In this document: positions 1 through 64,000 of the stretch, one piece after another
Layout: every line of letters begins with the position of its first letter
How positions within the stretch are numbered: the first letter of the stretch is position 1
NCBI GenBank assembly: GCA_964412965.1
Contig: CAYPQU010000002.1
Location: 26,004-90,003 of the forward strand
Direction: 5' to 3'
Length of the DNA: 64,000 nucleotides
DNA from: an uncultured Candidatus Saccharibacteria bacterium
GTDB lineage: Bacteria; Patescibacteriota; Minisyncoccia; Phycocordibacterales; UBA9973
Notes under the pieces: model-generated
Told to the model about the DNA's origin: nothing
Seen by the model: the letters and a program-made list of their open reading frames with translations, nothing else
Database searches by the model: none
Made by a program: the position numbers and the translations under genes

Positions 1-1525
1 AGATGTTGGGGACAATCGTCACCTTACTTTTTTCGAGATGTTAGGGAACTGGTCTTTAGGAGATTATTTTAAAGAAGAATCAATTAGATGGAGTTTTGAA
101 TTTTTGACTAATAAAGAAGAAGGTTTAGGCTTGGACAAAGATAGATTATATGTAACTGTTTTTGAAGGTGATGAAAATGCCCCCAGAGACGAAGAGGCAG
201 CTTTGATTTGGCAAAAATATTTACCTAAAAATAGAATTTATTATTTACCAGCAGAAAATAATTGGTGGAGTGCTGGGGATAATGGGCCTTGCGGGCCAGA
301 TACTGAAATTTTTTATGACATAAATGAAACAGAGCTTGGAGATTTGAATCATGATGAGTTTGTTGGTGCTGATAACGAAGGAAAGGTTTTAGAAGTTTGG
401 AATAATGTTTTCATGCAATATGAAAAAAAAGATGGTAAAGTAATTGGAAAATTGGCAAAACACAACGTGGATACAGGAATGGGTCTGGAGAGGATTTGCT
501 TGGTATCACAAAAAGCTAAAACTGTTTTTGAAACTGATTTGTTTGCTGAAATTCTCGCTTTTATCGAACTAAAGTCAGGTTTTTCAAATGAACGACTTAA
601 GAGGATAATAGCAGATCATTCTAGAACTGCAGTATTTATGATAGGTGATGGAGTAATTCCTTCAAATAGCGGACGTGGATATGTTTTGCGTCGTATCATA
701 AGACGAATTGTAAGATTTAAAGATCAAATTTGTCCCCAATTAAATTTGTCTCAACTGGCTGATTTGATAATCAAAAAATATTCTCTATTTTATACAGAGT
801 TAAGCTTAAATTCAATTTTGATTAAACAAGAGATTCTAAAAGAAGAAAATAAATTCAGAAATACTTTAGAAAAAGGTTTAAAAGAGTTTGAAAAAGGGAC
901 TGATCCGTTTGTTCTGTTTACAACTTATGGTTTTCCCATAGAACTAACAGAAGAAATAGCTAAAGAAAAAGGATTGAAAATAAATCGAGAAGATTTTGAA
1001 GAGAAAATAAAACAACATCAAGAATTATCTAGAGAATCAAGTTCTCAAATGTTTAAAGGTGGATTAGCTAATCACAGCGACAGGACAATCAAGCTTCATA
1101 CAGCCCACCATTTACTTTTGGCTGCCCTTCAAGATGTAATAGATAAAGACATTAAACAGAAGGGTAGTAACATCACAGAAGAGAGATTAAGATTAGATTT
1201 TAATTTTGACAGAAAATTAACTGAGGAAGAAAAACAAAAAGTAGAAGATTGGGTAAACGAAAAGATAAATTTAAAATTAAAAATGGTTAGGAGAGAAATG
1301 CAACTAGAAGAAGCCGTTAAGATAGGAGCTGAAATGGAATTCGGTGCAAAATATCCAGAGATGGTGTCTGTATACTTTGCGCAAGACGAAAATGGCAGAA
1401 TTTATTCTAAAGAATTCTGCGGTGGTCCTCATGTTGAAGAAATCTCATCTTTGGGACATTTTAAGATTTTAAAAGAAGAAGCCGTTGCTTCCGGAATAAG
1501 AAGAATTAAAGCTGATATTGGATAA
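1..1525 (+). CDS. alaS: alanyl-tRNA synthetase, C-terminal ~495 aa; the 5' end lies upstream of the window
   Basis: ORF 38..1525, with the frame open to the window start. Translation has the AlaRS core motifs (GNWSLGDYFK, DTGMGLERI) and the C-terminal editing/C-Ala region (HTAHHLL, GGPHV). Confidence 0.85.
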   Translation, partial: DVGDNRHLTFFEMLGNWSLGDYFKEESIRWSFEFLTNKEEGLGLDKDRLYVTVFEGDENAPRDEEAALIWQKYLPKNRIYYLPAENNWWSAGDNGPCGPDTEIFYDINETELGDLNHDEFVGADNEGKVLEVWNNVFMQYEKKDGKVIGKLAKHNVDTGMGLERICLVSQKAKTVFETDLFAEILAFIELKSGFSNERLKRIIADHSRTAVFMIGDGVIPSNSGRGYVLRRIIRRIVRFKDQICPQLNLSQLADLIIKKYSLFYTELSLNSILIKQEILKEENKFRNTLEKGLKEFEKGTDPFVLFTTYGFPIELTEEIAKEKGLKINREDFEEKIKQHQELSRESSSQMFKGGLANHSDRTIKLHTAHHLLLAALQDVIDKDIKQKGSNITEERLRLDFNFDRKLTEEEKQKVEDWVNEKINLKLKMVRREMQLEEAVKIGAEMEFGAKYPEMVSVYFAQDENGRIYSKEFCGGPHVEEISSLGHFKILKEEAVASGIRRIKADIG

Positions 1526-1567
1526 AAAATTAATATTTTTATTAAATATGTAGTATAATAACTATAT

Positions 1568-2722
1568 ATGGAAATATCCTTCAAAAATAAAAAAGAGAAA
1601 GATAAAATAATTGCTATTTTTGATGTTGGTTCTACTAGTGTTGGAGGTGCTCGGGTTAAGCTGAGAAGAGAAGGAGATAATCGCACTCCTATTGTTTTAG
1701 ATTCCGTCCGCCTTGAAATGAGAGATAATACCGAAAGCTCAAACGAAGAATTAGAAAAAGAGGCTGTGCTTACATTAAAAAAGACAGCCGAGGCTTTGTT
1801 TAACAGAAAGATAGGAAAATTAGATGAGGTGGTTTGTGTGATAACAACTCCATGGAGTCACTCAAAAACCAAGAGAATAAGTTCCTGTAAACATTCAAAC
1901 TTTAAAGTAACCGAGGAATTAATTAACGAATTAATTAACAAAGAGATTTATTCTATTTCAAAAAATTTGGAAGGAAAGGATATCATAGAAAAACTAGTTA
2001 CCGAAATTAGCTTAGATGACAAACCCACAGCAGATCCGATAGGGGAAAGTTGTCAATTCTTGGATTTAAGCCTCTCTTATTCTTTTGCTAATAAAAACTT
2101 TGTAGACAAATCAAAAGAAACTCTGATGAGTGTATTTCATAGTACCCCCATTTCTTTTTCTTCTTTTTCGATATTAACTTATTTAATGATAAGAGATACT
2201 CATCCAGGCAATGAGTCACATTTGATTCTGGATGTAGCCGGAGAATCGACAGATATTAGTGTTATTAACAAAGGTATCTTTGGGGAAAAATTCTCATTTC
2301 CTTTTGGAAAAAAAACCTTGTTAAGAGAGCTTGCCTCAGAATTAAAAATAGAAAAAAGAGATGCATATGAGTTGTTTAAACTATATTACCAAAACAACTT
2401 ATCATTAGGTCATCGAGAGAAGCTTAAAAAATATTTTGAATCGAAAGAAAGATATTGGAGTGAGGAACTTAAAAAATGTTTAACAACCATCCCCAAGTAC
2501 CACAATCTTCCTAGTGTTGTGTTTTTAACAATAGACCCAGATATGAGAAAATGGTTTTTTGAAATTTTCAAAAATACAGAATTTTCTAATAAGATTACAC
2601 TGGATAAGAAATTTGAAATTATAATATTAGAAAAAGAAGATATGGTGAACATATGCGACCTAGAAGAAGGTTGTCACGATCCATTTATAATGATAGAAGC
2701 AATAGCTTTGTCTAGAAAATAA
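1568..2722 (+). CDS. FtsA/PilM-like actin-fold (ASKHA) ATPase
   Basis: IFDVGSTSVGGA and LILDVAGESTDISV resemble the phosphate-1/phosphate-2 motifs of FtsA/PilM; the SFPFG..LA tail resembles FtsA. Similarity judged by eye only. Confidence 0.45.
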   Translation: MEISFKNKKEKDKIIAIFDVGSTSVGGARVKLRREGDNRTPIVLDSVRLEMRDNTESSNEELEKEAVLTLKKTAEALFNRKIGKLDEVVCVITTPWSHSKTKRISSCKHSNFKVTEELINELINKEIYSISKNLEGKDIIEKLVTEISLDDKPTADPIGESCQFLDLSLSYSFANKNFVDKSKETLMSVFHSTPISFSSFSILTYLMIRDTHPGNESHLILDVAGESTDISVINKGIFGEKFSFPFGKKTLLRELASELKIEKRDAYELFKLYYQNNLSLGHREKLKKYFESKERYWSEELKKCLTTIPKYHNLPSVVFLTIDPDMRKWFFEIFKNTEFSNKITLDKKFEIIILEKEDMVNICDLEEGCHDPFIMIEAIALSRK

Positions 2723-2724
2723 AG

Positions 2725-4062
2725 ATGAAAAAAATTTTAATGGAAGATATAAAAATTAATAAATCTTTTAGACAAACATCAGTTAGAGAAAAAAAAACAC
2801 CAGGAAAAAAAGAGTTGCCAAAAGAACCTATACAAAAAGTAAAGAGAAGAAACTCTGATGATTCTGATTATGTCCACTACTCAAAAAGAATGAGTTTAAC
2901 TCCAAGATCGTCTGACAAAAGACCAGTGAGGGGTTTTCTAAGAATTATATTTTTATTTTCTCTGGTTGGTGGTATAGCCTATTGGACAGGGGTATTTTTC
3001 AATAGTGCTTACGTAACCATTACGGCTAAACATCAAAACATTGAATATAAATCCAAGGTTTTTAACGCTGACAGAAAGAATGCTGCCAATGTCGTTGATT
3101 TTGAAATAATGATAGAGTCAGAAAAGAAATTAAAAAATTATATTCTAACAGAGAACAAGGAGGTATCTAGTAAGGCAACAGGAACTATCATTCTTTATAA
3201 CGAGTTTAGTACTAAACCAGAAAAATTATCTCAAGGAACATATGTTAGTGACCAAGATGGTAAAACATATCGATTGAATAATACCGTTACAATTCCGGGA
3301 TATAAATTAGATAAACAAAAGAAGATACCGGGCCAGGTAGAAGTTAACATAACTTCTTTTTTGGCTGGTGAAAACTATAATGGAACCTCTGAAAAATTTA
3401 CAGTTAATTCATTTAAAGGTACTACGAAATACAGCAAAATATATGGAAAGCTGAAGACAGAGTTGGTAGGAGGATTGCAAGGTATTGTTTATTATATAAG
3501 CGAGGAAGATAAAGCCAAGATCCAAAACATAGCTGAATCATCACTAAGAGAAGAGTTATACAGTAAACTAAAAGCACTTTTACCTTCCGGATATATTTTA
3601 TACCCCGAAGCTATTAAATTCAGTTATTTAATAGATGAAAACATTTTGTCTGAGACGGCAGAAGCTAAAATACCAATAGAAGGCAAGATTTCAGCTATTC
3701 TTTTGAAAGAAGATTCGTTAATAAAAAATGTTATTAGGGTGTCATTGCCAGAAGCAGATAAAAACGAAATTCCTGAAATAGTAATTAACAATATAAAAAA
3801 TCTTAAATTTAATTTTGTAACAGAAACAATAATTGATAAAGACACAGAAAACTTCCAATTTACTTTAACTGGTAATCTGGAAGCAGTTTGGAATCCTAAT
3901 AAGGAAATAATAAAAAGTAAACTAGCCGGTCTTCACAAAGATATGGTCTTGTCAGTTTTTAGAGAAAATAAGGGTATTACTAAATCTATGGTTAAGATTT
4001 TTCCACCTTGGAGCAAGTATATTCCTAAAAATCCATCTAAAATAAATATAAAAATTCAATAA
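2725..4062 (+). CDS. hypothetical bitopic membrane protein (basic N-terminus, one TM, ~350-aa extracytoplasmic domain)
   Basis: ORF directly after the FtsA/PilM-like gene with a 3-nt gap. Single hydrophobic helix FLRIIFLFSLVGGIAYWTGVFF. Confidence 0.3.
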   Translation: MKKILMEDIKINKSFRQTSVREKKTPGKKELPKEPIQKVKRRNSDDSDYVHYSKRMSLTPRSSDKRPVRGFLRIIFLFSLVGGIAYWTGVFFNSAYVTITAKHQNIEYKSKVFNADRKNAANVVDFEIMIESEKKLKNYILTENKEVSSKATGTIILYNEFSTKPEKLSQGTYVSDQDGKTYRLNNTVTIPGYKLDKQKKIPGQVEVNITSFLAGENYNGTSEKFTVNSFKGTTKYSKIYGKLKTELVGGLQGIVYYISEEDKAKIQNIAESSLREELYSKLKALLPSGYILYPEAIKFSYLIDENILSETAEAKIPIEGKISAILLKEDSLIKNVIRVSLPEADKNEIPEIVINNIKNLKFNFVTETIIDKDTENFQFTLTGNLEAVWNPNKEIIKSKLAGLHKDMVLSVFRENKGITKSMVKIFPPWSKYIPKNPSKINIKIQ

Positions 4063-4105
4063 GAATTGACGGAATTTGTGATTTTTGTTATACTTTTGGG
4101 ATTAG

Positions 4106-4321
4106 ATGATTAAAAAAGACGAAAATAATATAGCTTTAGGAACTGTAATAGAGGCATTGCCGAATACTTTATTTAGGGTTGACCTAGGTAATGACAAAAC
4201 AGTTCTTTCTTATTTATCAGGTAGGATGAGAATGAACAGAATTAAGGTTTTGATTGGGGACAGGGTTGAGGTCCTTATTGATCCATACGGAGGAAAGGGC
4301 AGAATCGTGAAAAGAATATAG
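4106..4321 (+). CDS. infA: translation initiation factor IF-1
   Basis: 71 aa; GTVIEALPNTLFRVDL...RMRMNRIKVLIGDRVEV matches the IF-1 S1-like fold. Confidence 0.9.
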   Translation: MIKKDENNIALGTVIEALPNTLFRVDLGNDKTVLSYLSGRMRMNRIKVLIGDRVEVLIDPYGGKGRIVKRI

Positions 4322-4374
4322 ATAGCTCTTGCTTATTTTATAAAAATAGTGTAGTATGAAAAGTCGTATGTTCA

Positions 4375-4421
4375 AACAAATATAAAGGGTTCCAAACCTT
4401 TATATTTGTTGTCATTTTTTT
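4375..4421 (+). terminator. 14-bp perfect A/T-rich hairpin (aacaaatataaagg / cctttatatttgtt, 8-nt loop) followed by a T7 run
   Basis: Seen directly in the sequence between infA and rpmJ. Candidate intrinsic terminator or attenuator. Confidence 0.4.
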
Positions 4422-4430
4422 AAATAGATT

Positions 4431-4541
4431 ATGAAAATAAAAGCAGCAGTAAAAAAAATTTGTAAGGACTGTAAAATGGTAAAGCGAAGTGGTCATCTTC
4501 GTATTATTTGTTCTAACCCTAAGCATAAGCAAAAACAATAA
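4431..4541 (+). CDS. rpmJ: 50S ribosomal protein L36 (not in the supplied ORF track; 36 aa)
   Basis: atg aaa ata aaa gca gca gta... translates to [36 protein letters not shown], the L36 Zn-ribbon signature with the CxxC...C..H pattern. Confidence 0.9.
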
Positions 4542-4549
4542 TTTTAGAT

Positions 4550-4930
4550 ATGAGAATACTAGGTATAACTATTCCGAATAATAAACATCTAGACGTTGGT
4601 CTAACATGCCTTTATGGTATTGGTATTTCAAGAGCTAGAGAAATATTAAAAGAAGCCGGAGTTGATAAAGACAGAAAGGCAGATTCTTTGTCAGTAGAAG
4701 AAGAAAATGCAATTAGAAAGATAATAGAATCTCTTACAATAGAGGGAACTCTTAAAAGAGAAATTGCTGCTAACATAAAAAGACTAAAAGATATCAAAGC
4801 ATATAGGGGGTTGAGACATATGCACAAATTACCAGCTAAGGGACAAAGAACTAAAACAAATTCTAGAACTGTAAGAGGTAACGTCAGAAAGACAATGGGA
4901 AGCGGTAGGAGAAAAGCAGAAAAAACTTAG
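4550..4930 (+). CDS. rpsM: 30S ribosomal protein S13
   Basis: MRILGI.IP..K...GLT.IYGIG...A..I and C-terminal basic tail GQRTKTNSRT. Confidence 0.9.
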   Translation: MRILGITIPNNKHLDVGLTCLYGIGISRAREILKEAGVDKDRKADSLSVEEENAIRKIIESLTIEGTLKREIAANIKRLKDIKAYRGLRHMHKLPAKGQRTKTNSRTVRGNVRKTMGSGRRKAEKT

Positions 4931-4964
4931 AATTTAATTTAATCTTATTATTAACTTAGTAACT

Positions 4965-5408
4965 ATGGGAAAGATAAAAATCGTAACAAAAGAAGAAGAA
5001 AAAATTAGTGATGTCTCTACTGAAAGCACTCCAAAGGCTTCATCAAAAACCCCTAAGAAAAAGATAGTTTCTGGGACTTTGAACGTTGAAGCAACTTTCA
5101 ACAACACAAAGGTGGTATTATCAGACAAAGAAGGTAATGTTTTGTTTTGGACTTCAGCTGGATCTTTAGGATTCAAGGGTGCTAAAAAAGGAACTCCTTT
5201 TGCTGCATCAAAAGCTGGTTCTATAGTTGGTGAAAAAGCAAAAGCAATAGGGATAAAAGACGTAAATGTAATAGTAAAAGGTGTAGGTAGCGGTCGTGAG
5301 CCTACTATTCGTGCATTCATGGCTTTAGATATAGAAATCACTGATATCAAAGACATGACACCTGTTCCGCACAATGGACCAAAACCAAAGAAACCAAGAA
5401 GAGTATAA
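4965..5408 (+). CDS. rpsK: 30S ribosomal protein S11
   Basis: NNTKVVLSDKEGNVLFWTSAGSLGFKGAKKGTPFAA...VKGVGSGRE; the minus-strand ORF 4934..5428 is a spurious shadow. Confidence 0.9.
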   Translation: MGKIKIVTKEEEKISDVSTESTPKASSKTPKKKIVSGTLNVEATFNNTKVVLSDKEGNVLFWTSAGSLGFKGAKKGTPFAASKAGSIVGEKAKAIGIKDVNVIVKGVGSGREPTIRAFMALDIEITDIKDMTPVPHNGPKPKKPRRV

Positions 5409-5414
5409 AATTGT

Positions 5415-6023
5415 ATGAAAAAAGTCAAAAAGTATAAAATAGGAAGAAGATTAGGTGCTGGTGTGTTTGAAAAATGTCAAACAGCTAAATTTGCTCAATC
5501 AGAAGCTCGCCACGCTAAAAATTCAAAAAATAAAAGAGCAAAACCACTTTCAGGATATGCTCAACAATTTATAGAAAAACAAAAAGTTCGCTTCTTGTAT
5601 GGATTGAGCGAAAAACAATTTTCTAATTACGTTAAAGAAGCTGTTGAGAAAAAAGGAGTATCAGCCATCGATGTTCTTTATGAAAGCCTTGAAAATAGAC
5701 TAGATAATGTTGTTTACAGGTTTGGATTGACTAACTCAAGAAGACTTTCAAGACAAATGGTTTCTCATGGCCACATAACAGTAAATGGGGTTAAATCAAC
5801 TATACCTTCTCACAAATTAAAAGTGGGAGATGTTGTTGCAATTAGAGAGGGAAGCAAAAAAAGTGTTTTGTTTAGTGACATGGCTAACAAAACCAAAGAT
5901 TATAATTGTCCAAACTGGCTAACATTTAACGTGGAGAGTTTGTCTGGTAAGGTTCAAGGTAAACCTAAAAATACCGAAGGCTTTATCGACCTTAACACCG
6001 TGTTAGAGTTTTACAGTCGATAA
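5415..6023 (+). CDS. rpsD: 30S ribosomal protein S4
   Basis: N-terminal KYKIGRRLG..., S4 domain (RLDNVVYRFGL..SR.QARQMVSHGHITVNG). Confidence 0.9.
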   Translation: MKKVKKYKIGRRLGAGVFEKCQTAKFAQSEARHAKNSKNKRAKPLSGYAQQFIEKQKVRFLYGLSEKQFSNYVKEAVEKKGVSAIDVLYESLENRLDNVVYRFGLTNSRRLSRQMVSHGHITVNGVKSTIPSHKLKVGDVVAIREGSKKSVLFSDMANKTKDYNCPNWLTFNVESLSGKVQGKPKNTEGFIDLNTVLEFYSR

Positions 6024-6086
6024 GAATAGCATATGGTTAATTTTTATAAATAATTTGAGAACACTGTTCTCTTGCATCATATAACT

Positions 6087-7070
6087 ATGTCTGATTTAAA
6101 TATTTTATTACCATCAAAATTCACTATTGTTTCAGAAGATGAAACAAAAGGTGTTTATGAAATTGATGGGCTTTATCCTGGATATGGGTTTACTCTGGGT
6201 AATTCTCTAAGAAGAATTATTTTATCTTCTTTACCGGGTGCAGCTATAACATCTTTAAAAATAGATGGTGTTGACCATGAATTTTCAACAATTGATGGTA
6301 TCAAAGAAGACGTTGTCACAATTCTTCTCCATTTGAAACAAATAAGATTTCAGTTAAACTCAGACGAACCACAAATAGTAAAATTAGAGGTAAAAGGACC
6401 TCAAAAAGTTACCGCTGGAGATATTGCTCTACCTGGCCAAGTAGAAGTTCTTAACAAAGATCTTTATATTGCTGAAATAACAAGTAAAACAAGCCTTTCT
6501 ATTGAAATGACAGTTGAGAAAGGATTAGGTTTTATGCCAAAAGATATACACCAAAAAAACAAGAACGAGGTTGGTGTTATTTCCATAGACGCCATATTCA
6601 CACCCATTAGAAGAGTGTCTTATGACGTAGAAGACATGCGTGTTGGTGATAAAACAAACCACAACCGCTTAAGAATAACAATAGAAACTGACGGAACTAT
6701 TACTCCTAAGTATGCACTGGAGCAATCAATCACTATAATGGTGGAACAACTACAATCTATTGTTGGGCGCCAAATAGAGGCCAGAAAACCAAAAACTGAA
6801 ATTGAATCTGATAGTAGCGAAGAAGTTGAAGAGAAAAAAGAAACAAAAGATAAGGAAGATAATGAAATCACAGATATTCTTAAGACACGAATTGACACAC
6901 TAGATCTTTCTACTCGCACCTTAAATGCTTTAACAGGAGCAAATATCAGAACAGTTGGAGGAATTGCTCGAAAAAAGAAAGAGGATTTGCTTGAAATAGA
7001 TGGAATAGGCGATAAGGGTATCCAAGAAATCAAAAGAGTACTTGGTGAATATGGAATAACCCTTAAATAA
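6087..7070 (+). CDS. rpoA: DNA-directed RNA polymerase alpha subunit
   Basis: GYGFTLGNSLRRIILSSLPGAAITSLKIDGVDHEFSTIDGIKEDV in the N-terminal domain and a C-terminal helix-hairpin-helix CTD. The ATG at 6087 is preferred over the TTG at 6072 used by the ORF track. Confidence 0.9.
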   Translation: MSDLNILLPSKFTIVSEDETKGVYEIDGLYPGYGFTLGNSLRRIILSSLPGAAITSLKIDGVDHEFSTIDGIKEDVVTILLHLKQIRFQLNSDEPQIVKLEVKGPQKVTAGDIALPGQVEVLNKDLYIAEITSKTSLSIEMTVEKGLGFMPKDIHQKNKNEVGVISIDAIFTPIRRVSYDVEDMRVGDKTNHNRLRITIETDGTITPKYALEQSITIMVEQLQSIVGRQIEARKPKTEIESDSSEEVEEKKETKDKEDNEITDILKTRIDTLDLSTRTLNALTGANIRTVGGIARKKKEDLLEIDGIGDKGIQEIKRVLGEYGITLK

Positions 7071-7093
7071 TTAGTAATAAGTTCAGTAATAAT

Positions 7094-7447
7094 ATGAGAC
7101 ACCATAATAATGTTAGAAAATTCGGAAGAAATAAAAATCAAAGAAATGCTCTTATGAAGGGTTTGGCTCTTGCTCTTATTGCTCATGGAAGAATTGAAAC
7201 AACCGAAGCAAAAGCAAAAGAACTAAGACCTCTTATAGAGAAATTAATAACCAAGGCCAACTTAGGGACAGTAGCATCTAGAAGAATAGTTGTTTCTCGT
7301 TTGTACAATCTTACAAGCGAAGCTTCTAAGCTTGTTGATGAAATAGCCCCTAAGTACAAAGGAAGAAATGGTGGTTATACCAGAATAGTTAAGCTTCCTC
7401 GTCGACAAGGAGACGCAAGTAAAATGGCATTAATTGAATTTATATAA
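7094..7447 (+). CDS. rplQ: 50S ribosomal protein L17
   Basis: MRHHNNVRKFGRNKNQRNALMKGLA..L..HGRIETT.AKAKELR. Confidence 0.9.
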   Translation: MRHHNNVRKFGRNKNQRNALMKGLALALIAHGRIETTEAKAKELRPLIEKLITKANLGTVASRRIVVSRLYNLTSEASKLVDEIAPKYKGRNGGYTRIVKLPRRQGDASKMALIEFI

Positions 7448-7448
7448 T

Positions 7449-7799
7449 ATGACAACAAAGTACACAATTAACGCAGAGGGAAAAACACTTGGAAGAGTAG
7501 CTAGTGAAGCAGCCAAAGCTCTTATGGGTAAAAAATTACCTGATTATGTTGCAAATAAAGTAGCTGATGTTACGATTGTAATAGAGAATGCAAGCAAAAC
7601 CAAAACAACAGAAAAAAGACTTTATACTACTCTACACGAAAAATATTCTGGTTTTCCTGGTGGACTAAAATTCAAAACCAACGCAGAGATTATTGAAAAA
7701 AAAGGCTGGAAAGAACTTTATACTTTAGCTGTTTACGGAATGCTTCCAGCTAACAAGTTGAGACCTCTTATAATGAAAAAATTAACAATAAGAGACTAA
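7449..7799 (+). CDS. rplM: 50S ribosomal protein L13
   Basis: MTTKYTINAEGKTLGRVASEAAKAL.GK; the ATG at 7449 is preferred over the upstream TTG. Confidence 0.85.
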   Translation: MTTKYTINAEGKTLGRVASEAAKALMGKKLPDYVANKVADVTIVIENASKTKTTEKRLYTTLHEKYSGFPGGLKFKTNAEIIEKKGWKELYTLAVYGMLPANKLRPLIMKKLTIRD

Positions 7800-7806
7800 T
7801 ATTATT

Positions 7807-8223
7807 ATGGAAAAGAAAACAAACACAAAAGAAAATGGATACTACAGAGCAGTAGGGCGAAGAAAAACAGCATCTGCGGCCGTCAAACTAACTAAATCTT
7901 CTAAGTTTTCATATAAAATAAACGACAGGGATTTGGTTGAATATTTCAAAACTGCTGAACTAAGGAAAATAGTTACTGGAGCTTTTGAAACTGTAAACCC
8001 ATCAGAAAAATTTGAAGTTGTAGCAACTGTAAGAGGTGGAGGTATTCATGCTCAAGCAGAAGCTGTTAGGCATGGGATCGCAAGGTCCCTGGTTGTCTTT
8101 GATGAAGAGCTACGCGTTCCTCTAAAGAAAGCAAAAATGCTAAAGAGAGATCCTCGACAAGTAGAAAGAAAGAAATTCGGATTGAAAAAAGCGAGAAAAT
8201 CTCCTCAATGGTCAAAAAGATAA
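7807..8223 (+). CDS. rpsI: 30S ribosomal protein S9
   Basis: YRAVGRRKTASAAVKL, GGGIHAQAEAVRHGIARSL, and C-terminal RDPRQVERKKFGLKKARKSPQWSKR. Confidence 0.9.
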   Translation: MEKKTNTKENGYYRAVGRRKTASAAVKLTKSSKFSYKINDRDLVEYFKTAELRKIVTGAFETVNPSEKFEVVATVRGGGIHAQAEAVRHGIARSLVVFDEELRVPLKKAKMLKRDPRQVERKKFGLKKARKSPQWSKR

Positions 8224-8230
8224 AAAGAGG

Positions 8231-8261
8231 AAACCCAGATTTGAAAAAGTCTGGGTTTTTT
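8231..8261 (+). terminator. intrinsic terminator after rpsI (cccaga...tctggg stem plus T6)
   Basis: aaacccagatttgaaaaagtctgggtttttt, seen directly. Confidence 0.6.
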
Positions 8262-8274
8262 GTATACTAAAGAT

Positions 8275-8904
8275 ATGAATGACGATCAAAAAGAAATAAA
8301 CAAAACTGAAGAAGAATTAAATAAAGATCTTAATCAAGAATTAGAAAATACTCCAGATGTTGATTTTAAAGACATAGACATAGTTGCAAGTACAGAAGAT
8401 GGCGAATCTCTTCCCCCTAAAGATATAGTTAAAAAATTAAGAGAGGATATCAAAAAATTACAGAAAGAAAAGGAAGAATATTTAACAGGGTGGCAAAGAG
8501 CCAAGGCTGATTACGTGAATCTGCAAAAAGAGCTAGGCTTAATAAGAGTACTCACAACAAACATAACCAAAGAAAAGGTAACTGAAAAGTTAATTCCAAG
8601 TATAGATAGTTTTGAGTTGGCATTTCAAGATAAAACTAATTGGGAAAAAGTAGACGAGAGCTGGAGAACGGGAATGATTTCCATATACAAACAATTACTA
8701 AGTGGATTGAAAAGTCTTGAGATAGAAAGAATAGAAGAAAAAGATGTTCCTTTCAACCCCTTATTCCATGAATCTATTAAAATAACAAAAACCAAAGACA
8801 AAGAAAAAGATCATCATGTGGATGAAATCTTTCAAATTGGATACAAGATAGGGGATAAAGCTATTCGCCCTGCTAAAGTTTCTATTTTTGAGTTTGAAGA
8901 TTAA
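8275..8904 (+). CDS. grpE: nucleotide exchange factor GrpE
   Basis: Acidic N-terminus, coiled-coil LKKLREDIKKLQKEKEEY.....RAKADYVN, and the C-terminal beta domain F.P..HE.....VDEIFQIGYKIGDKAIRPAKV. ATG at 8275; the ORF track uses the TTG at 8260. Confidence 0.8.
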   Translation: MNDDQKEINKTEEELNKDLNQELENTPDVDFKDIDIVASTEDGESLPPKDIVKKLREDIKKLQKEKEEYLTGWQRAKADYVNLQKELGLIRVLTTNITKEKVTEKLIPSIDSFELAFQDKTNWEKVDESWRTGMISIYKQLLSGLKSLEIERIEEKDVPFNPLFHESIKITKTKDKEKDHHVDEIFQIGYKIGDKAIRPAKVSIFEFED

Positions 8905-9443
8905 AAATTCTTCAATAATTCTAGCCTTGTAGCTTCGTCTATTTTGTTTGTGACAAGTATTATCATTTCGGTAGTTAAACCGAGGTCGTTTTTGATATTA
9001 ATAAAAAGATTTTCGTATGGATAAACAGAAATCCAAACAGAATTTTTTACACACACAAAACCAGCTTTTTTTAATAAATAACGTAAAGCTTCTCTCTCGT
9101 TTTTTCTTTCCTCTGGTAAATCTAAAATTACTATTCGCCAATTACCATCCCAGTTTTTCAACATAATAGCGGTATCGTCATTTAGGGCATTGCTGTTAAT
9201 TTTCTTTCGCCCTTCTTCTGATAATCTAAAAAAAGGCTGCCTGTCTGATTGAAAGCAATCTAGAAGGCCCGAGGTTGATAGATTCTTTAGAGAACGGGAA
9301 ATAGCGTATTCTGTCTTGTTTTTAGCGTCTTGGCTTGTTTTAAGGCTATTTAAAGCCTCTCTTTTTAAGTCTTCTAGCGAGATAACATTTTTTCGGGCTA
9401 ATATTTTAAGTATTATTTTTTGAATAGGTGTATTTTTACTCAT
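8901..9443 (-). CDS. PaaX-family winged-helix transcriptional regulator
   Basis: N-terminal wHTH (IILKILARKNVISLEDL...RSLKNLSTSGLL) and the C-terminal WDGNWRIVILDLPEERKNEREALRYLLKKAGFVCVKNSVWIS, which matches the PaaX C-terminal signature. Divergent from grpE-dnaK. Confidence 0.5.
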   Translation of the reverse strand: MSKNTPIQKIILKILARKNVISLEDLKREALNSLKTSQDAKNKTEYAISRSLKNLSTSGLLDCFQSDRQPFFRLSEEGRKKINSNALNDDTAIMLKNWDGNWRIVILDLPEERKNEREALRYLLKKAGFVCVKNSVWISVYPYENLFINIKNDLGLTTEMIILVTNKIDEATRLELLKNF

Positions 9444-9503
9444 CCTGAAGATATTATAACATTTTTATTATTTTTTACAATATTTTAGCGGTCGCAAAAT
9501 ACT

Positions 9504-9531
9504 TGTCAAAAAAATAGCATCGGTGTATAAT
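9504..9531 (+). promoter_or_regulatory. sigma70-type promoter upstream of dnaK (TTGTCA-16-TATAAT)
   Basis: ttgtcaaaaaaatagcatcggtgtataat, about 95 nt upstream of the dnaK ATG. Confidence 0.5.
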
Positions 9532-9626
9532 GAGACACAACAGAAAATAAAGAGATTTTAATTAATCTTTTTTCTGTGAGAATTTATTTATAAAAACATT
9601 ATTAATTTATTAATTTAAAATAAAAT

Positions 9627-11534
9627 ATGAGTAAAATAATTGGAATAGATTTGGGTACTACTAACAGTGCTGTAGCAATTATTGAAGGAGGTCAGCCAAA
9701 AATTGTTGAGAACATAGAAGGAGCTCGAACAACTCCGTCTGTTGTGGCTGTTGCTAAAAACGGAGACAGGATGGTGGGTCTTTTAGCCAAGAGACAAGCT
9801 GTGACGAATCCTGAGAATACTGTATATGGAATAAAAAGATTCGTAGGTCATTTATATGATGATGCAGAAATTCAGAAGGATGATAAAATGACTCCGTACA
9901 AAATACAAAAAGGAACAAACGGTGGTGTCGAAGTTAAGTTAGGAGAACAATGGCAGAGGCCAGAAGAAATTTCGGCAAAAATATTAGCAAAAATAAAATC
10001 AGATGTTGAATCTAAGTTAGGAGAGAAAATAACAGGTGCTGTTATCACTGTGCCAGCTTACTTCAATGATGCTCAAAGAAAAGCTACTAAAGATGCAGGG
10101 GAGATAGCTGGATTAGAAGTTCACAGAATAATTAACGAACCTACTGCCGCGGCTTTGGCTTATGGATTTAATAAAAAGAAAAATGAACAAATCGTTGTTT
10201 ACGACTTTGGAGGTGGTACTTTCGATGTTTCTGTTCTAGAGGTAGGAGATGATGTTATAGAAGTAAAATCTACAGATGGAAATTCACACTTAGGAGGAGA
10301 AGATATAGACCAAAGAATAATCGAATGGATAGCAAACGAATACAAGAAGGAAACAGGTATAGATGTTACTAGTGACATGTTGGCGCTTCAAAGACTAAAA
10401 GAAGCAGCTGAAAAAGCTAAGCACGAACTTTCTACAACTCTAGAATCAGAAATTAATATTCCGTTTATAACGTCAGATGCTAGTGGACCTAAACACTTGT
10501 TGATGAAAATGACCAGAGCTACATTAGAATCATTGGCACAAGAATTTATTGATCAATCAATTGAAATAACAAAAAGAGCTATCGCAGCTTCTCCGTTTAA
10601 GATTGAGGATATAGATGAGGTGATACTTGTAGGAGGACAAACAAGAATGCCAGCAATAGTAGAGGCTGTTAAAAAATTGTTCGGCAAAGAACCAAACAGA
10701 TCAATCAATCCAGACGAAGTGGTTGCTATGGGTGCTGCTGTCCAAGCTGGTGTATTACAAGGAGATGTGAGAGACGTTCTATTACTAGATGTAATTCCAC
10801 TATCTCTAGGAATTGAAACACTGGGTGGAGTTTCAACGAAACTAGTAGAAAGAAATACTACTATTCCTAGCTCTAAATCTCAAATATTCTCTACCGCAGC
10901 AGATAATCAAACCTCTGTAGAAATTCATATAGTTCAAGGAGAAAGACCAATGGCTACGGATAATAAATCTCTTGGAAGATTTATTCTAGACGGTATTCCT
11001 CCTGCTCCTCGAGGTGTTCCACAGATTGAAGTTTCTTTTGATGTAGATGCTAATGGTATATTAAATGTGAAAGCAAAAGATAAAGCTTCAGGAAAAGAAC
11101 AATCAATAAGGATAGAAGCTAGTTCTGGTTTGTCAGATGAAGATATCAAGAAGATGAAAGATGAAGCTGAAGCTCACGCAGAAGAAGACAAAAAGAAGAA
11201 AGAATTAGCCGATGAGAAAAATTCTGCAGATATGATGATATTTACAGCAGAAAAATCTCTAAAGGAGTACGGTGATAAGGTTGGCCCAGAAATAAAAACA
11301 GCTATTGAAGAAAAGATAGCTAAAGTTAAAACGGCAAAAGAAGGACAAGATGTAGCTGTAATAAAATCGGCCATCGAAGAACTAACTTCGGAAATGTCTA
11401 AAATAGGAGAAGCAATGAATAAAGCTTCCGCAGAAAATACTGAAAACAAAACTGAGGAAAACAAGACAGATGATAATATCAAGGATGCAGAAGTAAAAGA
11501 AGAAGAAAATCAGAATAAAGAAGATAAAAAATAA
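9627..11534 (+). CDS. dnaK: chaperone DnaK (Hsp70)
   Basis: [29 protein letters not shown] and an acidic C-terminus. Confidence 0.95.
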
Positions 11535-11536
11535 AA

Positions 11537-12616
11537 ATGGCAAAAGATTATTACGAAACATTAGGAATAGATAAAAAAGCCACAAAAGATGAGATCAAAA
11601 AAGCTTTTCATAAACTAGCCATGAAGCATCATCCTGATAAAAACGGAGGTGATGATAAAAAATTTAAAGAAATAAACGAAGCATACCAAGTTTTGTCAGA
11701 TGAGAAGAGGAGGGCTATGTATGACCAGTTCGGTTCTACTGGCCCTAATATGGGAGGAGGTGCTTATGGTGGGCAAGGTTTTGGAGGGTTTGATTTCTCT
11801 GGATTTCAAAATGCTCAAGGCTTCGACATGGGAGACTTGGGAGATATTTTTGGAGAATTTTTTGGTGGTGGAATGGGTGGTAAAAGATCAAGAAGAAAAG
11901 GTCAAGATATCGAATTAGCATTAGACCTATCTTTTGAAGAATCAATTTTTGGAGTTTCAAAAACTATAACAATAGAAAAACAATCCAGGTGTGATACCTG
12001 TAATGGAACTGGGGCCAAAACAGGAAGCAAGATGAATACCTGTAAAACTTGTGGTGGTAAGGGGCAAATTAAAGAAATCAAGAGATCTATTCTGGGTTCT
12101 TTTACAACAACTAGAGTATGTGAAAAATGTTTTGGAAATGGGCAAATACCAGACGAAAAATGTGGACGCTGTCGGGGAGATGGAGTTGTTAATAGAAAAG
12201 AAGATATCAAAATCGATATTCCTCCAGGAGTAGAAAATGGCCAGATATTAAAAATGTCTCAGGGGGGAGAATATATTCAAAATGGGATTCCTGGAGATTT
12301 GTTTTTGAGATTAAGAATCAAGAAGCATGATTTGTTTAGAAAAGACGGAGATAACCTCATTATGAATTTAAAAATAAAATTGACAGATTCATTGCTCGGT
12401 ACCACTCACAAATTCAAAAGCTTAGATGGAAAAGATTTGGAAATCAAAATACCCGAGGGGATTAAGCACAATGAACTGCTAAGAGTTAGGGGCAAGGGCG
12501 TTCCATCTGTTTTAGGCAGAGGAGACTTGATAGTTCGAGTGGAAATAAATACTCCTACCAAATTATCTAGAAAAGAAAGAGAACTTGTCGAAAAACTAAA
12601 AGAAGAAGGATTGTAA
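11537..12616 (+). CDS. dnaJ: chaperone DnaJ
   Basis: J-domain with HPD (HHPDKN), a Gly/Phe-rich linker and four CxxCxGxG zinc-finger repeats. Confidence 0.9.
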   Translation: MAKDYYETLGIDKKATKDEIKKAFHKLAMKHHPDKNGGDDKKFKEINEAYQVLSDEKRRAMYDQFGSTGPNMGGGAYGGQGFGGFDFSGFQNAQGFDMGDLGDIFGEFFGGGMGGKRSRRKGQDIELALDLSFEESIFGVSKTITIEKQSRCDTCNGTGAKTGSKMNTCKTCGGKGQIKEIKRSILGSFTTTRVCEKCFGNGQIPDEKCGRCRGDGVVNRKEDIKIDIPPGVENGQILKMSQGGEYIQNGIPGDLFLRLRIKKHDLFRKDGDNLIMNLKIKLTDSLLGTTHKFKSLDGKDLEIKIPEGIKHNELLRVRGKGVPSVLGRGDLIVRVEINTPTKLSRKERELVEKLKEEGL

Positions 12617-12622
12617 TAAATA

Positions 12623-12660
12623 AATCACCTTGCAAAATACAAGGTGATTTATTTATTATT
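12623..12660 (+). terminator. intrinsic terminator after dnaJ (10-bp perfect stem aatcaccttg/caaggtgatt)
   Basis: Seen directly; followed by tatttattatt. Confidence 0.7.
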
Positions 12661-12681
12661 AGGAAATGATATAATAAAGAT

Positions 12682-13527
12682 ATGATTTTTAATCTGTTGA
12701 AAAACAAGAAACAAGAAGGGTATACTCTAGTAGAAATTTTAGTGGTTATAGCTATTATAGGTATCTTATCCTCTGTGACCTTTGTCGCATTTAGCAGTGC
12801 TCGAGAGAAATCTAGAATGAGTACTGCTAAAATGTTTGAAGCTAACCATGTTGGAGTGTTGAGAAACTATCTAGTAGCGGAATGGAAATTCGAGGATCCA
12901 GTTAATAGGTATATAGATAGTTCAGGGAATGGGCACAATGGATCTTGCTCTGGATCAAGTTGTCCAACAGTTGCTACCGGAGAAGGTTTTAACGGTAAAG
13001 ATGCTATGATGTTTGACGGAATAAATGATGCTATCAACGCAGATTCCGGTACTCTATATTTTCCTTTAAATGTTTTTACTATGTGTGCTTGGGTTAAATC
13101 TTCAGGTCTAGGGGCTGGAATGGTACGGGCTGGTATTTTTGGAATTACTTACGGATTAACCATGTTTTTAACTGGAACTAGTTTTGTTTCTTACATAGAT
13201 GACGGGGTAAGTATCGTTGGAAGATCATTTTCTGTTAATCTATTAGATAACAAATTTCATCATTTATGCGTCAATTATGATGGAATAAAAAGAAATCTAT
13301 TTGTTGACGGAGACGTAAAAGGTAGTTTTACTACTACTTGGAGTGGTACTAGTAAATGGCCAACTCACACATCAAGAATAGGAGTAGAGCTTAATAACCC
13401 CGCCGTCTCTTATTTTAAAGGATTGATAGACGACATTAGGGTTTATTCTTCATATTTAACTGCTTCAGAAATTCAAAAACTATACGCCGAAGAATTATCA
13501 CAGAGAAAACTAGCTGAGGCTAATTAA
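12682..13527 (+). CDS. type IV pilin-like protein with a C-terminal LamG/concanavalin-A-like lectin domain
   Basis: Class III signal peptide KKQEG|YTLVEILVVIAIIGIL, the prepilin-peptidase/N-methylation motif. The C-terminus LIDDIRVYSSYLTASEIQKLY is the hallmark of LamG jelly-roll domains. A TGATATAAT extended -10 box ends ~10 nt before the ATG, so the mRNA may be leaderless. Confidence 0.6.
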   Translation: MIFNLLKNKKQEGYTLVEILVVIAIIGILSSVTFVAFSSAREKSRMSTAKMFEANHVGVLRNYLVAEWKFEDPVNRYIDSSGNGHNGSCSGSSCPTVATGEGFNGKDAMMFDGINDAINADSGTLYFPLNVFTMCAWVKSSGLGAGMVRAGIFGITYGLTMFLTGTSFVSYIDDGVSIVGRSFSVNLLDNKFHHLCVNYDGIKRNLFVDGDVKGSFTTTWSGTSKWPTHTSRIGVELNNPAVSYFKGLIDDIRVYSSYLTASEIQKLYAEELSQRKLAEAN

Positions 13528-13562
13528 CCTAGATAATATTACAACACTCATTTTTCATTCCA

Positions 13563-13577
13563 CTAGGTCGGACCTAG
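13563..13577. terminator. palindrome ctaggtc-g-gacctag between the convergent pilin-like gene and cysS
   Basis: Seen directly; short loop, so low confidence. Confidence 0.3.
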
Positions 13578-13588
13578 GGGGATTTAAA

Positions 13589-14968
13589 TTATATTTTAGT
13601 TATTTTATAGCCATCACCGGTGTCTTTTATTTCATAACCTAAATCTTTTATTTTATTCCTTAGCTCATCACTTTTTATCCAGTCTTTATTATCTCGAGCT
13701 AGCTTTCTTTCTTCTGCCATTTTGATTATTTCTTCAGGTGTTTCTTCTTGTTCTATTTTGTCTAAACCAAAACCAAAAACTCTATCGAAATCTAAAATAG
13801 TTGCTAGTTTGTCTTCATTGCTTACTCGTTTATCTTTTACTAAATCCCATAGAATAGACAAGGCTTTTGGACTTTCTAAATTATTATCCATAGCTTCAAT
13901 AAATTTATTTTTATATTCTTCGTTTATTTTTCCTTTTATATTACCTAAAGAAACAATAAAATCTCTCAGTCTAATGAGTGCGGTTTGGGTGCTGTGAACT
14001 GCTTCTTTGGTAAAATTAACTCGAGTAGTATAGCTAGAACTATATAACCACATTCTAAAGGCAACAGGATCAATTCCCATTTTTATCAAATCTTCTAAAA
14101 TATAAAAATTACCTAAAGATTTACTCATTTTTTGACCATCAACAAGTAAATGTTCGTTGTGAATAAAGTATTTAGCAAAGTCTCCACCTAGAGAACACTT
14201 AGATTGAGCAATTTCGTTTTCGTGATGGGGAAAGATCAGATCTACACCCCCTGTATGAATATCAAAAGTTTCTCCTAAATTTTTTACGCTCATAGCAGAA
14301 CACTCTATGTGCCACCCAGGACGACCCTTTTCTATTTCACTTGATTTACCCAAAATTTCTTCAGGATTCCAAAAAACATCACCGTCTTCTTCGCTCCATT
14401 TTTTCCAGAGAGCAAAATCTTCGGCATTTTCTTTGTCATACTCATCTTTACTTAGACGATTATCTGCATTCTCTTTTAAGTCAGATATTTTAAAGTTGGA
14501 AAGCTTACCGTAGTCATTAAATTTTCTAATATCAAAATAAATAGAACCGTCCTTTGCTTTATACGCAAAACCTTTTACTAAGAGCTCTTCTATGATTAAA
14601 AGCATTTCCTTAATATAGTCAGTGGCTTTAGTGTATTTTGTGGTAGGTAATATGTTTAATAAATCTCTTTCGCTAAAAAATAGGGAAGTGTAATATTCCG
14701 TGAAATCTTTTAGGGATAGCCCTTTTGATTGAGAGGTTTTTATAGTTTTATCATCTACATCAGTAATGTTCATTATGTGTTTAACCTTAAAACCTTTGTA
14801 TTCTAAATATCTTCTTAGAAGATCAGAGAAAACAAAAGCCCTCCAATTGCCAATGTGAATTTTGTTATATACAGTAGGTCCACAAGAATAGATACCAACC
14901 TCATCGTTTTTTAGTGGTACGAATTCTTCTTTATGTCTTTTAAGTGTATTAAATAAAACTAAGCTCAT
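13589..14968 (-). CDS. cysS: cysteinyl-tRNA synthetase
   Basis: HIGN (CGPTVYNKIHIGN) and KMSKS (KMSKSLGN) class-I motifs, and a CysRS-like zinc-site region. Confidence 0.9.
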   Translation of the reverse strand: MSLVLFNTLKRHKEEFVPLKNDEVGIYSCGPTVYNKIHIGNWRAFVFSDLLRRYLEYKGFKVKHIMNITDVDDKTIKTSQSKGLSLKDFTEYYTSLFFSERDLLNILPTTKYTKATDYIKEMLLIIEELLVKGFAYKAKDGSIYFDIRKFNDYGKLSNFKISDLKENADNRLSKDEYDKENAEDFALWKKWSEEDGDVFWNPEEILGKSSEIEKGRPGWHIECSAMSVKNLGETFDIHTGGVDLIFPHHENEIAQSKCSLGGDFAKYFIHNEHLLVDGQKMSKSLGNFYILEDLIKMGIDPVAFRMWLYSSSYTTRVNFTKEAVHSTQTALIRLRDFIVSLGNIKGKINEEYKNKFIEAMDNNLESPKALSILWDLVKDKRVSNEDKLATILDFDRVFGFGLDKIEQEETPEEIIKMAEERKLARDNKDWIKSDELRNKIKDLGYEIKDTGDGYKITKI

Positions 14969-15597
14969 AATATGATTGTTAAAATTAGTAAAATTAATAA
15001 AATCAAATTTAATATAAATAATATCTTGTATTTTTTTTCTAAACTTAAATTTTTTCTTTTAAGAAAACTATTGTTTATGTCTTTTAATAAAATCTTATCG
15101 TGCATTTCGGTCAACATCTTTCTTACAAGATTAGCAAAAAGTAATTCTTGATTATTGATTTTTGATTCAGATTCTATCACCGTGTCTAATTCTAGTTCGC
15201 TAGAAAATTGTTCTATAGAACTGAGAGGTTGATCATGTATTGTTATGACAAAATTTTGGTTTTTAATAAAGACCATTTTTGACGAACTTTCCGTTGGCTC
15301 TCTTTGTGAAAATTTAATAATACAATAGAGCGTATCATTCTCAATGAAGGTGTTGTGATCTTTAGAAGGACTGTGTATCTCTTGTTTTATATCTTCAGGT
15401 ATCTTGTATTCATCTAAAATATAAACAACCTCTTCTTCTTGAGGCGAGGTTAAATCTATCCAAACGATCCCTTTATTTTTATACTTAGATATCACAAAGT
15501 TATTATAACAACAAGAGAGGAGCTTAAGCAAATGAATACTAATTCGTTTGCTTAGTGTCCGAACGCTGTTGTTATATAGTACTCTATATAACAACAA
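14965..15597 (-). CDS. hypothetical protein with a C-terminal TM helix and weak CorA-N-terminal-like similarity; start uncertain
   Basis: KGIVWIDLTSPQEEE...YKIPEDIKQEI resembles the CorA N-terminus, but no GMN motif is present. The first 31 codons, including the TTG start used by the ORF track, lie inside the 83-bp tandem repeat. A GTG at 15495 is an alternative start. Confidence 0.3.
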   Translation of the reverse strand: MLLYRVLYNNSVRTLSKRISIHLLKLLSCCYNNFVISKYKNKGIVWIDLTSPQEEEVVYILDEYKIPEDIKQEIHSPSKDHNTFIENDTLYCIIKFSQREPTESSSKMVFIKNQNFVITIHDQPLSSIEQFSSELELDTVIESESKINNQELLFANLVRKMLTEMHDKILLKDINNSFLKRKNLSLEKKYKILFILNLILLILLILTIIL

Positions 15598-15737
15598 GAG
15601 AGGAGCTTAAGCAAATGAATACTAATTCGTTTGCTTAGTGTCCGAACGCTGTTGTTATATAGTACTCTATATAACAACAAGAGAGGAGCTTAAGCAAATG
15701 AATACTAATTCGTTCGCTTAGTGTCCGAATGCTGTAT
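15505..15737. repeat. 83-bp tandem direct repeat, about 2.8 copies (units start at 15505, 15588, 15671)
   Basis: The unit ataacaacaagagaggagcttaagcaaatgaatactaattcgtttgcttagtgtccgaacgctgttgttatatagtactctat is repeated near-identically. Each unit carries inverted repeats (ataacaaca/tgttgttat) and, on the plus strand, GAGAGGAGC-N8-ATG plus 7 codons plus TAG. Confidence 0.8.
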
Positions 15738-15830
15738 TTGCCTCCAGTATTGCCTAAAAACTTGCTTTTTCTAGCCTTTTTGTGTATTATAAGTTTTACC
15801 TAGGTTTTAGACCCCTGGGGAGTTAAATTT

Positions 15831-16190
15831 ATGGCGCAATCAACTAAAACAAAAAAAACCGAGATAGAAAGCAAAGAATTTGCTGTTATTTTTACTGGAG
15901 GAAAGCAATATAAAGTTTCGGTGGGTGATATTATAAAAATAGAAAAATTAGAAGGAGAATTTAAGACCGGAGATAAAATAATTTTTGATAAAATTCTATT
16001 GGTGGATAATGGTAAAGATACCACAATCGGCACACCTTACATTGATGGAGCAAAAGTAGAATCACTATTCCAAAAATCAGGAAAAGGTAAAACTGTTAAA
16101 GTTGTAAAGTATAAACAAAAGAGTCGTTATTTAAAGAAAAATGGACACAGACAACCTTTTGTAGAAGTTAAAATTTCATCAATCAAATAA
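15831..16190 (+). CDS. rplU: 50S ribosomal protein L21
   Basis: FAVIFTGGKQYKVSVGD....KL and C-terminal KQKSRYLKKNGHRQPFVEVKI. Confidence 0.9.
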   Translation: MAQSTKTKKTEIESKEFAVIFTGGKQYKVSVGDIIKIEKLEGEFKTGDKIIFDKILLVDNGKDTTIGTPYIDGAKVESLFQKSGKGKTVKVVKYKQKSRYLKKNGHRQPFVEVKISSIK

Positions 16191-16193
16191 TAA

Positions 16194-16226
16194 AGCCCCC
16201 CCTAATAAGCTTGGGGGGTTTTATTA
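16194..16226. terminator. bidirectional intrinsic terminator between rplU (+) and recR (-); 7-8 bp G/C stem
   Basis: aaagccccccctaataagcttggggggttttatt, seen directly. Confidence 0.65.
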
Positions 16227-16841
16227 TTGTCTATTTTTTAGGGCATTCTTGATAGTTTCGCTATCTGAGTATTCCAGCTCAGTTCCCGTTGATAATCCAC
16301 GGCCAAGCGAAACTATTTTTATATTATATTTATTAATCAAGGCAGATAGTTTTTCTCGTAAAAACAAATCAGTATGTTCACCCTGAGGGTTAATCGACAA
16401 AGCCAAGATTATTTCTTTTAGAAATCCTTGTTTTGCCCTTTCTTCTACTATGTTCAACAATTCTTTAACTCTCAAAAAACTTAAAACCTCTTTGTTAATT
16501 ATAGGGGCTAAACCACCCAGTATAAAATAGTAGCCGTTGTAAACTTTACTTCTTTTAATGTTTTCGTAATCAGAATCTTTTTCTATAATCAGAAGACAAC
16601 TTTTGTCTGTTTTGGGATTTTTACAATTTTCACACAAATCTGGTTTTTGTGATTGAAAAAATAAAAAACACGAAGGGCATTGATGAATATTATTTTTTAA
16701 ATTCAAAATATTTTTACCCAACTCAGAGACGTATGAGGAATTTTTGTGTAAAAGAAAATATACAAAACGCTTGGCTTGTCGTTCTCCTATGCCAGGAAAT
16801 TCTTTAAAGTATTGTGATAATTTTTCTATTGAATCTTCCAT
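16224..16841 (-). CDS. recR: recombination protein RecR
   Basis: N-terminal HhH (FKEFPGIGERQAKRF), C4 zinc finger (CPSC...CENC) and a Toprim region. Confidence 0.85.
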   Translation of the reverse strand: MEDSIEKLSQYFKEFPGIGERQAKRFVYFLLHKNSSYVSELGKNILNLKNNIHQCPSCFLFFQSQKPDLCENCKNPKTDKSCLLIIEKDSDYENIKRSKVYNGYYFILGGLAPIINKEVLSFLRVKELLNIVEERAKQGFLKEIILALSINPQGEHTDLFLREKLSALINKYNIKIVSLGRGLSTGTELEYSDSETIKNALKNRQ

Positions 16842-16961
16842 CCCGTTAGAAGCAGGTCTCGGTCGTTGTCATTTACAACAAACCAATATTTGCAAATTAA
16901 TCTAATAATGTTTAAATAATTTTATATCTCTTTATCCCGTGACCGAGGCTTCTAACGGGAT
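16840..16961. repeat. copy A of a ~120-nt structured element family (terminal inverted repeats, two internal hairpins, conserved 24-nt core)
   Basis: About 85% identical to 63071-63189. Terminal IR atcccgttagaagc/gcttctaacgggat; hairpins gttgt-cattt-acaac and atcccgt...acgggat. Abuts the recR start codon. Confidence 0.55.
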
Positions 16962-16974
16962 CCGTTTCAATTGT

Positions 16975-18366
16975 TTAAAAACCCTCTATTTCTGTTTCTT
17001 TTACTTGGTTGCTAATACGATCCACGCTATCAGTCCTATCTATTGAGGTGAAGGTGGAGAATTTTTCATCAAAATATAAATCAACCTTCCCAACTGGTCC
17101 ATTACGGTGTTTTTCTATTAAGATTTCTGCAATATTTGTTTTTTCACTTTCGTCTTTACCTTTATCTTCTCGGTGAATGAACATAACCACATCAGCATCT
17201 TGCTCAATAGAGCCAGAATCTCTCAAGTCTGAAAGTTTTGGCTTTCCTCCTCTCGATTCCACAGCTCGAGAAAGTTGAGATAGAGCAATTACTGGAACGT
17301 CAAATTCTTTAGCTAGAGCTTTTAGAGATCTAGAAATTTCAGTAACCTGATTAACCATATTGTCATAATTTTTAGAAGTAGACATTAATTGCAAATAGTC
17401 TACCACTATCAAATCTATGCCATGTTCAGCTTTTACTCTTCGACAAACAGACCTCATTCTAATAATAGAGTTGCCGGCCATATCATCAACAAATATTTTA
17501 GCCTTAGATAATCTATCTAAGGAGTCTCTAATTTTTGAAAATTCTGATTCGGTAGAAAGATTGCCTGTTCTTAAGTGCCAAGCATTTACTCTAGATTCTG
17601 CCGCAAGCATTCTATCCACCAATTGTTGAGTGCTCATTTCCAAAGAAAAAACAATAACGGAAGCATTATGTTTCAAAGCTGACTGTCTTGCGATATCTAA
17701 AGCTAGTGTGGTCTTACCAACCGAGGGCCTTGCTGCTAAAATTATTAAGTCAGATCTTTGTAAACCAGATAAATATCCATCCAAATCTTTAAACCCAGTT
17801 GGAATACCCCGAATTTCTCCTTTGTTCTCATGAAGCCTCTCTAATCTTTCCCAGGCTTCTGGCAGACTATCTTTCAAAGAACGAAATGTAACACTATTAC
17901 CACCAGTGTTGATGTTCATCATTTTCTTTTCTGCTTGGTCCAAAACCTCATATACATTTTCTGTATCATCATGGAATCCCAATTCAGTGATAAAATCTCC
18001 AGCCTCTATAATTTTTCTGAGAACATATTTTTTTAAAACAATATCTGCGTAATATTTAATATTAGTAGAAGCTGGAACAGAATTCGTTAGTTCACCCAGG
18101 TAACTACTTCCTCCAATGCTGTCTAAAGATTTTTTTTCTTCTAGCTTGTGAGATACTGACAACAAATCTATCGGTTCACCCTTAGCCGAAAGTTCCAACA
18201 TTGTTTTGAAAATCTGAGAATGTTTTGAAGTATAAAAAGAATCTACGGTAATAATATCTGTAACTTCATGAATGGCTCCAGGTCGAAGCATAATTGAACC
18301 CAATATAGCTTTTTCTGCTTCTATGTTTTGTGGTGGAATTCTTATTTGTGATGATTTTTGTATCAT
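16975..18366 (-). CDS. dnaB: replicative DNA helicase DnaB
   Basis: N-terminal IPPQNIEAEKAILGSIM, Walker A ARPSVGKT and RecA-fold motifs. 463 aa, with no intein. Confidence 0.9.
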   Translation of the reverse strand: MIQKSSQIRIPPQNIEAEKAILGSIMLRPGAIHEVTDIITVDSFYTSKHSQIFKTMLELSAKGEPIDLLSVSHKLEEKKSLDSIGGSSYLGELTNSVPASTNIKYYADIVLKKYVLRKIIEAGDFITELGFHDDTENVYEVLDQAEKKMMNINTGGNSVTFRSLKDSLPEAWERLERLHENKGEIRGIPTGFKDLDGYLSGLQRSDLIILAARPSVGKTTLALDIARQSALKHNASVIVFSLEMSTQQLVDRMLAAESRVNAWHLRTGNLSTESEFSKIRDSLDRLSKAKIFVDDMAGNSIIRMRSVCRRVKAEHGIDLIVVDYLQLMSTSKNYDNMVNQVTEISRSLKALAKEFDVPVIALSQLSRAVESRGGKPKLSDLRDSGSIEQDADVVMFIHREDKGKDESEKTNIAEILIEKHRNGPVGKVDLYFDEKFSTFTSIDRTDSVDRISNQVKETEIEGF

Positions 18367-18472
18367 AGAAATTATTGTATCACAACAGCCTTAAACCCAA
18401 AAATCAATATTTCGGATAAAACTGTTATTAATATGTGCAAAACTTATAGATTTTTGATATTATATAGACTGT

Positions 18473-19444
18473 ATGAAAAAAAGATTACTTTCAGGAGTAA
18501 AACCTACAGGATCACCACATATTGGCAACTATTTTGGAGCTATGCGCCAATTTGTTGAACTTCAAAATAAGTACGATTCATTAGTCATGATAGCTGATTA
18601 TCATGCTCTTAACCTTATAAAGGATAGAAAAGAGATGGAGGAAAATATTATTAATATTGCTCTTGACTATCTTGCTATAGGGCTAGATCCAAAGAAAGTT
18701 ATCATCTTCAAACAATCAGATGTAAGTGCTCACACAGAACTTGCTTGGATTTTTGACACAATAACGACCATGCCCTATTTAATGAGAGCCCATGCTTACA
18801 AGGATGCAGAGGCGAAGAATAGAGAAATCAATGTTGGAACTTTTAACTATCCGATGTTGATGGCAGCAGATATTTTGCTTTACGATGCTGAAATAGTACC
18901 AGTAGGGCAAGACCAGAAGCAACACGTAGAATACTCAAGAGACACAGCACAAAAATTTAATAATATTTTTGGAGAAACTTTTAAACTACCAGAGGCTTTA
19001 ATAATGGAAGATGTTTCAATTATACCCGGTACAGATGGCCAAAAAATGAGTAAGAGTTATAAAAACACCATTCCTTTGTTTGGGACAGACGAAGAAATTA
19101 AAAAAATCGTAATGAGAATCGTAACCGACTCAAAAGAGGCCAACGAACCTAAAGACCCTGAAACTTGTAATATTTTTGCTTTGCACAAATTATTCTTAAA
19201 TGAAAAAGAAATAGTTACGCTACGCGATAGATACACAAAAGGCGAAATTAGCTACAAGGAATCCAAGGAAATGCTTTTTGATGAAATAATAAGATACTTC
19301 AAGACAATGAGAGAAAGAAGGGATCGATATCAAAAGAACATTAAGAAGGTAAAGAAAATATTAGCCAATGGTGCTAAGAGAGCGCAAAAGATAGCAGATA
19401 GAAAAATGTTCGAGATTAAAAAAATAATTGGGGTTAGTATTTAA
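18473..19444 (+). CDS. trpS: tryptophanyl-tRNA synthetase
   Basis: SGVKPTGSPHIGNY (HIGH-type motif), KMSKS, and overall TrpRS layout (~323 aa). Confidence 0.9.
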   Translation: MKKRLLSGVKPTGSPHIGNYFGAMRQFVELQNKYDSLVMIADYHALNLIKDRKEMEENIINIALDYLAIGLDPKKVIIFKQSDVSAHTELAWIFDTITTMPYLMRAHAYKDAEAKNREINVGTFNYPMLMAADILLYDAEIVPVGQDQKQHVEYSRDTAQKFNNIFGETFKLPEALIMEDVSIIPGTDGQKMSKSYKNTIPLFGTDEEIKKIVMRIVTDSKEANEPKDPETCNIFALHKLFLNEKEIVTLRDRYTKGEISYKESKEMLFDEIIRYFKTMRERRDRYQKNIKKVKKILANGAKRAQKIADRKMFEIKKIIGVSI

Positions 19445-19446
19445 TT

Positions 19447-19665
19447 ATGAAAAAAGATTTATTATCCCTGATTCTATTTATACTAAATTTCATCAATATT
19501 CCGCTAAAAGATGGTTTTAAAAAATTAAAAAAATGGTACCTAGGGGTTGAGAAGGAAGATAAAATATTATGGATTGCTTTTGCTCCGTTTTATTGGATAG
19601 TAGAGGGTTTGGTTTACTTTATAGGTCTGATAACAGATAAGGTTGATAAAATTGTTAATAAATAA
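19447..19665 (+). CDS. hypothetical small membrane protein (72 aa)
   Basis: Two predicted hydrophobic helices; no recognisable motif. Confidence 0.3.
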   Translation: MKKDLLSLILFILNFINIPLKDGFKKLKKWYLGVEKEDKILWIAFAPFYWIVEGLVYFIGLITDKVDKIVNK

Positions 19666-19677
19666 TTTATTAAAAAA

Positions 19678-21102
19678 ATGAAAGAAAGAAAATACATAAA
19701 AGAATTAAATAATTTTGTAGGGCAAGAAGTGTCAATAGCTGGGTGGGTTGATGTTCGAAGAGACCAAGGAAAATTAGTTTTTATGGACTTGAGAGACATG
19801 ACCGGAAAAGTGCAGTGTGTCGTTTTGCCAAATCACATAGAAGCCATGGGCGCAGTCAAAGAAGTCCGTAATGAGTGGGTTTTGGGTATCAGGGGAATGG
19901 TGAACAGGAGACCAGAAAAAAATATCAATCCTGAAGTATTAAACGGAAGTATAGAGTTAGAGATAATAAATATAGAGGTGTTGAACAAAGCCATTACACC
20001 TCAATTTGACGTAACTACTGATGGGCGCGAGATAGGAGAAGACAGAAGACTTAAGTATCGATATATTGATCTTCGAAGACCTAGGCTGCAAAAAAATATT
20101 CGCAACCGACACAAAATGGCAAAATTTGTCAGAGATTTTCTTGATAAAGAAAACTTTATTGAAATAGAAACACCCATATTAACTAAATCAACGCCCGAAG
20201 GAGCTAGAGATTTTATTGTACCTTCTAGATTATACAAGGGGACATTTTATGCGTTACCACAGTCTCCGCAACAATATAAACAACTCCTAATGTCAGCAGG
20301 AATGGAAAGATATTTCCAGTTAGCTAGATGTATGAGAGACGAGGATTCAAGAGGAGATAGACAACCAGAATTTACTCAACTGGACATGGAGATGAGTTTT
20401 GTAGATAGAGAAGATGTTATGGATATAAACGAAAGACTTCTCATCTCAATGATAAAAGAATTGTACCCGCACAAGAAAATACAACAAATTCCTTTTCCTA
20501 GAATATCCTACAAAGAAGCAATGGAAAAATATGGAAACGACAGGCCTGATTTAAGAGAAAATAAAGAAGATCCAGAGCTCCTGGCTTTTTGTTGGGTAAT
20601 TGACTTCCCATTCTTTGAGAGAACAGATAAATCAGATAATCCAAACACAGAAGGTGAATGGACATTTACTCACAATCCTTTTTCTGGGCCAGTTAAAGAA
20701 CACAGAAACTGGTTGATGGAAGGTAAAAATATCGGAGAAATTTTAACGACACAATACGACATCATTTTAAATGGTTTTGAAATTGGAGGTGGAAGTATTA
20801 GAGCGCACGAACCAGAAATGCTTAAAAAGGTTTTACAAATAATTGGTCATCAAGAAGAAGAGATAGCTCAAAACTTTGGACACATGTTGGGAGCTCTAAG
20901 TTCTGGAACACCGCCACACGGAGGAATCGCTTGGGGTTTTGATAGAGTATTAATGCTTCTAGAAAACGAACCAAACATAAGAGAGGTTATTACTTTCCCC
21001 AAGACAGGAGAAGCTAAGGACTTAATGATGGAATCTCCTTCTCTGGTATCCGAAAAACAATTAAAGGAGTTGGGAATTGAAATAACTAAAATCAAAAAAT
21101 AA
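19678..21102 (+). CDS. aspS: aspartyl-tRNA synthetase, short archaeal/eukaryal-type without a GAD insertion
   Basis: N-terminal OB fold, class-II motifs LRYRYIDLRRP, QSPQQYKQLLM, RDEDSRGDRQPEFTQLDMEMSF, GGGSIRAH. gatB is also in the window; a non-discriminating enzyme is possible (inference). Confidence 0.85.
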   Translation: MKERKYIKELNNFVGQEVSIAGWVDVRRDQGKLVFMDLRDMTGKVQCVVLPNHIEAMGAVKEVRNEWVLGIRGMVNRRPEKNINPEVLNGSIELEIINIEVLNKAITPQFDVTTDGREIGEDRRLKYRYIDLRRPRLQKNIRNRHKMAKFVRDFLDKENFIEIETPILTKSTPEGARDFIVPSRLYKGTFYALPQSPQQYKQLLMSAGMERYFQLARCMRDEDSRGDRQPEFTQLDMEMSFVDREDVMDINERLLISMIKELYPHKKIQQIPFPRISYKEAMEKYGNDRPDLRENKEDPELLAFCWVIDFPFFERTDKSDNPNTEGEWTFTHNPFSGPVKEHRNWLMEGKNIGEILTTQYDIILNGFEIGGGSIRAHEPEMLKKVLQIIGHQEEEIAQNFGHMLGALSSGTPPHGGIAWGFDRVLMLLENEPNIREVITFPKTGEAKDLMMESPSLVSEKQLKELGIEITKIKK

Positions 21103-21103
21103 T

Positions 21104-21889
21104 ATGAGTACAGAGGATGTTATATCTCCATATAGTGTCCGAACAGGAGCATTCGAGGGGCCTCTCGATTTGCTCCTTTCGTTAATAGAAAATAAAAAAT
21201 TTTTTATTAACGAATTATCTTTAGCGAATGTTACCAATGATTATATTTCTTACCTAAAATCATTAAGCGAAGTACCCAATGATAAGCACATAGAAAACGT
21301 TTCCTACTTTGTTTTAATAGCATCCACTCTTATTTTAATTAAATCTAGATCTCTTTTGCCAAATTTGTCTTTAACAGAAGAAGAAAAAGAAGATATTGGT
21401 GACCTGGAAAAGAGATTAAAAATTTATCAAATCTTTAAATCAGCAGGCACAGAAATAAATAAAATTTTTGGTAAAGATATAATTTTTACTCCAGTAGAAA
21501 GAGTTTGGAGTGACCCCGTATTTTCTCCCGATCCGATTATTACTCCCGAAAACTTATTAATCTCTGTAAAAAACGCCATAGCTAATGCCCCCAAGAAAGG
21601 AGAGAATTTGCCAGAAATAGAAGTTAAAAAGATTATTAACATAGAAGAAGTAATCAACAACATTACAGAAAGAATCAAAAATGCTGTTCAGTTGTCTTTT
21701 AAAGACTTAACCAAAGGAGACGGAACTAAACCAAAAGAAGAAGCAAAAACTCAGGTTATTATTTCCTTTCTTGCTATGCTAGAATTAGTCAGAGAAGGGG
21801 TTATTGGGGTAATACAAAACTCTTCTTTTGGAGACATAGAAATTAATCAAAATAAAAAAGAAGCAGGTGAAGAATTAACAGTAAGTTAA
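21104..21889 (+). CDS. scpA: segregation and condensation protein A (ScpA)
   Basis: FEGPLDLLLSLIENKKFFINELSLANVTNDYISYL, the ScpA N-terminal signature. Confidence 0.8.
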   Translation: MSTEDVISPYSVRTGAFEGPLDLLLSLIENKKFFINELSLANVTNDYISYLKSLSEVPNDKHIENVSYFVLIASTLILIKSRSLLPNLSLTEEEKEDIGDLEKRLKIYQIFKSAGTEINKIFGKDIIFTPVERVWSDPVFSPDPIITPENLLISVKNAIANAPKKGENLPEIEVKKIINIEEVINNITERIKNAVQLSFKDLTKGDGTKPKEEAKTQVIISFLAMLELVREGVIGVIQNSSFGDIEINQNKKEAGEELTVS

Positions 21890-21902
21890 AAAATATTGAC
21901 AC

Positions 21903-22442
21903 ATGAACCTAGAATCAAAAATAGAAGGATTACTTTTTTATAAAGGAGAAGATATGGAGATTAAAAAAATCGCCGAAATATTTAAAGTTGAAAAATCAGA
22001 GATAGAAGAAGCTCTTTTGGTGTTGGATAAATCTTTAGAAAACAGAGGATTAATACTGGTCAGGAAAGATGACCGAGTTGTTTTGGGAATACGAGGCGAG
22101 CTTAGTCCTATTCTTGAAGAAATGAGAAAAGATGAGATTACAAAAGAATTAACCAAATCCTCTCTAGAAACCTTATCTATCGTGATTTATAAAAACGGAG
22201 TAACTAGAAGTGAAATAGATTATATTAGGGGGGTTAATTCTAGTTTTATTTTAAGAAATCTTTTGGTAAGAGGATTAATAGAAAAAGTGATAGATCCCAA
22301 AGACAGTCGAAGATTCTTGTATAAACCAACCTTTGATACACTTACTCATTTAGGAATTAAATCGATTCAAGATTTACCCAAATATGAAGATATTCGTTCG
22401 CAATTATTAGAAATTAACAACATCACAGAAAAAAATGACTAA
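21903..22442 (+). CDS. scpB: segregation and condensation protein B (ScpB)
   Basis: IEGLLFYKGEDMEIKKIAE...LETLSIVIYKNGVTRSEIDYIRGVNS, tandem wHTH typical of ScpB. Confidence 0.8.
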   Translation: MNLESKIEGLLFYKGEDMEIKKIAEIFKVEKSEIEEALLVLDKSLENRGLILVRKDDRVVLGIRGELSPILEEMRKDEITKELTKSSLETLSIVIYKNGVTRSEIDYIRGVNSSFILRNLLVRGLIEKVIDPKDSRRFLYKPTFDTLTHLGIKSIQDLPKYEDIRSQLLEINNITEKND

Positions 22443-23493
22443 TGCATTAAAAATATTTTTACCTTCAGTTATTGCTTTCACGATAGGAATTTTTTTGACT
22501 CCAATTGCCACACACTATTTTTATAAATATAAAATGTGGAAAAAAGTTTCCAGAGATAAAAATATTATTAATGATGAGAACAATAAATTTTCAAAGATAC
22601 ACGATGTGGAATCTGAGGTTTCGACCCCAAGAGTTGGGGGGATGATTATTTGGATTTCTGTGGTTCTAACTGTAGCTGTTGTCTTGATAGCTGATTATTT
22701 GTTAGGAAACGACCTTACTCAAAAACTAACATTCATTAGCCGAAACCAGACATTGCTGCCTTTTGTTTCTTTAATAGTAGCTGCCTTAATTGGACTTGCT
22801 GATGATTTTTTACAAATATTTGGGACAGGAAAGTGGAGTAAGGATCCGATGCTTTTACGCTATTTAAAAATATCAATAATTTTATTACTCGGATTAATTA
22901 TTGGTCTGTGGTTTTATTTAAAATTAGGAACTAACACGCTCTATATTCCATGGTTGGGTGATGTTAATTTGGGATTTTTCTTCACACCATTTTTTATGTT
23001 CGTAATGTTGTCTCTTTGGTCAACTAGTATCATAGATGGAATTGATGGTTTATCTGGTGGTGTTTTAGCGACAATATTTATGGCGTACACACTTATTGCT
23101 TACTTTAACAATCAGATAGACATTGCAACTTTTTGCGCAGTTATTACAGGAGCAATTATGGCTTTTCTTTGGTTCAATATTCCTCCTGCTAGATTCTATA
23201 TGGGAGAAACAGGTATGATAGGACTAACTGTCACTCTTTCTGTTGTTGCTTTTTTAACAGACACCGTCTTGCTTTTACCAATTATTGCATTTCCTTTGTT
23301 TATAACTTCTCTTTCTGCTTTTATTCAAATACTTTCTGTGAAATTAAGACACGGCAAAAGAGTTTTTCTTATCGCTCCACTACACCACCATTTCGAGGCA
23401 AGAGGATGGCCTAAATATAAAGTAACGATGAGATATTGGATAATTAGTATTATCACCTCTGTTATCGGAGTAATTATTTCTATCATAAGCTAA
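22435..23493 (+). CDS. mraY: phospho-N-acetylmuramoyl-pentapeptide transferase MraY
   Basis: Polytopic membrane protein with DD motifs (LADDFLQI), IIDGIDGLSGG, and APLHHHFEARGWPKYKVTMRYWII (MraY HHH motif). Confidence 0.85.
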   Translation: MTNALKIFLPSVIAFTIGIFLTPIATHYFYKYKMWKKVSRDKNIINDENNKFSKIHDVESEVSTPRVGGMIIWISVVLTVAVVLIADYLLGNDLTQKLTFISRNQTLLPFVSLIVAALIGLADDFLQIFGTGKWSKDPMLLRYLKISIILLLGLIIGLWFYLKLGTNTLYIPWLGDVNLGFFFTPFFMFVMLSLWSTSIIDGIDGLSGGVLATIFMAYTLIAYFNNQIDIATFCAVITGAIMAFLWFNIPPARFYMGETGMIGLTVTLSVVAFLTDTVLLLPIIAFPLFITSLSAFIQILSVKLRHGKRVFLIAPLHHHFEARGWPKYKVTMRYWIISIITSVIGVIISIIS

Positions 23494-24620
23494 TGAAAAA
23501 AGGATCTATTGATAAAACTTTTTTAGGTATAGTTATAACACTAGTTTTAGTAGGGTTAGTCACTTTTACTTCTGCTTCTCTTGGGATCTTAGCTAAAAAT
23601 GAAGTTGAATTTAATAATGTTCTATTTAGCCAATTTGTACTTGGGTTTGCCGGGGGACTCGTTGCTTTGTATATAGGATATAAAATTCCTTATAAATTTA
23701 TCCGAAAATATTCTTTAATTATTTTTATTTTGTCTATTTTAGCAACACTTTTAGTCTTTGTCCCTGGCATAGGGTTAAAACTTAAAGGAGCAAGCAGGTG
23801 GATAAGTATTATGGGATTTTCATTTCAACCAGTAGAGCTTTTAAAAATAGGTTTTATCGTTTATTTTTCTGCCTGGTTATCTTGGGCTAAAACAAAAGTG
23901 AAGAATCCACTTTTCTCTATTCTACCTTTAGTTATTTTAATCGGAACAATTGGAGCGATACTGTTAAAACAACCTGACACTAAAAGCTTGATTTTAATGA
24001 CTGTCACCGCCCTCATTATGCTTTTTGTTTCAGGAGCACCTATAAAACATTTGGCTGTATTTTTTGGAATAGTTTTGATTGGATTTTCTATCTTGGTATA
24101 TTTTACCCCTTACTTAAAAGCTCGTATTGAAACCTTCATTAAACCCCAAGAGAACAGTCAAACAATTTCGTATCAACTTCAACAATCCTTAATAGCTATA
24201 GGTTCTGGGGGTATTGCTGGTAGGGGGTTAGGGCAAAGCATACAAAAATTTAATTATTTACCAGAACCACAAGGTGATTCAATTTTTGCCGTGATAGGAG
24301 AAGAAACGGGATTTGTTGGTAGTGCTATGCTGGTTTTGCTTTATTTGGCCTTTATCCTAAGAGGGTACCGCATCGCAATACGCAATGCGCCAGATTCTTT
24401 TAGTAAGTTGTTAGTTATTGGCTTCGTAACCATAATCACCGCTCAGTCTTATATGAATATAGCTTCTTCTATCGGAGTTTTTCCTTTAACAGGAGTGCCT
24501 TTAGTTTTTGTCTCTCACGGAGGTACTGCTTTGTTGCTTTCGCTGGGTATGATAGGAGTAATCTTAAATATATCTCATTATAAAAATAAATCTTCTGAAA
24601 ATAAAAATATTATTGAATAA
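23493..24620 (+). CDS. ftsW: SEDS-family peptidoglycan polymerase FtsW/RodA
   Basis: About 10 TM helices, with FQPVELLKIGFIVYFSAWL and SHGGTALL, typical of FtsW/RodA/SpoVE. Confidence 0.8.
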   Translation: MKKGSIDKTFLGIVITLVLVGLVTFTSASLGILAKNEVEFNNVLFSQFVLGFAGGLVALYIGYKIPYKFIRKYSLIIFILSILATLLVFVPGIGLKLKGASRWISIMGFSFQPVELLKIGFIVYFSAWLSWAKTKVKNPLFSILPLVILIGTIGAILLKQPDTKSLILMTVTALIMLFVSGAPIKHLAVFFGIVLIGFSILVYFTPYLKARIETFIKPQENSQTISYQLQQSLIAIGSGGIAGRGLGQSIQKFNYLPEPQGDSIFAVIGEETGFVGSAMLVLLYLAFILRGYRIAIRNAPDSFSKLLVIGFVTIITAQSYMNIASSIGVFPLTGVPLVFVSHGGTALLLSLGMIGVILNISHYKNKSSENKNIIE

Positions 24621-24697
24621 TCTTTTGTAGCATTATCTATTTATGGTATAATTATTGTAATTAATTGTTTGTATTATTAACTTTAATTTTTAAAAAT

Positions 24698-26683
24698 ATG
24701 AGGCCAATAAAATTCTCTTTAATAGCAACTATTCTGGTAATACCATTCCTTTTCTCTGGGAAGATAATAGCAGAAGAACAATCTTCTACAGAAAAAACAA
24801 ATGAAGTAAAAAATATAGTTTTGGCAGAAATAAATGTCCAAGATTCTAAGATCATTTCACAAGAAGGAAACACCTTGGAGATTTCTTTTAACATAACTAA
24901 TCGCCAGGGAGCGCAATCAGGTGTTAAGTATGGGGTTCGTGTAGTAGAAAAAATAGGTAAAAAACAAAAAGTACTAGATGAATACGTTTTCCCTGAGGTG
25001 CTTAGCGTTCCAGCAAACACAGTCATACCTAGGACAGTTGTATATAATGGCCCTGTTAACTTAGAGGGAGAATACAATCTTTATGTTTCAGCCAGAAACT
25101 ACAGTGGCCTACCTTTAGGTACTGCAGACTTAGGAAAAGTGACTTTTTCTAAACAAATGGATACACTAGAAATCTTAAGCGAGACTTGTTCAACTGTTAT
25201 AGAGAGAGCAGACAGTGTTAAAGAAAATGAAAACAGAGAGGATTTGGTCTCAAAAGAAGATAAGATAATCTTGTCTTGTTATGTAAGGAACAACATGGAA
25301 ACTGAAGTGATAACTACTCCTGTTTACGAAACGCACTACAGAACTCTGTATGGAGAAGAAGCTTCTCAGCTAGGTGGAGATATTAGTCCAATACTGCTCA
25401 GACCACTAGAAGAAAAACTAGTAAATCTAACCTTGCCTAAGATAGCAGTTCCTCAATCATATGTTACAAAAATATACTTTGAAACTTCTGGGGTTAATTC
25501 TAATTACGTAACAATGTCTTACACCGTCTCCGGTCTCAGTGCCACAATCCAAAACGTCTCATTGGATAAGAACTCATACAAAGCAAACGAGACTGCAAAG
25601 ATTGCATTCTTCTGGACTTCATCTGCTACAAATAGAGAGGAATTAACATCCATCTCTCTAAAAGCTGATATTGTTAATAAGAATAAGAGATCTTGTATAG
25701 AGAGTCCAATAAATACCCAAATGGCAGGAGTTGGATTCATTGAAATACCAGTAACTATTAGTAAATCATGTGATGATCCTGAAGTAACCATCTCTCTTTA
25801 TGATGCATCAGGAAAAGTACTTGATCAAAAAGCTTTAATATTTGAAGCTAACGAAGAAACCAATCTATTCGCAGGAAAACTAGGTATCATTGCTATTGTA
25901 ATTATTGTTCTACTAGTATTAACTGGATTAATTCTTTACTTTAAGAATCTAAAAGACAAAGATGGAGGTGACAAACCAAAGAGTGGTCACATAGAAGGAG
26001 CTGTGCTTGCTATATTCTTCATTCTTTCTATGTTTCTAATTCCTGGTGGTAGTGCAAAGGCGGATACTTACTATATTACTGTTGATAGAATAGATAATTA
26101 TTACAACCCTGGAACAGCTTACGGTACTATAATCTTAAATACCAATCTAGATAAAAGTGACTATCTATACGGGGATGATATTAGACTAAGCTCTTCGGTT
26201 TATTATGATAAATACAATCATTGTTCAACCTTACCGCTCGACGCTATTTTAGGCAATGAAAGACAGAAGATAGACTATTCCGGAGATACTATTATTTGTG
26301 GGGGAGATGAACTTTATGCAGAAAATGTATTTCTGTCGGGCGCTATAGCAACTGGAAATTTAACAATTTCAGGAAATGCGTTTCTTGACGGAACTCAACA
26401 ATTAGCAATCAATTTAGATTTATCTTATAACGTGATTTCTAATTCTCCTATAAAAGTAGAGATAAAAGCCAACGACACCTCTGGTGAAATTACGATCAAC
26501 AAAGATGAGCCTGTTGCCATAACATGGTCTGTCCTTAATTCAAATGGGTCTACCTGCTACTGTACATACGATGGAGACAAGTCATGTGGACAACCAAGCA
26601 GCGGAGATGTTGTTAACCACAGAGGTTATTCCAATATAGAAGTAGGAAAAACGACAATATTTAAGCTAGAGTGTAAAAAATAA
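24698..26683 (+). CDS. large hypothetical secreted/membrane protein (signal peptide, internal TM segments, Cys-containing C-terminal domain)
   Basis: N-terminal MRPIKFSLIATILVIPFLFSG, TM GIIAIVIIVLLVLTGLILYF; no recognisable catalytic motif. ATG at 24698 preferred over the TTG at 24665. Confidence 0.4.
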   Translation: MRPIKFSLIATILVIPFLFSGKIIAEEQSSTEKTNEVKNIVLAEINVQDSKIISQEGNTLEISFNITNRQGAQSGVKYGVRVVEKIGKKQKVLDEYVFPEVLSVPANTVIPRTVVYNGPVNLEGEYNLYVSARNYSGLPLGTADLGKVTFSKQMDTLEILSETCSTVIERADSVKENENREDLVSKEDKIILSCYVRNNMETEVITTPVYETHYRTLYGEEASQLGGDISPILLRPLEEKLVNLTLPKIAVPQSYVTKIYFETSGVNSNYVTMSYTVSGLSATIQNVSLDKNSYKANETAKIAFFWTSSATNREELTSISLKADIVNKNKRSCIESPINTQMAGVGFIEIPVTISKSCDDPEVTISLYDASGKVLDQKALIFEANEETNLFAGKLGIIAIVIIVLLVLTGLILYFKNLKDKDGGDKPKSGHIEGAVLAIFFILSMFLIPGGSAKADTYYITVDRIDNYYNPGTAYGTIILNTNLDKSDYLYGDDIRLSSSVYYDKYNHCSTLPLDAILGNERQKIDYSGDTIICGGDELYAENVFLSGAIATGNLTISGNAFLDGTQQLAINLDLSYNVISNSPIKVEIKANDTSGEITINKDEPVAITWSVLNSNGSTCYCTYDGDKSCGQPSSGDVVNHRGYSNIEVGKTTIFKLECKK

Positions 26684-26736
26684 AATTGACTTTTACAGAA
26701 ATTTACTATTTAATTATATTAAACAGTAAATTAAAT

Positions 26737-27435
26737 ATGAAAAGGAATTGTAAATGCCTAGTATTTATGGTGTCTATAATGATACTCATACTAGGGACTC
26801 TGTTAGCCCAGAGTTGTGACAAGGACAAACCACCGGTTAGTCCTCCAATTACGTACACGGTGACTATTAACGTCATCGGTAAAATCCATGTTACGCTTCC
26901 GCAAAAGACTGGGATCGTACCTGGTAGTAATGTTGACATAACGATAGAACCAGATAGCCTTTATTCTGTTTACTCCATAAAAGAAAATGGGGTAAACATG
27001 AACATTATCCCTACAGACAAAAAATTGACATATTCCTTAAAAAATATCCAATCTAATAAAATGTTGGATATAGAAGCGATAGAAACAGGAATTATAAAAT
27101 TGTCGGTCCTAGAGCCGCCATTAATGTTAAAAAAGATTTCTTTTTACAGGGGCAAAGATGATGCATACCTAGGAGAACTTGTACTAGACCAAATAGATTT
27201 ATCAAGAAAATATTACCACTATTATCCCTCTATGGATATTAAGGTGATAAACCAAGATGGATCTATCTTTTGGCAACAAAAATGGAGCTTAAAATTAGGA
27301 GTATACCAAAGAGGAGATCAAATCCTTACTGTCGTTAAGAACACAGACAAAATACTGCAGTTGAAAGATAAACCATCTTTCGATCCTACTTATGGAGCAG
27401 AGCTTTATGTCATATATACATATGAAAGAAATTAA
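26737..27435 (+). CDS. hypothetical lipoprotein
   Basis: MKRNCKCLVFMVSIMILILGTLLAQSC, a signal peptide with a lipobox-like LAQSC. ATG at 26737 preferred over the TTG at 26686. Confidence 0.4.
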   Translation: MKRNCKCLVFMVSIMILILGTLLAQSCDKDKPPVSPPITYTVTINVIGKIHVTLPQKTGIVPGSNVDITIEPDSLYSVYSIKENGVNMNIIPTDKKLTYSLKNIQSNKMLDIEAIETGIIKLSVLEPPLMLKKISFYRGKDDAYLGELVLDQIDLSRKYYHYYPSMDIKVINQDGSIFWQQKWSLKLGVYQRGDQILTVVKNTDKILQLKDKPSFDPTYGAELYVIYTYERN

Positions 27436-27456
27436 TTTTTCATAAAAATCTAAAGG

Positions 27457-27488
27457 ATCACCCCTATTTTACAGGGGTGATTTTTTTC
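27457..27488 (+). terminator. intrinsic terminator (tcacccct...aggggtga plus T7)
   Basis: aaaggatcacccctattttacaggggtgattttttt, seen directly. Confidence 0.7.
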
Positions 27489-27556
27489 TAGAAAAAATAT
27501 CGAAAAAAGGTTATAATGTCATTACCTTTATTAAACATAATTATTTAAATAACAGA

Positions 27557-28684
27557 ATGAAAATTTTACTAACAGGAGGAGGTACAGGTGGTCATTTTTA
27601 TCCACTTATTGCTATAGCTGAAAAATTAATAGAGCAAGCAGAAGCAGAAAAGGTTATTGACCTTAAGCTCTATTATATGTCCGATAAACCTTATGATAAA
27701 AGAATGCTTTTTGAAAATAAAATAAATTTTGTTCAAGTCCCTGCTGGTAAGATGAGAATTTATTTTTCTATTAAAAACTTTTTTGATATGTTTAAAACGC
27801 TTTCGGGTGTTTTATTAGGTACAATAGTAATGTTTTTTATTTATCCAGATGTGGTAATTTCAAAAGGAGGATATGCTGCATTTCCTGCTGTTTTTGCAGC
27901 TAGGTTTTTGCGAATCCCAATAATAGTCCATGAATCTGATTCCTTTCCAGGCAGACTAAATGTTTGGACGGCTAAATTTGCCGAGAAAGTTGCAGTATCG
28001 TGGCCTGAGGCTGCCGATTATTTACCAAAAGAAAAAACCGCATTAACAGGCCAACCTATTAGAAAAAGTATTTTGAGGGGAGACCCAAACGGTGCTCACA
28101 ATTATTACAAACTAGACGACAGGATTCCTACCATATTAATTTTAGGAGGATCACAAGGTTCTGAAAAAATTAATAATATTATTGTAGATATATTGCCTAA
28201 ATTATTAAATAAATATCAAGTAATTCACCAAACAGGGGACAAGAATTTTGAAGAAGTTACAGCTCGTGCAAAATTTTTGTTAGAAAACAATCCAGATTTT
28301 TCAAAATATAAACCTTTAAAATTTTTAAACAATCTTGATACAAGAATGGCTGCTGGATGTTCTAATCTAGTAATTTCTAGAGCAGGTTCAGCAATATTTG
28401 AAATAGCATCATGGGGTATTCCTTCTATTATTATTCCTATAACTAATTCTAATGGAGACCATCAAAGGAAAAATGCTTATAACTATGCAAGATCTGGGGG
28501 GTGCCAAGTTATAGAAGAAAGTAATCTAACCGCTAATGTTTTAATGGCTGAAATAGATAGAATTATAGGTGATAAAGAGAGGCTATATAAAATGAGCCAG
28601 AAAGCTCTGTCATTTGCCAATCATGATGCTGCCCTTAAGATAGCGAGGTCTGCTATTGAAATAGGATTAAGTCACGAAGAATAA
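27557..28684 (+). CDS. murG: undecaprenyldiphospho-muramoylpentapeptide beta-N-acetylglucosaminyltransferase MurG
   Basis: MKILLTGGGTGGHFYPLIAIAEKL, a GT28 N-terminal G-rich loop, and a C-terminal UDP-GlcNAc-binding region. Confidence 0.85.
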   Translation: MKILLTGGGTGGHFYPLIAIAEKLIEQAEAEKVIDLKLYYMSDKPYDKRMLFENKINFVQVPAGKMRIYFSIKNFFDMFKTLSGVLLGTIVMFFIYPDVVISKGGYAAFPAVFAARFLRIPIIVHESDSFPGRLNVWTAKFAEKVAVSWPEAADYLPKEKTALTGQPIRKSILRGDPNGAHNYYKLDDRIPTILILGGSQGSEKINNIIVDILPKLLNKYQVIHQTGDKNFEEVTARAKFLLENNPDFSKYKPLKFLNNLDTRMAAGCSNLVISRAGSAIFEIASWGIPSIIIPITNSNGDHQRKNAYNYARSGGCQVIEESNLTANVLMAEIDRIIGDKERLYKMSQKALSFANHDAALKIARSAIEIGLSHEE

Positions 28685-28689
28685 AGTAT

Positions 28690-30171
28690 ATGGAAGAAAA
28701 AAAGAAAAAAGAAATAATTACTCGATTTGCACCTTCTCCAACAGGCTTTTTACACATTGGAGGAGTGAGGACTGCTATCTATGCATGGCTTTGGGCAAGA
28801 AAAAACAACGGAAAATTTATTCTTCGTATAGAAGACACAGACAAAGAAAGGGAAGTCTCGGGTTCGATTGAACATATAATAAAATCTCTCAAGTGGGTCG
28901 GATTAGATTGGGATTATGGACCAGACAAAGAAGGACCTGCGGGATCCTACATACAATCCGAGAGATTAGATCGTTACAAAAAATATGCTAACGAATTAGT
29001 CATAAAAGGTTTGGCTTATGCTGACCCATACACAGAAGAAGAACTTGAATCTTTTAGAAAAAAATCTGAAGAAGAAAAAAGACCGTTTTTGTACAGAAAC
29101 CACAGGCCAGAAAATCCTCCAGTTTGGGATGGGACAAAACCACTAAGACTTAAAATTACGGATATAAAAAATAGCGAATGGAATGATATAACCCGTGGTA
29201 ATTTAAAAGCAGGGGCAGAAGCTTTAGATGATTTTATTTTAATAAAAAGTGACGGATATCCTACGTACAATTTCGCCCACATCATTGATGATTACGAAAT
29301 GGGTGTGACTCATATTATGAGAGCTGATGAATTTATTGCATCTACTCCTAAATTCCTTGCTTTGTATGAAGCTTTGGGGATAGAGAGACCTGAGTTTGTA
29401 ACTCTTCCTCCTATATTGGGTAAAGATGGAAAAAAGAAACTAGGTAAAAGAGATGGGGCTAAAGACTTTTTAGAATATTCAAAAGATGGATATCTTCCTG
29501 AGGCTATGCTTAATTTCTTAACTTTTATTGGATGGAACCCTGGTGACAATAGAGAAATAATGTCAAAAGAAGAACTCATCTCAGCTTTTGACGTTAATCA
29601 AATACAAATAAGCGGAGGAATGTTTAACGAAGAAAAATTGGAATGGATAAATCACGAACACTTAAAAAAACTATCAGAAAAAGAACAACAAAATTATGTA
29701 ATCTCCTTTATCCCCGAAAGAATATTAAAACTAGAGAACTACAATGAAGAGATTATTAGAAAGATATCTCCTATAATAATAGAAAGAATTAAAAAAGGTA
29801 AAGATATACTGGAATTGGATAAAAACAAAGATCTCGATTTTTATTTTACAGAACCAGAATATGAAAAAGATGGTCTTTTCTTTAAGTCTACTAAAATAGA
29901 AAATGATAAATATAACACATTGGCAAATTACCTAGAAAAAACCACGGAGATATTGGAGCAAATAGATAGTATAGATTTTAAAAAAGAAAAAATTAAAGAA
30001 ACCATCTGGCCTTACGCCGAAGAAGTCGGGAGGGGGGATATTTTGTGGCCTATGAGATATGCTTTATCGGGAGTAGATAAATCACCAGACCCATTTTATC
30101 TAGCAGAGATCTTGGGAAAAGAAGAAACTATTGCTAGAATAAATAAAGCAGTTAATCTTTTAAAAAATTAA
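28690..30171 (+). CDS. gltX: glutamyl-tRNA synthetase
   Basis: ITRFAPSPTGFLHIGGVRTAIYAW (HIGH), RIEDTDKERE, KLGKRDG (KMSKS-like), and an anticodon-binding C-terminus. Confidence 0.9.
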   Translation: MEEKKKKEIITRFAPSPTGFLHIGGVRTAIYAWLWARKNNGKFILRIEDTDKEREVSGSIEHIIKSLKWVGLDWDYGPDKEGPAGSYIQSERLDRYKKYANELVIKGLAYADPYTEEELESFRKKSEEEKRPFLYRNHRPENPPVWDGTKPLRLKITDIKNSEWNDITRGNLKAGAEALDDFILIKSDGYPTYNFAHIIDDYEMGVTHIMRADEFIASTPKFLALYEALGIERPEFVTLPPILGKDGKKKLGKRDGAKDFLEYSKDGYLPEAMLNFLTFIGWNPGDNREIMSKEELISAFDVNQIQISGGMFNEEKLEWINHEHLKKLSEKEQQNYVISFIPERILKLENYNEEIIRKISPIIIERIKKGKDILELDKNKDLDFYFTEPEYEKDGLFFKSTKIENDKYNTLANYLEKTTEILEQIDSIDFKKEKIKETIWPYAEEVGRGDILWPMRYALSGVDKSPDPFYLAEILGKEETIARINKAVNLLKN

Positions 30172-30183
30172 CTTATTAAATAA

Positions 30184-31485
30184 ATGCGAAAGTTCATACT
30201 ACTCTTCACTATAATAGCGATAATTTTTAGTTTTATACCAGATATCTCTGTGGCTTTAACAGCTAGAGAAGTCCAGGAACAAATTAAAAAAACAAATGAA
30301 CAAATAGCACAAATAGAAAAAGAAATTGAAGTCTTGTCCAAACAAATTGTCGAAACTTCTTTAGAAAAAAATACTCTGGCCAATGCAATAAAAGAATTAA
30401 ACTTTAAAAGAAATCAGCTAATCAAAGAGCGAGAGGCAATACAAAAGAAAATAAATGCAACAGGCTTGGTTATACAAAGCATTGATAGTGATATCAGTGA
30501 AAAAGAAAAATCCTTAACTATATCGAGGCTTGCTTTGGCAAATTCCTTAAGAAAATTATACCAAAATGACAACACTTTGTTTTTTGAAAGATTATTATCA
30601 GGAGAAAAACTTTCTGATTTTAGTAGAGAATATAATAATCTTTTAGCAATCAACCAAGAAGTAAAAAACAAAATATTTGAAATATTAGACAAAAAAGAAA
30701 AACTACTTGCCTCTAAAAACGAAAAAGAGCTAGAAAGACAAAACCTCAATAATCTTAAAAAAAATCTAAGCCAGCAAGAGAAGGTTATCTCATCTAATCA
30801 ACAAGAAAAAAATATTCTACTCAAGGAAACTCAAAACAAAGAAAGTAATTATCAAAAATTGTTATCGGAGCAAATCAAAAGGAAAGAATCTTTTGAGCGA
30901 GAGATGGCAGATTATGAAACCCAACTTAAGCTTCTAATAAATCCTAAATTTTTACCAAAAGAAGGGTCAGAAGTATTGTCCTGGCCTCTTAAGTCTATTT
31001 TTATAACATCACCTTTTGGGGTACGAGTAAATCCTTTTAATTCGGCTATTAACACCTATCACTACGGAGTTGATTTTAGGGCAACTTCAGGAACTTCTGT
31101 TTTTGCAATGGCTGGAGGAGTTGTCGAGGGAACAGGAAATACTGATGTCGCTTGCCAGGGCGCTTCTTTTGGTAAATGGATTCTCATTAAACACACAAAT
31201 GGATTGTCTAGCTCTTATGGGCATCTTTCTAATATTTCTGTACAAAAGGGGGATATAATTAAGACGGGTGATGTGATTGGTCTTTCTGGTGGCACTCGAG
31301 GAATTTTTGGCTCTGGATCATCTACTGGCCCACATTTGCACATCTCGGTTTATGCTTCAGATGGAGTAGAGGTGGCTTCATTTGAAAGCAAGGGATGCCC
31401 TGGAAAAATATTAGTGCAGCCTAGAATAACGAGAGCTAATGCTCACCTTAATCCAATACTTTATTTGCCCAAAAAGACTCCATAA
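30184..31485 (+). CDS. EnvC-like coiled-coil protein with a C-terminal M23 (LytM) metallopeptidase domain
   Basis: Signal/TM N-terminus, ~250 aa of heptad-rich coiled coil, then HYGVDFRA..GTSVFAMAGGVV....GHLS...V.KGD.I..GDVIG.SG..G.STGPHLHISVY (HxxxD and HxH M23 motifs). Confidence 0.75.
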   Translation: MRKFILLFTIIAIIFSFIPDISVALTAREVQEQIKKTNEQIAQIEKEIEVLSKQIVETSLEKNTLANAIKELNFKRNQLIKEREAIQKKINATGLVIQSIDSDISEKEKSLTISRLALANSLRKLYQNDNTLFFERLLSGEKLSDFSREYNNLLAINQEVKNKIFEILDKKEKLLASKNEKELERQNLNNLKKNLSQQEKVISSNQQEKNILLKETQNKESNYQKLLSEQIKRKESFEREMADYETQLKLLINPKFLPKEGSEVLSWPLKSIFITSPFGVRVNPFNSAINTYHYGVDFRATSGTSVFAMAGGVVEGTGNTDVACQGASFGKWILIKHTNGLSSSYGHLSNISVQKGDIIKTGDVIGLSGGTRGIFGSGSSTGPHLHISVYASDGVEVASFESKGCPGKILVQPRITRANAHLNPILYLPKKTP

Positions 31486-31531
31486 TAATAAAAAAGTAGA
31501 TTATTTTTATTAAAATGTTAAAATATAATAT

Positions 31532-31867
31532 ATGGAAAACGAATCAAAAAAACCAAGGGTACAGATACGTTTAGGTGGGTTGATTGTTATTATCATTCTT
31601 GCTCTCATTTTATTTAAAGTCGATATCAAAACTAAAATAGAATCCGAACAGTTTCAAAAAAATATTTCTTATATAACAGATAAATCAATGGAAATATGGG
31701 AAAAGTATATTTCAGGTCCTTTTAAATCTAAGACAGGTGACTTTGTTAAAGATTTAGCTAGTCAGGGTTTAGATAAAATTCAAGAATCCGTAAACGAAAA
31801 AGCAGACAGTTTACTAGACACAAAAAATATACAGAAAAGCTTTAATAAAATAACAGAGGAAGAGTAG
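31532..31867 (+). CDS. hypothetical small membrane-anchored protein
   Basis: One N-terminal TM helix (LGGLIVIIILALILF). Confidence 0.3.
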   Translation: MENESKKPRVQIRLGGLIVIIILALILFKVDIKTKIESEQFQKNISYITDKSMEIWEKYISGPFKSKTGDFVKDLASQGLDKIQESVNEKADSLLDTKNIQKSFNKITEEE

Positions 31868-31875
31868 AAAAAAAT

Positions 31876-33618
31876 ATGGAAAAAACACCTCGGTTTATAA
31901 AAGAATTTTCTAAAGAAAAATCACATCAAGAACGCGAACAAACAGCACGAGACATTAAAGAAAAACGTGTGGAATATTTTGTAGGAAAAAAAGATCTATC
32001 AGAAAGGCAAACCAGGTTACAAGAATCTATCGAAAATCAAGAACTAATTTTAAAGGAAAGACTAAAAAATATTGATAATCTTAATGATCAGATTTCTGAA
32101 ATTACGAACTCAGGACTTACTAAAATTTTAAATTATTTTAAACTAAAAAAGCTACAAGCAGATCTTGTTGTTGGTCAAAAAACTTATGAGGAATTAAAAC
32201 AACAACAGGACTTAGATAAAACAGAGCAACTATCTCTTTCTGAAAAACTAGAAGATGAAAAGAATCCTTTGGTAATGCAAGAATCTAAAAAAATATTAGA
32301 CAATTTTTACCAAAATCAAAAAGAAAAGTGGGTACAAAAAGAATACTCAAAAGAAGATATTGCTAAATATTTTTCTGAGGAGCACTTGTCGTCTCTATCT
32401 TTAGAAGACTATGTTTTGTTACTAAAAAGATTCCCTCGTGAAATGGTAGCTCACGTTACAAGGCAAGGAGTTCGAGATCATATTGGTATGATGTATCATA
32501 CTGCAGGAGAAGGTGAATATGCCGAGGGTTTCTTAAAAATGGTTGAAGATGGAAGATTGCGTTCACCACTCGGTGTTTATCTAACGGAGAACGAGAAGGA
32601 AAAAGCGATCACCAGATTTCTTCGTCTAGATAATTTTGAGAATAAAGATGAGGCCTTAGGTCATCTTGCTACTTTAACAGATGTCCAGCAGTACGAAAGC
32701 GGAAGTTATGCGGACAGAATGGCAATTCATTTTGCCACCGAAGAAGTTGCAGATAGTTATTATGGTTCCGAAAAAGGAAACGAAATTTTTATAGCATATC
32801 CTTCTGCTTTTATCGCATCGCAATATTATTTTAACGGACAGTTAAAAGAGGGTAATAGTGGTTATTGGAACGACCAATGGATTTGGGCCAACGAAGAACA
32901 CGGAATTGATTTAAATGCAGGGTTGATTTTTATTCCGGAAGAAGCAAGAGTTGATAAAAACACAGGTTCTCGTTACGAACTCGATGAAAACAAAAATCCA
33001 ATCAAAAATTTAGAATATTTAAACATCTTAAGAAAAGTCTTTGCCTCTGATGATTTTGATGACTTTGCTAAGCAGGTTATGGAAATAACTGGAAAATTAA
33101 GCAAAAAAGACGAACAAAATTTACTACCAAGCGAGCTAGAACTATTTAATAAGCTAGAACCATTTCGTCAAAAACTGGAAAACAATTATGGAATAAAAGA
33201 TCGACGACTCCAAAATTCAATTTTTGATTATCACACACTATTGTCTCTTACAGGTCTAAAAAATGAACCTGTAAGTACTCACAGTCCTGAATCGGTTATA
33301 GAAGAATCATTAGAAAAATCGGGTATTTTGTTTACTGAAGCAAAAAATACTATTAGCTCAAAACAATTCTGGGAAGAATACTTTGCTAAAAACCAAAGTA
33401 AGCGCCCTTCGAAAATTATCTACTATAAAGGGGAAGACCCCACTGGAGCTCTTAGGCAGTGGAGGAAAGAACAAGGTATTGATAAAACAACAAAAGATGA
33501 GAATTTAGGTTTTTCTGAGAGGAGCATTAGCCGGGATGCTCCCCAAGCTGTTGCAGGTCTAAGCCGTTTTAAAAATTTGGCGGAAAAAATAATCGAGGAT
33601 TACTTTGCGAAAAAATAA
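31876..33618 (+). CDS. hypothetical protein, 580 aa, no recognisable domain
   Basis: Long uninterrupted ORF with strong coding character and a coiled-coil-like N-terminal third. Confidence 0.4.
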   Translation: MEKTPRFIKEFSKEKSHQEREQTARDIKEKRVEYFVGKKDLSERQTRLQESIENQELILKERLKNIDNLNDQISEITNSGLTKILNYFKLKKLQADLVVGQKTYEELKQQQDLDKTEQLSLSEKLEDEKNPLVMQESKKILDNFYQNQKEKWVQKEYSKEDIAKYFSEEHLSSLSLEDYVLLLKRFPREMVAHVTRQGVRDHIGMMYHTAGEGEYAEGFLKMVEDGRLRSPLGVYLTENEKEKAITRFLRLDNFENKDEALGHLATLTDVQQYESGSYADRMAIHFATEEVADSYYGSEKGNEIFIAYPSAFIASQYYFNGQLKEGNSGYWNDQWIWANEEHGIDLNAGLIFIPEEARVDKNTGSRYELDENKNPIKNLEYLNILRKVFASDDFDDFAKQVMEITGKLSKKDEQNLLPSELELFNKLEPFRQKLENNYGIKDRRLQNSIFDYHTLLSLTGLKNEPVSTHSPESVIEESLEKSGILFTEAKNTISSKQFWEEYFAKNQSKRPSKIIYYKGEDPTGALRQWRKEQGIDKTTKDENLGFSERSISRDAPQAVAGLSRFKNLAEKIIEDYFAKK

Positions 33619-33619
33619 A

Positions 33620-33687
33620 GTTTGCTTTCTCTCGGACAAAAAATAAAAAACCTTTCGGCTTTTATTTTTGTGCCCGAGGTGGGAACG
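33620..33687. repeat. direct duplicate (~67 nt, ~95% identical) of the tRNA-Leu 3' end (15 nt) plus its downstream terminator flank
   Basis: gtttgctttctctcggacaaaaa(a)taaaaa(a/g)cctttcggcttttatttttgtgcccgaggtgggaa occurs at 33620-33687 and again at 33780-33845, the second copy being the true tRNA 3' end. Confidence 0.7.
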
Positions 33688-33829
33688 CTTCGCTTATCGC
33701 CGACTACATCGGCAGGTACTTTTCCACCTCGCTTCGCTCGTACGGAAAAGTCTTTCGATTCCCGCACAAAAGCAAAGCAGTTTGCTTTCTCTCGGACAAA
33801 AATAAAAAGCCTTTCGGCTTTTATTTTTG

Positions 33830-33911
33830 TGCCCGAGGTGGGAATCGAACCCACATCCCTTGCGAGACACGATTTTAAGTCGTGCGCGTATACCTATTCC
33901 GCCACTCGGGC
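33830..33911 (-). tRNA. tRNA-Leu (anticodon TAA)
   Basis: The minus strand GCCCGAGTGGCGGAATAGGTATACGCGCACGACTTAAAATCGTGTCTCGCAAGGGATGTGGGTTCGATTCCCACCTCGGGCA folds as a cloverleaf with a long variable arm and anticodon loop CUUAAAA. CCA is not encoded. A small bidirectional hairpin aagcc-gaaa-ggctt plus a T-run follows. Confidence 0.85.
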
Positions 33912-34140
33912 AAACAAAACATATAATATATTTTAAACAGCCGTTTGCCCTCGCGTCGGCCTCCTCCTTTCAGTCGGATAAAACATGAAGCAGTTCATCT
34001 TTTATCCACTCGGGCAAACAAAACATATTAAATGTTTTTAATAACAAAAGGTATTATAGCATAAAGATTTTTAAATAGGAATATTAGTTTTTATTTTTTA
34101 AATTTCTCAAAAGGCTTATTTTTTGATATAATCGACTCAT

Positions 34141-35556
34141 ATGTCAAAGGAATACTACACTACAATAGGACTCGAAATACACGCAGAATTAAAGACTAAT
34201 TCTAAGATGTTTTGCGGTTGCAAAAACAACCCCGATGAAAAAACTCCAAATACTAACATCTGTCCTGTTTGTATGGCTCAACCTGGAACTTTACCTGTTA
34301 TAAATGCCGAAGCTGTTAAAAGTGTAGTCAAAGTTGGACTAGCTCTTGGAGCAAAAATTGCAGATTTTACAGAATTTGATCGTAAAAATTATTTTTATCC
34401 AGATATTCCAAAATCTTATCAGATTTCCCAATATAAATATCCGATTGTTTCTGGCGGGGAATTAAATGGGGTAAAAATTACTCGAGTACACCTTGAAGAA
34501 GACACAGCCACCTCAAAACACGATCGAGGAGATTTTTCTCTTATCGATTTTAATCGTGCCGGGGTTCCTTTAATGGAATTAGTAACAGAACCCGTCATTC
34601 ATAGCGCCAAAGAAGCTGGAGATTTTGGAAGAGAGCTACAATTACTTCTTCGATACTTAGGTGTTTCAGAGGCTAATATGGAAAAAGGTCAAATGAGAGT
34701 TGAATTAAATATTTCCGTGTCTGATGTTCCAAATAAATTTGGAACTAAGGTTGAAGTTAAAAATATCAACTCTTTTAAAGCCGTAGAAAAAGCAGCTGAG
34801 TACGAAACCAAGAGAATGATCGAGCTAATAGAATCTGGGGGAAAAAATAAAATAGTTCAAGAAACAAGAGGCTGGGACGAAACTAAGCAAGCTACGTTTT
34901 CTCAAAGAGTAAAAGAAAATGCAAATGATTATAGATATTTTCCAGATCCCGACTTACCTAAACTTTTCTTGTCAGAAATATTTAATTTAGAAGAACTGAG
35001 AAAAAACCTTCCTGAACTTCCTCAAGCTAAAAGAATTCGCTATGGAAATGATTATGGAATAAAAGAAGAAGATATTGAAAGTTATATTATTGATCAGGAG
35101 TTAGGAAACTGGTTTGAAAAAGTTTGTTCAATTCTTAAAGATAAAGAGAAAATTAAAACCGCTTCTAACTATATAACTTCTGATTTATTGGGTCTTAAAA
35201 AAATAAACCCTGATATAAAAATCCCTAGTGAAAATAATTTTGCTGAATTAATCCAAATGATCTCTGACAATAAAATTTCTTCAAGGGCTGCAAAAGACAT
35301 ACTGGCAATGATCGCCACAGAAGACGCGTCACCAATGAAAATAGCTGAAGAAAAAGATTTGCTTCAAAAAAATGACGAGGGGGCACTGAAGGAAATCATC
35401 CAAAAAATAATTGATAATAACAAAGAAGTGGTCGAAACTTACAAAGCAGGAAAAGAAAATGCAATCATGTCTTTGGTCGGACAAGTCATGAAGGAAACAA
35501 AAGGTAGCGCTAACCCTCAATTGGCCTTAAAATTATTAAAAGAATTATTATCATAA
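34141..35556 (+). CDS. gatB: Asp-tRNA(Asn)/Glu-tRNA(Gln) amidotransferase subunit B
   Basis: YYTTIGLEIHAELKTNSKMFCGC.....NTNICPVC...PGTLPV and a GatB/YqeY C-terminal domain. A TGATATAAT promoter-like box lies at 34120-34131. Confidence 0.9.
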   Translation: MSKEYYTTIGLEIHAELKTNSKMFCGCKNNPDEKTPNTNICPVCMAQPGTLPVINAEAVKSVVKVGLALGAKIADFTEFDRKNYFYPDIPKSYQISQYKYPIVSGGELNGVKITRVHLEEDTATSKHDRGDFSLIDFNRAGVPLMELVTEPVIHSAKEAGDFGRELQLLLRYLGVSEANMEKGQMRVELNISVSDVPNKFGTKVEVKNINSFKAVEKAAEYETKRMIELIESGGKNKIVQETRGWDETKQATFSQRVKENANDYRYFPDPDLPKLFLSEIFNLEELRKNLPELPQAKRIRYGNDYGIKEEDIESYIIDQELGNWFEKVCSILKDKEKIKTASNYITSDLLGLKKINPDIKIPSENNFAELIQMISDNKISSRAAKDILAMIATEDASPMKIAEEKDLLQKNDEGALKEIIQKIIDNNKEVVETYKAGKENAIMSLVGQVMKETKGSANPQLALKLLKELLS

Positions 35557-36260
35557 ATTTTAGTAGTCCGACTACTAAAATTTAAAATTCTACTTCTTCT
35601 TTTCTCTTTATGGTTTCAAGCCAAAGTGATTTTGCTGTTTTATAATAATCCTCTTTGTTTTTAAAATTACTTAAAACTATTGTTTTGTTACATATTCCCA
35701 CTGAGTCATTAGTATATTCGCACAGACTAGATTTACTAAAATCAGAAATAGTTTTAAGATTTTTATCTAAGTTATTAAAATTAACATATGCACTTAATTG
35801 TATTAAATATCTTTCGTCTTCTATTTGTTTTGATTTAAATTTTCCTTGAAAAAGCACACCAGATCTATCGTATTTTTCATTAAAATATCTAGTATAGCCA
35901 CCTATTCTCTGCATAAATTTTTCTATTCCATTATCTACAAGAGGGGATAAAATAAGATGAAAATGATTCTTGTTAATACAATATGCTATTATGGCTACTA
36001 AAGGTTTTTTAGTAGTCCGACTACTAAATTTTAACTTTTTCTTAAGATGTTGCTGAAAAATACTTTGTATTGGTTCTACTGTATTAAATTCTAATAAACT
36101 CAGAAAAAATCTATTGAGATCTTCTTTATCTATAATGATATCTCTTTTATCAGAACCTCTGTTATAAATATGATAATATTGTCCTATTTCAAATATATGA
36201 TTTCTCATATATATAATCATACCATACTTTTAAATTTTAGTAGTCGGACTACTAAAATTA
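35555..36260 (-). mobile_element. REPtron-like unit: an IS200/RAYT-type Y1 transposase gene flanked by inverted copies of a 23-nt REP-like palindrome
   Basis: ttttagtagtccgactactaaaa at 35558-35580, the inverted version ttttagtagtcggactactaaaa at 36235-36257, and a third same-orientation copy embedded in the ORF at 36008-36028. Confidence 0.6.
35582..36220 (-). CDS. IS200/IS605-family HUH (Y1) transposase-like protein, REP-associated tyrosine transposase (RAYT) type
   Basis: N-terminal YYHIYNRGSDKRDIIIDKEDLNRFFLSLLEF (RAYT YH.xNRG motif); HUH motif NKNHFHLILSP; conserved Tyr-containing C-terminal helix (RYLIQLSAYVNFN). Confidence 0.65.
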   Translation of the reverse strand: MIIYMRNHIFEIGQYYHIYNRGSDKRDIIIDKEDLNRFFLSLLEFNTVEPIQSIFQQHLKKKLKFSSRTTKKPLVAIIAYCINKNHFHLILSPLVDNGIEKFMQRIGGYTRYFNEKYDRSGVLFQGKFKSKQIEDERYLIQLSAYVNFNNLDKNLKTISDFSKSSLCEYTNDSVGICNKTIVLSNFKNKEDYYKTAKSLWLETIKRKEEVEF

Positions 36261-36326
36261 TGGTTTTATTTTAAAATAAAATAATGATACAATAAAATAT
36301 ATAATTTTTAAAAAGATATTTATATT

Positions 36327-37373
36327 ATGTACAAAAAAATTCGTGTTGCAATAAATGGTTTTGGAAGAATTGGTCGTGCGTTCTTAAAACTCTCATGGGA
36401 AAGAGGGGATTTAGAAGTAGTTGCCATCAACGACCTAGGAACTATCGATAGTCTTTCATACCTTCTAAAATACGATACAGTCTATGGCAAGTGGAATCAT
36501 GATATAAAAATAGAAAAAGGAGCTGAAGGAGAAAAATCTTATATCATTATAGATGGTAAAAAAATACAATATATTCAAGAAAAAGATACAACCAAACTTC
36601 CTTGGAAAGAATTAGGAATAGATGTCGTAGTAGAATCTACTGGTGCATTCACTTCTTATGACAAATCGAAATTCCACCTAGATTGTGGAGCAAAGAAAGT
36701 TGTAATTTCTGCACCTTCAAAGGGCGCTGATAGTACAGTAAAAGGTGAGACAATATTGCTTGGAGTAAATGAAGACAAATTTGGTACTTGCGATATTACA
36801 TCTAACGCTTCATGTACTACAAATGCAGCGTCTCCTCTTATCGCCATTCTTCATGAAGCAATCGGAGTAGAGAAGGCAATATTGAACACTGTCCATGGAT
36901 ACACTGCGACTCAAGCTCTCGTAGATGGCCCTAGCAAGAAGGATTTAAGAGAAGGCCGTGCAGCAGCCGAGAATATTATTCCAAGCTCTACAGGAGCAGC
37001 CATAGCGGTTACAGAGGCCTTTCCAGTGCTCAAAGGGCTATTTGACGGTATTTCTATCCGTGTGCCAGTCCCAGCTGGGTCTATAGTTGATATTACTTTT
37101 ATAGCAAAAAGAGATACTACAAAAGAAGAGGTGAACGAGATATTGAAAAAAGCATCTAATGACCCACGATGGGAAAATTTATTTACTGCCACAAATGAAC
37201 CAATCGTATCATCCGATATCCTTGCGGAAAAATATGCTTGTATTGCTGACTTAGAAATGACTAGAGTTGTCGGAGGAAATTTGGTAAAAGTTCTTGGGTG
37301 GTATGACAATGAAATGGGGTACACTTACACTCTATTAGACCATGTTGTCAAAACTGGAAAAACTATAAAATAA
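36327..37373 (+). CDS. gap: glyceraldehyde-3-phosphate dehydrogenase
   Basis: INGFGRIGR Rossmann motif and active site SNASCTTNA. Confidence 0.9.
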   Translation: MYKKIRVAINGFGRIGRAFLKLSWERGDLEVVAINDLGTIDSLSYLLKYDTVYGKWNHDIKIEKGAEGEKSYIIIDGKKIQYIQEKDTTKLPWKELGIDVVVESTGAFTSYDKSKFHLDCGAKKVVISAPSKGADSTVKGETILLGVNEDKFGTCDITSNASCTTNAASPLIAILHEAIGVEKAILNTVHGYTATQALVDGPSKKDLREGRAAAENIIPSSTGAAIAVTEAFPVLKGLFDGISIRVPVPAGSIVDITFIAKRDTTKEEVNEILKKASNDPRWENLFTATNEPIVSSDILAEKYACIADLEMTRVVGGNLVKVLGWYDNEMGYTYTLLDHVVKTGKTIK

Positions 37374-37434
37374 AATTTTACAAAAAAATAACATCATAAT
37401 GCTTGGTATTATTTTTTTGTGCTATAATAAATAT

Positions 37435-37890
37435 ATGAAAATTTTTATTGGATCAGATCATGCTGGGTTTGAGCTTAAGGAAAAAATAAAAGAATATCTT
37501 ATGAATGAGAATTGGCAAGTAGAAGACAGGGGTGCTTTTGTTTTGGACAACAACGATGATTATCCTAATTTTATAAAATTAGTAGCCGAAGCCGTATCTT
37601 TGGATAAAGATTCTTTTGGAATAGTGCTTGGTGGAAGTGGGCAAGGTGAACAAATAGTTGCTAATAAAATAGATGGTATTCGAGCAATTGAATATTATGG
37701 CGGAAATTTAGAAATAATCAAACTCGGAAGAGAACATAATAATGCAAACATTCTTTCTTTGGGAGCTCGTTTTATAGACGAGAAGGAAGCATTTGATGCA
37801 GTGAAAATATTTTTAAAAACCAAATTCTCTGAAGAAGAAAGACACAGCAGAAGATTAAAAAAAATTACAAAAATAGAAGAAAATAATTAA
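37435..37890 (+). CDS. rpiB: ribose-5-phosphate isomerase B (RpiB/LacAB family)
   Basis: MKIFIGSDHAGFELKE, GIVLGGSGQGEQIVANKIDGIRA and C-terminal RHSRRLKKI. GTGCTATAAT is 6 nt upstream of the ATG, so the mRNA may be leaderless. Confidence 0.85.
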   Translation: MKIFIGSDHAGFELKEKIKEYLMNENWQVEDRGAFVLDNNDDYPNFIKLVAEAVSLDKDSFGIVLGGSGQGEQIVANKIDGIRAIEYYGGNLEIIKLGREHNNANILSLGARFIDEKEAFDAVKIFLKTKFSEEERHSRRLKKITKIEENN

Positions 37891-37891
37891 A

Positions 37892-38581
37892 ATGATAGAA
37901 GTAATACCTGCAATTTTAGTAAAAAATTTTGATGAGCTAAAAGAAAAATTAGCTATTTATAAAAATATCTCTAAATTAGTTCAAGTAGATGTTTGTGATG
38001 GGGTTTTTGTAGACACCATCTCGTGGCCTATGAGTAAAAATGACGCTGAAAGCCTTTCTGTTATTTTAGACGAAGAAGAAGGTATGCCTTATTGGACAGA
38101 AATAGATTTTGAATTTGATCTAATGATTAAAAATGCTCATGAACAATTTGATGTTTTTATTCAACTAGGCGCCAAAAGAATTGTTTTTCATCTAGAAGCT
38201 GAAGAAGAAGAAACGTTTAGAGATTTTTTAGAATCTATTGATCCATACACTAGAGATAACGTAGAAATTGGCCTAGCTATCAACACAACTACCAACACAG
38301 AAAAATTAGATAAATTTATAAACTACATTGATTTTATACAATGTATGGGAATTGAAAATATAGGCTTACAAGGACAACCTTTTGATTCCAGGGTTTTAAA
38401 TCAAATATCTACTATCCATAAAAAATATCCAGAAATGCCAATTAGTATTGATGGTAGCGTCAACGAAGAAACAGCAGAAAGTCTTGTAGACAAAGGAGCT
38501 TCAAGGCTTGTAATAGGATCAGCACTTTTGAAAACCTATAACATTAAAAATAAAATATTGGAATTTGAAAACCTGGCTTAA
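37892..38581 (+). CDS. rpe: ribulose-phosphate 3-epimerase-like TIM barrel (divergent)
   Basis: IPAIL..NFDELKEKL....VQVDVCDGVFV..ISWP parallels RPE (IAPSILSADF....HVDVMDG.FVPN). Sits in a pentose-phosphate gene neighbourhood. Confidence 0.55.
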   Translation: MIEVIPAILVKNFDELKEKLAIYKNISKLVQVDVCDGVFVDTISWPMSKNDAESLSVILDEEEGMPYWTEIDFEFDLMIKNAHEQFDVFIQLGAKRIVFHLEAEEEETFRDFLESIDPYTRDNVEIGLAINTTTNTEKLDKFINYIDFIQCMGIENIGLQGQPFDSRVLNQISTIHKKYPEMPISIDGSVNEETAESLVDKGASRLVIGSALLKTYNIKNKILEFENLA

Positions 38582-39531
38582 GTGTTCAATATTAACTCTG
38601 TACAGACAAAAAGCCCCCAAAAGAAAACAAGAAGAACTGCTTCGCTTCGTGTCAAACTCTTTCCCGTTCTCATTAAATAGAACAAAAGAAAAGCTGCTGC
38701 GACCATAAATAAACCGGCAACATAGACTATTTTTTGAGGAAAAGCAAATGGGTTTATCAAAGCTAACAAGCCTATAACAATAGTAGCATCTGCCAAGACC
38801 GTACCAAGGACATCTCCTATAGCCAAAGAATCTTGATTATTCTTAACAGCAGAGAGACAGAAAAAAAGTTCCGGCATAGTTGTTCCTAATCCTATAAAAA
38901 ATAGGCCGATTATGACTTTGTTTATATTCAACATAATTGCTATTTCTACACCTGAACTGACTATAAAATGAGATCCCAGCAAAAGAAGTATTAGAGATAA
39001 AATCAAGAACAAAAAATCTAGTTTATTTGTGTTGTCTTTTTGTGGCACAGGCTTACTATTACCCATTGACAATCTTTTGTTTTTTTGATCATTTTTAAAA
39101 GATAAAATATAAAATATAACCCCGGATAATATCAGAGCCAGACCTTCTATCCTAGAGTAAAAACCATCTACCCCTAGAGCAATAGGAATAAGGAGAATAA
39201 AAGGATATATTACTGTATCTTTAAGAATATGGCTCTCTATTTTTAAAGACCTTCTAGCATACAAAACTGTTATCGCAAATATCAAGGTAAGGTCAGCAAA
39301 ATTAGAACCAAAAATAGTCCCTAACCCCATAGATGGGACGTTTTGAATTGCCGAATTTATTACTACCAAGGTTTCTGGGATTATTCCTATAACTGCAACA
39401 ATAAAAAAACCGACGATGTACTTAGATAAATTAAAAGATGATGCTATCTTAGAAGAATATTTAATAGCAAGCGTAGAACCTTTAATAATAAAAAACAAAG
39501 ATACAAAAAAAATAAACAAATTTTCTATCAT
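38578..39531 (-). CDS. CaCA-family cation/Ca2+ antiporter (YrbG-like)
   Basis: About 10 TM helices with two alpha repeats containing GTIFGSNFADL and LGTTMPEL. Confidence 0.7.
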   Translation of the reverse strand: MIENLFIFFVSLFFIIKGSTLAIKYSSKIASSFNLSKYIVGFFIVAVIGIIPETLVVINSAIQNVPSMGLGTIFGSNFADLTLIFAITVLYARRSLKIESHILKDTVIYPFILLIPIALGVDGFYSRIEGLALILSGVIFYILSFKNDQKNKRLSMGNSKPVPQKDNTNKLDFLFLILSLILLLLGSHFIVSSGVEIAIMLNINKVIIGLFFIGLGTTMPELFFCLSAVKNNQDSLAIGDVLGTVLADATIVIGLLALINPFAFPQKIVYVAGLFMVAAAFLLFYLMRTGKSLTRSEAVLLVFFWGLFVCTELILNT

Positions 39532-39607
39532 ATGAAACTATTATACTAAACTAATTTCTTTTGACAAATTCTAGTTTTTTATATTTATTTTTGTTAAAAT
39601 ATAATTA

Positions 39608-40444
39608 ATGGAAACAATAAGTGACGCAACTGTAAAAGAATTAAAGAAGATAGCAAATGATATTCGAAAAAAGATTATCGAAATATTAGCTGTAGCTGGG
39701 TCAGGACACACTGCTGGATCTCTGGGAATGGCAGACATTTTGACTTTGTTGTATTTTTATGCCCTAAAACACGATCCCAAAAATCCAAGCTGGGAAAGAA
39801 GGGACCGCCTAATACTATCAAATGGGCACATATGTCCTGTTTTGTACGCTACCATGGCCAAGTCAGGTTATTTTCCCGAAGAAGAGCTTTTAACTCTACG
39901 CAAACTAGGATCACGATTGCAAGGACATCCACACAAAGAGTTCATGCCCTGGATTGAAACTTCTTCGGGTCCACTGGGATCAGGGTTATCTCAAGCTGTA
40001 GGAATGGCAATTGTTGATAAAATTTATGACGGGAATAAAACTTTTTACGCATTATTGTCAGACGGTGAACTAAATGAGGGTAATACTTGGGAAGCAATTC
40101 TTTTGGCCACTAAATACAAATTAAATAATTTAATTATTATTATTGATCGCAATCATATCCAAATAGGAGGTAATACCGAAAAGGTTTTACCTTTAGAAGA
40201 TCTAAAAGATAAATTTAAAGCATTTAACTGTTTTACCAATGAAATAGATGGACATAATTTTAGAGAAATTAACAACGCTATTTATCAAGCAAAGAAAAAT
40301 ACAGCTGGAGTCTCTGTTGTAATAGCCAAGACCATTCCGAGCAAGGGGGTTAAAAACTGGGAAAATGATTTTACTTGGCACGGCAGGGCTCCCACAAAAG
40401 AAGAAGCATTAAAAGCAATCATTGAACTAGAAAATCATGCTTAA
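39608..40444 (+). CDS. transketolase, N-terminal subunit (split enzyme; TPP-binding)
   Basis: LYFYALKHDPKNPSWERRDRLILSNGHICPVLYA, GSLGMADIL and the GDG-type TPP motif LSDGELNEGN. Confidence 0.85.
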   Translation: METISDATVKELKKIANDIRKKIIEILAVAGSGHTAGSLGMADILTLLYFYALKHDPKNPSWERRDRLILSNGHICPVLYATMAKSGYFPEEELLTLRKLGSRLQGHPHKEFMPWIETSSGPLGSGLSQAVGMAIVDKIYDGNKTFYALLSDGELNEGNTWEAILLATKYKLNNLIIIIDRNHIQIGGNTEKVLPLEDLKDKFKAFNCFTNEIDGHNFREINNAIYQAKKNTAGVSVVIAKTIPSKGVKNWENDFTWHGRAPTKEEALKAIIELENHA

Positions 40445-41444
40445 CCAAAAATTAAAACTAAATACAAAATTATTTAATCCTGATGTAGAGAAAAAAACAA
40501 CCAGACGAGGTTTTGATGAAGCAATAACTAAACTAGGTGGCGAAAATCCAAATATTATAGCAATAAGTGCTGATCTAAGAGACTCTGTTGGATTGAAAAA
40601 TTTTTCCGAAAGGTTCCCAGAAAGATTCATAGAAGTTGGTGTAGCAGAACAAAATATGGCTGGGGTCGCAAGTGGAGTAGCCGCTATGGGTAAAATTCCT
40701 TTCATGGCATCGTATGCTGTTTTCAGCCCAGGAAGAAACTGGGAGCAGATTCGTACAACTATTTGTTACAACAATCAACCTGTAAAAATAATTGGATCTC
40801 ACGCAGGGGTAACCGTTGGTCCTGATGGAGGAAGTCATCAAGCTTTAGAAGATATTGCAATAACTCGAGTCCTTCCTAATATGGTTGTTTTAAGTCCTTG
40901 CGACAAAATAGAAGCTCAAAAAACAGTTATCGCTTGCTCGTCAACCAAAAATCCAACTTACATAAGGCTTTCTCGTAACGATACTCCTGTTATCACAACA
41001 GAAGAAACTCCTTTTGAAATAGGCAAAGCTCAAGTTTACTATTTTCCAGAAATAGGACTTGCCAAAGTAGGGATAATAGCAACAGGACCTATTTTACACA
41101 GAGCACTTTTAGCAGCTCGTGAGCTAGAAAAAAGGGGGATTAAAACAAAAGTGATAAACCTCTCAACTATAAAGCCATTAGACGAAGAATCCATTCTATC
41201 GTTAGCAAAAGAAACAGGGGCTATTGTGACAGTTGAAGACCACCAAATATCAGGTGGAATGGGAAGTGCTGTGGCAGAGCTTCTTTCTAAAAAATATCCA
41301 GTGCCAATAGAATTTGTTGGTGTAGAAGATAAGTTTGGACAATCTGGTGCTCCTGAGGAACTCGAAAAAATATACAGGCTAGATACCGAATCTATAATCA
41401 AAAAAGTAGAGCTAATTGCTGTTAGAAAAATTAATCAATCCTAG
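40437..41444 (+). CDS. transketolase, C-terminal subunit (pyrimidine-binding and C-terminal domains)
   Basis: FIEVGVAEQNMAGVASG, GSHAGVTVGPDGGSHQALEDIAI; overlaps the N-terminal subunit gene by 8 nt. Confidence 0.85.
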   Translation: MLNQKLKLNTKLFNPDVEKKTTRRGFDEAITKLGGENPNIIAISADLRDSVGLKNFSERFPERFIEVGVAEQNMAGVASGVAAMGKIPFMASYAVFSPGRNWEQIRTTICYNNQPVKIIGSHAGVTVGPDGGSHQALEDIAITRVLPNMVVLSPCDKIEAQKTVIACSSTKNPTYIRLSRNDTPVITTEETPFEIGKAQVYYFPEIGLAKVGIIATGPILHRALLAARELEKRGIKTKVINLSTIKPLDEESILSLAKETGAIVTVEDHQISGGMGSAVAELLSKKYPVPIEFVGVEDKFGQSGAPEELEKIYRLDTESIIKKVELIAVRKINQS

Positions 41445-42447
41445 TAGGACAAGCATTGTTTCCAAGCTCTGTCTGTATTTTTTCTAATTGTTCCTTGTTT
41501 AATAATCCTTGATGAGGCCCAACAAATTGAACTACAGACTTAGAATTTATAGTGCCCCACACTAAAGCTTCCTCTATAGTTTTCTCATAAACTAAAGCGG
41601 AAACAAAAGCTCCTGAAAAAGCATCGCCAGCTCCAGTATTTTCAAGTGTTTTTGATTCTTCATAGAAAGATTTCATATATAGCATTTTCTCTCCATCAAA
41701 AGAATATGAGCCATTAACACCATCTGTGATAACCACAAGCTTTGGACCAAGTTTAAACATTTCCGATAGTAAAAATTTTATATCTTCATTATCTGTACTT
41801 AAAACTTTTTGAGATTCTTCCTTGTTCGAGAAAAATATATTGGCTCTTTTGTACAAATCTTTAAGCTTTTCAACTCCTAGTCTTATTTGAAACGTTCCTG
41901 GTTGTATAGCAAAAGAAACATCTGGATGATCATTTAAATATTTTAATATTTCTTCGTGATAAGTAAGGGAGTTAGAAGACAGGGAAGACAAATATATCCA
42001 GCGAGGAGTCTCTCTGATTTCAGGTAATTTATATGGATAATCTACGTGGTGAACCAAAATAGTTCTTTCTCCTTTATACCAAAGCACATAATGATAATTT
42101 GATTCCATATCTTTAATTATTTCGATATTAGAAGTATCTACATTTTCTTCTATGAGCTTTTCTATGTCTTTTGAACCTGTGTCATCATTACCAACATAAG
42201 AAACTAGACTTGTTTTGAGACCAAGCCTACTTCCAGCAATAGAAACATTTGAACTATTACCAACAGCAAAACACTCTAAAGCTGATTCGTAAGGGACCTT
42301 TCCCCCATAGTCTAAACACAAATTAAATTCATTACTATTTTTTTCTGGCTCTATTTCAGCCTCTTTGATTTTAATAAACGGCTCTGCCGCAATATCTCCT
42401 ATAGCCAAGATATCTACTTTGTTTTCCATATATTTATATTGTATCAT
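41431..42447 (-). CDS. PfkB-family carbohydrate/nucleoside kinase (ribokinase-like)
   Basis: N-terminal ILAIGD.AAEPF....GG and C-terminal DTTGAGD-type signature (LENTGAGDAFSGAFVSAL). Confidence 0.75.
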   Translation of the reverse strand: MIQYKYMENKVDILAIGDIAAEPFIKIKEAEIEPEKNSNEFNLCLDYGGKVPYESALECFAVGNSSNVSIAGSRLGLKTSLVSYVGNDDTGSKDIEKLIEENVDTSNIEIIKDMESNYHYVLWYKGERTILVHHVDYPYKLPEIRETPRWIYLSSLSSNSLTYHEEILKYLNDHPDVSFAIQPGTFQIRLGVEKLKDLYKRANIFFSNKEESQKVLSTDNEDIKFLLSEMFKLGPKLVVITDGVNGSYSFDGEKMLYMKSFYEESKTLENTGAGDAFSGAFVSALVYEKTIEEALVWGTINSKSVVQFVGPHQGLLNKEQLEKIQTELGNNACPTRID

Positions 42448-42468
42448 ATTGTGATATAATAAATAAGT

Positions 42469-43359
42469 ATGATTAAGTCATTACGAGAATACATAAAAGA
42501 GGCCGAGGCAAACAAAGTTGCTATTGGTCATTTCAATATTTCTAATTTAGAGGGATTAAAGGGAGTTTATGAAGGAGCTAAAAAAGTATCCGCTGATGTA
42601 GGTTATAAAATACCAATTATAATCGGGGTGTCAGAGCCAGAAGAGAACTTTATCGGAACAAACAAAATAGTGGTATTAATAAAAGAGATTAGAGAAAATG
42701 ATAATTATCCTATCTTTCTAAATGCTGACCATCACTATTCTTTTTCTTCAGTCAAAAAATGCATAGATGCTGGTTTCGATTCTGTAATCATAGATGCTGT
42801 TAAATTACCCCTAGAAGAAAACATTTCTTTAACCAAAGAGTGTGTTGTCTACGCCAAAGAAATCTCAAGAAGGGAAGAGCGTGATATTTTAGTAGAATCT
42901 GAGATAGGTTTTATCGGGCAATCATCCAAAATACTAGAAAAAATTCCTGATGAAATAGATACAGAAAAATTAACAAAAACAGAGGATGCAGAATATTTTG
43001 CTAGGGAAACTGGAATAGACTTATTAGCACCTTCTGTCGGAAATATACATGGCATGATAAGGGGGGGGAATCCAAAATTAGACATTGAAAGAATAGCGTC
43101 AATAAGAACATCTTCCAACATACCACTCGTTTTGCATGGGGGTTCTGGTATAAGTGATGAAGATTTTGTTAAAGCCATAAATGCTGGTATAAGTATAATT
43201 CACATAAGTACTGAAATACGAGTTGCGTATAAGGAAGCATTATTGAAGGCAATAAAAGACAACCCAGACGAAATTGCTCCTTATCGATATCTAAAAAACG
43301 CCGTTGAAAAAATATCTGACGTGGTCGAAAAGCGAATCAGATTATTCAACAAATTATAA
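42469..43359 (+). CDS. fba: class II fructose-bisphosphate aldolase
   Basis: VAIGHFNISNLEG, LNADHHYSF, LHGGSGISDEDFVKAINAGISIIHISTE (Zn/aldolase II motifs). Confidence 0.85.
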   Translation: MIKSLREYIKEAEANKVAIGHFNISNLEGLKGVYEGAKKVSADVGYKIPIIIGVSEPEENFIGTNKIVVLIKEIRENDNYPIFLNADHHYSFSSVKKCIDAGFDSVIIDAVKLPLEENISLTKECVVYAKEISRREERDILVESEIGFIGQSSKILEKIPDEIDTEKLTKTEDAEYFARETGIDLLAPSVGNIHGMIRGGNPKLDIERIASIRTSSNIPLVLHGGSGISDEDFVKAINAGISIIHISTEIRVAYKEALLKAIKDNPDEIAPYRYLKNAVEKISDVVEKRIRLFNKL

Positions 43360-43391
43360 AATTAACAATAATATAAAAACAAAAAATAAAT

Positions 43392-43673
43392 ATGTTCAAT
43401 TTTTTAAAAAAATTAGAATCTCCGGTAACAGAAGAGCAAAATGAGGATTCAGTGATTGTAGATACTAGTTACAAAAACAATATAGAGAACATGGAGAAAA
43501 TAGATTACACCTCCCTTCTTAATGAAAACGAAATAGAATGGAAAAGAGAAGACGTAGAAGAAGCAAAAAACAAATTTGAATTAGTTAAAGACCAATTGTC
43601 CGAAGATTTTTCCTCAAAATCTTACAACGAAAGAATGGAAATTGTAAATCAAATTATTGAAAATCAAGCATAA
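43392..43673 (+). CDS. hypothetical acidic protein (93 aa)
   Basis: ORF only; no motif recognised. Confidence 0.3.
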   Translation: MFNFLKKLESPVTEEQNEDSVIVDTSYKNNIENMEKIDYTSLLNENEIEWKREDVEEAKNKFELVKDQLSEDFSSKSYNERMEIVNQIIENQA

Positions 43674-43679
43674 TAAAAC

Positions 43680-43997
43680 ATGCACTGGATTATTCCACTA
43701 GTCCTGTTAATAATATTCGAATCCCTGGCTGATATATTTGCCAAAGAATACTCAATCAAAGGACACTGGTATTTTTGGGTTGCCGGAATAATAGGATATA
43801 TTATAGCCAATACTTTTTGGTTGTCAGCAATTAAAAACGGATCACAATTAGGAAGAGGTGCAATTATTTTCTCTGTTGTTTCGGCTATCTTGGCTTTAAT
43901 AATTGGAGTTTATTTTTACCACGAAAATACTAATAAAATTCAGATTATTGGCATGATTCTAGGAATCGTGTCTATCGTTTTAATTTTTTGGGAATAA
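43680..43997 (+). CDS. small 4-TM transporter of the SMR/DMT type
   Basis: 105 aa with four hydrophobic helices and a conserved Glu in TM1 (FESLADIFAKE). Confidence 0.45.
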   Translation: MHWIIPLVLLIIFESLADIFAKEYSIKGHWYFWVAGIIGYIIANTFWLSAIKNGSQLGRGAIIFSVVSAILALIIGVYFYHENTNKIQIIGMILGIVSIVLIFWE

Positions 43998-44036
43998 CCA
44001 TTGCAAAATATAGCCTTTTGTGCTATCGTAATAAAC

Positions 44037-44669
44037 ATGAATAAATTAACCGCAACAATGCGAAGTAAAACAGACAAGCTTGTCGACATACGAAAGAGTG
44101 GTATGGTCCCAGCTGTTGTTTATGGCGCTCGTGTGGAAAACACTACAATTTCCGTACCGAGTCTCGACTTCGAAAAAACATTAAAAGCAGTGGGTGAATC
44201 AAGCACACTAACCCTAGAATTAAAAGATAAAAAAATTGAAGTTCTAATACACGAAATTCAAAGAGATCCAGTAAAAGGCTTTCCTTTACATGTTGATTTC
44301 TTGGCGATAGACGTTAATAAACCTATTGTTGTCATGATTCCTGTGGAGTTCGTGGGAATTGCACCAGCAGAAAAAAATGGGCTAGGAGTTTTAATTAAAA
44401 CACTTCATGAAATAGAAGTGGAGGCTCTTCCAAAAGATCTTCCATACAACATAGAAGTTGACTTGTCTGTTCTAGAAAATATTGACGATCAAATCAGGGT
44501 AGAAAGCATCAAGGCTTCAAACAATGTCACGATTAAAACTGATAGCGAAGAAGTGCTTGCGATTATTGCCCCTATGACAGAAGAGAAAACAGAAGAAACA
44601 CCTTCTGTGGATATCTCTTCAATAGAAGTAGAAAAAAAGGGTAAAAAAGAAGAAGAAACTGACAAATAA
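44037..44669 (+). CDS. rplY: 50S ribosomal protein L25 (Ctc form)
   Basis: R....SGMVPAVVYG, VLIHEIQRDPVKGFPLHVDFLAIDVNKPIVVMIPVEFVG and an acidic C-terminal extension. ATG at 44037; the ORF track uses the TTG at 44001. Confidence 0.75.
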   Translation: MNKLTATMRSKTDKLVDIRKSGMVPAVVYGARVENTTISVPSLDFEKTLKAVGESSTLTLELKDKKIEVLIHEIQRDPVKGFPLHVDFLAIDVNKPIVVMIPVEFVGIAPAEKNGLGVLIKTLHEIEVEALPKDLPYNIEVDLSVLENIDDQIRVESIKASNNVTIKTDSEEVLAIIAPMTEEKTEETPSVDISSIEVEKKGKKEEETDK

Positions 44670-44682
44670 TACAATTAACAAT

Positions 44683-44715
44683 AAAACCCCTTTAATCTTA
44701 AGGGGTTTTATTGTT
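44683..44715 (+). terminator. intrinsic terminator after rplY (aaaacccctt...aaggggtttt)
   Basis: Seen directly. Confidence 0.7.
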
Positions 44716-44752
44716 AATTGTGAACTTCCTATCTAGTTGCTATAATAGATTC

Positions 44753-46216
44753 ATGAGTTTTTATAAAAGAAAGCGTTTTTCATTTTTGTTAATTTTTATT
44801 TTTATTTTAGGGATCTTTTTAAGTGGACAAGTCTTTGCTGATGTACTATTAGAGAATGCTCAAGCTGACAAACAAAAGTTAGAAGCAGAACTGGCTAATT
44901 TGGAAAAAGAAATTGCCGCCAAACAAAAAGAACTAGACAAACAAAAAGGACAATCAGTGTCATTGTCTCGGGATATTTCTATATTAAGTGCACAAATTGA
45001 GAAATCAAAATTAGATATTAGAGCAAAAAATCTTGTTATTCAAAAACTAGGAGGAGAAATTACAGCAAAAAACAAAAAAATAGAAGCTCTATCTACTAAA
45101 CTATCAAAAGAAAAAGAATCACTAGCTCAGCTGATTAGAAAAGAAAGACAACTAGATGATAAATCTATAGTTTCTGTGATTTTGTCACAAGACAGAATCT
45201 CTGATGCTTACGGAGATATAGTTTCTTTTGGAGCAATCAAAAAAGGTATTCAGTCGTCAATAGACGAGATTAGAGGAGTGAGAACCATGACAGAAGCTGA
45301 AAGAAAAAGCTTAGAAGAAAAGAAGAACCTGGAAACAGACACTAAAGCTGAATTAGAGAATGCTAAAGCTAAAGTGGAAACAAGCGAAGCAGAAAAACAA
45401 AGACTTCTCTCAATAAGTAAAAACAAAGAAACAGAATATCAAAAAATACTTGCCGAAAAAGCAAAAAAAAGAGCAGAAATATTAGCTGCCATCTTTAATC
45501 TTGTAGGCGGAAACAAGCAGATAAACTTCGAAACAGCTTTAGTCTATGCCCGGGAGGCGCAAAAACTAACAGGCATAGACCCAGCTTTTTTGTTGGCTAT
45601 TTTGACTCAAGAAAGTAATTTAGGTGAAAATGTTGGACAATGTTATTTAACAGACACAACGACAGGAAACGGAAAGGGGGCTAATACAGGTAGTGCTCAA
45701 AAAAGAGTAATGAGCCCAACCAGAGATGTACCAGTGTTCCTAGATATTGTCTCTAAGCTTGGTTTAGATTATTCAACGACTAGAGTTTCTTGTTGGATAC
45801 CGATGTATAGAACTAAATATGATGAAAAACTTAAAAAATATGTGACAGACTATAGTCAACCTTACGGATGGGGTGGGGCTATGGGGCCAGCCCAGTTCAT
45901 TCCTTCAACATGGAAAATGTTTGAATCCCGCCTAAAAACAGTTCTTGGCTATAACGCCAGTCCTTGGAATCCCAAAGATGCTTTTACAGCATCTGCTATG
46001 TACCTCACCGACTTAGGAGCTATCGGTAATAGTTCTAGCGCCCAAATAAAAGCAGCTTGCAGGTATTATGGGACTGGTTTAAACCAAATATACAACGAAA
46101 AAACAAAAAAATATGAAACAGCTAAAAGTGGCTCCGGGACTACTTGTTCATACGGCAGAAGCGTTATAGGTCATAAAACAAAAATTCAAGCCAATATCGA
46201 TCTGTTGCAAGATTAG
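44753..46216 (+). CDS. membrane-anchored coiled-coil protein with a C-terminal lysozyme-like domain (SLT/lytic-transglycosylase-like)
   Basis: TM FSFLLIFIFILGIFLSG, ~230 aa of coiled coil, then GIDPAFLLAILTQESNLGENVGQCYL (E-S catalytic pair context). GCTATAAT is 7 nt before the ATG at 44753, so the mRNA may be leaderless. Confidence 0.5.
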   Translation: MSFYKRKRFSFLLIFIFILGIFLSGQVFADVLLENAQADKQKLEAELANLEKEIAAKQKELDKQKGQSVSLSRDISILSAQIEKSKLDIRAKNLVIQKLGGEITAKNKKIEALSTKLSKEKESLAQLIRKERQLDDKSIVSVILSQDRISDAYGDIVSFGAIKKGIQSSIDEIRGVRTMTEAERKSLEEKKNLETDTKAELENAKAKVETSEAEKQRLLSISKNKETEYQKILAEKAKKRAEILAAIFNLVGGNKQINFETALVYAREAQKLTGIDPAFLLAILTQESNLGENVGQCYLTDTTTGNGKGANTGSAQKRVMSPTRDVPVFLDIVSKLGLDYSTTRVSCWIPMYRTKYDEKLKKYVTDYSQPYGWGGAMGPAQFIPSTWKMFESRLKTVLGYNASPWNPKDAFTASAMYLTDLGAIGNSSSAQIKAACRYYGTGLNQIYNEKTKKYETAKSGSGTTCSYGRSVIGHKTKIQANIDLLQD

Positions 46217-46241
46217 TTATTTCGTGATAATATAACGTAAT

Positions 46242-46460
46242 ATGAAGAAAGATATACACCCAAAACATAACGATAAAGCAAACGTAAATTGTGCTTGCGG
46301 GGCGACATTTGCTGTTGGTTCTACCATGGATGATATTCATGTTGAAATATGTAGTCAATGCCATCCTTTTTATACAGGTAATGAAAAAATCCTAGACACA
46401 GCTGGAAGAGTTGATAGATTCAAGAAGAGAGTAGCACTAGCTGATAAAAAGAAGAAATAA
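46242..46460 (+). CDS. rpmE: 50S ribosomal protein L31
   Basis: MKKDIHPKH.....C.CG..F.....[18 protein letters not shown] (Zn-ribbon form). Confidence 0.9.
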
Positions 46461-46476
46461 ATTGCAAGTTATTAAT

Positions 46477-46506
46477 AAAAAGCTCTTTCGGGCTTTTTAT
46501 TTTTGC
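46477..46506 (+). terminator. intrinsic terminator after rpmE (aagctc-tttc-gggctt plus T-run)
   Basis: Seen directly; one G-U pair in the stem. Confidence 0.5.
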
Positions 46507-46548
46507 AATTAAAGGTATAATTATTATTGTATTTAAAAACTTTTACCA

Positions 46549-47520
46549 ATGGAATTAGACATAGAACAACTAAAGAAAAATTATAAAACTAGTTATTTCG
46601 CAGAAGAGTACGAGCGTCTTTTGGGTGAAGAAGAAAAAATAAACGAGATGATTAAGTCAGATGAAAGTCTAAAGGAACTAGCAACTGAGGAAATTCAGAA
46701 TTTAAATTTTCAGAAAGAAGCTATACAAAGACAAGTAGAAGAAATATTGAAAAAAGAAGAGGAAGAAGAGGAATTCCCTAATGAAATAATTATGGAGATC
46801 AGGGCTGGCGCAGGAGGAGATGAAGCTTCTTTGTTTGCCTGGGAATTAGCCAGAATGTATGAAAAGTATGTTGAAAAATTAAGATGGAATTGGAAAATTT
46901 TAGACGAATCAATAAATGATGTCGGAGGATACAAAGAGGCTACTTTTGAGATAAAAGGGCAAGATTCTTATAAAATCCTTCGCTTTGAAACTGGAGTTCA
47001 TCGAGTTCAAAGAGTTCCTGCAACTGAAAAGAACGGGAGGATACATACTTCCACAGCTTCTGTTGCTATTTTACCAATCAGAAAGAAAACTAATGTGGTA
47101 ATCAATCCTGCTGATATAGAGATAGAATATTCTCGTTCTGGGGGAGCAGGAGGGCAGAACGTTAACAAAGTTGAAACAGCGGTTCGCCTTATTCATAAGC
47201 CAACAGGGGTGGATGTTCGTTGCACTACAGAAAGAAAACAATTGGATAACAGAGAAAAAGCCATGGAAATCTTGACTTCAAAATTACAGATGATGAAAGA
47301 CCAAGAAGAAGAAAAAAAATATGCTAGCGATAGGAAAAATCAAATTGGAACAAATGACAGAAGTGAAAAAATAAGAACCTATAATTTTCCTCAAGACAGA
47401 ATCACCGACCACAGAATAAAGCAATCTTGGTCAAATATTCCAAATATCATGAATGGCAATATTGACAAGATAATAGAAGCTCTTTCGTCGGGAGAAGTGG
47501 GGGACGCGGACGATGAATAA
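46549..47520 (+). CDS. prfA: peptide chain release factor 1
   Basis: GGQ motif ([17 protein letters not shown]) and the RF1-type PxT tripeptide context ([16 protein letters not shown]), not the SPF of RF2. Confidence 0.85.
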
Positions 47521-47523
47521 AGT

Positions 47524-47551
47524 TTGACAAAAACAATCTTTCTTGTAAAAT
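47524..47551 (+). promoter_or_regulatory. sigma70-type promoter (TTGACA-16-TAAAAT) with strong SD aaaggaggtgag for the downstream small ORF
   Basis: Seen directly. Confidence 0.45.
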
Positions 47552-47579
47552 TAATTCTAAATCAAAAAGGAGGTGAGAA

Positions 47580-47810
47580 ATGAAAAAAGAACGAGAATTT
47601 AATTTTTCCAACATTACATTAATCCTTGTGGGTGCTATTGTTCTATTCTTGGGGATAATCCTTATCGCAAACTTGACTCCTGTAAACAAATGGACTGAAT
47701 TCCATGAGTTTCTTAAGGGTTACGGAGCTAATGCAGCTCTAATCTTAGGTGGAACCATATCACTAATAGGCATGATGCTCATTTTTGTCTCTCTTAAAAC
47801 CAACAAGTAG
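47580..47810 (+). CDS. hypothetical small membrane protein (76 aa, 2 TM)
   Basis: Strong RBS/promoter context and two hydrophobic helices. Confidence 0.4.
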   Translation: MKKEREFNFSNITLILVGAIVLFLGIILIANLTPVNKWTEFHEFLKGYGANAALILGGTISLIGMMLIFVSLKTNK

Positions 47811-47833
47811 GAGAGTTTCTGAATCTTTAGGGT

Positions 47834-47868
47834 GAGCCTAGACTTTATCTAGGCTCATTTTGTTTTTG
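47834..47868 (+). terminator. intrinsic terminator (gagcctaga...tctaggctc plus T-run)
   Basis: Seen directly. Confidence 0.65.
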
Positions 47869-48090
47869 CTATTTTAAAGTATTTATGATATAATATATAG
47901 AGTAGTTAGCTTATGTTTTGGTATTAGTTTCATCCTTCGTATGTGTAAACATTGGGGTATGTAAATGAAATCGGGCTATGCGATTACATTTATAAGTTCT
48001 GACCTAGTGTCAGAATCCGACTTAAATCGGATTAGTTTAATTTTGCAATTCGGTATCTTGTGTAAAGTTTTGCAAATACAATTGTCATAT

Positions 48091-48366
48091 ATGGCAAAAA
48101 AGTTATATGTTGGAGGTCTACCTTACAGTACTTCTAACGACGAGCTAAAAGCTCATTTCAGTACAGCAGGAGAAGTTTCTTCTGCAACCATTATCATGGA
48201 TAAGATGACAAATCGCTCAAAAGGTTTTGGATTCGTAGAATTCGAAAACGATGCTGATGCTGAACAAGCCATCTCAATGTTTGACGGTAAAGATTTCGGA
48301 GGAAGAAAGCTTACAGTAAATGAAGCTCGACCCATGGAAGAAAGACCTAGAAACTTTCAAAGATAA
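48091..48366 (+). CDS. RRM-type RNA-binding protein (glycine-poor Rbp-like, ~91 aa)
   Basis: RNP-2 LYVGGL and RNP-1 KGFGFVEF. The ORF track starts at 47965, but that 42-aa extension is unlike bacterial RRM proteins; the region is better explained as a structured ~190-nt leader downstream of a TGATATAAT box at ~47884-47892. Confidence 0.65.
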   Translation: MAKKLYVGGLPYSTSNDELKAHFSTAGEVSSATIIMDKMTNRSKGFGFVEFENDADAEQAISMFDGKDFGGRKLTVNEARPMEERPRNFQR

Positions 48367-48372
48367 ACAAAA

Positions 48373-48405
48373 AACCACATATTTAAAGTATGTGGTTTTT
48401 TGTTT
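48373..48405 (+). terminator. intrinsic terminator after the RRM gene (accacata...tatgtggt plus T-run)
   Basis: Seen directly. Confidence 0.7.
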
Positions 48406-48457
48406 GCAAAATAATACTTTTTTTGTTATATTTTTAGAGTTAAATAATAAATTTAAT

Positions 48458-48491
48458 GCGTGTGTAGTTCAGTGGTAGAACGCTGTTCTGA
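48458..48491 (+). pseudogene. 5'-half copy of tRNA-Ile (acceptor 5' strand through anticodon-loop start), one SNP relative to the full gene
   Basis: GCGTGTGTAGTTCAGTGGTAGAACGCTGTTCTGA is identical to positions 1-34 of the full tRNA at 48552, except C31T. Confidence 0.5.
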
Positions 48492-48551
48492 GTTTTTATA
48501 AAAATAAATGGTTCATTCGTTAAAAATGAGAAAATAAATAGTTTCTTGAGT

Positions 48552-48623
48552 GCGTGTGTAGTTCAGTGGTAGAACGCTGTCCTGATAAGACAGAGGTCGA
48601 AGGTCCGATTCCTTCCACACGCA
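48552..48623 (+). tRNA. tRNA-Ile (anticodon GAT)
   Basis: GCGTGTGTAGTTCAGTGGTAGAACGCTGTCCTGATAAGACAGAGGTCGAAGGTCCGATTCCTTCCACACGCA folds as a cloverleaf. Anticodon loop CUGAUAA and variable loop AGGUC match bacterial tRNA-Ile(GAU). The T-loop TCCGATT has an unusual C55. Discriminator A; no CCA. Confidence 0.8.
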
Positions 48624-48667
48624 CTGAGGACATTATTTATTTTTCATTTTAACTCACTGCCATTTAA

Positions 48668-48706
48668 AAGACAGAGGTCGAAGGTCCGATTCCTTCCACA
48701 TGCACA
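48668..48706 (+). pseudogene. 3'-half copy of tRNA-Ile (anticodon 3' stem through acceptor 3' end), one SNP
   Basis: AAGACAGAGGTCGAAGGTCCGATTCCTTCCACATGCAC is identical to the 3' half of the full tRNA except C70T. It overlaps the first ATG of the downstream ORF. Confidence 0.5.
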
Positions 48707-49398
48707 ACATGATTCTTCAAGAATTACTATCTCAAAGAGACACTCAAAAAGAAGAGGTTTTTGTTCATTTTTTTAAAACAGGAAAAGGCCAGTATGGGGA
48801 AGGAGATCTCTTTCTTGGAATTAGTGTTCCTGAAACAAGAAAGATTGCTCTTAAATACAAAAATTTATCTTTAGAAAAAATACAAAAACTTTTAAATAAT
48901 AAGTACCACGAATGCAGGCTAGCTGCTCTAATGATTTTAGTTTACCAATTTAAAAAAGGCGACGACAATCTAAAAACAAAAATATTTAATTTTTACCTAA
49001 AAAATACTAAAAACATAAATAGCTGGGATTTGGTAGATTTGTCTGTTTACCATATAGTAGGGGATTATCTTCTAGGCAGAGATAGAAAAATTTTATACAA
49101 ACTAGCTAAATCTAAAAATATGTGGGAGCGCAGAATGTCTATGGTTTCAACTTTTGCTTTTATAAAAAACAGAGAACTTAATGATACCTTCAACATAACC
49201 AAAATACTTATTTCAGACAAAGAAGATCTTATTCATAAAGCTTGTGGTTGGATGCTAAGAGAAGCCGGCAAAAGAGTCTCAGAAAAAGAATTAACTAATT
49301 TTTTAGAGAACAATACTTTTAATATGCCTCGAACCATGCTCCGATACGCCATTGAGAGGTTGCCCGAACCTAAAAGACAATATTTCCTCAAAAAATAA
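48700..49398 (+). CDS. DNA alkylation repair enzyme (AlkD-like HEAT-repeat glycosylase family)
   Basis: FFKTGKGQYGEGDLFLGISVPETRKIA...HECRLAALMIL, plus a W/D-containing C-terminal repeat. The start may instead be the ATG at 48709. Confidence 0.65.
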   Translation: MHNMILQELLSQRDTQKEEVFVHFFKTGKGQYGEGDLFLGISVPETRKIALKYKNLSLEKIQKLLNNKYHECRLAALMILVYQFKKGDDNLKTKIFNFYLKNTKNINSWDLVDLSVYHIVGDYLLGRDRKILYKLAKSKNMWERRMSMVSTFAFIKNRELNDTFNITKILISDKEDLIHKACGWMLREAGKRVSEKELTNFLENNTFNMPRTMLRYAIERLPEPKRQYFLKK

Positions 49399-49451
49399 AG
49401 GGTGCGTTTAATTGATTTTAATCTAAAATTTTAGTATAAATATAGACGTAT

Positions 49452-49470
49452 AAGGGGCTACCCCTTTTTT
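49452..49470 (+). terminator. short intrinsic terminator (agggg-cta-cccct plus T6)
   Basis: Seen directly. Confidence 0.5.
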
Positions 49471-49504
49471 GTTTGTAATTTTTATTATTAATTTATATTA
49501 TTTT

Positions 49505-52174
49505 ATGTCGCAGAAAAAAATCAACAAATTCGTCTATGCCTTTGAAGAAGGGAATAGAAACATGAAGGAAATTCTCGGTGGTAAAGGAGCGAACCTGGCC
49601 GAAATGAAAAATCTAGGAATCAACGTTCCTCCTGGATTTACAATATCTACACAAGCCTGCAAAATTTACAATGATTTAGGAAAGAAAATTACTCCAGAAA
49701 TGGAAACCCAAATTAAAAGCAATCTAGCCAGTCTTGAAAAAAAGATGGGTAAAAAGCTAGGAGACGCAAAAAACCCTCTTTTGGTTTCAGTTAGATCGGG
49801 AGCAGTAGCTTCTATGCCAGGAATGATGGATACCATCTTGAACCTTGGGCTTAATGATGAATCAGTTAAAGGATTAGCAGAAAAAACCGGTAACGAAAGA
49901 TTTGCCTGGGATTCTTATCGTCGATTAATTCAAATGTTAGGAAATGTTGTATTGGAAGTAGATCATGATGAATTCGAGCACATACTTGAATCCGTTAAGG
50001 AAAACAAAAAAGCAAAATTTGATACAGACCTTAGCGCAGAAGACTTGAAAGAAGTGGTAACTAAATACAAGGCAATGATTAAAAAAGTTACTAAAAAAGA
50101 TTTTCCTCAAGATCCAAAAATTCAATTAGATTTATCTATTAGAGCAGTATTTAATTCTTGGAATAATTACAGGGCTATTCGCTATCGCGAAATAAACAAC
50201 ATCAAGGGACTTATCGGAACTGCTGTTAACGTTCAAGCCATGGTTTTTGGAAACCTTGGAGAAGATTCTGGAACGGGTGTTTGCTTCACAAGAAATCCTT
50301 CTACGGGAGAAGCTAAATTCTATGGAGAATATTTGATGAACGCGCAAGGAGAAGATGTTGTAGCGGGAATTCGAACTCCTCTTGCTGTTTCTACTCTTCA
50401 AAAAAGTAATCCAAAAATATACAAAGAGTTAGTGAATGTGTGCAATAAAGTAGAAAAGCACTACAAAGACATGCAGGACATGGAGTTCACTATCGAGAAA
50501 GGAATCTTGTATATTCTGCAAGCAAGAAACGGAAAAAGAACAGTTGAAGCTGGGGTAAAAATTGCTGTAGATATGGTGAAGGAAAAATTAATAACAAAAG
50601 AAGAAGCTATTTTAAGAATAGATCCTAATCAACTTAATCAACTTCTTCACAAGCAATTCGATCAAAAAGCCCTAGCCAAAGCCGAAGCGGTAGCACAGGG
50701 ATTACCAGCTTCTCCAGGAGCAGCGGTAGGAGAAATAGTTTTCAATGCTAGTGATGCTCTTATGAAAACAGAAAAAGGATTGAGCGTTGTATTAGTAAGA
50801 ACAGAAACTTCTCCAGAAGACATTGATGGAATGCACAGTGCAAAAGGAATCTTAACAGCAAGAGGAGGAATGACTTCTCACGCAGCAGTGGTTGCTCGAG
50901 GTATGGGGACTTGTTGCGTTGCTGGATGTTCAGATCTAATAATTGACGAAAAAAAGAAAACACTTGTTATTAAAAGCAAAGGATTGACACTCAAAGAAGG
51001 TGATTATATTTCTCTAGATGGATCTACCGGAAAAGTTTATGTAGGGAAAATTGATACCAAAGAACCAGAACTTTCTGGAAACTTTGGAAAACTCATGTCT
51101 TGGGCTGATGAATATCGAAAAATAGGCATCAGGACTAATGCAGATACTCCTAAGGATGCTAAAACAGCTAGAGAATTCGGTGCTGAGGGTATTGGACTAT
51201 GCAGAACCGAACACATGTTTTTCGATGGTCCTAGAATTAAAGCAATTCGAGAAATGATTTTATCAAATGATGTTGATAGTAGAAAAAAAGCCCTAGCCAA
51301 ACTTCTTCCTTTCCAGAGAGATGATTTTGCAGGACTATTCCACACCATGGATGGATTCCCGGTTACTGTTAGGTTCCTAGACCCTCCTCTGCACGAATTC
51401 TTGCCTACAAAAGAAAAAGATATTGCTGAAATATCTAAAGAAATGGGAGTTTCTACAAATGTTTTAAAAGCAAAAATAGAAGAATTGCATGAGTTTAACC
51501 CAATGTTAGGACACAGAGGATGTCGACTAGCAGTTACTTACCCAGAAATATATGAAATGCAAACCAATGCTGTTATTGAGGCTGCAATTTTGGTTTCAAA
51601 AAAATGTCCTATATGTGGCAAAAAACACAAAGTCTCTCCAGAAATAATGATTCCTTTGGTTGCTACAACAAAAGAATTTTCTATCTTAAAAGATGGTGTT
51701 GTAGAAATTGTTGAAAAGAAAATCAAAGAAGCTAAGATAAAGATGAGTTACAAGGTCGGGACCATGATAGAAGTTCCAAGAGCAACAATGGTAGCAGACA
51801 AAATAGTAGAAGCTGGAGCAGAATTCTTTTCATTTGGAACAAACGATCTTACCCAGATGGGAGCTGGTATTTCTAGAGACGATGCAGGAAAATTCTTAAA
51901 AGAATATGTGGCTAAAGGCATTTACGACAACGATCCATTTGAAACCCTAGACCAAGAAGGGGTTGGAGAGTTAATTAAAATTGCTATCAAAAAAGGACGC
52001 GGTGTTAAAAAGGATTTAAAAATTGGTATTTGTGGAGAACATGGAGGAGAACCAAAAACTGTTGAATTTTGTCACAACGAAGGATTCTCTTATGTTTCTT
52101 GTTCACCATTTAGAGTCCCAATCGCAAGATTAGCAGCCGCTCAAGCTGTTATCAAAAATAAAGCGAAAAAATAA
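49505..52174 (+). CDS. ppdK: pyruvate, phosphate dikinase
   Basis: FEEGNRNMKEILGGKGANLAEM, the phosphohistidine domain (GGMTSHAAVVARGMG) and the PEP-utilising TIM barrel (CGEHGG). ATG at 49505. Confidence 0.9.
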   Translation: MSQKKINKFVYAFEEGNRNMKEILGGKGANLAEMKNLGINVPPGFTISTQACKIYNDLGKKITPEMETQIKSNLASLEKKMGKKLGDAKNPLLVSVRSGAVASMPGMMDTILNLGLNDESVKGLAEKTGNERFAWDSYRRLIQMLGNVVLEVDHDEFEHILESVKENKKAKFDTDLSAEDLKEVVTKYKAMIKKVTKKDFPQDPKIQLDLSIRAVFNSWNNYRAIRYREINNIKGLIGTAVNVQAMVFGNLGEDSGTGVCFTRNPSTGEAKFYGEYLMNAQGEDVVAGIRTPLAVSTLQKSNPKIYKELVNVCNKVEKHYKDMQDMEFTIEKGILYILQARNGKRTVEAGVKIAVDMVKEKLITKEEAILRIDPNQLNQLLHKQFDQKALAKAEAVAQGLPASPGAAVGEIVFNASDALMKTEKGLSVVLVRTETSPEDIDGMHSAKGILTARGGMTSHAAVVARGMGTCCVAGCSDLIIDEKKKTLVIKSKGLTLKEGDYISLDGSTGKVYVGKIDTKEPELSGNFGKLMSWADEYRKIGIRTNADTPKDAKTAREFGAEGIGLCRTEHMFFDGPRIKAIREMILSNDVDSRKKALAKLLPFQRDDFAGLFHTMDGFPVTVRFLDPPLHEFLPTKEKDIAEISKEMGVSTNVLKAKIEELHEFNPMLGHRGCRLAVTYPEIYEMQTNAVIEAAILVSKKCPICGKKHKVSPEIMIPLVATTKEFSILKDGVVEIVEKKIKEAKIKMSYKVGTMIEVPRATMVADKIVEAGAEFFSFGTNDLTQMGAGISRDDAGKFLKEYVAKGIYDNDPFETLDQEGVGELIKIAIKKGRGVKKDLKIGICGEHGGEPKTVEFCHNEGFSYVSCSPFRVPIARLAAAQAVIKNKAKK

Positions 52175-52187
52175 TTAATGGAGACTA

Positions 52188-52222
52188 AAAACACCCAAGG
52201 TCTTAACCTTGGGTGTTTTTGA
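52188..52222 (+). terminator. intrinsic terminator after ppdK (12-bp stem aaacacccaagg/ccttgggtgttt)
   Basis: Seen directly. Confidence 0.7.
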
Positions 52223-52246
52223 TTTATAAGATGTTATAATTGAAAC

Positions 52247-53923
52247 ATGACTCAAGACCAGGCATTTTTAATCATGAAAACAGGAGTAAATATTTATCTT
52301 ACAGGAAGTGCAGGAAGTGGAAAAACTTATTTACTTAATAAATATATTTCTTATCTAGAAGAACACGATATTCCTGTGGCCATAACTGCTTCGACAGGAA
52401 TCGCCGCTACACACATGAACGGAATGACTATTCATAGTTGGTCTGGAATGGGTATAAAAGAAAAACTAGACGACATGGAATTAGAAAGACTGGAAGAAAA
52501 AAAATATCTTTGGAAAAGATTTGAAAAAGCAAAAGTCCTTATCATAGATGAAATTTCTATGCTTCACGCAAATCAACTAGATATGGTTGAAAGGATTTGT
52601 CGAAAATTCAAAAGAAAGGAAAAACCATTCGGAGGATTACAGGTTATTTTGTCTGGAGACTTTTTTCAACTTCCCCCTATAACCAAAAAAGAAGATAGTG
52701 AATCAGGCATGATATGCAACTCTAATGCTTGGCAAATCTTAAACCCAGCAATTTGTTACCTTGAAGAGCAACATCGCCAAGAAGACAATGCGCTAACAGA
52801 GATACTAAACATGATTAGGAAAAATCAGATTAATTTCAAGCATCATGAAATATTAAAAAGCCGCATCGGACAAACTTTAGAAAATGAAATTCGTGCAACA
52901 AGACTTTACACTCACAATATCAACGTAGATGAAATAAATGAAAAAGAACTTTCTCTAATCGAAGAAGAAGAAATGATTTTTCTAATGACTGACAATGGAC
53001 CAGAAAATTTAGTTTCTATTTTAAAAAAAAGCTGTTTAGCTCACGAAAAATTAAAATTAAAAATTGGAGCTGAAGTAATGTGCGTAAAAAATAATTTTGA
53101 AGAAGGGTATGTTAACGGGTCGAGGGGAAAAATCATAGGATTTGAAAGCTTGAATGGCAATCCTATTGTAAAACTTTATAATGGTAAAAAAATAATCTTA
53201 AAACCTGAAATTTGGGCTATCGAAGAAGATGGTAAAATCAAAGCCTCTGTTTCTCAAATACCACTCAGGTTGGCATGGGCCATCACAATACACAAAAGCC
53301 AAGGAATGTCTCTAGATAACGCAGAAATAGACCTTAGGAGCACTTTTGGTTATGGAATGGGGTATGTGGCCCTATCTAGAGTAAGATCGCTTGAAGGGAT
53401 TAGTCTTGTCGGCTACAGTACCGAATCGCTACAAGTTAATCCGATAGTATTAAGTCTTGATGAAAATCTTCAAAATCAAAGTTATCAGAATGAACTTTTG
53501 TTTAAGAAATTAACGAAAGCACAACAAAAAAAACTAGAAGAAGATTTTATTTTAAGCATGGGCGGGAAAATAAATAAAATAAAAATCAAAAACAAACTAG
53601 CTATTAAAGACACCAAGGTGCCTACAGTGCAAATAACAAGAGAGTTGCTTGAAAAGAAAAAAACTGTCTCGCAAATATCTAAAGAAAGAAATTTAACCAA
53701 AGAGACTATTATAAAACACATAGAAGAAATTGCTAAAAAAGAGGGGTGTTCACATATAGCTCATTTAAAACCAAACGAGAAAGATATTAATGCCATAAAA
53801 AAAGCCCTAGGGAAAATAAAAACTGAGGACAAATCTAGGCTTACCCCTATAAAAATTTTATTAGAAAAAGAAGGAAACAACATGTCGTTTGAAAGAATTA
53901 GAATAGCTCGATTATTTTTATAA
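52247..53923 (+). CDS. PIF1/RecD-family ATP-dependent DNA helicase with a C-terminal HTH-like tail
   Basis: Walker A GSAGSGKT, ASTGIAA...GMTIHS, Walker B LIIDEISML, the Pif1-type GDFFQLPPI, and a 2B/SH3-like segment. Confidence 0.75.
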   Translation: MTQDQAFLIMKTGVNIYLTGSAGSGKTYLLNKYISYLEEHDIPVAITASTGIAATHMNGMTIHSWSGMGIKEKLDDMELERLEEKKYLWKRFEKAKVLIIDEISMLHANQLDMVERICRKFKRKEKPFGGLQVILSGDFFQLPPITKKEDSESGMICNSNAWQILNPAICYLEEQHRQEDNALTEILNMIRKNQINFKHHEILKSRIGQTLENEIRATRLYTHNINVDEINEKELSLIEEEEMIFLMTDNGPENLVSILKKSCLAHEKLKLKIGAEVMCVKNNFEEGYVNGSRGKIIGFESLNGNPIVKLYNGKKIILKPEIWAIEEDGKIKASVSQIPLRLAWAITIHKSQGMSLDNAEIDLRSTFGYGMGYVALSRVRSLEGISLVGYSTESLQVNPIVLSLDENLQNQSYQNELLFKKLTKAQQKKLEEDFILSMGGKINKIKIKNKLAIKDTKVPTVQITRELLEKKKTVSQISKERNLTKETIIKHIEEIAKKEGCSHIAHLKPNEKDINAIKKALGKIKTEDKSRLTPIKILLEKEGNNMSFERIRIARLFL

Positions 53924-53943
53924 AATAATATAATATAAACTAT

Positions 53944-54690
53944 ATGAATAAATTTATTTTCAAAAAAATAATATTAATATTGCTAATTATTATCATTGTT
54001 ATCCTTATTGTTTTTAGTTTACTAAAAAATTTTAGTGTTAACAAAATTACAGATAGAGAGATATCAGTTGATAATAAAGAATATTGTTATTACAAAGAAG
54101 ATTTTAAGACAAGTGGTTATAGTGATGTCGCTTGGATGAAAATTTCAGAAAATGGAAATACCGTAAAGGGGGAATTTAGGAACCTACCAGCAGAAACAGA
54201 CTCCAAGGTTGGATTATTCACGGGCTTAATAATGAAATCAGACCTACAAAATAATATAAAAACCGCCGATGTTATCTGGAATACTTTTGCCGAAGGAATG
54301 AACAACAAAGAACAGTTAATTTTTGATTACGGGAAAGATTCTGCGATTGTTTATTTTGGTGAAATGCAAGAAGAAGGGGAGGGTGGTTTTTTTGTTTTTA
54401 AAAATAAAAATAATCTTTTTCCACAAAACAAAATGAACAGCATGGATTGCTTAGAACTTGAAGAGAAAATCAGTGTCGAACAATACATAAGAGAAAATAT
54501 TAAAAATATATCAAACACCAAAGAAGTTTTAGGCGGGAGCTGGTATGTTGCAAAGTTAAAAATAGACAACCAAAATAACACCGGAGAAGTTGAGTATGAG
54601 GATGGTCACATATTAGAGAAAGCTTCTTTTGATTACGAGTATGACATTGTGACAAAAAACATAAATGTCTTAAATTTTAAACAATTCTAA
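53944..54690 (+). CDS. hypothetical membrane-anchored protein
   Basis: N-terminal TM helix (ILILLIIIIVILIVFSLL); no motif recognised. Confidence 0.3.
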   Translation: MNKFIFKKIILILLIIIIVILIVFSLLKNFSVNKITDREISVDNKEYCYYKEDFKTSGYSDVAWMKISENGNTVKGEFRNLPAETDSKVGLFTGLIMKSDLQNNIKTADVIWNTFAEGMNNKEQLIFDYGKDSAIVYFGEMQEEGEGGFFVFKNKNNLFPQNKMNSMDCLELEEKISVEQYIRENIKNISNTKEVLGGSWYVAKLKIDNQNNTGEVEYEDGHILEKASFDYEYDIVTKNINVLNFKQF

Positions 54691-54757
54691 TTATCGCTTT
54701 TGTAAAAAGGGTGATATAATTAAGTTATTATTAACATAAATTTCTAAAACAAAAAAT

Positions 54758-54820
54758 ATGGCAAAAGGAATGACTCACAAAAAAGATGTGAAGAAACCAA
54801 AGAAGGGGACAAAGAAGTAA
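54758..54820 (+). CDS. candidate 20-aa lysine-rich peptide (MAKGMTHKKDVKKPKKGTKK) on a ~130-nt promoter-to-terminator unit; could instead be an sRNA
   Basis: GTGATATAAT extended -10 at 54711-54720, and a strong terminator at 54826-54855 directly after the stop. No SD. Confidence 0.2.
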   Translation: MAKGMTHKKDVKKPKKGTKK

Positions 54821-54825
54821 CAAAA

Positions 54826-54855
54826 ACCTCCAGTTTTAACTGGAGGTTTTTGTTT
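54826..54855 (+). terminator. intrinsic terminator (cctccagt-ttta-actggagg plus T5)
   Basis: Seen directly. Confidence 0.7.
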
Positions 54856-54910
54856 GGGATAAACCTGTTTTTATTATATAATGAGAACATAAAATTAATA
54901 CAAAGAAGAT

Positions 54911-55705
54911 ATGGAATCAAAAACAAAAATAATAGCAACACTAGGTCCGGCCAGTGAAAAAGATTCAATCGTTAGTGACTTGATAAAACACAAGGTAAAC
55001 ATGTTTCGCCTTAATTTTTCTTGGGGGACTCACGATTGGCACAAAGAACACATAAAGAATATCCGAAAAATATCATGTGATTACAACACACAAATTGATA
55101 TTATGCAAGACCTGTCTGGTCCAAGGGTTCAAGAAGAATCTGGTCATCGATTTGATAGAGAAAAATGCGGGGGGATAATCACAGAAAAAGATAGGAACGA
55201 TTTATCTTTTGGTATAAAAGAAGGAGTAGATTATGTTGCCATGTCTTTTGTCGGCTGCGCACAAGATGTAACTGAATTAAAAAATCTAATTTCTGATTTG
55301 GGTGGAAATCAAAAAGTTTTATCAAAAATAGAAAGGATAGAAGCAATTAACAATATCGATGAAATTATTGATGTTTCAGACGGAATTATTATCGCACGAG
55401 GAGATTTAGGAAACGAAATACCAATAGAAGAAATTCCTTTTGTTCAACATAAAATAATTAATAAATGTAATCAGTCAGGTAAAATGGTCATAGTTGCAAC
55501 TCAAATGCTTTATTCAATGGTAGAAAATAGTGTACCAACCAGAGCCGAAGTCTCTGATGTTGCTTATGCCATTATAGACGGAGCCAATGGTATATTGTTA
55601 TCAGATGAAACAGCCCGAGGTAGATATCCTGTTGAGTCAATAGAAATACTGGAAAGGATTGCTACGAACGCAGAAAAACACAGTGACATAACATTAATAG
55701 GTTAA
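54911..55705 (+). CDS. minimal pyruvate kinase-like protein (A/TIM-barrel domain only; B-lid and C-terminal allosteric domains absent)
   Basis: TKIIATLGPAS, NMFRLNFSWG, MVIVATQMLYSMVENSVPTRAEVSDVAYAIIDGANGILLSDETARGRYPVE (PK active-site segments). Only ~15 aa separate the GP-R and MSFV motifs where the B domain normally sits. The protein ends right after the barrel (264 aa versus ~470). Confidence 0.7.
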   Translation: MESKTKIIATLGPASEKDSIVSDLIKHKVNMFRLNFSWGTHDWHKEHIKNIRKISCDYNTQIDIMQDLSGPRVQEESGHRFDREKCGGIITEKDRNDLSFGIKEGVDYVAMSFVGCAQDVTELKNLISDLGGNQKVLSKIERIEAINNIDEIIDVSDGIIIARGDLGNEIPIEEIPFVQHKIINKCNQSGKMVIVATQMLYSMVENSVPTRAEVSDVAYAIIDGANGILLSDETARGRYPVESIEILERIATNAEKHSDITLIG

Positions 55706-55719
55706 AAAATAATTTCAAA

Positions 55720-56694
55720 ATGCAAGAAGAAAAAATAATTTATATTACAAGAAAAATACCAGAACCTGGATTAAAACTATTGGATGAAAAAGGAATAAAG
55801 TATGACATCGGCAATTTCAAAAAACCTCCAACCACTAAAGATCTTAAAAAAGAATTGCTAAAGAAAAATTATACCGGAGTCATTTCTTTCTTGACCGACA
55901 AAATAGATGCCGAGATAATGGAAGCTTTCCCTGGGATAAAAATTTATTCCAATTTTGCTGTCGGCTATGACAACCTAAACATTGAAGATGCAAAAACACG
56001 AGGTATTTTCCTTACAAACACTCCTGGAACATCGGCCATGGCAGTTGCTGAACACACTGTCGCTTTAATGCTAGCTTTAACGACTAGATTAGTTGAAGGA
56101 GACGAATACATGAGGTGTGGTAAATATAAAGGATGGGATCCAAATATTTTTATTGGAACAGACCTTAGAGGTAAAATAATTGGACTTATTGGTGCTGGAC
56201 AGATAGGAACCGAGGTTGCAAAGATGCTTCGATATGGATTTGGAGCTAATATTATTTATAGTGATATAAAAAGAAATACTGACTTGGAAAACATTGATGG
56301 AATTGTAAGACGAGAAACCGAAGAAGTTTTAAGAGAGTCAGACATCGTATCTCTACATGTTCCGCTATTGCCAACAACAAAACATTTAATAAATTCTGAG
56401 ACTCTTAAAACAATGAAGCCAACTGCTTTTTTAATTAATACATCCAGAGGTCCCGTAGTCGATGAAAAAGCTCTAATAGAAGCCCTGGAAAAAGATATTA
56501 TTAGAGGTGCAGGATTGGACGTTTTTGAATTTGAGCCAAAACTGTCTAGGGGGTTAACCAAGCTCCCAGACGTTATCATCACTCCACACATTGCTTCTTC
56601 TAGACAATCTGCGCGAGAAATGATGTCGATAATTGCCGTTCAAAACATCATCTCTTTCTTAGAGACAGGTAAACCAATAAACAATATTTACTAA
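55720..56694 (+). CDS. D-isomer-specific 2-hydroxyacid dehydrogenase (glycerate/hydroxypyruvate/phosphoglycerate DH family)
   Basis: NAD-binding GLIGAGQIGTEVAKM and the catalytic R...E..H context (TPHIASS). Confidence 0.8.
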   Translation: MQEEKIIYITRKIPEPGLKLLDEKGIKYDIGNFKKPPTTKDLKKELLKKNYTGVISFLTDKIDAEIMEAFPGIKIYSNFAVGYDNLNIEDAKTRGIFLTNTPGTSAMAVAEHTVALMLALTTRLVEGDEYMRCGKYKGWDPNIFIGTDLRGKIIGLIGAGQIGTEVAKMLRYGFGANIIYSDIKRNTDLENIDGIVRRETEEVLRESDIVSLHVPLLPTTKHLINSETLKTMKPTAFLINTSRGPVVDEKALIEALEKDIIRGAGLDVFEFEPKLSRGLTKLPDVIITPHIASSRQSAREMMSIIAVQNIISFLETGKPINNIY

Positions 56695-56702
56695 TTATTT
56701 TA

Positions 56703-56726
56703 AAAGGACCACTTGTGGTCCTTTTA
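56703..56726 (+). terminator. hairpin aaaggacc-acttgt-ggtccttt
   Basis: Seen directly; the T-run is partly within the stem. Confidence 0.45.
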
Positions 56727-56756
56727 AAATGATTAAATTAGTTATAAAATAAACAG

Positions 56757-57926
56757 ATGGAACCACTAGCTCACAAAATCAGACCTACCAAGTTATCAGA
56801 ATTTGTCGGGCAAGAACACTTAATAGGCAAAGACAAACCATTAAACATAGCTATATCTAAAAAGCACGTTTTTTCTTTTATCTTATGGGGTCCACCAGGA
56901 GTAGGAAAAACTACGCTAGCGAGAATTTATGCAAAATCTATTAATGCGGACTTTTACGAGTTATCAGCAGTTTCCGCGTCTAAAGATGATATCAAAAAAA
57001 TCCTAGATGAATCACCAAGAGGAATTGGGACATTGCTCGGGCCTAAAATTATTTTTCTAGATGAAATTCATCGATTTAATAAAGCTCAACAGGATTTTCT
57101 TTTACCTTTTGTAGAAAATGGCAAACTTGTTTTGATTGGAGCTACAACAGAAAATCCGAGTTTCGAAGTCATTCCGGCTTTATTATCGCGATGCAAAGTT
57201 TTTGTTTTAGAAAGCCTCGGCTCTTCCGATATGAAAAAAATAATCAAGAGGACTGGTTATGAGATGGATAAAGAATCTATTGATTGGATTATTAAGTATT
57301 CTGATGGAGATGCCAGACAAGCAATCTCTGTAATTGAAAATACTTTTTCTCTATATCAAAAAATAACAATTGAAAATTTAAAAAATACAATTCAGTCAAA
57401 ATTTATTCGTTATGACAAAAAAGGGGAGGAGCACCACAATTTAATTAGTGCTTTTATCAAGAGTATGAGAGCTAGCCAACCAGACCCCACTTTATACTAT
57501 TTGTCAAGGATGATAGTGGCTGGAGAAGATCCAAAATTTATTGCGCGAAGAATGGTAGTTTTTGCTTCTGAAGATATTGGATTAGCACAACCAACAGCTT
57601 TAGTGGTGGCTAATGAGGTCTTTAGGGCCGTCGAAACTATCGGTTATCCAGAATGCGCAATAAACCTAGCTCACGGAGCAGTTTATTTGGCCCTGGCGAA
57701 GAAAGACAGAAGCACCTATGAAGCCTTCAGAACGGCCGAGAATGATGCCATGGTCCACGGAAGCCTTCCGGTACCACTTAATCTAAGGAATGCGCCTACG
57801 AAGCTAATGAAAGACTTAGGATATGGAAAAGGGTATGAAATATACACTGGTAAGGATTTAATGCCTACAAAACTAAAAAATAAAAAATATCTTATCAATA
57901 GGAGAGACAAAGAAAAACTAAAATAA
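56757..57926 (+). CDS. rarA: replication-associated recombination protein A (RarA/MgsA AAA+ ATPase)
   Basis: [13 protein letters not shown], Walker [12 protein letters not shown], Walker [13 protein letters not shown], and a MgsA C-terminal domain. Confidence 0.85.
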
Positions 57927-58047
57927 AACCCGACGGGCTTTATTTGTTAATATAAAGACTTTTATCCTATTTTAGTGTCGCAAAAGATATATTGTGCGAC
58001 GCTATATATGCTTTCAAACAAAGACACCGAGCACTTCCCTAAGATGT

Positions 58048-58983
58048 TTAATTCTCGTATTTCTTGACACATTCATTAAATGATTTTACTTGATTGTTGT
58101 ACGTCGCGACATCATTCTTAACCTGGTCTACCAAACTATTGTAGTAAAGAACTAGGTTATTATATTCTTCTATTCTTTTAGCTTGTTCTTTTTTCTCTGT
58201 CTCGTTAAATCCCCTATTAGTTTTTATTTCAAACAATCTTCTGGGCAAATCATCATTTAAACTTTTTATCTGTTGCTCGTTATATGTAGCTACATTATAT
58301 AAATTCTCATCTACCTTAGGACAAGCACTCTTGGGCGTACCAAAATGCTGAACAGCAACCCAAACTTCTTCTCCTTTAAAAATACCTTTCGAGATTGCAA
58401 CACCCAATTCTGTATAATTTGATTTCAAAACATTCTTTCTGTGACCAAAACTACCCATCCAGGCATCAACCAATGCTTTTTCATCTTTAAAACCTCCCAT
58501 TGCTAGGTTTTCTCCAATCAAAATGTATTCATAGCCAACTTCTTCACTAAGCTTATCTATCCCAACACCATCAGGAGAAACGTGCTCAAAATACTGATTC
58601 TCTAAAATATCTTTTACTTTTTTCTCTGCAGAAAGGTTTAAAATTTTATTTTCTTTTAGTTCAGTTAATTTATTTTTTACACGAGCCACATTGGTCTCAT
58701 AAATTACTTTATTCAAATCTAAAGTTTCTTGACTGGGCTTTACAAATCTATCTAGTAAATTTAGAGCACCAGGGGTTTCAGGTTTAATTTCAATTATCTT
58801 TTCTTTATTTTTTAGAGGATCATCTTCTCCGTTATTTATGACCAAATCTAAAACTTCTCCACCCTTGTAAAACAAATCACTCACAAAACGAAAAATGGCT
58901 TTATTAAAAATAATAATGGGAATCAAAATTACCACAATGATAATTATCGCTAACTTATATTTATTTTTATTATAATTTTCCAT
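58048..58983 (-). CDS. membrane-anchored CAP/SCP/PR-1-like domain protein (YkwD-like)
   Basis: N-terminal TM, and a C-terminal GENLAMGGF.....VDAWMGSFGHRKNVL...YTELGVA.......VWVAVQHFG. Confidence 0.65.
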   Translation of the reverse strand: MENYNKNKYKLAIIIIVVILIPIIIFNKAIFRFVSDLFYKGGEVLDLVINNGEDDPLKNKEKIIEIKPETPGALNLLDRFVKPSQETLDLNKVIYETNVARVKNKLTELKENKILNLSAEKKVKDILENQYFEHVSPDGVGIDKLSEEVGYEYILIGENLAMGGFKDEKALVDAWMGSFGHRKNVLKSNYTELGVAISKGIFKGEEVWVAVQHFGTPKSACPKVDENLYNVATYNEQQIKSLNDDLPRRLFEIKTNRGFNETEKKEQAKRIEEYNNLVLYYNSLVDQVKNDVATYNNQVKSFNECVKKYEN

Positions 58984-58985
58984 AT

Positions 58986-59351
58986 TTATTTACAAGTAGA
59001 AGAAAAGGTAAATCCCGATTTCTCTGCTTCTTCCCTATTCTTAAACCAAATTTGATTTTCTAATTTTATCCTACTAGCTCCTCCACAATCGCGCCCATAG
59101 TATTTTGAGCCATTTTTAGAGGCTACATATCGCTTTTCCGTGTTCAAGTCTTCTTCATTATACATTGTTTTAGAATCTTCAGCTAATGGCTTTTCTATGA
59201 CTATTTCTTCTCCAGTATCCCCTTTTAAAGATAATCGCCCTAAGCCAAAAGAAGCCATGCCTACAAAGATGATAACAAAAATTAACAGGACAGATTGTTT
59301 GTCTATTCCTGTTTTGCTCTTGATTTTATTTAATAAATTGGTTATACTCAT
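58986..59351 (-). CDS. hypothetical small membrane-anchored protein with a C-terminal Cys/basic motif
   Basis: TM LLIFVIIFVGMASFGLG. C-terminus YGRDCGGASRIKLENQIWFKNREEAEKSGFTFSSTCK is loosely reminiscent of Ada-type metal-binding segments (weak). Confidence 0.3.
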   Translation of the reverse strand: MSITNLLNKIKSKTGIDKQSVLLIFVIIFVGMASFGLGRLSLKGDTGEEIVIEKPLAEDSKTMYNEEDLNTEKRYVASKNGSKYYGRDCGGASRIKLENQIWFKNREEAEKSGFTFSSTCK

Positions 59352-59404
59352 TATTACTTAATTATAAATAATTAATTGGCTACTGGCTAGCCCAAATACA
59401 ATAT

Positions 59405-59677
59405 ATGGCACATAGGATGGCCGGAGGTACGGCCAAAAACTTAAGAGACTCAAATCCAAAATACCTTGGTACAAAGCTTTATGATGGTGAAAAAGCAAAA
59501 GCTGGATCAATAATCGTAAGACAAAGAGGAACAAAAATCCTTCCCGGAAAAAATGTAGGACTAGGTAAAGATCATACACTTTTTGCTTTAAAAGAAGGTA
59601 CAGTTAAATTCAAGACTAAAAGAAAGGTAGACTTTGACAAAAAAGTTTCCGTTAAAAAAACAGTAGAAGTTAACTAA
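59405..59677 (+). CDS. rpmA: 50S ribosomal protein L27
   Basis: [23 protein letters not shown]......[23 protein letters not shown]. Confidence 0.9.
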
Positions 59678-59681
59678 TAAT

Positions 59682-59712
59682 AAAACCCCTAGCTTTAACG
59701 CTAGGGGTTTTA
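59682..59712. terminator. bidirectional intrinsic terminator between rpmA (+) and rplI (-) (8-bp stem cccctagc/gctagggg)
   Basis: Seen directly, with T-runs on both sides. Confidence 0.7.
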
Positions 59713-60147
59713 TTATTCAACTATTATTTCGCATTTTCCTTCTAGATTACCCTTTCTTAAAATTACTGAGTGCTTACCTGTGGATTTTATGTGTTCCATC
59801 ACTAAATATTTATCATCTATATGTTCTCCTGTTAATTTTTTAATGGCATCACTAACATCTCTGGCTGTAACAGATTTAAACAAAACACCTTTATCGTTAG
59901 CCTTAGCCTTGATGGTAATTTTTTTATTATTAATTTCTGAAACAAGAACTTCAAATGTTTTATTTTCCTCTTCCCTTTCTCTCTGCCTCTTGGCCTTCTT
60001 TGCTTCCAATTGAGATAACGCTTGAGGTGTAGCTAAAACGGCCTTGCCTTTTGATATTAAAACATTATGGGCAAAACCATCTTTTAAATCTAAAACATCA
60101 TCTTTCTTCCCTATTTTAGGAACATCTATAAGTAAAATAACTTTCAT
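59713..60147 (-). CDS. rplI: 50S ribosomal protein L9
   Basis: MKVILLIDVPKIGKKDDVLDLKDGFAHNVLISKGKAV matches the L9 N-terminal domain. The internal Met at 60147 is preferred over the ORF-track start. Confidence 0.85.
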   Translation of the reverse strand: MKVILLIDVPKIGKKDDVLDLKDGFAHNVLISKGKAVLATPQALSQLEAKKAKRQREREEENKTFEVLVSEINNKKITIKAKANDKGVLFKSVTARDVSDAIKKLTGEHIDDKYLVMEHIKSTGKHSVILRKGNLEGKCEIIVE

Positions 60148-60261
60148 ATATAACAATATATCATCTTGATTTTTTATACGCAAACACCACCGAAAAAGAA
60201 CTTTTAATAACTCTCAAATTTCATAATTTGACATTTAAATAATTCATTTTATTATTCCCGA

Positions 60262-60329
60262 GGCAAGGCCTCGACTGTTATCCACAAGTGTAAATCTAAA
60301 GCACCCAGACTAGAGTCGGGGTGCTTTTT
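60262..60329 (+). ncRNA. candidate ~68-nt small RNA in the rplI-ctpA spacer: a 5' hairpin cgaggc-aag-gcctcg, then a 3' intrinsic terminator gcaccc...gggtgc plus T5
   Basis: A plus-strand TTGACA-16-TATTAT at 60228-60255 and a plus-strand terminator with a T5 tail, yet both flanking genes are on the minus strand. Prediction from sequence only. Confidence 0.25.
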
Positions 60330-60339
60330 AAATTAAATG

Positions 60340-61563
60340 TTATTTTTTTAACAATATTTCTACAGCCTTGTCCATTTGGGGATCTTTTTTATTTTTTTCA
60401 TCCTCGGCTGTCATCTTAACTTCTATGTCTGGTGTAATTCCTTCCTTGCTAATAGAAACACCATCTGGTGTTAGCCAATTTGCTACGGTTATCTTGAGCG
60501 ATGTGTCATCAGTAAGTTTAACTAATTCTTGGACAGAACCTTTCCCGAATGTTTTTTCTCCAACAAGTGTTCCTATCTTATGACTTTTAATAGCCCCCGC
60601 TAAAATTTCTGAAGCAGAAGCAGAACCTCCGTCCACCAAAATTACCAATTTTAACCTTTCATCAAAAATTTTAGGTCCAGTGCTTTTGTATTCCTTTATT
60701 TTATCGCCGTGCATTGTATCCTCTTTTAAAATTACATCTCCTTCCTCAATAAAGAGTGACGCTATCCTGGTGGCTGCTTCTAAATAGCCACCAGGATTAC
60801 CCCGAAGATCTATAATTAATTTATCAGTCTTTGCTTCTATAAATTCAAGTAGTGCCTCTTTAAATAATTTTATCGAGTTTTGGGAGAAGCTGTAAAACTT
60901 TATTACAAAAACACCATCTTCCCTATTTTCTGTTTCAATTATAGGTATTTCTATTTCATCTCTTGTGACCTCTATCTCCCTGGTAGACTTTTCTCCTGGT
61001 CTTAATATAGTTAAATTAACAGATGTCCCCTTTGGTCCACGAATTAATTTTACCGCTTCGTCTGAAGAAATGTCGGCTGTACTTTTTTTATCAATTTCTA
61101 TAATTTTATCACCAGATTTTAATCCAGCTTTTTCTGCTGGTGTATTTTTAAGCGGTGCAACTATTGTAAGCAACTTGTCTTTAACTCCAAGTTCTGCTCC
61201 TATGCCCTCAAAGGAACCCCTAACCTCTTCTTCAAATTCTTTATTTTCTTCTGGTGGTAAAAATATTGTATAAGGATCATTAAACGAAGAAGCTAAACCT
61301 GAAATTGCACCCCAAACATAATCTTGGTCATTTTTGATATCTTTAGCATAAATAGATTTTTCTTTTAAAAGATTCCAAGCTTTCCAAAAGGGATCAAAGT
61401 CGGCAGTGCTTTCTTCTGGAGAATATTTATTATCAACACCATAAATTTTTTCTATATTGGGTTTGTTAGAATAACCATAAAAAGTACCCATCATAAAAAT
61501 GATGAATAGTGCGAGAATAAAAACGATTACATATATTACTAGTTTTATATTTGATTTTCTCAT
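60340..61563 (-). CDS. ctpA: carboxyl-terminal processing protease (S41 family, CtpA/Prc-like)
   Basis: N-terminal TM, PDZ domain (GLKSGDKIIEID), catalytic Ser/Lys region LVILVDGGSASASEILAGAIKSHKIGTLVGEKTFGKGSVQ. Confidence 0.85.
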   Translation of the reverse strand: MRKSNIKLVIYVIVFILALFIIFMMGTFYGYSNKPNIEKIYGVDNKYSPEESTADFDPFWKAWNLLKEKSIYAKDIKNDQDYVWGAISGLASSFNDPYTIFLPPEENKEFEEEVRGSFEGIGAELGVKDKLLTIVAPLKNTPAEKAGLKSGDKIIEIDKKSTADISSDEAVKLIRGPKGTSVNLTILRPGEKSTREIEVTRDEIEIPIIETENREDGVFVIKFYSFSQNSIKLFKEALLEFIEAKTDKLIIDLRGNPGGYLEAATRIASLFIEEGDVILKEDTMHGDKIKEYKSTGPKIFDERLKLVILVDGGSASASEILAGAIKSHKIGTLVGEKTFGKGSVQELVKLTDDTSLKITVANWLTPDGVSISKEGITPDIEVKMTAEDEKNKKDPQMDKAVEILLKK

Positions 61564-61583
61564 CTTATTATAATTTTATTAAA

Positions 61584-62816
61584 TTAATTATTTTTTTCAA
61601 CAAGTAAAGCTTGTGGGGTGTATTTGTTACTCGGGTCCCAAAGCATCCATGAAGTTAGATTATTATCGTAGGTGGCCTGTATTTGCTCTCTAACCAATTC
61701 TTTGGTGTAAGTGGCCCCCATGTCAAAATCTTGTAGCCAGGGCCGAATTTTAGCGATATTGAAGCCCTGTGCCTGCGTTTTGGAGATAGCCCCCTTGATA
61801 GACCTATCGATAACCTCGTAAGGATGAGCTGCGGGGTTAGTAAAATTAGAATAACCAGACGGATAGTGAGACGGATAAACCATCGGAGCTAGGTAGTCAA
61901 AATAAGGAAGTGCTTTTTCCCAAACTTGACCTATACCCATATCATCAACAGCTTCTGTTGTCAGGCCAAAAAGGTCTGCAGATAAAGGTATGTTATTTTC
62001 TTTTTTAAGTTCTTTTGAAAAATATTTGAAAAATTCCTCGATATTATCTGCGCGAGTTTTTCCATTTTTTAAATTATAATTTATATCTTTCATGTTACCA
62101 TCAGAAGGATATCGAATATAATCTAAATTTATTTCATCAAAGCCTAATTCGTAAGATTTCAAGGCTATTTTAAGAGTATAATCATGAACTTCTTTTTTAG
62201 TAGGGTCTAAAAAAGATAAACCTTTTCTGTCTTTCCAAACTCCTCCATCACTAAGCCTTTTTACAGCCCATTCAGGTTTAATCTTTGTCATATAAGGATC
62301 TTGAAAAACAGATATTCTTCCTATAACATAAATATTTTTTGAATGAAGAATATCTATAATAGTCTTAATCCCTTTAATTCTATTTTCCACACTTCCATAT
62401 TTTTTTATTTCAGGATCATCAATATCAAAACTCACTCTTCCGGTGGAATCTTTAATATCTATAACTACTGCATTTAGCTCTGTCTCTTCAATCATTTTAA
62501 CTAAAGAATTTCTAAAATCTCTAGATCCCGCAACCCAAGCAGACATATAAATAGCCTTTAGGGGGTCAGGAGTTTTTATGTGCGTAACTACAATATTATC
62601 TTCTAGGTTGGGTGGTTTAGAATCAACCACTATCTTTTTTTCTTCTTCAATTAATTTTTCTTCTTCTTTGATTTCTAAACCAGATGATTCACTATAGTAT
62701 TCTATTTTATTACTAAGCGACGGAGAGTATGCTATTACTATATAGGCAATTAAAAAAACACACGCAATTATCAATAAGTATAATGGGGTAGATTTCTTTG
62801 TGTGTTTTTTGTCCAT
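61584..62816 (-). CDS. membrane-anchored putative glycoside-hydrolase-like TIM-barrel protein (DUF4015/GHL10-like)
   Basis: N-terminal TM; KAIYMSAWVAGS....NAVVIDIKDSTGRV and DEINLDYIRYP resemble the family annotated as a putative glycosyl hydrolase domain. From memory, not verified. Confidence 0.45.
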   Translation of the reverse strand: MDKKHTKKSTPLYLLIIACVFLIAYIVIAYSPSLSNKIEYYSESSGLEIKEEEKLIEEEKKIVVDSKPPNLEDNIVVTHIKTPDPLKAIYMSAWVAGSRDFRNSLVKMIEETELNAVVIDIKDSTGRVSFDIDDPEIKKYGSVENRIKGIKTIIDILHSKNIYVIGRISVFQDPYMTKIKPEWAVKRLSDGGVWKDRKGLSFLDPTKKEVHDYTLKIALKSYELGFDEINLDYIRYPSDGNMKDINYNLKNGKTRADNIEEFFKYFSKELKKENNIPLSADLFGLTTEAVDDMGIGQVWEKALPYFDYLAPMVYPSHYPSGYSNFTNPAAHPYEVIDRSIKGAISKTQAQGFNIAKIRPWLQDFDMGATYTKELVREQIQATYDNNLTSWMLWDPSNKYTPQALLVEKNN

Positions 62817-62829
62817 TTTTTATTTTAAT

Positions 62830-63072
62830 TTAAATTTTAATTTCGGGGTTCCTTCTGGTCTCATTCTCTTCTATATTGTCTACAAAATTTTGATCCTGTT
62901 TCATTATCTTTGATAATCTAGCTTTTGTTTCTAAATAAAACAAATACGCAAGATAAATAATAGCGAGTCCGGACACAAAAAAGAGTACTTTTCGCCAGTT
63001 ATTTGGAAATCCTAAATAAGGCAAGATTATCACCCATAAACCAATTAAAAATAATGTTTTTTCTTTTCTCAT
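62830..63072 (-). CDS. hypothetical small membrane protein (80 aa, 2 TM)
   Basis: Two hydrophobic helices. Its start codon is immediately preceded by element B and, ~120 nt further upstream, a near-consensus promoter. Confidence 0.35.
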   Translation of the reverse strand: MRKEKTLFLIGLWVIILPYLGFPNNWRKVLFFVSGLAIIYLAYLFYLETKARLSKIMKQDQNFVDNIEENETRRNPEIKI

Positions 63073-63189
63073 CCAGTTAGAAGCAGGTCGCGGTCGTTAT
63101 CATTTATAACTAACCCATCTCTGCAAATTAATATAATAATGTTTTGAAATTTATTTTTCTTGTCCCGTAATCGCGGCTCCTAACGGGAC
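63071..63189. repeat. copy B of the ~120-nt structured element family; forms the entire 5' leader of the downstream minus-strand small gene
   Basis: About 85% identical to 16840-16961, with compensatory substitutions in all three helices. Hairpins gttat-cattt-ataac and gtcccgt...acgggac. Confidence 0.55.
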
Positions 63190-63199
63190 TCATTTTTAT

Positions 63200-63227
63200 A
63201 TTATACTCCGCAATGAGCTTTTTTCAA
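63200..63227 (-). promoter_or_regulatory. near-consensus sigma70 promoter on the minus strand (TTGAAA-16-TATAAT); predicted TSS ~63192, 2-3 nt before the element B hairpin
   Basis: Minus strand reads ttgaaaaaagctcattgcggagtataat, sitting between the RT stop and element B. Confidence 0.45.
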
Positions 63228-63245
63228 AATTAAATCAAACAAGAC

Positions 63246-64000
63246 TTAAAACCAATTATCATCACTTGTTATTTTTCTCCTCAAATTATAACTATTTGCA
63301 TGCTCGAAATGTCCAAAATAAGATCTTATAACAGGCAGAAACTTTATAGAGTATAAGCCATCTTCTTTGTTTTTATTTTTATACATTTTGTCTTTAAACC
63401 TCCGAACCACCTTTCTTCTTACTAGAGTATGAGTCGGTTTAATATAATAACCAAGAAAGTCTATTCCATGATTAACCTGCCTTAGAAATATCTTATCGGG
63501 GGCCAATTTTAAATTTAACTTCTGATTAAGAAATAGATCAATTTTTTTTATCGTTTCTTCTAATCTTTCTTTGTCTTCATCTAGGATAATAAAATCATCA
63601 ACATATCTAAGATAACGATAAAATTTTAATTCATTTTTTATATAATGATCCAATTTATCTAAATAAATATTTGCAAAAAATTGGCTAGTTAAATTCCCTA
63701 TTGGTAAACCTTTATTTCTATCTCCATAAAACAAAGATTTGTGCTTAGGGACAACGCCTCTTGTATTATTCGCCCCTTTGAAAACATAATTAGATGTTGG
63801 ATCATGAAAAATAATCATTTTTGTTAGCCACAGTATTTCGTCTTTCCACGATTTATCTTTGTCACTTCTCACAATAATCATTTTCATTTCTTCGTATAGA
63901 ATATTTTTGTCTATATTTCTGAAAAATCCCTTGATATCCATCTTTAAATAATACAATCTTCTACCATCCTTTCCTCCTCTTGATATATGATATCTTAATT
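63246..64000 (-). CDS. reverse transcriptase, DGR-type motif set; C-terminal ~250 aa, with the 5' end beyond the window
   Basis: The frame is open to the window edge. RT motif 1 LKMDIKGFFRNID, motif 4 GLPIGNLTSQFFANIYL (the IGxxxSQ variant typical of diversity-generating-retroelement RTs rather than QGxxxSP), motif 5 YLRYVDDFIIL, motifs 6/7 (LNLKLAPDK, GIDFLGYYI), and a short thumb. Confidence 0.75.
   Translation of the reverse strand, partial: LRYHISRGGKDGRRLYYLKMDIKGFFRNIDKNILYEEMKMIIVRSDKDKSWKDEILWLTKMIIFHDPTSNYVFKGANNTRGVVPKHKSLFYGDRNKGLPIGNLTSQFFANIYLDKLDHYIKNELKFYRYLRYVDDFIILDEDKERLEETIKKIDLFLNQKLNLKLAPDKIFLRQVNHGIDFLGYYIKPTHTLVRRKVVRRFKDKMYKNKNKEDGLYSIKFLPVIRSYFGHFEHANSYNLRRKITSDDNWF

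Follow-up and report, generated by a model that had tools for sequence, protein, structure and literature searches.

The gene lying between dnaJ and cysS in the 64-kb stretch of DNA analyzed here (hereafter, the window) is best explained as encoding a protein of the type IV pilin class that carries a single LamG (concanavalin-A-like) jelly-roll where the small alpha/beta head would usually be. The joint explanation that we consider best, and reasonably likely, combines this LamG-headed pilin with a recombining core, a leaderless mRNA, and a role as a low-abundance surface binder located near the pilus tip.

Gene, genomic context, and product

The prepilin gene occupied a fixed housekeeping site, in the order dnaJ, pilin, cysS, with cysS convergent to the pilin gene. 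It is a stand-alone transcription unit that has its own extended -10 promoter and is set between the dnaJ terminator and cysS (Table 1). A preliminary description had placed it at 12666-13527; the open reading frame is real and its end was correct, but position 12666 belongs to a promoter-like box and coding begins at 12682, the first start codon past an in-frame TGA (12667-12669). Predicted removal of the leader from the 281-aa precursor would leave a processed pilin of 268 aa, with a mass of 29.2 kDa and a pI of 6.0. The window protein was already present in NCBI, and its named homologs came from Candidatus Paceibacterota. The gene thus comes from a tiny bacterium of the Paceibacteria type that is probably symbiotic.

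Table 1. Features at the dnaJ-pilin-cysS locus, with positions numbered along the window.
Feature	Position	Strand	Description
Left conserved arm (terminator, promoter, leader and alpha1 codons)	12570-12864		Delimited by identity to L091/L092
Intrinsic terminator of dnaJ	12613-12659	+	20-bp hairpin, then U-rich tail
Extended -10 element TGaTATAAT (TGATATAAT)	12667-12675	+	Read from the sequence; 6 nt separate TATAAT from the ATG
Prepilin gene	12682-13527	+	281 aa; N_methyl and Laminin_G_3 domains, predicted helix/sandwich, family statistics
ATG start codon / predicted transcription start	12682-12684	+	A lies 7 nt past the last T of the -10 element
Class III signal leader peptide MIFNLLKNKKQEG	12682-12720	+	13 aa; Pfam N_methyl, NCBIfam IV_pilin_GFxxxE, family position statistics
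Pilin alpha1 helix	12721-12864	+	Residues 14-61; AlphaFold helix 16-61, alignment to solved pilins
LamG / concanavalin-A-like beta-sandwich	12865-13461	+	Residues ~62-260; predicted to form the whole globular head
Hypervariable core cassette	12865-13425		Practically no alignment with L091/L092 (nt identity ~45%)
Right conserved arm (C-terminal codons, 3' intergenic spacer, last 242 nt of cysS)	13426-13830		Delimited by identity to L091
Conserved C-terminal helix (...SEIQKLYAEELSQRKLAEAN)	13462-13524	+	Helix 261-280
Weak hairpin, possible shared terminator of convergent pilin and cysS genes	13557-13583		MFE -12 kcal/mol, z = -0.8

Within the 64 kb, the pilin gene was an orphan among housekeeping genes. 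Motif scans and Pfam/NCBIfam searches of ~50 ORFs revealed no prepilin peptidase (Peptidase_A24), PilB/PilT, PilC, or second pilin in the window, while an ATPase of the FtsA/PilM fold at 1568-2722 was matched by Foldseek to both FtsA (3.6e-21) and PilM (7e-19) and is not assignable to either. With neither a prepilin peptidase nor any clear-cut pilus machinery gene in the window, processing and assembly are steps that we infer. LamG pilins of relatives had other surroundings, being found within a five-gene pilin cluster (L090), as three paralogs adjoining ComEC and a PilB-like MshEN+T2SSE ATPase (L089), and as a gene to which dprA is convergent and which it overlaps (L084). A pattern search of genome contigs using a generic pilin N-terminus, L[IV]E[LI][LM]VV[IV]AI, recovered mostly pilins of Planctomycetota and Lentisphaerota and was uninformative.

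Prepilin signal and alpha1 helix

In the product, a class III signal leads into an alpha1 helix of ~48 residues, after which come a LamG sandwich and, last, a short C-terminal helix that is conserved. The short hydrophilic leader MIFNLLKNKKQEG ends in Gly and is followed by the hydrophobic YTLVEILVVIAIIGILSSVTFVAF, with the motif QEG/YTLVEILVVIAIIGIL present near the N-terminus. Pfam N_methyl (PF07963) matched residues 9-33 (E 6e-8; 32.4 bits against a cut-off of 21.2), and NCBIfam IV_pilin_GFxxxE (TIGR02532) scored 28.3 bits against a cut-off of 16.3; these matches, like that to Laminin_G_3 below, are far over chance. Solved pilins aligned to residues 7-63, the best being geopilin (E 1.2e-6), with PilA and PilE also recovered. 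The alpha1 segment bears Tyr at +1, Glu at +5, Gly at +14, and ~21 hydrophobic residues, was modeled by AlphaFold as an extended N-terminal helix (residues 16-61), and would serve as both membrane anchor and filament-core element.

Position statistics from 61 family members agreed with the profile matches, and the canonical prepilin N-terminus noted in the preliminary description is upheld by both. Specifically, position -1 was G in 30, A in 27, and S in 4 members, and position +1 was F in 41 and Y in 20, the window protein having Tyr. L at +3 (L16) and E at +5 (E18) were universal (61/61 each), and G at +14 was present in 60/61. From established pilin biology, a prepilin peptidase would cut the 13-residue leader after Gly13 and methylate Tyr14, and alpha1 would dock the subunit in the helical core of a type IV pilus, leaving the LamG domain exposed.

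A LamG domain in place of the pilin head

Pfam Laminin_G_3 (PF13385) matched residues 113-265 (E 6.1e-19; 69.1 bits against a cut-off of 27.6), spanning model positions 2-151 of 151, and the predicted structure was the two-sheet jelly-roll beta-sandwich of the LamG superfamily. The GLIDDIRVYSSYLTASEIQKLY motif, present near the C-terminus, was confirmed as well, so that the earlier proposal of a LamG domain following the prepilin N-terminus holds. The same proposal spoke of a pilin fused to LamG; both domains are there, but a separate pilin globular module is not. The classical pilin head, an antiparallel beta-sheet on alpha1-C, is absent from the predicted structure, in which the LamG sandwich begins at residue ~62-64, directly after alpha1, with only ~2 residues between the helix end (61) and the first LamG strand (64). 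The model thus indicates that the usual pilin head is replaced, not supplemented, by LamG. The orientation of alpha1 to LamG is uncertain in the AlphaFold model (pLDDT 58-63 over residues 31-60).

More than 200 homologs had the same two-domain layout of N_methyl and Laminin_G_3. The closest structures to the LamG part were carbohydrate- or ganglioside-binding modules. Conserved W68, D79, W137, G210, D250, and R253 look like fold-core positions, and conservation across the family pinpoints no ligand-binding residues. The LamG part is acidic (pI 5.4), which disfavors a role in DNA binding. A match to the NCBIfam 'TafC fimbrial protein', a haloarchaeal Tat-fimbria subunit, was rejected as an identity, scoring 29.9 bits against a cut-off of 410 and reflecting merely shared LamG similarity. 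The same type of LamG module also occurs in giant non-pilin surface proteins, in 6-26 repeats.

Promoter, terminator, and predicted leaderless layout

The dnaJ terminator folded at -23.3 kcal/mol (z = -9.4), with 0/200 shuffles folding as well, and the hairpin is kept in orthologous loci despite changes in both arms (ATCACCTTG/CAAGGTGAT here versus GCCACTCTG/CAGGGTGGT in L087). Upstream, dnaK and dnaJ form an operon, from which this terminator separates the pilin gene. At the other end of the gene, the weak hairpin (Table 1) was rejected as a terminator, its stability being indistinguishable from that of shuffles.

Inspection of the sequence revealed an extended -10 element with no recognizable -35 in the pilin promoter. 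TGnTATAAT was invariant in seven alleles (window, L081, L082, L083, L086, L087, and L088), and the distance from the -10 element to the ATG was exactly 6 nt in all of them despite the varying sequence of the spacer (aaagat, aaaaac, aaaaat, aatttt, agtaat, aaatat). A pyrimidine stood directly 5' of the A of the ATG in all seven, and upstream of the pilin ATG there is no room for a Shine-Dalgarno sequence. This geometry and its conservation suggest that the first transcribed base would be the A of the ATG and the mRNA leaderless, and the comparison across alleles lends support to the leaderless reading proposed in the preliminary description.

The leaderless layout appears to be the genome-wide default and not special to the pilin gene. 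Among the 56 genes of the window, 19 (about a third) had a -10-like hexamer 6-9 nt from the ATG, nine of these with the TG extension, and a Shine-Dalgarno-like motif, even as a 4-mer, preceded only five. A generic promoter scan returned 25 sites against 17.9 ± 4.1 in shuffles; with counts so near those of shuffles in a sequence of 33% GC, single consensus matches mean little. TGATATAAT was absent from that scan because it requires a -35 hexamer, and our promoter call rests on comparative and positional evidence in its place. In the literature, we found nothing specific on leaderless translation in CPR.

A hypervariable core between conserved arms

Comparison with the L091/L092 lineage, for which backbone identity to the window is 81-82%, exposed two arms that reached 98-100% in codons 1-61, the intergenic spacer, and the end of cysS. 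In the left arm, the terminator and promoter were 93.8% identical to L091/L092 and codons 1-61 were 98.4% identical, whereas the adjacent dnaJ body reached just 80.8%. In the right arm, identity to L091 was 87.3% over the C-terminal codons and complete over the intergenic spacer (61/61) and the last 242 nt of cysS (242/242), with 81.8% over the remaining cysS. Arms more alike than the backbone, enclosing divergent cores, argue for recombinational cassette exchange.

Close relatives displayed the same pattern. The DnaK and DnaJ proteins of L081 and L082 were 100% identical, and their flanks were 99.6-99.8% identical (37 mismatches in 10 kb upstream, 4 in ~1.9 kb downstream), with pilins 63% identical and a core region at 45-67% nucleotide identity. 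Likewise, L083 and L086 shared DnaK at 100%, DnaJ at 99%, and pilins at 54%. Between the window and the P0016 pilin, identity was 100% at the N-terminus, 15% in the core, and 93% at the C-terminus. Overall, at least four LamG core classes (14-30% amino acid identity) were joined to conserved N- and C-termini, the C-terminal helix being 69-97% identical among alleles of the dnaJ-cysS clade, the cores of which were ~15% identical. The LamG core is thus a recombining cassette, with deeply divergent classes swapped among strains and lineages via the conserved flanking arms. This population-level swapping is the new result, and the wholesale nature of the swap is as expected for a surface recognition protein.

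Two other sources of hypervariation were rejected. For a diversity-generating retroelement (DGR) mechanism, no template repeat was present in the 64 kb or the related loci, and the differences between alleles, comprising indels and all substitution types across ~560 nt, were not adenine-restricted. Silent cassettes of the pilE/pilS type were absent from the 64 kb, in which blastn and tblastn recovered no second pilin copy, and from seven related loci around other alleles (2.7-21 kb each); partial pilin copies were lacking in both. Separately, an RT-like ORF was located at the end of the window.

Proposed role and alternatives

An adhesin role for the LamG pilin is plausible. Most likely, the pilin would be of low abundance, sited at or near the pilus tip, and its LamG domain would bind a glycan or polymer exposed on the surface of a partner or host cell. 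Counting against this role, a strong promoter serving the gene alone and hypervariability between strains are traits more typical of major than of minor pilins.

We consider it rather unlikely, although the leading alternative, that the protein is the major structural pilin, in which case the whole filament would be a LamG-headed polymer, that is, a thick lectin-coated pilus, as opposed to a filament with a rare tip subunit. The monocistronic gene with its consensus extended -10 promoter and own terminator context fits such a pilin, as does the lack of any other pilin in the 64-kb window. Major pilins are the classic case of allelic replacement between strains, for example in the recombination of Moraxella pilA (PMC6296526). 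The pilin part consists of alpha1 alone, and the head joins it directly, as it does in ordinary major pilins; by our own estimate a 29-kDa subunit with a rise of ~10 Å would make a filament of only ~7-9 nm. In contrast, the gene's distant relatives are one of five pilin genes (L090) or several paralogs (L089), a minor-pilin pattern; the characterized lectin-module pilin, PilC, is minor and modeled at the tip; and solved major pilins are far smaller (≤208 aa among the structure matches).

The neighbors of the LamG pilins in relatives bear on a further alternative, a subunit of a competence (DNA-uptake) pseudopilus or other short endopilus instead of an adhesive pilus. DNA-uptake genes lie beside them, namely dprA in L084 and, in L089, ComEC and a Lactamase_B protein, which adjoin two of the LamG pilins, and two reports describe Patescibacteria as naturally competent in a type IV pili-dependent manner (PMC10633639, PMC10187176). 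We find this improbable nonetheless, given that the neighbors at the window locus are dnaJ and cysS, that the LamG part is acidic and structurally closest to carbohydrate- or ganglioside-binding modules, and that the core is the most variable part, whereas a DNA receptor should be conserved. The chances are also poor that the protein is never polymerized, its class III signal merely anchoring or releasing a surface lectin, or the protein itself being a substrate secreted by the pilus machinery. The lack of machinery or partner pilins nearby in the 64 kb and the LamG repeats of giant surface proteins are compatible with that idea, but the features needed for filament packing (E at +5, G at +14, and the ~48-residue alpha1) are too strictly conserved to favor it.

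Under the tip-adhesin reading, core diversity would be maintained by diversifying or frequency-dependent selection, acting on partner specificity or on escape from pilus-targeting phages. That the diversity is instead neutral or artefactual, arising from relaxed constraint, paralog mix-ups, or chimeric contigs, is very unlikely: although all alleles came from short-read metagenome assemblies, each was a full-length ORF with Pfam N_methyl and Laminin_G_3, present in one copy per locus with no partial copies (64 kb and seven loci), the same allele and flanks were recovered from independent runs (L091 and L092), and relaxed constraint is excluded as the cause, since identity changes abruptly at the edges of the divergent region and is higher in the arms than in the backbone.

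Significance

The locus bears on partner recognition by ultrasmall Patescibacteria. Among these, the Paceibacteria branch is much less studied than Saccharibacteria, in which type IV pili are, to our knowledge, the sole appendages so far shown to matter for attachment. The locus described here offers a compact and easily spotted candidate recognition subunit. Identical backbones, swapped binding domains, and arms above genome conservation are the signature expected at an interaction interface.

We tentatively suggest, as a possibility that we hold with less confidence than the role above, that the dnaJ-pilin-cysS locus is a dedicated specificity switch of Paceibacteria-type episymbionts, in which exchangeable LamG cassettes traded by recombination would set contact with partners or phages. 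A constant docking helix and a constant C-terminal helix would frame the cassette, and populations would keep at least four ancient cassette classes. Transformation, followed by homologous recombination in the conserved arms, would move these classes between cells and would not stop at species-level boundaries. The cassette carried might then decide which partner or host surface is grasped, or which pilus-specific phage grasps the cell. If true, this would give uncultivated CPR bacteria a genetic determinant of host range that lends itself to direct testing. In existing metagenomes, the cassette classes of the locus could be tracked against co-occurring hosts or phages.

Comparison with known systems

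The combination of N_methyl and PF13385 is among the frequent modular-pilin architectures, with several survey representatives from CPR phyla (Raynaud et al. 2021, PMC8179133). Being already known and common in Paceibacterota, the architecture is not surprising, nor is the leaderless layout. The window protein has IPR012902 (N_methyl) together with the non-pilus extra domain PF13385, a pair named in that survey; modular pilins as described there have a complete small pilin module and a short linker, whereas the pilin module of the window protein is reduced to alpha1. Paceibacterota proteins annotated as 'LamG-like jellyroll fold' or 'prepilin-type N-terminal cleavage/methylation' (e.g., MFA6340708.1) are 255-315 aa in length and share both Pfam domains and the conserved motifs, the named family members being 24-34% identical to the window pilin. 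Members of the dnaJ-cysS clade have Tyr at +1 and a 13-residue leader, while many other Paceibacterota members have Phe at +1 and a leader of 4-8 residues.

The PilC of Streptococcus sanguinis is a lectin-module minor pilin modeled at the pilus tip (Shahin et al. 2023, PMC9934059; PDB 7oa7/7oa8). It shares with the window pilin a class III signal peptide and a ConA/LamG-type beta-sandwich, at a sequence identity of merely ~13-14%, and glycan binding by the window pilin is putative. PilC is a 52.8-kDa protein comprising a short pilin moiety, an Ig-like module, and the lectin, whereas the 29-kDa window pilin has no Ig spacer, its LamG domain following straight after alpha1. Moreover, the PilC gene is in a pil operon, unlike the orphan between dnaJ and cysS. 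Among Patescibacteria, the minor pilins of Nanosynbacter lyticus TM7x include PilX1, with a jelly-roll-like C-terminal domain, and PilX2, with a beta-propeller and required for host binding, both proposed as adhesin components of the pilus used in episymbiosis (PMC12206443). Compared by description only, these resemble the window pilin as Patescibacterial pilins with a bulky binding-type domain. The window pilin differs in having a textbook class III signal and an orphan gene.

Allelic or recombining pilins include the Pseudomonas aeruginosa pilA groups, the Dichelobacter fimA serogroups, and Moraxella pilA (see also PMC6296526 and PMC2777410). Such loci and the window locus have in common a conserved alpha1-coding segment, an exposed part that diverges, and a fixed chromosomal site at which homologous recombination replaces alleles. 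The window locus differs from them in that an entire LamG domain of ~190 residues is swapped, with classes only 14-30% identical, that the conserved C-terminal helix, together with the 3' end of cysS, makes up its second arm, and that the cassette travels without accessory or glycosylation genes. With Neisseria pilE/pilS and with DGRs, the window locus shares hypervariation of a surface-exposed binding protein; in contrast to both, it diverges along the full length of the domain, indels included, and the variation lies between strains and not within a genome.

A LamG-headed prepilin at a housekeeping locus

The pilin gene, located between dnaJ and cysS, starts at the first start codon past an in-frame TGA (12667-12669). 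The preliminary description had proposed a prepilin fused to a LamG domain and expressed from a leaderless mRNA; all three components were supported, while the gene start that it gave, 12666, marks a promoter-like box and coding begins at 12682. The protein ends it had quoted were present, the translation opening with MIFNLLKNKKQEG/YTLVEILVVIAIIGILSSVTFVAF and closing with GLIDDIRVYSSYLTASEIQKLYAEELSQRKLAEAN. Pfam searches recovered N_methyl at residues 9-33 (E 6e-8) and Laminin_G_3 at residues 113-265 (E 6.1e-19, 69 bits versus a cut-off of 27.6), both over cut-off, as was the NCBIfam prepilin-type cleavage/methylation domain; these domain calls are well above chance.

Residues 7-63 aligned with solved pilins (geopilin, PilA, and PilE), and the remainder aligned weakly with LamG-type modules. 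The AlphaFold model, with 61 homologs as input (mean pLDDT 85.4, pTM 0.77), comprised a disordered leader at the N-terminus, a single long helix (alpha1, residues 16-61), a LamG-type beta-sandwich of ~14 strands (residues 64-255, mostly pLDDT >90), and a C-terminal helix (residues 261-280). Moreover, an exhaustive profile search aligned residues ~62-270 with single repeats of giant multi-LamG proteins (1,300-7,400 aa) at 28-33% identity, placing a domain boundary directly after alpha1. Because LamG starts there, the protein is predicted to lack a distinct pilin beta-sheet module, and LamG itself makes up the head. This module type (residues 62-270, window 12865-13491) is repeated many times in the giant proteins, with 45,625 matches at E<=1e-3 in a library of 1.8 billion proteins, and the similarity suggests that pilin heads and giant surface proteins share a common module pool.

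Across 61 family members, the class III signal was strictly conserved at pilin-defining positions, as expected of the prepilin proposed initially: position -1 was G (30), A (27), or S (4), +1 was F (41) or Y (20), +3 and +5 were invariably L and E, and +14 was G in all but one (60/61). Conservation of this strength argues for real filament-type packing, beyond a mere cleavable anchor. The mature pilin is predicted to have 268 aa, a mass of 29.2 kDa, and a pI of 6.0 (5.4 for the LamG part). Under the proposed mechanism, transcription would begin on the ATG, prepilin peptidase would cut after Gly13 and methylate Tyr14, and alpha1 would enter the pilus core, leaving the LamG head exposed.

Features of the window
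Position	Strand	Feature	Details
1568-2722	+	FtsA/PilM-fold ATPase	384 aa
2725-4062	+	Single-pass (bitopic) membrane protein	445 aa
8901-9443	-	PaaX_M-domain (Cas2-like fold) putative regulator	Divergent, between grpE and dnaK
12613-12659		Terminator-like 20-bp hairpin with U-rich tail	Directly past dnaJ stop; -23.3 kcal/mol, z = -9.4
12667-12675	+	TGaTATAAT	Followed by six nt, then pilin ATG
12682-13527	+	Pilin ORF	281 aa
16842-16975	-	Structured leader copy	Between dnaB and recR
24665-26683	+	ORF	672 aa
26686-27435	+	ORF	249 aa
31876-33618	+	ORF	580 aa
35582-36220	-	IS200-like Y1 transposase	Between gatB and gap; Y1_Tnp, E 1.3e-8
53944-54690	+	ORF	248 aa
62830-63072		Membrane ORF	80 aa
63073-63205	-	Structured leader copy	Upstream of the 80-aa ORF; preceded by TATAAT box
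63246-63956	-	Reverse-transcriptase-like ORF	Window edge; RVT_1, E 1.9e-14, model positions 69-205 only

Probable leaderless layout

Upstream of the pilin ATG there is neither a -35 element nor space for a Shine-Dalgarno sequence. The TGnTATAAT box and the spacing of exactly six nt were retained in all seven alleles at this locus (the window and the related contigs L081, L082, L083, L086, L087, and L088), among which the spacer sequence differed and the base before the A of the ATG was always a pyrimidine. With this conserved box and spacing, the A falls where transcription canonically starts, 7 nt past the -10 element and in Y-R context, giving good comparative support to a leaderless pilin transcript.

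Within the window, a -10-like hexamer ended 6-9 nt ahead of the ATG in 19 of 56 genes (background ~1.4 per offset), for example at 1568, 8901-9443 (minus strand), 18473, 31532, 34141, 39608, 42469, 46242, 52247, and 56757. TG-extended hexamers lay mostly at offsets 6-11 (10/13, nine at 6-9), and a Shine-Dalgarno-like motif, even a 4-mer, preceded only five of the 56 genes. In the source organism, leaderless or near-leaderless expression seems to be the norm and is not peculiar to the pilin gene; a literature search found no description of such a norm in CPR bacteria.

A recombining pilin cassette

Comparison of contigs exposed near-identical backbones carrying highly different pilins. L081 and L082 share DnaK and DnaJ at 100% aa identity and have 37 mismatches in 10 kb upstream and 4 in ~1.9 kb downstream, versus 63% aa identity for the pilin, with core nucleotide identity down to 45-67%. 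Likewise, L083 and L086 (DnaK 100%, DnaJ 99% aa) carry pilins of 54% aa identity. We divided 23 close alleles into N-terminus (1-70), core (71-252), and C-terminus (253-281). The window allele and P0016 were 100%, 15%, and 93% identical in these segments, respectively, versus 44%, 66%, and 55% for P0010. There were at least four core classes (mutual identity 14-30%) and three leader types, each paired with several core classes.

Nucleotide comparison with L091/L092, a lineage ~81% identical to the window in its backbone, gave 80.8% in the dnaJ body, 98.4% in the leader and alpha1 codons, ~45% in the LamG core, 61/61 nt in the 3′ intergenic spacer, 242/242 in the last 242 nt of cysS, and 81.8% in the rest of cysS. 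The arms flanking the core are thus more alike than the backbone, which constraint alone cannot account for; they point to lineages having exchanged this DNA recently, and the breakpoints lie near 12570, 12865, 13425, and 13840. Neither silent pilin copies nor template repeats were found in the window or related loci, so that pilS-type and DGR-type variation was rejected, pointing to allelic replacement between genomes.

Relatives, neighborhood, and probable role

The N_methyl plus Laminin_G_3 architecture (255-315 aa) was present in >200 proteins, the named homologs being from Candidatus Paceibacterota and labeled either 'LamG-like jellyroll fold domain-containing protein' or 'prepilin-type N-terminal cleavage/methylation domain-containing protein'. 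An NCBI entry already exists for the window protein. Its closest relatives (39-75% identity) occupy the same locus, preceded by grpE, a PaaX-like gene, dnaK, and dnaJ, and followed by cysS and corA; one 60% relative lies between topA and dprA. More distantly, a LamG pilin belongs to a five-gene pilin cluster (L090, 9419-12423), three paralogs stand in tandem next to ComEC and a PilB-like ATPase (L089, 4335-6016 and 10001-10834), and in L084 (2599-4308) the pilin gene is convergent with, and overlaps, dprA. The L090 and L089 neighborhoods provide the pilus context that would be expected. A link to DNA-uptake genes recurs in L089 and L084.

The 64-kb window yielded no second prepilin motif, GspE-type ATPase, A24 peptidase motif, or T2SSF protein. 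Its only possible pilus machinery is the Paceibacterota-specific ATPase at 1568-2722, which has no Pfam family and is predicted to adopt an actin-like ATPase fold (pLDDT 89); Foldseek matched FtsA (3.6e-21) and PilM (7e-19), which were not distinguishable. This ATPase and the membrane protein directly after it may belong to either divisome or pilus machinery. Most of the few L081/L082 backbone differences fall in that membrane protein.

We favor a role for the pilin as a low-abundance, tip-proximal putative adhesin, given the analogy to Streptococcus sanguinis PilC, a lectin-module pilin modeled in the tip complex (PMC9934059), the bulky binding-type domains of saccharibacterial PilX1 and PilX2 (PMC12206443), and the presence of family members in multi-pilin clusters. 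The main rival, that it is the major pilin, is consistent with its strong stand-alone promoter and with its hypervariability, a trait typical of major pilins. An acidic, hypervariable head makes involvement in DNA uptake less likely. Pilin diversity may be selected by either partner specificity or phage evasion.

Other elements of the window

The structured leader (two copies of ~125 nt, 78% identical) has a 14-bp long-range helix in which the 5′ end pairs with sequence abutting and including the AUG. It had no match in Rfam, and neither L083 nor L088 has it ahead of recR, dnaB and recR being separated there by just 22 and 9 nt, respectively. The leader may act as a translational-control RNA or represent a small mobile element. 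The reverse-transcriptase-like ORF, among very few window genes with a strong Shine-Dalgarno-like sequence (aggaggaaagg), could derive from a group II intron, retron, or DGR and may be truncated; no pilin-related template repeat was detected. The PaaX_M ORF sits where one would expect a heat-shock repressor, and L081 has an additional copy, located between rplU and recR (13438-13938), that the window lacks. Four ORFs had no significant Pfam or NCBIfam family (24665-26683, 26686-27435, 31876-33618, and 53944-54690), the first two lying within the mraY-ftsW-murG cell-wall cluster, in the expected place of a penicillin-binding protein or FtsQ.

Comparison with known modular pilins

A survey of modular pilins by Raynaud et al. 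counted IPR012902+PF13385 as a frequent architecture and drew several of its architecture representatives from CPR phyla (PMC8179133); hence this kind of pilin is already known and the family already annotated. Unlike the modular pilins surveyed, however, the window pilin has its pilin module cut down to alpha1, possesses a conserved C-terminal helix, and is encoded by an orphan gene at a housekeeping locus that behaves as an exchangeable cassette. Its architecture and leaderless layout are ordinary for the source lineage. Replacement of pilin alleles is familiar from other bacteria, and our literature search found no report of it in Patescibacteria. The cassette-like population structure makes the pilin locus a practical candidate determinant of host or phage interaction in uncultivated Paceibacteria.

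Follow-up and report, generated by a model that had tools for sequence, protein, structure and literature searches.

The explanation we favour for the 83-bp repeats between rplU and a corA-like gene, with somewhat less than even confidence, is that of a selected, acquired and structured intergenic repeat, copy-variable by recombination and belonging to a rare family in the Patescibacteria. The repeats lie in a 64,000-nt stretch of DNA, referred to here as the window. Most likely the repeats derive from a low-copy element, either mobile or acquired horizontally, since the family occupies three unrelated loci in three lineages and two of these are shown insertions.

Layout of the array and of its repeat unit

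Tandem Repeats Finder placed the array at 15504-15735 with a period of 83, 2.8 copies, 98% matches and a score of 450, which makes it the top-scoring repeat of the window. Moreover, a 52-nt core occurs three times in the array and 0 times in 100 shuffles, so that the tandem repeat of 2.8 copies described by an earlier, sequence-only reading is borne out. Each 83-bp unit comprises a ~73-nt imperfect palindrome and a 10-nt palindromic spacer (Table 1). The first two units are identical to each other, and the third carries 2 substitutions and departs from the repeat after 66 nt. Covariance model R1 scores 105.9, 105.4 and 94.1 bits on the three units. The units are contiguous and identical, without unique spacers, and the array is not a CRISPR, as that reading had stated. 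Since the perfect repeat of 166 bp exceeds typical short-read and k-mer lengths, the unit count of the window may be inexact; the contig of one relative (L003) ends within the element.

The flanking inverted repeat (TATAACAACA/TGTTGTTATA) and the 13-bp inner inverted repeat (TAAGCAAATGAAT/ATTCGTTTGCTTA) that the sequence-only reading described are both present, as is, in all three units, its Shine-Dalgarno (SD) sequence followed by a mini-ORF, GAGAGGAGC-N8-ATG AAT ACT AAT TCG TTT GCT TAG. That reading overlooked a perfect 13-bp hairpin at the unit junction, TGTTGTTATATAG-TACT-CTATATAACAACA. The array folds far better than expected by chance, with z-scores of -8.0 (+ strand) and -7.1 (- strand). 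Folds are more stable on the + than on the - strand (-29.4 vs -23.5 and -22.6 vs -20.5 kcal/mol), and wobble pairs favour the window + strand by 5:1.

Within the unit, the core of box 1, GAGGAGC, is invariant across every family member, and so is TGTCCGA..GC in box 2. Box 1 is complementary to the 16S 3' tail, which we take to end in ...CCUCCUUUCU, a generic tail that may not be the host's own. The 5' arm of hpA (AAGCAAATGA) is conserved in sequence and its 3' arm drifts. The 10-nt spacer and the arms of hpB are identical in three sub-clades, and in L022, where the spacer reads TGGTAATCCA, a compensatory change preserves the hpB hairpin. A canonical k-turn in the loop formed by the two boxes was rejected by inspection, the strand order being a misfit. 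The mini-ORF is found in the closest clades only, as MNTNSFA, MSTNSFS and MNTNLFG, with a 7-codon length in three sub-clades; it reads through in L022a and L030 and lacks an ATG in L022b. Its substitutions show no excess of synonymous changes, and no terminator-like site was found in or after the units of the array.

Table 1. Coordinates of the array, its parts and the neighbouring features in the window
Feature	Position	Strand	Remarks
corA-like gene	14965..15495	-	176 aa; CorA N-terminal domain and one hydrophobic tail; start GTG 15495
TATAAT, -10 of corA-like gene	15502..15507	-	6 nt upstream of GTG 15495
Tandem array	15504..15735	.	Two full 83-bp units (15504-15586, 15587-15669) and a 66-nt terminal unit (15670-15735)
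Box 1, AGAGAGGAGC	15514..15523, 15597-15606, 15680-15689	+	Unpaired, purine-rich, includes AGGAG
Hairpin hpA (P2), TTAAGCAAATGAAT-ACTA-ATTCGTTTGCTTAG	15524..15555, 15607-15638, 15690-15721	+	
TTGCTT, presumed replacement -35 of corA-like promoter	15526..15531	-	Within hpA of the first unit
Mini-ORF, MNTNSFA-stop	15532..15555, 15615-15638, 15698-15721	+	
Box 2, TGTCCGAACGC	15556..15566, 15639-15649, 15722-15732	+	As TGTCCGAATGC at 15722-15732
Junction hairpin hpB	15567..15596, 15650-15679	.	Formed by the P1' strand, spacer TAGTACTCTA and the following unit's P1 strand
Decayed outer P1' and half-spacer of last unit, GTATTTGCCTCCAGTATTGCC...	15736..15761	.	L031 retains GTTGTTATATAGTTCTCTAAG here
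rplU promoter, TTGCTT-N17-TATTAT	15762..15790	+	Followed by SD GGGGAG and rplU (15831-16190)
RAYT-like Y1 (IS200-like) transposase gene	35582..36220	-	~20 kb from array
Palindrome TTTAGTAGTCCGACTACTAAA	35559-35579, 36008-36028, 36236-36256		3 copies, only beside the RAYT-like gene

Distribution, copy number and conservation of the family

The suggestion of an expanding minisatellite was right: strains differ, with 1, 2 or 3 units at the rplU/corA-like locus in close relatives and 0 in more distant ones. There are 3 units in the window and 1 in L001/L002, 2 in L007 and 1 in L004-6, L008 and L009, and 2 in L032 and 1 in L031. The element is present in three related sub-clades and absent from the site in four more distant clades (L010-15, L016-21, L033/34 and L035), whose empty sites retain an intact promoter, TTGAAA-N16/17-TATAAT-N6/7-ATG. 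The window is the only multi-copy allele found in its own sub-clade, 2-unit alleles occur in the two other sub-clades, and one spacer sequence is common to all three. Presence/absence polymorphism at orthologous sites is seen both at this locus and at an rpmB/tRNA-Pro locus.

Outside the rplU/corA-like locus, a diverged two-unit array of the family occupies an unrelated locus in a Hainich groundwater Patescibacteria genome, diverged 2-unit arrays being seen in L022, L121 and others, and a single unit adjoins tRNA-Pro in a Jorgensenbacteria genome. R1 gives 58.7 and 52.1 bits for L022, L026, L029 and L121, and 34.8 bits for L025 and L030. L030 carries its copy as an insertion when compared with L118/L119, whose spacer between rpmB and tRNA-Pro measures 13 nt. 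The insert is flanked by an 8-bp direct repeat, CGGGCTGT, of which ~0.1 would be expected by chance and which may thus be coincidental. The preferred folding strand in L030 is antisense to both neighbouring genes. Terminal inverted repeats, TATAACAAC/GTTGTTATA, are present in the window, L007, L031/32 and L022, and that of L030 has 4 bp only (CCCG/CGGG). TA flanks the units, and no clear target-site duplication is visible at the window locus.

The two boxes, AGWGAGGAGC and TGTCCGARYGC, are unpaired and invariant in all members, and the stem sequences that flank them vary. The distance from box to box is 32, 22, 26 or 27 nt depending on the member and is always taken up by a hairpin, that of L022b being degenerate. 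P1 shows compensatory changes (C-G to U-A in L022a; CCCG/CGGG in L030), as does hpB, a covariation that is thin, given ~6 independent units in the family; hpA is wholly replaced in L030 and shows mismatches among members (L004, L031). Between the window and L032, 74 of 83 positions of the unit are identical, against 28 of 41 4-fold sites in rplU (Fisher p = 0.005) and 7 of 24 in the corA-like gene (p = 1e-6), and the unit thus evolves more slowly. In this comparison neither the spacer nor the 5' P1 strand differs at any position, the 3' P1 strand differs at one, and the changes fall mostly in the loop and 3' arm of hpA.

No further units were found in the 64-kb window by blastn-short, by a box-plus-hairpin descriptor or by unfiltered R1, so the array is a single locus there, and other Patescibacteria DNA (about 140 kb) gave no R1 match. 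A strict-pattern search returned one match per species-representative genome and one on a Jorgensenbacteria contig of 635 kb. Most relatives lack the element, as do nearly all species representatives of the Patescibacteria. The occurrence of one locus per genome counts against a mobile family and fits a single-copy functional gene or site.

With Rfam 15, the array matched only LPR17, at 11.7 bits vs a gathering score of 98, which is chance level (E <= 10); L022 and L030 matched nothing at E <= 1, the whole window yielded 2 tRNAs only, and the element family is uncatalogued. IMG/VR viral contigs, phages and plasmids gave only chance matches, in high-GC coding sequence without hairpins, and the metagenome matches L023, L024, L027 and L028 were set aside on similar grounds (high GC, hairpin absent). 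No autonomous partner with ends matching those of the element was found, and nothing relevant was found in the literature on Patescibacteria MITEs or structured RNAs. Two other candidates were rejected as members: a 48-nt repeat beside tRNA-Pro in L118, which R1 does not match, and a presumed degenerate copy near a tRNA at 33.6-33.8 kb (TGTCCGAGAG and the AAAGCAAA hairpin), for which R1 gives E = 2.5 or nothing, as by chance. A replication origin or terminus was discarded, as the cumulative GC skew has no turning point at 15.6 kb, and the location of the folding strand on the G-rich strand, seen at 2 of 3 loci, was uninformative.

Flanking promoters and competing explanations

The product of the corA-like gene matches Pfam CorA (E = 8.6e-14) over its N-terminal half only. 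Its homologues have 176-181 aa and start with MISKY; the called product P0004 alone has five extra upstream residues, corresponding to the GTG at 15495. The TTG-started ORF of 210 aa is therefore over-extended, since the homologues begin at MISKY, and the sequence-only reading was right to regard its minus-strand N-terminal extension as artefactual. Both the 210-aa call and the reading of an rplU leader peptide are wrong. In all relatives, with or without the element, TATAAT or TATACT-N6-7-ATG is kept. The product of rplU matches Pfam Ribosomal_L21p (E = 5.5e-32), and the rplU promoter, situated downstream of the array, is kept in every clade, element-less ones included.

With promoters assigned from consensus and conservation alone, the array is located between the -35 and -10 of a leaderless corA-like promoter and outside that of rplU. 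The TTGCTT of the first unit, a hexamer shared with the rplU promoter, probably constitutes the replacement -35 of the corA-like promoter; it stands 18 nt from TATAAT, an arrangement also present in L001, L004, L031 and L022. Two features count against such promoter donation: TTGCTT matches TTGACA at 3 of 6 positions, and GTG is a poor start for a leaderless mRNA.

According to the explanation that we favour, the element would have inserted between the -35 and -10 of the corA-like promoter, so that its own TTGCTT, 18 bp from the retained TATAAT, would now act as the -35, and the rplU promoter would stay outside the array. Units may be gained and lost through unequal recombination or slippage between identical 83-bp units. 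The single-unit alleles would be products of contraction, because the spacer is missing from them and cannot be regenerated. Selection would act on a folded single strand, either RNA or single-stranded DNA, with the wobble pairs leaning to the window + strand. In that fold, hpA and P1/hpB would place box 1 beside box 2 irrespective of the length of hpA, and the side-by-side boxes may form the binding site of a trans-acting factor, hairpin-specific HUH/Y1 enzymes being one candidate class.

A RAYT-like gene is present in the window (Table 1). Its product matches Pfam Y1_Tnp (E = 1.3e-8, 35.4 bits, cut-off 23) and NCBIfam REP_Tyr_transpos (E = 1.7e-5, 24.7 bits, under the curated cut-off of 80), and its translation shows HUH (HFH) and YxxxN motifs; an exact-protein look-up returned no record. 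The enzyme is possibly a hairpin processor, and any action on the array would be hypothetical. The palindrome beside the gene and the 83-bp unit are different sequences, with GTCCGA alone in common. The sharing of this hexamer between box 2 and the loop of the palindrome was dismissed, since GTCCGA is not rare in the window (16 vs about 11 expected).

A possible, though doubtful, alternative is a stand-alone or processed small structured RNA from the window + strand, made up of P1, the box 1/box 2 internal loop and P2. Box 1 complements the 16S 3' tail over 9 nt, so the target of such an RNA might be the 30S subunit or a protein, with a higher dose supplied by the array. The invariant internal-loop boxes between stems of replaced sequence, the purifying selection on a unit that is apparently single-copy per genome, the better folding and wobble bias of the + strand, and the presence, at each of the three loci, of a -10-like hexamer 7-9 nt before box 1 are consistent with it. 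However, a convincing -35 and a terminator are both missing, and the -10-like hexamers arise as by-products of a palindromic TATAAT or from a tRNA D-arm. The element has no constant gene neighbourhood, and an RNA from the L030 copy would run antisense to rpmB and the tRNA-Pro leader. Moreover, the P2 helix has degenerated in L022b and contains mismatches in L004 and L031, P1 cannot form in the single-unit alleles of the window clade, and most relatives and nearly all species representatives lack the element.

We consider it unlikely that the unit, instead of being a decaying mobile relic, represents a new kind of functional module in Patescibacteria, one that is single-copy, under selection and dependent on its structure. 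An RNA version would place the 9-nt complement of the 16S 3' tail beside the second invariant box for binding of the ribosome or a protein, with unit number setting the dose. A single-strand DNA version would rebuild -35 and -10 duplexes across a bubble by folding, in a Frpo/sso-like manner, and might be read in replication or DNA uptake.

An array bound by protein as double-stranded DNA (operator-, centromere- or iteron-like), or a cruciform tuning divergent promoters by supercoiling, is improbable. In the window and in L022 the array does occupy the exact interval between divergent promoters, its palindromes are perfect and AT-rich, and it resembles plasmid centromeres, in which tandem units each carry an inverted repeat. 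Nevertheless, the palindromes vary between members and the non-palindromic boxes are the conserved part, with a spacing of 22-32 bp that a duplex-binding protein would not tolerate; the L030 copy lies between co-oriented genes, and the GC skew indicates no origin or terminus here.

We see a slim chance that the array is a tandem-expanded minus-strand 5' UTR or cis-regulatory RNA of the corA-like gene, acting as an ion-responsive switch or as an anti-SD mimic (GCUCCUCUCU). A gene does start 2-25 nt from the element in that orientation at all three loci, and the neighbour here is CorA-like. However, TATAAT is conserved 6-7 nt before the corA-like start in all clades, with no SD, and the mRNA thus most likely begins downstream of the array. 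Four clades also have the corA-like gene but no element, the downstream genes bear no relation to one another (corA-like, membrane protein, tRNA-Pro), wobble pairs and fold energies favour the opposite strand, and there is no Rfam riboswitch match. A Type III toxin-antitoxin RNA array (ToxI-like) was also rejected, given the four clades with a corA-like gene and no array and the lack of a terminator.

Very little credence is given to a functionless product of neutral local duplication or assembly error, of which a single copy in relatives, along with a lack of strand-specific transcripts, had been proposed as the mark. In its favour are the single-copy relatives, the identity of copies 1 and 2, a repeat length beyond that of short reads and the break of the L003 contig within the repeat. 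On the other hand, independent assemblies from other samples carry 2 units with the same spacer (L007, L032), in two other sub-clades; together with the diverged 2-unit array at an unrelated locus (L022, L121 and others), these alleles argue against a one-off duplication artefact, as does the purifying selection on unit and spacer. Finally, the tandem leader-peptide or attenuator array for rplU put forward by the sequence-only reading has scarcely any chance, in spite of an SD, N8, ATG and a 7-codon ORF overlapping the hairpin in each unit and of a codon number retained in three sub-clades, since the rplU promoter is downstream of the array and conserved without it, no terminator is present, the ORF is missing or read through in L022a, L022b and L030 and shows no synonymous bias, and rplU of most relatives has no element.

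Comparison with known systems

The genomes of Patescibacteria (CPR) are compact and small, with few known regulatory RNAs or repeats, and few families specific to them have been described. The present element is not in Rfam, is conserved well beyond neutral expectation, keeps two exact boxes across distant lineages and has a copy number that differs among strains of a single population. Should it be a mobile palindromic element, it would exemplify promoter capture and minisatellite dynamics in ultra-small genomes and could be used as a marker for typing strains; a functional RNA or single-strand DNA signal would represent a new class.

REP/BIME/REPIN sequences are palindromes in arrays, on whose folded single strands an enzyme acts, reading unpaired bases beside the hairpin. 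The likeness to REP/BIME with RAYT consists in the palindromic arrays and in the RAYT-like gene with its own palindromes in the window. Unlike REP, the 83-bp unit has no GTAG-type core, is not multi-copy and does not belong to the RAYT palindrome family. Single-strand DNA promoters and origins, such as Frpo of F and ssoA of rolling-circle plasmids, depend on orientation and on the single-stranded state. Like these, the folded strand has a -35-like TTGCTT/AAGCAA (hpA) and a -10-like TATAAC/GTTATA (P1) with a bubble between them. The present element, in contrast, is chromosomal, with no conjugative or rolling-circle context seen nearby, and the likeness may be architectural only.

In the pneumococcal BOX (boxA-boxB(n)-boxC), as in the array, the number of internal tandem modules is strain-variable. 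BOX has distinct terminal modules and >100 copies per genome, whereas in the present array the whole unit repeats, without A or C modules, the ends are decayed half-spacers and the locus is single. Like the Correia elements (CREE/NEMIS) of Neisseria and MITEs, the element is short, non-coding and intergenic, has terminal inverted repeats and is present or absent between relatives; TA dinucleotide flanks are also common to CREE and the present element. Outward promoters can arise from CREE ends, and the hairpins of CREE are substrates of RNase III (PMC2649163, PMC10969869). CREE occur in about 120-250 dispersed copies per genome, in contrast to the one locus per genome seen for the present element. 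Unlike CREE, it shows no clear target-site duplication and forms tandem arrays with a fixed palindromic spacer, and its two internal asymmetric boxes, rather than the terminal repeats, are the most conserved part.

Architecture of the array and its neighbouring genes

The window DNA is low in GC (33%), and its closest relatives are Patescibacteria of the Candidatus Moranbacteria type. Tandem Repeats Finder returned the 83-bp array as by far the strongest repeat of the 64 kb, the repeat core occurs three times in the window and in none of 100 shuffles, and folding lies far outside chance on both strands (z = -8.0 and -7.1 against shuffles), which bears out the hairpin array described in the sequence-only reading. 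Copies 1 and 2 show no difference; copy 3 carries two substitutions and departs from the repeat after 66 nt. Each unit runs, in order, through an outer stem strand (P1, TATAACAACA), a conserved unpaired segment (box 1, AGAGAGGAGC), an inner hairpin (hpA; 14 pairs including a closing U·G wobble, 4-nt loop), a second such segment (box 2, TGTCCGAACGC), the other outer strand (P1', TGTTGTTATA) and a spacer (TAGTACTCTA). P1', the spacer and the P1 of the following unit form a perfect 13-bp hairpin across the junction (hpB), which had been overlooked.

Left of the array, on the minus strand, lies the gene of a 176-aa protein with a Pfam CorA match confined to its N-terminal half. The family is conserved in the relatives, with a CorA N-terminal domain and one hydrophobic tail; the GMN pore part is absent, and the gene shares 4 bp with cysS. 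Because the homologues are 176-181 aa long and begin MISKY, the true start is the GTG at 15495, and the TTG-started 210-aa minus-strand ORF that enters the repeat is an artefact, as had been suspected. The only homologue with five additional upstream residues, the called product P0004, owes them to gene-caller over-extension. The predicted corA-like promoter is of the leaderless type (TATAAT-N6/7-start, without SD), and the GTG start codon of the window and the 93%-identity clade is odd for a leaderless mRNA. To the right come rplU and a terminator; rplU is solitary, with its own promoter and no rpmA downstream. The rplU-recR interval differs among relatives, with an additional PaaX_M (Cas2-like domain) gene in the 93% clade and an unannotated 231-aa gene in L033.

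Coordinates of the array and of other features in the window and in related DNA (L-numbers)
Feature	Source	Position (strand)	Description
83-bp array	window	15504-15735	period 83, 2.8 copies, 98% matches, score 450
corA-like gene	window	14965-15495 (-)	
rplU; rplU-recR interval	window	15831-16218	
rplU-recR interval	L004	1861-2361	
rplU-recR interval	L033	8747-9442	
Second PaaX_M gene	window	8901-9443	
RAYT-like gene	window	35582-36220 (-)	region 35557-36260; 212 aa, IS200-like Y1, HUH and Tyr motifs
tRNA gene	window	33830-33911 (-)	partial duplicates within 33620-34060
RRM-domain protein	window	47965-48366	RNA recognition motif, 133 aa
GC-skew turn	window	about 56000-58000	positive to negative; cumulative skew maximum
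Reverse-transcriptase ORF	window	63246-63956 (-)	close to window end; RVT_1, E = 1.9e-14
Leftward Hainich gene	L022; L121	2150-2200; 3560-3610	
Region 5' of tRNA-Pro	L030; L120	3125-3210; 2720-2895	
48-nt tandem repeat	L118/L119	2797-2915	2.5 copies

Relatives at the locus and the folded strand

The gene order dnaJ, pilin, cysS, corA-like and then, in the opposite direction, rplU, recR and dnaB is retained in all fetched relatives, whose rplU/corA-like spacers are either filled or empty. Filled sites belong to three sub-clades: the window's own (three units in the window, one in L001 and L002), the 93%-identity clade (two in L007, one in L004-L006, L008 and L009) and the 71%-identity clade (two in L032, one in L031). 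This variation at one locus confirms the minisatellite option of the sequence-only reading. Empty sites occur in four clades, at 69%, 66%, 58% and 48% identity, and their spacer of 73-93 bp contains two overlapping divergent promoters, predicted from consensus and conservation: TTGCTT-N17-TATTAT for rplU, and TTGAAA-N16/17-TATAAT or TATACT for the corA-like gene, with the ATG 6-7 nt on and no SD, which would make the mRNA leaderless. Filled sites keep the TATAAT and the corA-like start codon, and in them the element substitutes for the -35 to -10 interval, its own TTGCTT, within hpA, lying 18 nt from the TATAAT. The predicted rplU promoter is unaltered and lies downstream of the array, which, together with the poor conservation of the mini-ORF, argues against the leader-peptide or attenuator role that had been proposed for rplU.

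The 10-nt spacer is the same in multi-unit alleles of all three sub-clades, and in the window and 93% clades alleles with one unit have neither the spacer nor the outer P1' strand. Unequal recombination could yield single-unit alleles from arrays, and the reverse route would not be possible. Since the spacer is common to three sub-clades and single-unit alleles could not regenerate arrays, the multi-unit state is probably old and the single-unit state derived.

When the window is compared with the 71% clade, 74 of 83 unit positions are identical, against 28 of 41 4-fold sites in rplU and 7 of 24 in the corA-like gene (Fisher p = 0.005 for rplU alone, 1e-6 for both genes). Most of the differences lie in hpA, in its loop and 3' arm; across the three sub-clades there are none in the 5' P1 strand or the spacer, and one each in the 3' P1 strand, box 1 and box 2. 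The last unit's outer half-spacer is decayed, unlike the constrained inner spacer. The distance between the boxes is 32, 22, 26 or 27 nt depending on the member, and a hairpin always lies between them, degenerate in L022b, one of two diverged units from Hainich groundwater. Because this length varies yet is always hairpin, what is conserved would be the side-by-side placement of the two boxes once a single strand (RNA or single-stranded DNA) has folded, not a duplex spacing. The window plus strand folds more stably (-29.4 vs -23.5 and -22.6 vs -20.5 kcal/mol), and one-sided changes retained as G-U or G-T favour it 5 to 1 (p = 0.11), weakly supporting it as the folded strand. In the Jorgensenbacteria unit L030, the preferred strand is antisense to both adjacent genes.

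The SD-N8-ATG with a seven-codon ORF, noticed earlier, is present in all units of the array. It reads MNTNSFA, MSTNSFS or MNTNLFG according to sub-clade, with replacement and silent changes equal in number; it is read through for 43 codons in L022a, the other Hainich unit, lacks an ATG in L022b, and has an SD spacing of 4 nt and a long read-through in L030. The mini-ORF is not a conserved coding feature, and the invariant AAGCAAATGA arm is accounted for equally well by the minus-strand TTGCTT.

Members elsewhere and other features of the window

One scan each of metagenome and species-representative genome collections, with the pattern AGAGAGGAGC-N26-40-TGTCCGAAYGC, gave two additional contexts after filtering; four high-GC matches in which the hairpin was absent were dropped as chance. 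Two diverged tandem units lie between divergent genes in a Patescibacteria genome from Hainich groundwater (L022, L026, L029, L121). P1 of one unit is ATAACAAT/ATTGTTAT, a compensatory change, one of the two hpA hairpins is shorter by 10 nt while the other is degenerate, and the spacer TGGTAATCCA again forms hpB, via a compensatory G-C. The left unit again presents TTGCTT-N18-TATAAT, directed at the leftward gene. This membrane-anchored gene has no ATG, GTG or TTG before its signal-anchor segment; its frame opens at GTC ATA ATT, 6 nt past the TATAAT completed by the element's end.

The second context, Ca. Jorgensenbacteria GW2011_GWA1_48_11 (L030, L025), has a single unit between rpmB and tRNA-Pro, with both boxes exact, a 4-bp P1 and, between the boxes, a perfect 11-bp hairpin of unrelated sequence. 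Because the same interval is only 13 nt in a related genome (L118, L119), this unit, too, is an insertion; it is flanked by an 8-bp direct repeat that matches the tRNA's first 8 nt (CGGGCTGT, tRNA 5' end). With the covariance model (R1), built from window-clade units, the two Hainich units reach 58.7 and 52.1 bits, and the unit from Jorgensenbacteria reaches 34.8 bits. The model found no further members in 205 kb of Patescibacteria DNA and, with filters off, no further copies in the window; Rfam gave no match for the element, and viral, phage and plasmid collections gave no family member.

The region 5' of tRNA-Pro in Jorgensenbacteria has the look of an insertion hotspot, and in L120 it is a 175-nt spacer with pseudo-tRNA fragments. 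In Ca. Jorgensenbacteria GWA1_49_17 (L118/L119), the 48-nt repeat starts within the tRNA-Pro 3' end; every unit combines a strong SD-like box (GAAGGAGG) with a small hairpin and TGTGCCGACC, the array is followed by a strong hairpin, and R1 does not match the repeat.

A scan of the window ORFs found the RAYT-like Y1/HUH transposase gene, which suggests that hairpin-processing enzymes exist in this genome; a specific link with the 83-bp unit was looked for in the sequence and none was found. Inverted copies of a 21-nt palindrome (TTTAGTAGTCCGACTACTAAA) flank this gene, a third copy is in frame within it (coding ...KFSSRTTKKP...), and the related contig L125 terminates exactly at the palindrome. 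Around the tRNA gene at 33830 lie a 47-64-nt duplicate of its 3' end plus terminator, 159 bp off, and a 36-nt duplicate of its 5' end, 104 bp off, which look like att-like integration scars. Candidate sources of the reverse-transcriptase ORF are group II introns, retrons and diversity-generating retroelements, the skew turn may mark a gene-orientation change or a replication terminus, and the RRM protein might serve as a binding partner of this genome's structured RNAs.

The element and known repeats

A low-copy, acquired structured repeat element is the best-supported reading, because there is insertion at two of three loci, the occurrence is sporadic across distant lineages, terminal inverted repeats are present, the element's end can complete a predicted outward promoter, and unit number is strain-variable. 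Such an acquired element is like Correia elements (PMC2649163) in the capacity of its end to complete an outward promoter, and like boxB modules (PMC3049150) in the differing unit number between strains. In contrast to Correia elements and boxB-bearing repeats, it was seen at one locus per genome, it is conserved most in two asymmetric internal boxes, and the junction hairpin of its array is itself constrained; these same points keep alive the alternative of a single-copy element that functions as an RNA or as a single-strand DNA signal.

Follow-up and report, generated by a model that had tools for sequence, protein, structure and literature searches.

The structured element that abuts the start codon of recR in the window (the whole stretch of 64,000 nucleotides from an uncultured Candidatus Saccharibacteria bacterium that was analysed here) is probably a non-autonomous, MITE-like mobile DNA element of 78-134 bp, with long terminal inverted repeats and without a transposase gene, that belongs to a superfamily found across the Patescibacteria. 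Its insertion is oriented and specific for start codons, and it probably carries a translation relay, which would couple a short open reading frame within the element to the host gene. Insertion takes place among the first bases of a gene and leaves the element in one orientation between two copies of the start codon, of which the right ATG stays the start of the gene. The left copy becomes dispensable and decays, as at copy A in the window, where it reads ACG. A reading made from the sequence alone had proposed an RNA regulator, with a MITE-like mobile repeat as the main alternative. It is this alternative that is borne out by target-site duplications, which flank the copies; the random position and orientation that had been expected of such a repeat are not seen, since ~93-95% of copies lie at a start codon in a single orientation.

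Both copies in the window lie where the sequence-only reading had placed them, with covariance-model boundaries one base inside its limits (Table 1). As it had noted, each sits at the ATG of a minus-strand gene, and the terminal base of each is the A of that start codon (recR, 16841-16839, for copy A; an 80-aa membrane protein, 63072-63070, for copy B). The two copies are 82% identical, slightly less than the ~85% first given. The window contains two instances of the invariant core and no more (zero expected in shuffled sequence), and no third copy or remnant was found there; the description as a two-member family holds inside the window only, since the family has very many members beyond it. 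The analysis confirmed all three helices together with their compensatory differences: GTTGT/ACAAC in copy A is GTTAT/ATAAC in copy B, the local hairpin ATCCCGT/ACGGGAT is GTCCCGT/ACGGGAC, and a T-A pair of the long terminal stem is G-C in copy B. Copy A has a predicted folding energy of -42.5 kcal/mol (z = -5.9 versus shuffles) and copy B, which is degraded and has three non-canonical pairs, one of -26.7 kcal/mol (z = -1.9).

Table 1. Positions in the window of the two element copies, their parts, their flanking features and one unoccupied target site.
Feature	Position	Strand	Evidence
Copy A (TCCCGTTAGAAGC...GCTTCTAACGGGA)	16841..16960	(-)	covariance model, 94.1 bits, E = 9e-25
Copy A neighbours: dnaB stop codon (16977-16975) on one side, recR start codon on the other		(-)	
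Copy A left outer arm TCCCGTTAGAAGC, pairs with 16841-16853	16948..16960	(-)	covariance model, covariation
Copy A left inner arm CTCGGTC, pairs with 16858-16864 (GACCGAG)	16941..16947	(-)	
Copy A 4-nt bulge ACCT on the 3' side, separating inner and outer stems	16854..16857	(-)	
Copy A right outer arm GCTTCTAACGGGA, with TAA at 16848-16846; final base is the A of the recR ATG	16841..16853	(-)	
Duplicated target ATGGA, right (functional) copy: recR start codon + 2 nt	16837..16841	(-)	
Duplicated target at recR, left decayed copy ACGGA (ATG to ACG)	16961..16965	(-)	
Copy A local 5' hairpin ATCCCGT...ACGGGAT, rival of the terminal stem for the left arm	16934..16961	(-)	
Copy A local hairpin GTTGT-AAATG-ACAAC, with the mini-ORF ATG in the loop	16865..16879	(-)	
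Copy A 8-codon mini-ORF MTTTETCF; TAA stop 4 nt ahead of the recR ATG	16846..16872	(-)	
Copy B, arms partly degraded	63072..63188	(-)	covariance model, 70.8 bits, E = 6e-18
Copy B neighbours: reverse-transcriptase gene (stop at 63246) and 80-aa membrane-protein gene		(-)	
Duplicated target ATGAG, right (functional) copy: start of the 80-aa gene	63068..63072	(-)	
Duplicated target ATGAG at the 80-aa gene, left copy, intact	63189..63193	(-)	
Host promoter TTGAAA-16 nt-TATAAT by copy B	63200..63227	(-)	11/12 consensus matches
Leader ORF, 21 codons, from the left ATG into copy B (putatively translated)	63128..63193	(-)	
Copy B 8-codon mini-ORF MITTATCF; TAA stop 4 nt ahead of the host ATG	63077..63103	(-)	
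rplI (L9) start codon, unoccupied target site (tatATGAAAgtt)	60143..60147	(-)	

A scan for the exact termini, with one genome per species, recovered at least 119 loci, nearly all from Patescibacteria (CPR), and a covariance model added more diverged subfamilies; the termini TCCCGTTAGA...TCTAACGGGA are common to all. The ~0.94 Mb of loci contain at least 160 copies of 78-134 nt, in which the largest ORF has ~40 codons. The terminal inverted repeats comprise a 13-bp outer stem and a 7-8-bp inner stem, with 96.5% of cells paired over 104 copies, and the interior is hypervariable, its columns having no consensus. Beyond the 10-bp terminus the arms remain complementary for a considerable distance with sequences that differ between subfamilies, which hints at selection on a hairpin, either as single-stranded DNA or as RNA. 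Conservation of the 10-bp terminus throughout the phylum is unusual for a MITE. Tandem arrays are present at two loci (L038 and L062), and several contigs end inside elements. Neither a long element with these termini nor a pair of termini 0.5-4 kb apart flanking a transposase was found in the 0.94 Mb of loci searched.

The position of the family relative to genes is highly constrained. The junction reads ...CTGCTTCTAA(A)CGGG|ATG in 118 of 124 copies, so that the placement directly 5' of a start codon, which had been noted for the two copies in the window, extends to the family. The abutting ATG opens an ORF of at least 50 codons in 115 of these 118, always in the same orientation. On the left flank a second ATG is present in 96 of the 124 copies, and the duplicated target consists of the start codon and the next 1-3 bases (4, 5 and 6 nt in 14, 73 and 8 copies, respectively). 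The two copies of the target agree perfectly in 86 of these 96, and their content is specific to the gene; rare duplications that match on both sides are ATGCAA, ATGTA, ATGCG and GTGGA, the last of these at dnaA (L128), where a GTG start codon is duplicated as GTG. The right junction invariably coincides with the first base of the start codon, and the left junction ranges from +4 to +6. In 23% of the copies, copy A among them, the left ATG is no longer intact. About 95% of the copies lie outside the ORF; L125 and perhaps L081 are exceptions that resemble Rickettsia palindromic elements (RPE). At L081 the duplication (ACAGA) lacks an ATG, and the copy is only 12 nt into the ORF.

Closely related strains differ in the presence of an element at three start codons, those of recR, the 80-aa gene and rplI; among them are strains with identical flanking proteins. 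The recR site is empty in L137, where it reads AAAATGGAAGATTC, and in L139; it holds an element of another subfamily in L134 and L138 and an eroded copy in L136. At the 80-aa gene, copy B is present in the window and in L004, only a 7-nt remnant is found in L001, L002, L003, L005 and L006, and L007 has a different interior. The rplI site is empty in the window, and L001 and L002 carry there a 128-nt element of a sister subfamily with ATGAA on both sides. Remnants always retain the gene-proximal end. In the strains L001 and L002, which are element-free at the 80-aa gene, a homologous promoter lies directly before its ATG; the promoter by copy B places +1 at about the left ATG, a leaderless layout, and the transcript would therefore include all of copy B. 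The host genes have no function in common (the 110 downstream genes represent 118 Pfam families) and include dnaA, ssb, rplM, tig and topA, such that host expression must survive insertion.

Two simple explanations of the start-codon position were rejected. The first is a plain DNA preference for ATGRA, with or without an AT-rich upstream context, combined with purging of intragenic insertions. Only 8% of ATGRA pentamers lie at predicted ORF starts, which rises to 32% when sites inside ORFs are excluded and to at most 53% with the AT-rich context, compared with ~93% of copies observed at starts (115/124; P ~1e-46 versus 32% and ~1e-22 versus 53%). The second is targeting of leaderless transcription start sites. 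A -10 box of the leaderless type, 6-8 nt upstream, precedes 23% of hosts versus 15% of controls and does not explain the pattern, and operon-internal targets such as recR, which begins 3 nt past the dnaB stop codon in L137, do not fit. No transposase with a preference for start codons is known to us or came to light in literature searches, which likewise gave no account of start-codon insertion in CPR bacteria and no relevant context for the terminal sequence. The specificity of the element for start codons is without a precedent that we could find.

A broader reading, which we consider doubtful, is that the superfamily recognizes functional translation starts by a cue other than DNA sequence (the initiating ribosome, the initiator tRNA or an early transcription complex, acting through recruitment or an RNA intermediate) and serves as a portable translation-initiation cassette (hairpin, relay ORF and TAA-N4-ATG) in CPR housekeeping genes. 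If true, this way of choosing a target would have no described counterpart among prokaryotic mobile elements. It also seems improbable that insertion reads the act of initiation itself, either through a ribosome-defined RNA intermediate and a reverse transcriptase or through a transposase recruited by the initiation machinery. A specificity beyond that which DNA sequence context accounts for is consistent with such a process, as are the fixed right and variable left junctions, the duplicated GTG of dnaA, the ATG-less duplication so near to an ORF start in L081 and the gene-proximal end kept in remnants, although the last is explicable by selection. A reverse-transcriptase gene (an unclassified RVT_1 fragment, cut by the end of the window) does lie 57 nt upstream of copy B, but homologues are found near elements in only two of ~120 other loci, which is about the level of chance. 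Moreover, perfect inverted termini together with short duplications typify conventional DNA transposition, the low frequency of leaderless-type -10 boxes also argues against this reading, and no such mechanism is known to us.

The regulator proposed from the sequence alone would be a cis-acting structured RNA leader (a riboswitch, RNA thermometer or attenuator) with alternative folds that expose or hide the start codon, conserved or recruited before many genes. As the identity of the element this is unlikely, although several of its ingredients withstood analysis. On the mRNA the terminal stem would hide the AUG as suggested, pairing the 13 nt before it and the A itself, and helix covariation is significant in the larger alignment (eight pairs changed on both sides versus 1.9 ± 1.0 in shuffles). 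Copy A contributes a compensatory change of its own, the sole U-A pair at columns 15/111 of the inner stem among the 104 aligned copies (UA:1). Local hairpins that compete with the terminal stem, also part of the proposal, are enriched in the subfamily of copies A and B; CGGGA occurs in 11 of the 124 copies (~1 expected) and GCAGRT in 11 (~0.9 expected), and the orientation relative to the gene is strict. Against this, no Rfam 15 family matched in the window or around either copy, at the gathering score or at E values of up to 10, so that a known RNA family was rejected, and the interior lacks a conserved unpaired core. The unrelated downstream genes, the strain polymorphism and the flanking duplications, which are specific to the second codon of each gene, likewise do not suit a regulator. 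Selection on one RNA strand was also rejected: inner-stem mismatches show no excess of G·U (26 G·U versus 32 A·C) and folding is equally good for the antisense and sense strands (-38.4 and -37.7 kcal/mol, respectively, n = 124), both of which we count as evidence for a palindrome at the DNA level. The covariation, the non-random position, the AUG-hiding stem and the competing hairpins nevertheless point to a likely consequence for translation at the RNA level.

The translation relay would rest on a short ORF within the element. In 73 of the 124 copies the frame that ends in TGC-TTC-TAA stays open over 18 codons or more, compared with 12 and 23 copies for the other two frames and with a mean of 33 and a maximum of 44 for shuffled interiors. 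An ATG-initiated ORF of 19-28 codons, with the start context T-ATG, is present in 62 copies, about half of the total; copies A and B lack a long ORF and have one of 6-8 codons instead. Between the TAA, which is part of the right arm, and the host ATG there are 4 nt in 95 copies and 5 nt in 22. Conservation of the peptide is weak (0.32, 0.41 and 0.43 differences per site at codon positions 1, 2 and 3), which fits an ORF that is important for being translated rather than for its peptide; synonymous differences are slightly in excess (26% in frame versus 17-18% in shifted frames). The internal leader of the element is A-rich and G-poor. Some short subfamilies have a Shine-Dalgarno-like box, and neither a Shine-Dalgarno sequence nor a -10 box was seen before the internal ATG. 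We rejected a leaderless promoter inside the element as the source of the short ORF's transcript, as there is no -10 peak upstream of this ATG, and likewise a single long relay ORF that would join the left ATG to the TAA, since these two stand in random frame to one another (36/32/28).

Taken together, we propose the following sequence of events for the mobile element. A trans-acting transposase would make a staggered cut among the first bases of the gene, and the inserted element may then supply what the gene loses, namely an internal leader and a short ORF. Where both arms are transcribed, they would form a stem of ~21 bp that hides the AUG, a putative function of the hairpin in RNA. This stem would be opened by ribosomes translating the leader or short ORF, or by a transcription start inside the element. 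Ribosomes that finish the short ORF at its TAA, which belongs to the right terminal repeat and precedes the host ATG by 4-5 nt, would re-initiate on the host gene.

That the ~23-aa peptide (...L-I-A-I-C-F; a toxin, signalling or leader peptide) is itself the purpose of a selfish or functional mini-gene, with the start-codon site securing its expression, is highly improbable. The strong bias towards one open frame, the tight ORF length and T-ATG context and the slight synonymous excess are compatible with it, but the ORF is absent from half of the copies, A and B included, and from other subfamilies, the last six residues are set by the terminal repeat, the remainder is poorly conserved, and only two similar peptides, both hypothetical proteins, were found among 5.8 billion proteins. 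Also rejected were a DGR TR/VR pair, suggested by the adjacent reverse transcriptase (the differences between the two copies are not confined to adenine but affect all bases, and both copies are intergenic), an integron attC site (the polarity is reversed, GTTAGAA...TTCTAAC versus RYYYAAC...GTTRRRY, and attC recombination does not produce the flanking duplication) and carriage by phages (two matches in IMG/VR).

A 120-bp palindrome would hardly be expected where essential genes begin (dnaA, ssb, recR and those of ribosomal proteins), yet such starts are the near-exclusive home of this family in CPR bacteria. This raises the question of how, in an entire radiation of bacteria, a mobile element locates start codons, or persists nowhere else, in a single orientation. 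The insertions are a natural experiment on translation initiation in these Shine-Dalgarno-poor, partly leaderless bacteria, for which the relay ORF, re-initiation 4 nt past a stop codon and the unmasking of a sequestered AUG are candidate routes. In practice, the elements break metagenome assemblies and can mislead both start-codon calling and the discovery of noncoding RNAs in CPR genomes; they may also be of use as strain-level markers.

Several known systems share features with the element. Correia elements (CREE) in Neisseria and ERIC/IRU in enterobacteria are bacterial MITEs that lie beside genes and are co-transcribed with them. They have in common with the present element a length of ~100-150 bp, long terminal inverted repeats that form an mRNA hairpin, many copies, no transposase gene, presence/absence polymorphism and effects on the expression of neighbouring genes. 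Correia elements, however, duplicate TA and occur in intergenic DNA at varied distances and in both orientations, whereas the present element duplicates the start codon and 1-3 nt, has a fixed orientation and extends over a phylum-level radiation rather than one genus. REP/REPIN sequences, which are mobilized by a single-copy RAYT (Y1 HUH) transposase, are similarly palindromic doublets of ~100 nt that have persisted for long periods in a broad clade, a pattern that would be compatible with vertical inheritance of a trans-acting enzyme. They are extragenic, mostly downstream of genes, and produce no target duplication; the duplication and the position at gene starts speak against this assignment, and the gene-specific bases in the duplication argue for a staggered cut.

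The target of piggyBac is TTAA, in contrast to the start codon used here. IS1380 elements duplicate 4-5 bp (ISfinder). With both groups the present element shares the termini (T)CCCG...CGGG(A) and a short duplication, here of 4-6 nt. When it is written T-CCCG...CGGG-A its duplication is mostly 4 bp (TGNN), and piggyBac has CCC...GGG termini and a 4-bp duplication (PMC10813416). No IS1380-like transposase or full-length element with these termini was found in the loci searched, and we treat the resemblance as a lead rather than a test.

Like RPE, the present element is a small palindromic mobile element that a reduced-genome lineage tolerates in or at its essential genes; RPE insertions are intragenic and in frame, so that the protein includes them, unlike the ~95% of present copies outside the ORF. 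Translational bypass elements (T4 gene 60 and the mitochondrial 'byps') are hairpin inserts between identical take-off and landing codons, an arrangement that recalls the AUG...AUG here, but the decay of the left ATG in 23% of copies means that it cannot be required. Finally, in erm-type leaders and termination-reinitiation, a short ORF stops a few nucleotides short of a start codon which a stem would otherwise sequester, as is the layout here. The present leader differs in that no regulatory stalling signal is evident and in that it is carried on a mobile element, before unrelated housekeeping genes.

The two conserved elements that a sequence-only reading had placed at start codons are both recovered there by a covariance model trained on 30 copies, copy A at recR and copy B at an 80-aa membrane-protein gene. 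Their likeness holds, with a measured identity of 82% rather than the ~85% reported earlier, and each of the three helices described as differing by compensatory changes between the copies is present. The core motif occurs exactly twice in the window and is absent from shuffled sequences; neither a relaxed search for termini and remnants nor the covariance model finds a third copy or remnant in the 64 kb. Copy A folds with -42.5 kcal/mol (z = -5.9) and copy B with just -26.7 kcal/mol (z = -1.9) and three non-canonical pairs.

Positions of the two copies, their neighbours and other features of the window
Feature	Position	Strand	Remarks
Copy A	16841-16960	minus	Covariance model; fills the gap between dnaB and recR
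dnaB stop codon	16977-16975	minus	
recR ATG	16841-16839	minus	
Copy B	63072-63188	minus	Covariance model
Copy B flanks	63193-63189, 63072-63068		ATGAG on both sides
80-aa membrane-protein ATG	63072-63070	minus	
RT gene	63246-64000	minus	Stop at 63246; cut by window end; RVT_1 domain; motifs PIGNLTSQFFANIYL and YVDD
rplI site	60147-60143		Empty allele, tatATGAAAgtt, clean
83-nt tandem repeat	15504-15752		Three units, two identical, one 82%
CorA-like ORF	14965-15597	minus	Beside rplU; predicted 5' end overlapped by the 83-nt repeat
tRNA-Leu	33829-33911		Partial duplications within 33639-34041
tRNA-Ile	48552-48624		Partial duplications within 48399-48705

Copy B is bounded by the RT gene on one side and the 80-aa gene on the other. 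The motifs of the RT gene resemble those of diversity-generating-retroelement (DGR) reverse transcriptases, and the NCBIfam group II, Drt2/3 and retron models all score below cut-off. Another gene occupies its position in strains L001 and L002 (L numbers denote contigs or loci from other genomes or strains), and a homologue with 60% identity lies ~1.3 kb from an element in L061. Around the two tRNA genes, segments of 36-93 nt of tRNA and flanks recur 81-159 nt away, as after integration or excision at tRNA genes or the decay of tandem tRNAs.

Read in the direction of the gene, the element begins with an outer arm TCCCGTTAGAAGC and an inner arm C(G/T)CGRTC, passes through an AT-rich interior and ends with an inner arm GAYCG(C/A)G, a bulge of 4 nt (AYCT) and an outer arm GCTTCTAACGGGA, whose final A doubles as the first base of the host ATG. 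Position and flanks were counted in 124 pattern-defined copies. The question posed earlier, whether other copies also lie 5' of start codons, is answered in the affirmative: the right end ...CTGCTTCTAA(A)CGGG is followed by ATG in 118 copies, and in 115 this ATG opens an ORF that has at least 50 codons or runs off the locus. A second ATG stands on the left flank, directly before TCCCG, in 96 copies and, with the next 1-3 bases, repeats the start of the gene. The repeat spans 4 nt in 14 copies, 5 nt in 73 and 6 nt in 8, and is perfect in 86 of the 96. Since the bases beyond the ATG vary by gene (ATGAA, ATGGA, ATGAG, ATGCAA, ATGTA, ATGCG), this is a true target-site duplication and not element sequence, the flanking signature that had been named as favouring a MITE. 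The GTG start codon of dnaA (L128) is duplicated as GTG, and left flanks without ATG are mostly one substitution from the right copy (ACG, ATA, TTG), as in copy A (ACGGA against ATGGA). Orientation is constant across copies (the scan covered both strands with a strand-specific pattern), and none of the few copies off ORF starts has the flanks expected of a reversed insertion at a start codon. The exceptions to the start-codon position are few and close to gene starts. The L081 copy (351-473) is inserted 12 nt into a signal-peptidase ORF and is flanked by the duplication ACAGA; in L125 (3014-3122) the internal ATG of the element is joined to the host ORF, and CarB would begin there with a 22-aa extension. 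In both cases part of the element seems to have been taken up into the host protein. The copies in L040 and L131 do not sit at a start.

Among contigs encoding an identical protein, the start codon of the 80-aa gene is found in three states: with copy B (the window and L004), without the element and with a 7-nt remnant TAACGGG before the ATG (L001, L002, L003, L005 and L006), and with an element of the same arms and another interior (L007). The recR site, compared in relatives with RecR 77-91% identical, is empty in L137, which reads AAA and ATGGAAGATTC directly after the dnaB stop, and also in L139; L134 carries another subfamily (arms CCCGTTAGAGATA) preceded by the remnant of an older copy, L138 a degenerate member and L136 an eroded copy. 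At the rplI start codon, which is empty in the window, other strains of the same population (L001, 3319-3446; L002) carry a 128-nt element of a sister subfamily, flanked by ATGAA, with arms TCCCGTTAGAGGT...ATCTCTAACGGGA and a GC-rich internal hairpin. Repeated matches on one start codon form tandem arrays in L038 and L062. The target-site duplications and the presence or absence of the element at recR, rplI and the 80-aa gene thus support the MITE-like repeat that had been ranked second.

In the same loci, 8% of ATGRA pentamers lie at predicted ORF starts, or 32% without the sites inside ORFs, and an AT-rich upstream requirement lifts this share to at most 53%. The observed 115 of 124 has P ~1e-46 at 32% and ~1e-22 at 53%. 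Leaderless-type -10 boxes are modestly enriched (23% versus 15% in controls, P = 0.018), and operon-internal targets such as recR exist. Either insertion is targeted by an undescribed mechanism, or insertions at all other sites are selected against far more strongly than would be expected.

When one genome per species was scanned for the two termini regardless of the sequence between them (CCGTTAGRAGCC-N75-105-CTGCTTCTAA), at least 119 loci were obtained. All of the matches listed, except an obvious chance match in Calothrix, come from Patescibacteria (CPR) MAGs and include Saccharibacteria, Paceibacteria and Nomura-, Kaiser-, Levy-, Doudna-, Sungi-, Moran-, Terry- and Taylorbacteria; RecR homologues place the window organism among Nomurabacteria/Paceibacterota. 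Canonical copies in MAGs labelled 'uncultured Gammaproteobacteria' (binchicken co-assemblies; L026, L056, L072, L082) are likely to lie on mislabelled or mis-binned CPR contigs. In these loci the covariance model also detects many members that have diverged more; they are 78-134 nt long, differ in inner arms and interiors and all share the outermost TCCCGTTAGA...TCTAACGGGA. IMG/VR holds only two matches. Several metagenome contigs begin or end inside the element (contig ends of L001-L007, L049 and L084; L007 and L084 are examples), so that the elements fragment CPR assemblies.

The reading preferred from sequence alone was a riboswitch, thermosensor or attenuator. The covariation on which it drew is formally significant, with two-sided changes at eight pairs where shuffles give 1.9 ± 1.0; 96.5% of stem cells are paired, and in diverged subfamilies positions 11-13 change in concert, position 11 without a mismatch. 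Folding energies do not distinguish the strands: in 56 copies the sense strand folds more stably, in 67 the antisense, and the respective means are -37.7 and -38.4 kcal/mol. Of the mismatched cells of the inner stem, 26 are G·U and 32 A·C. This pattern would be produced by transposon subfamilies with matching terminal repeats, or by repair inside a DNA palindrome; a sense-strand RNA helix under selection should favour G·U. Neither window copy matches an Rfam family at the gathering score or at E up to 10, the host genes are unrelated, and the riboswitch reading is not supported; 118 Pfam families among 110 downstream ORFs exclude a regulon. The local hairpins proposed with it are enriched (CGGGA and GCAGRT each in 11 of 124 copies, versus ~1 expected) and belong to a subset of copies. 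That the arms stay complementary well past the universal 10 bp suggests that the hairpin matters on some single-stranded form.

Judged from its reading frames, the MITE-like element probably carries its own translation relay. Of the 124 copies, 73 have at least 18 codons without a stop in the frame that terminates at TGC-TTC-TAA, whose TAA falls within the right arm; the same length is attained in 12 and 23 copies by the two remaining frames, and in 33 on average and 44 at most when the interiors are shuffled. In 62 copies there is an ORF that starts with ATG, is 19-28 codons long and ends ...(L/M)-(I/T)-A-(I/T)-C-F. Upstream of this ATG the sequence is rich in A and poor in G, position -1 is T in 80% of cases, and neither an SD nor a -10 peak is present. 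The TAA precedes the host ATG by 4 nt in 95 copies and by 5 nt in 22. The short ORF shows weak amino-acid conservation and no preferred frame with respect to the left ATG; it is probably kept for being translated and for stopping right before the host start, in a termination-reinitiation relay. Copies A and B have 8-codon versions only (MTTTETCF and MITTATCF), and some short subfamilies have an SD-like AAGGAGG before the right arm instead. The host promoter at copy B (TTGAAA-16-TATAAT) has its predicted +1 at the left ATG; the transcript would begin with a 21-codon leader ORF reaching the left arm, and translation of this leader would open the stem. Host genes include DnaA, SSB, L13, trigger factor, topoisomerase, SecDF, Mur ligases and type IV pilus ATPases, and the essential genes among them show that insertion is compatible with their expression. 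At control ORF starts (loci L016-L133) an SD-like motif is found in ~11% and a TATAAT-like box 6-8 nt upstream in ~15%, which suggests that SD-independent and leaderless initiation are common in these CPR organisms.

The element does not qualify as a DGR repeat pair, an attC site, a REPIN or a riboswitch-type RNA. No autonomous partner with its termini was found in the loci examined, and full-text searches of the literature yielded no description of its sequence or of start-codon insertion. Apart from the missing partner the element is structurally a MITE, here with an unusual start-codon specificity. Its CCC...GGG ends and short duplication are similar to those of piggyBac/IS1380, a likeness that we take as a lead only.
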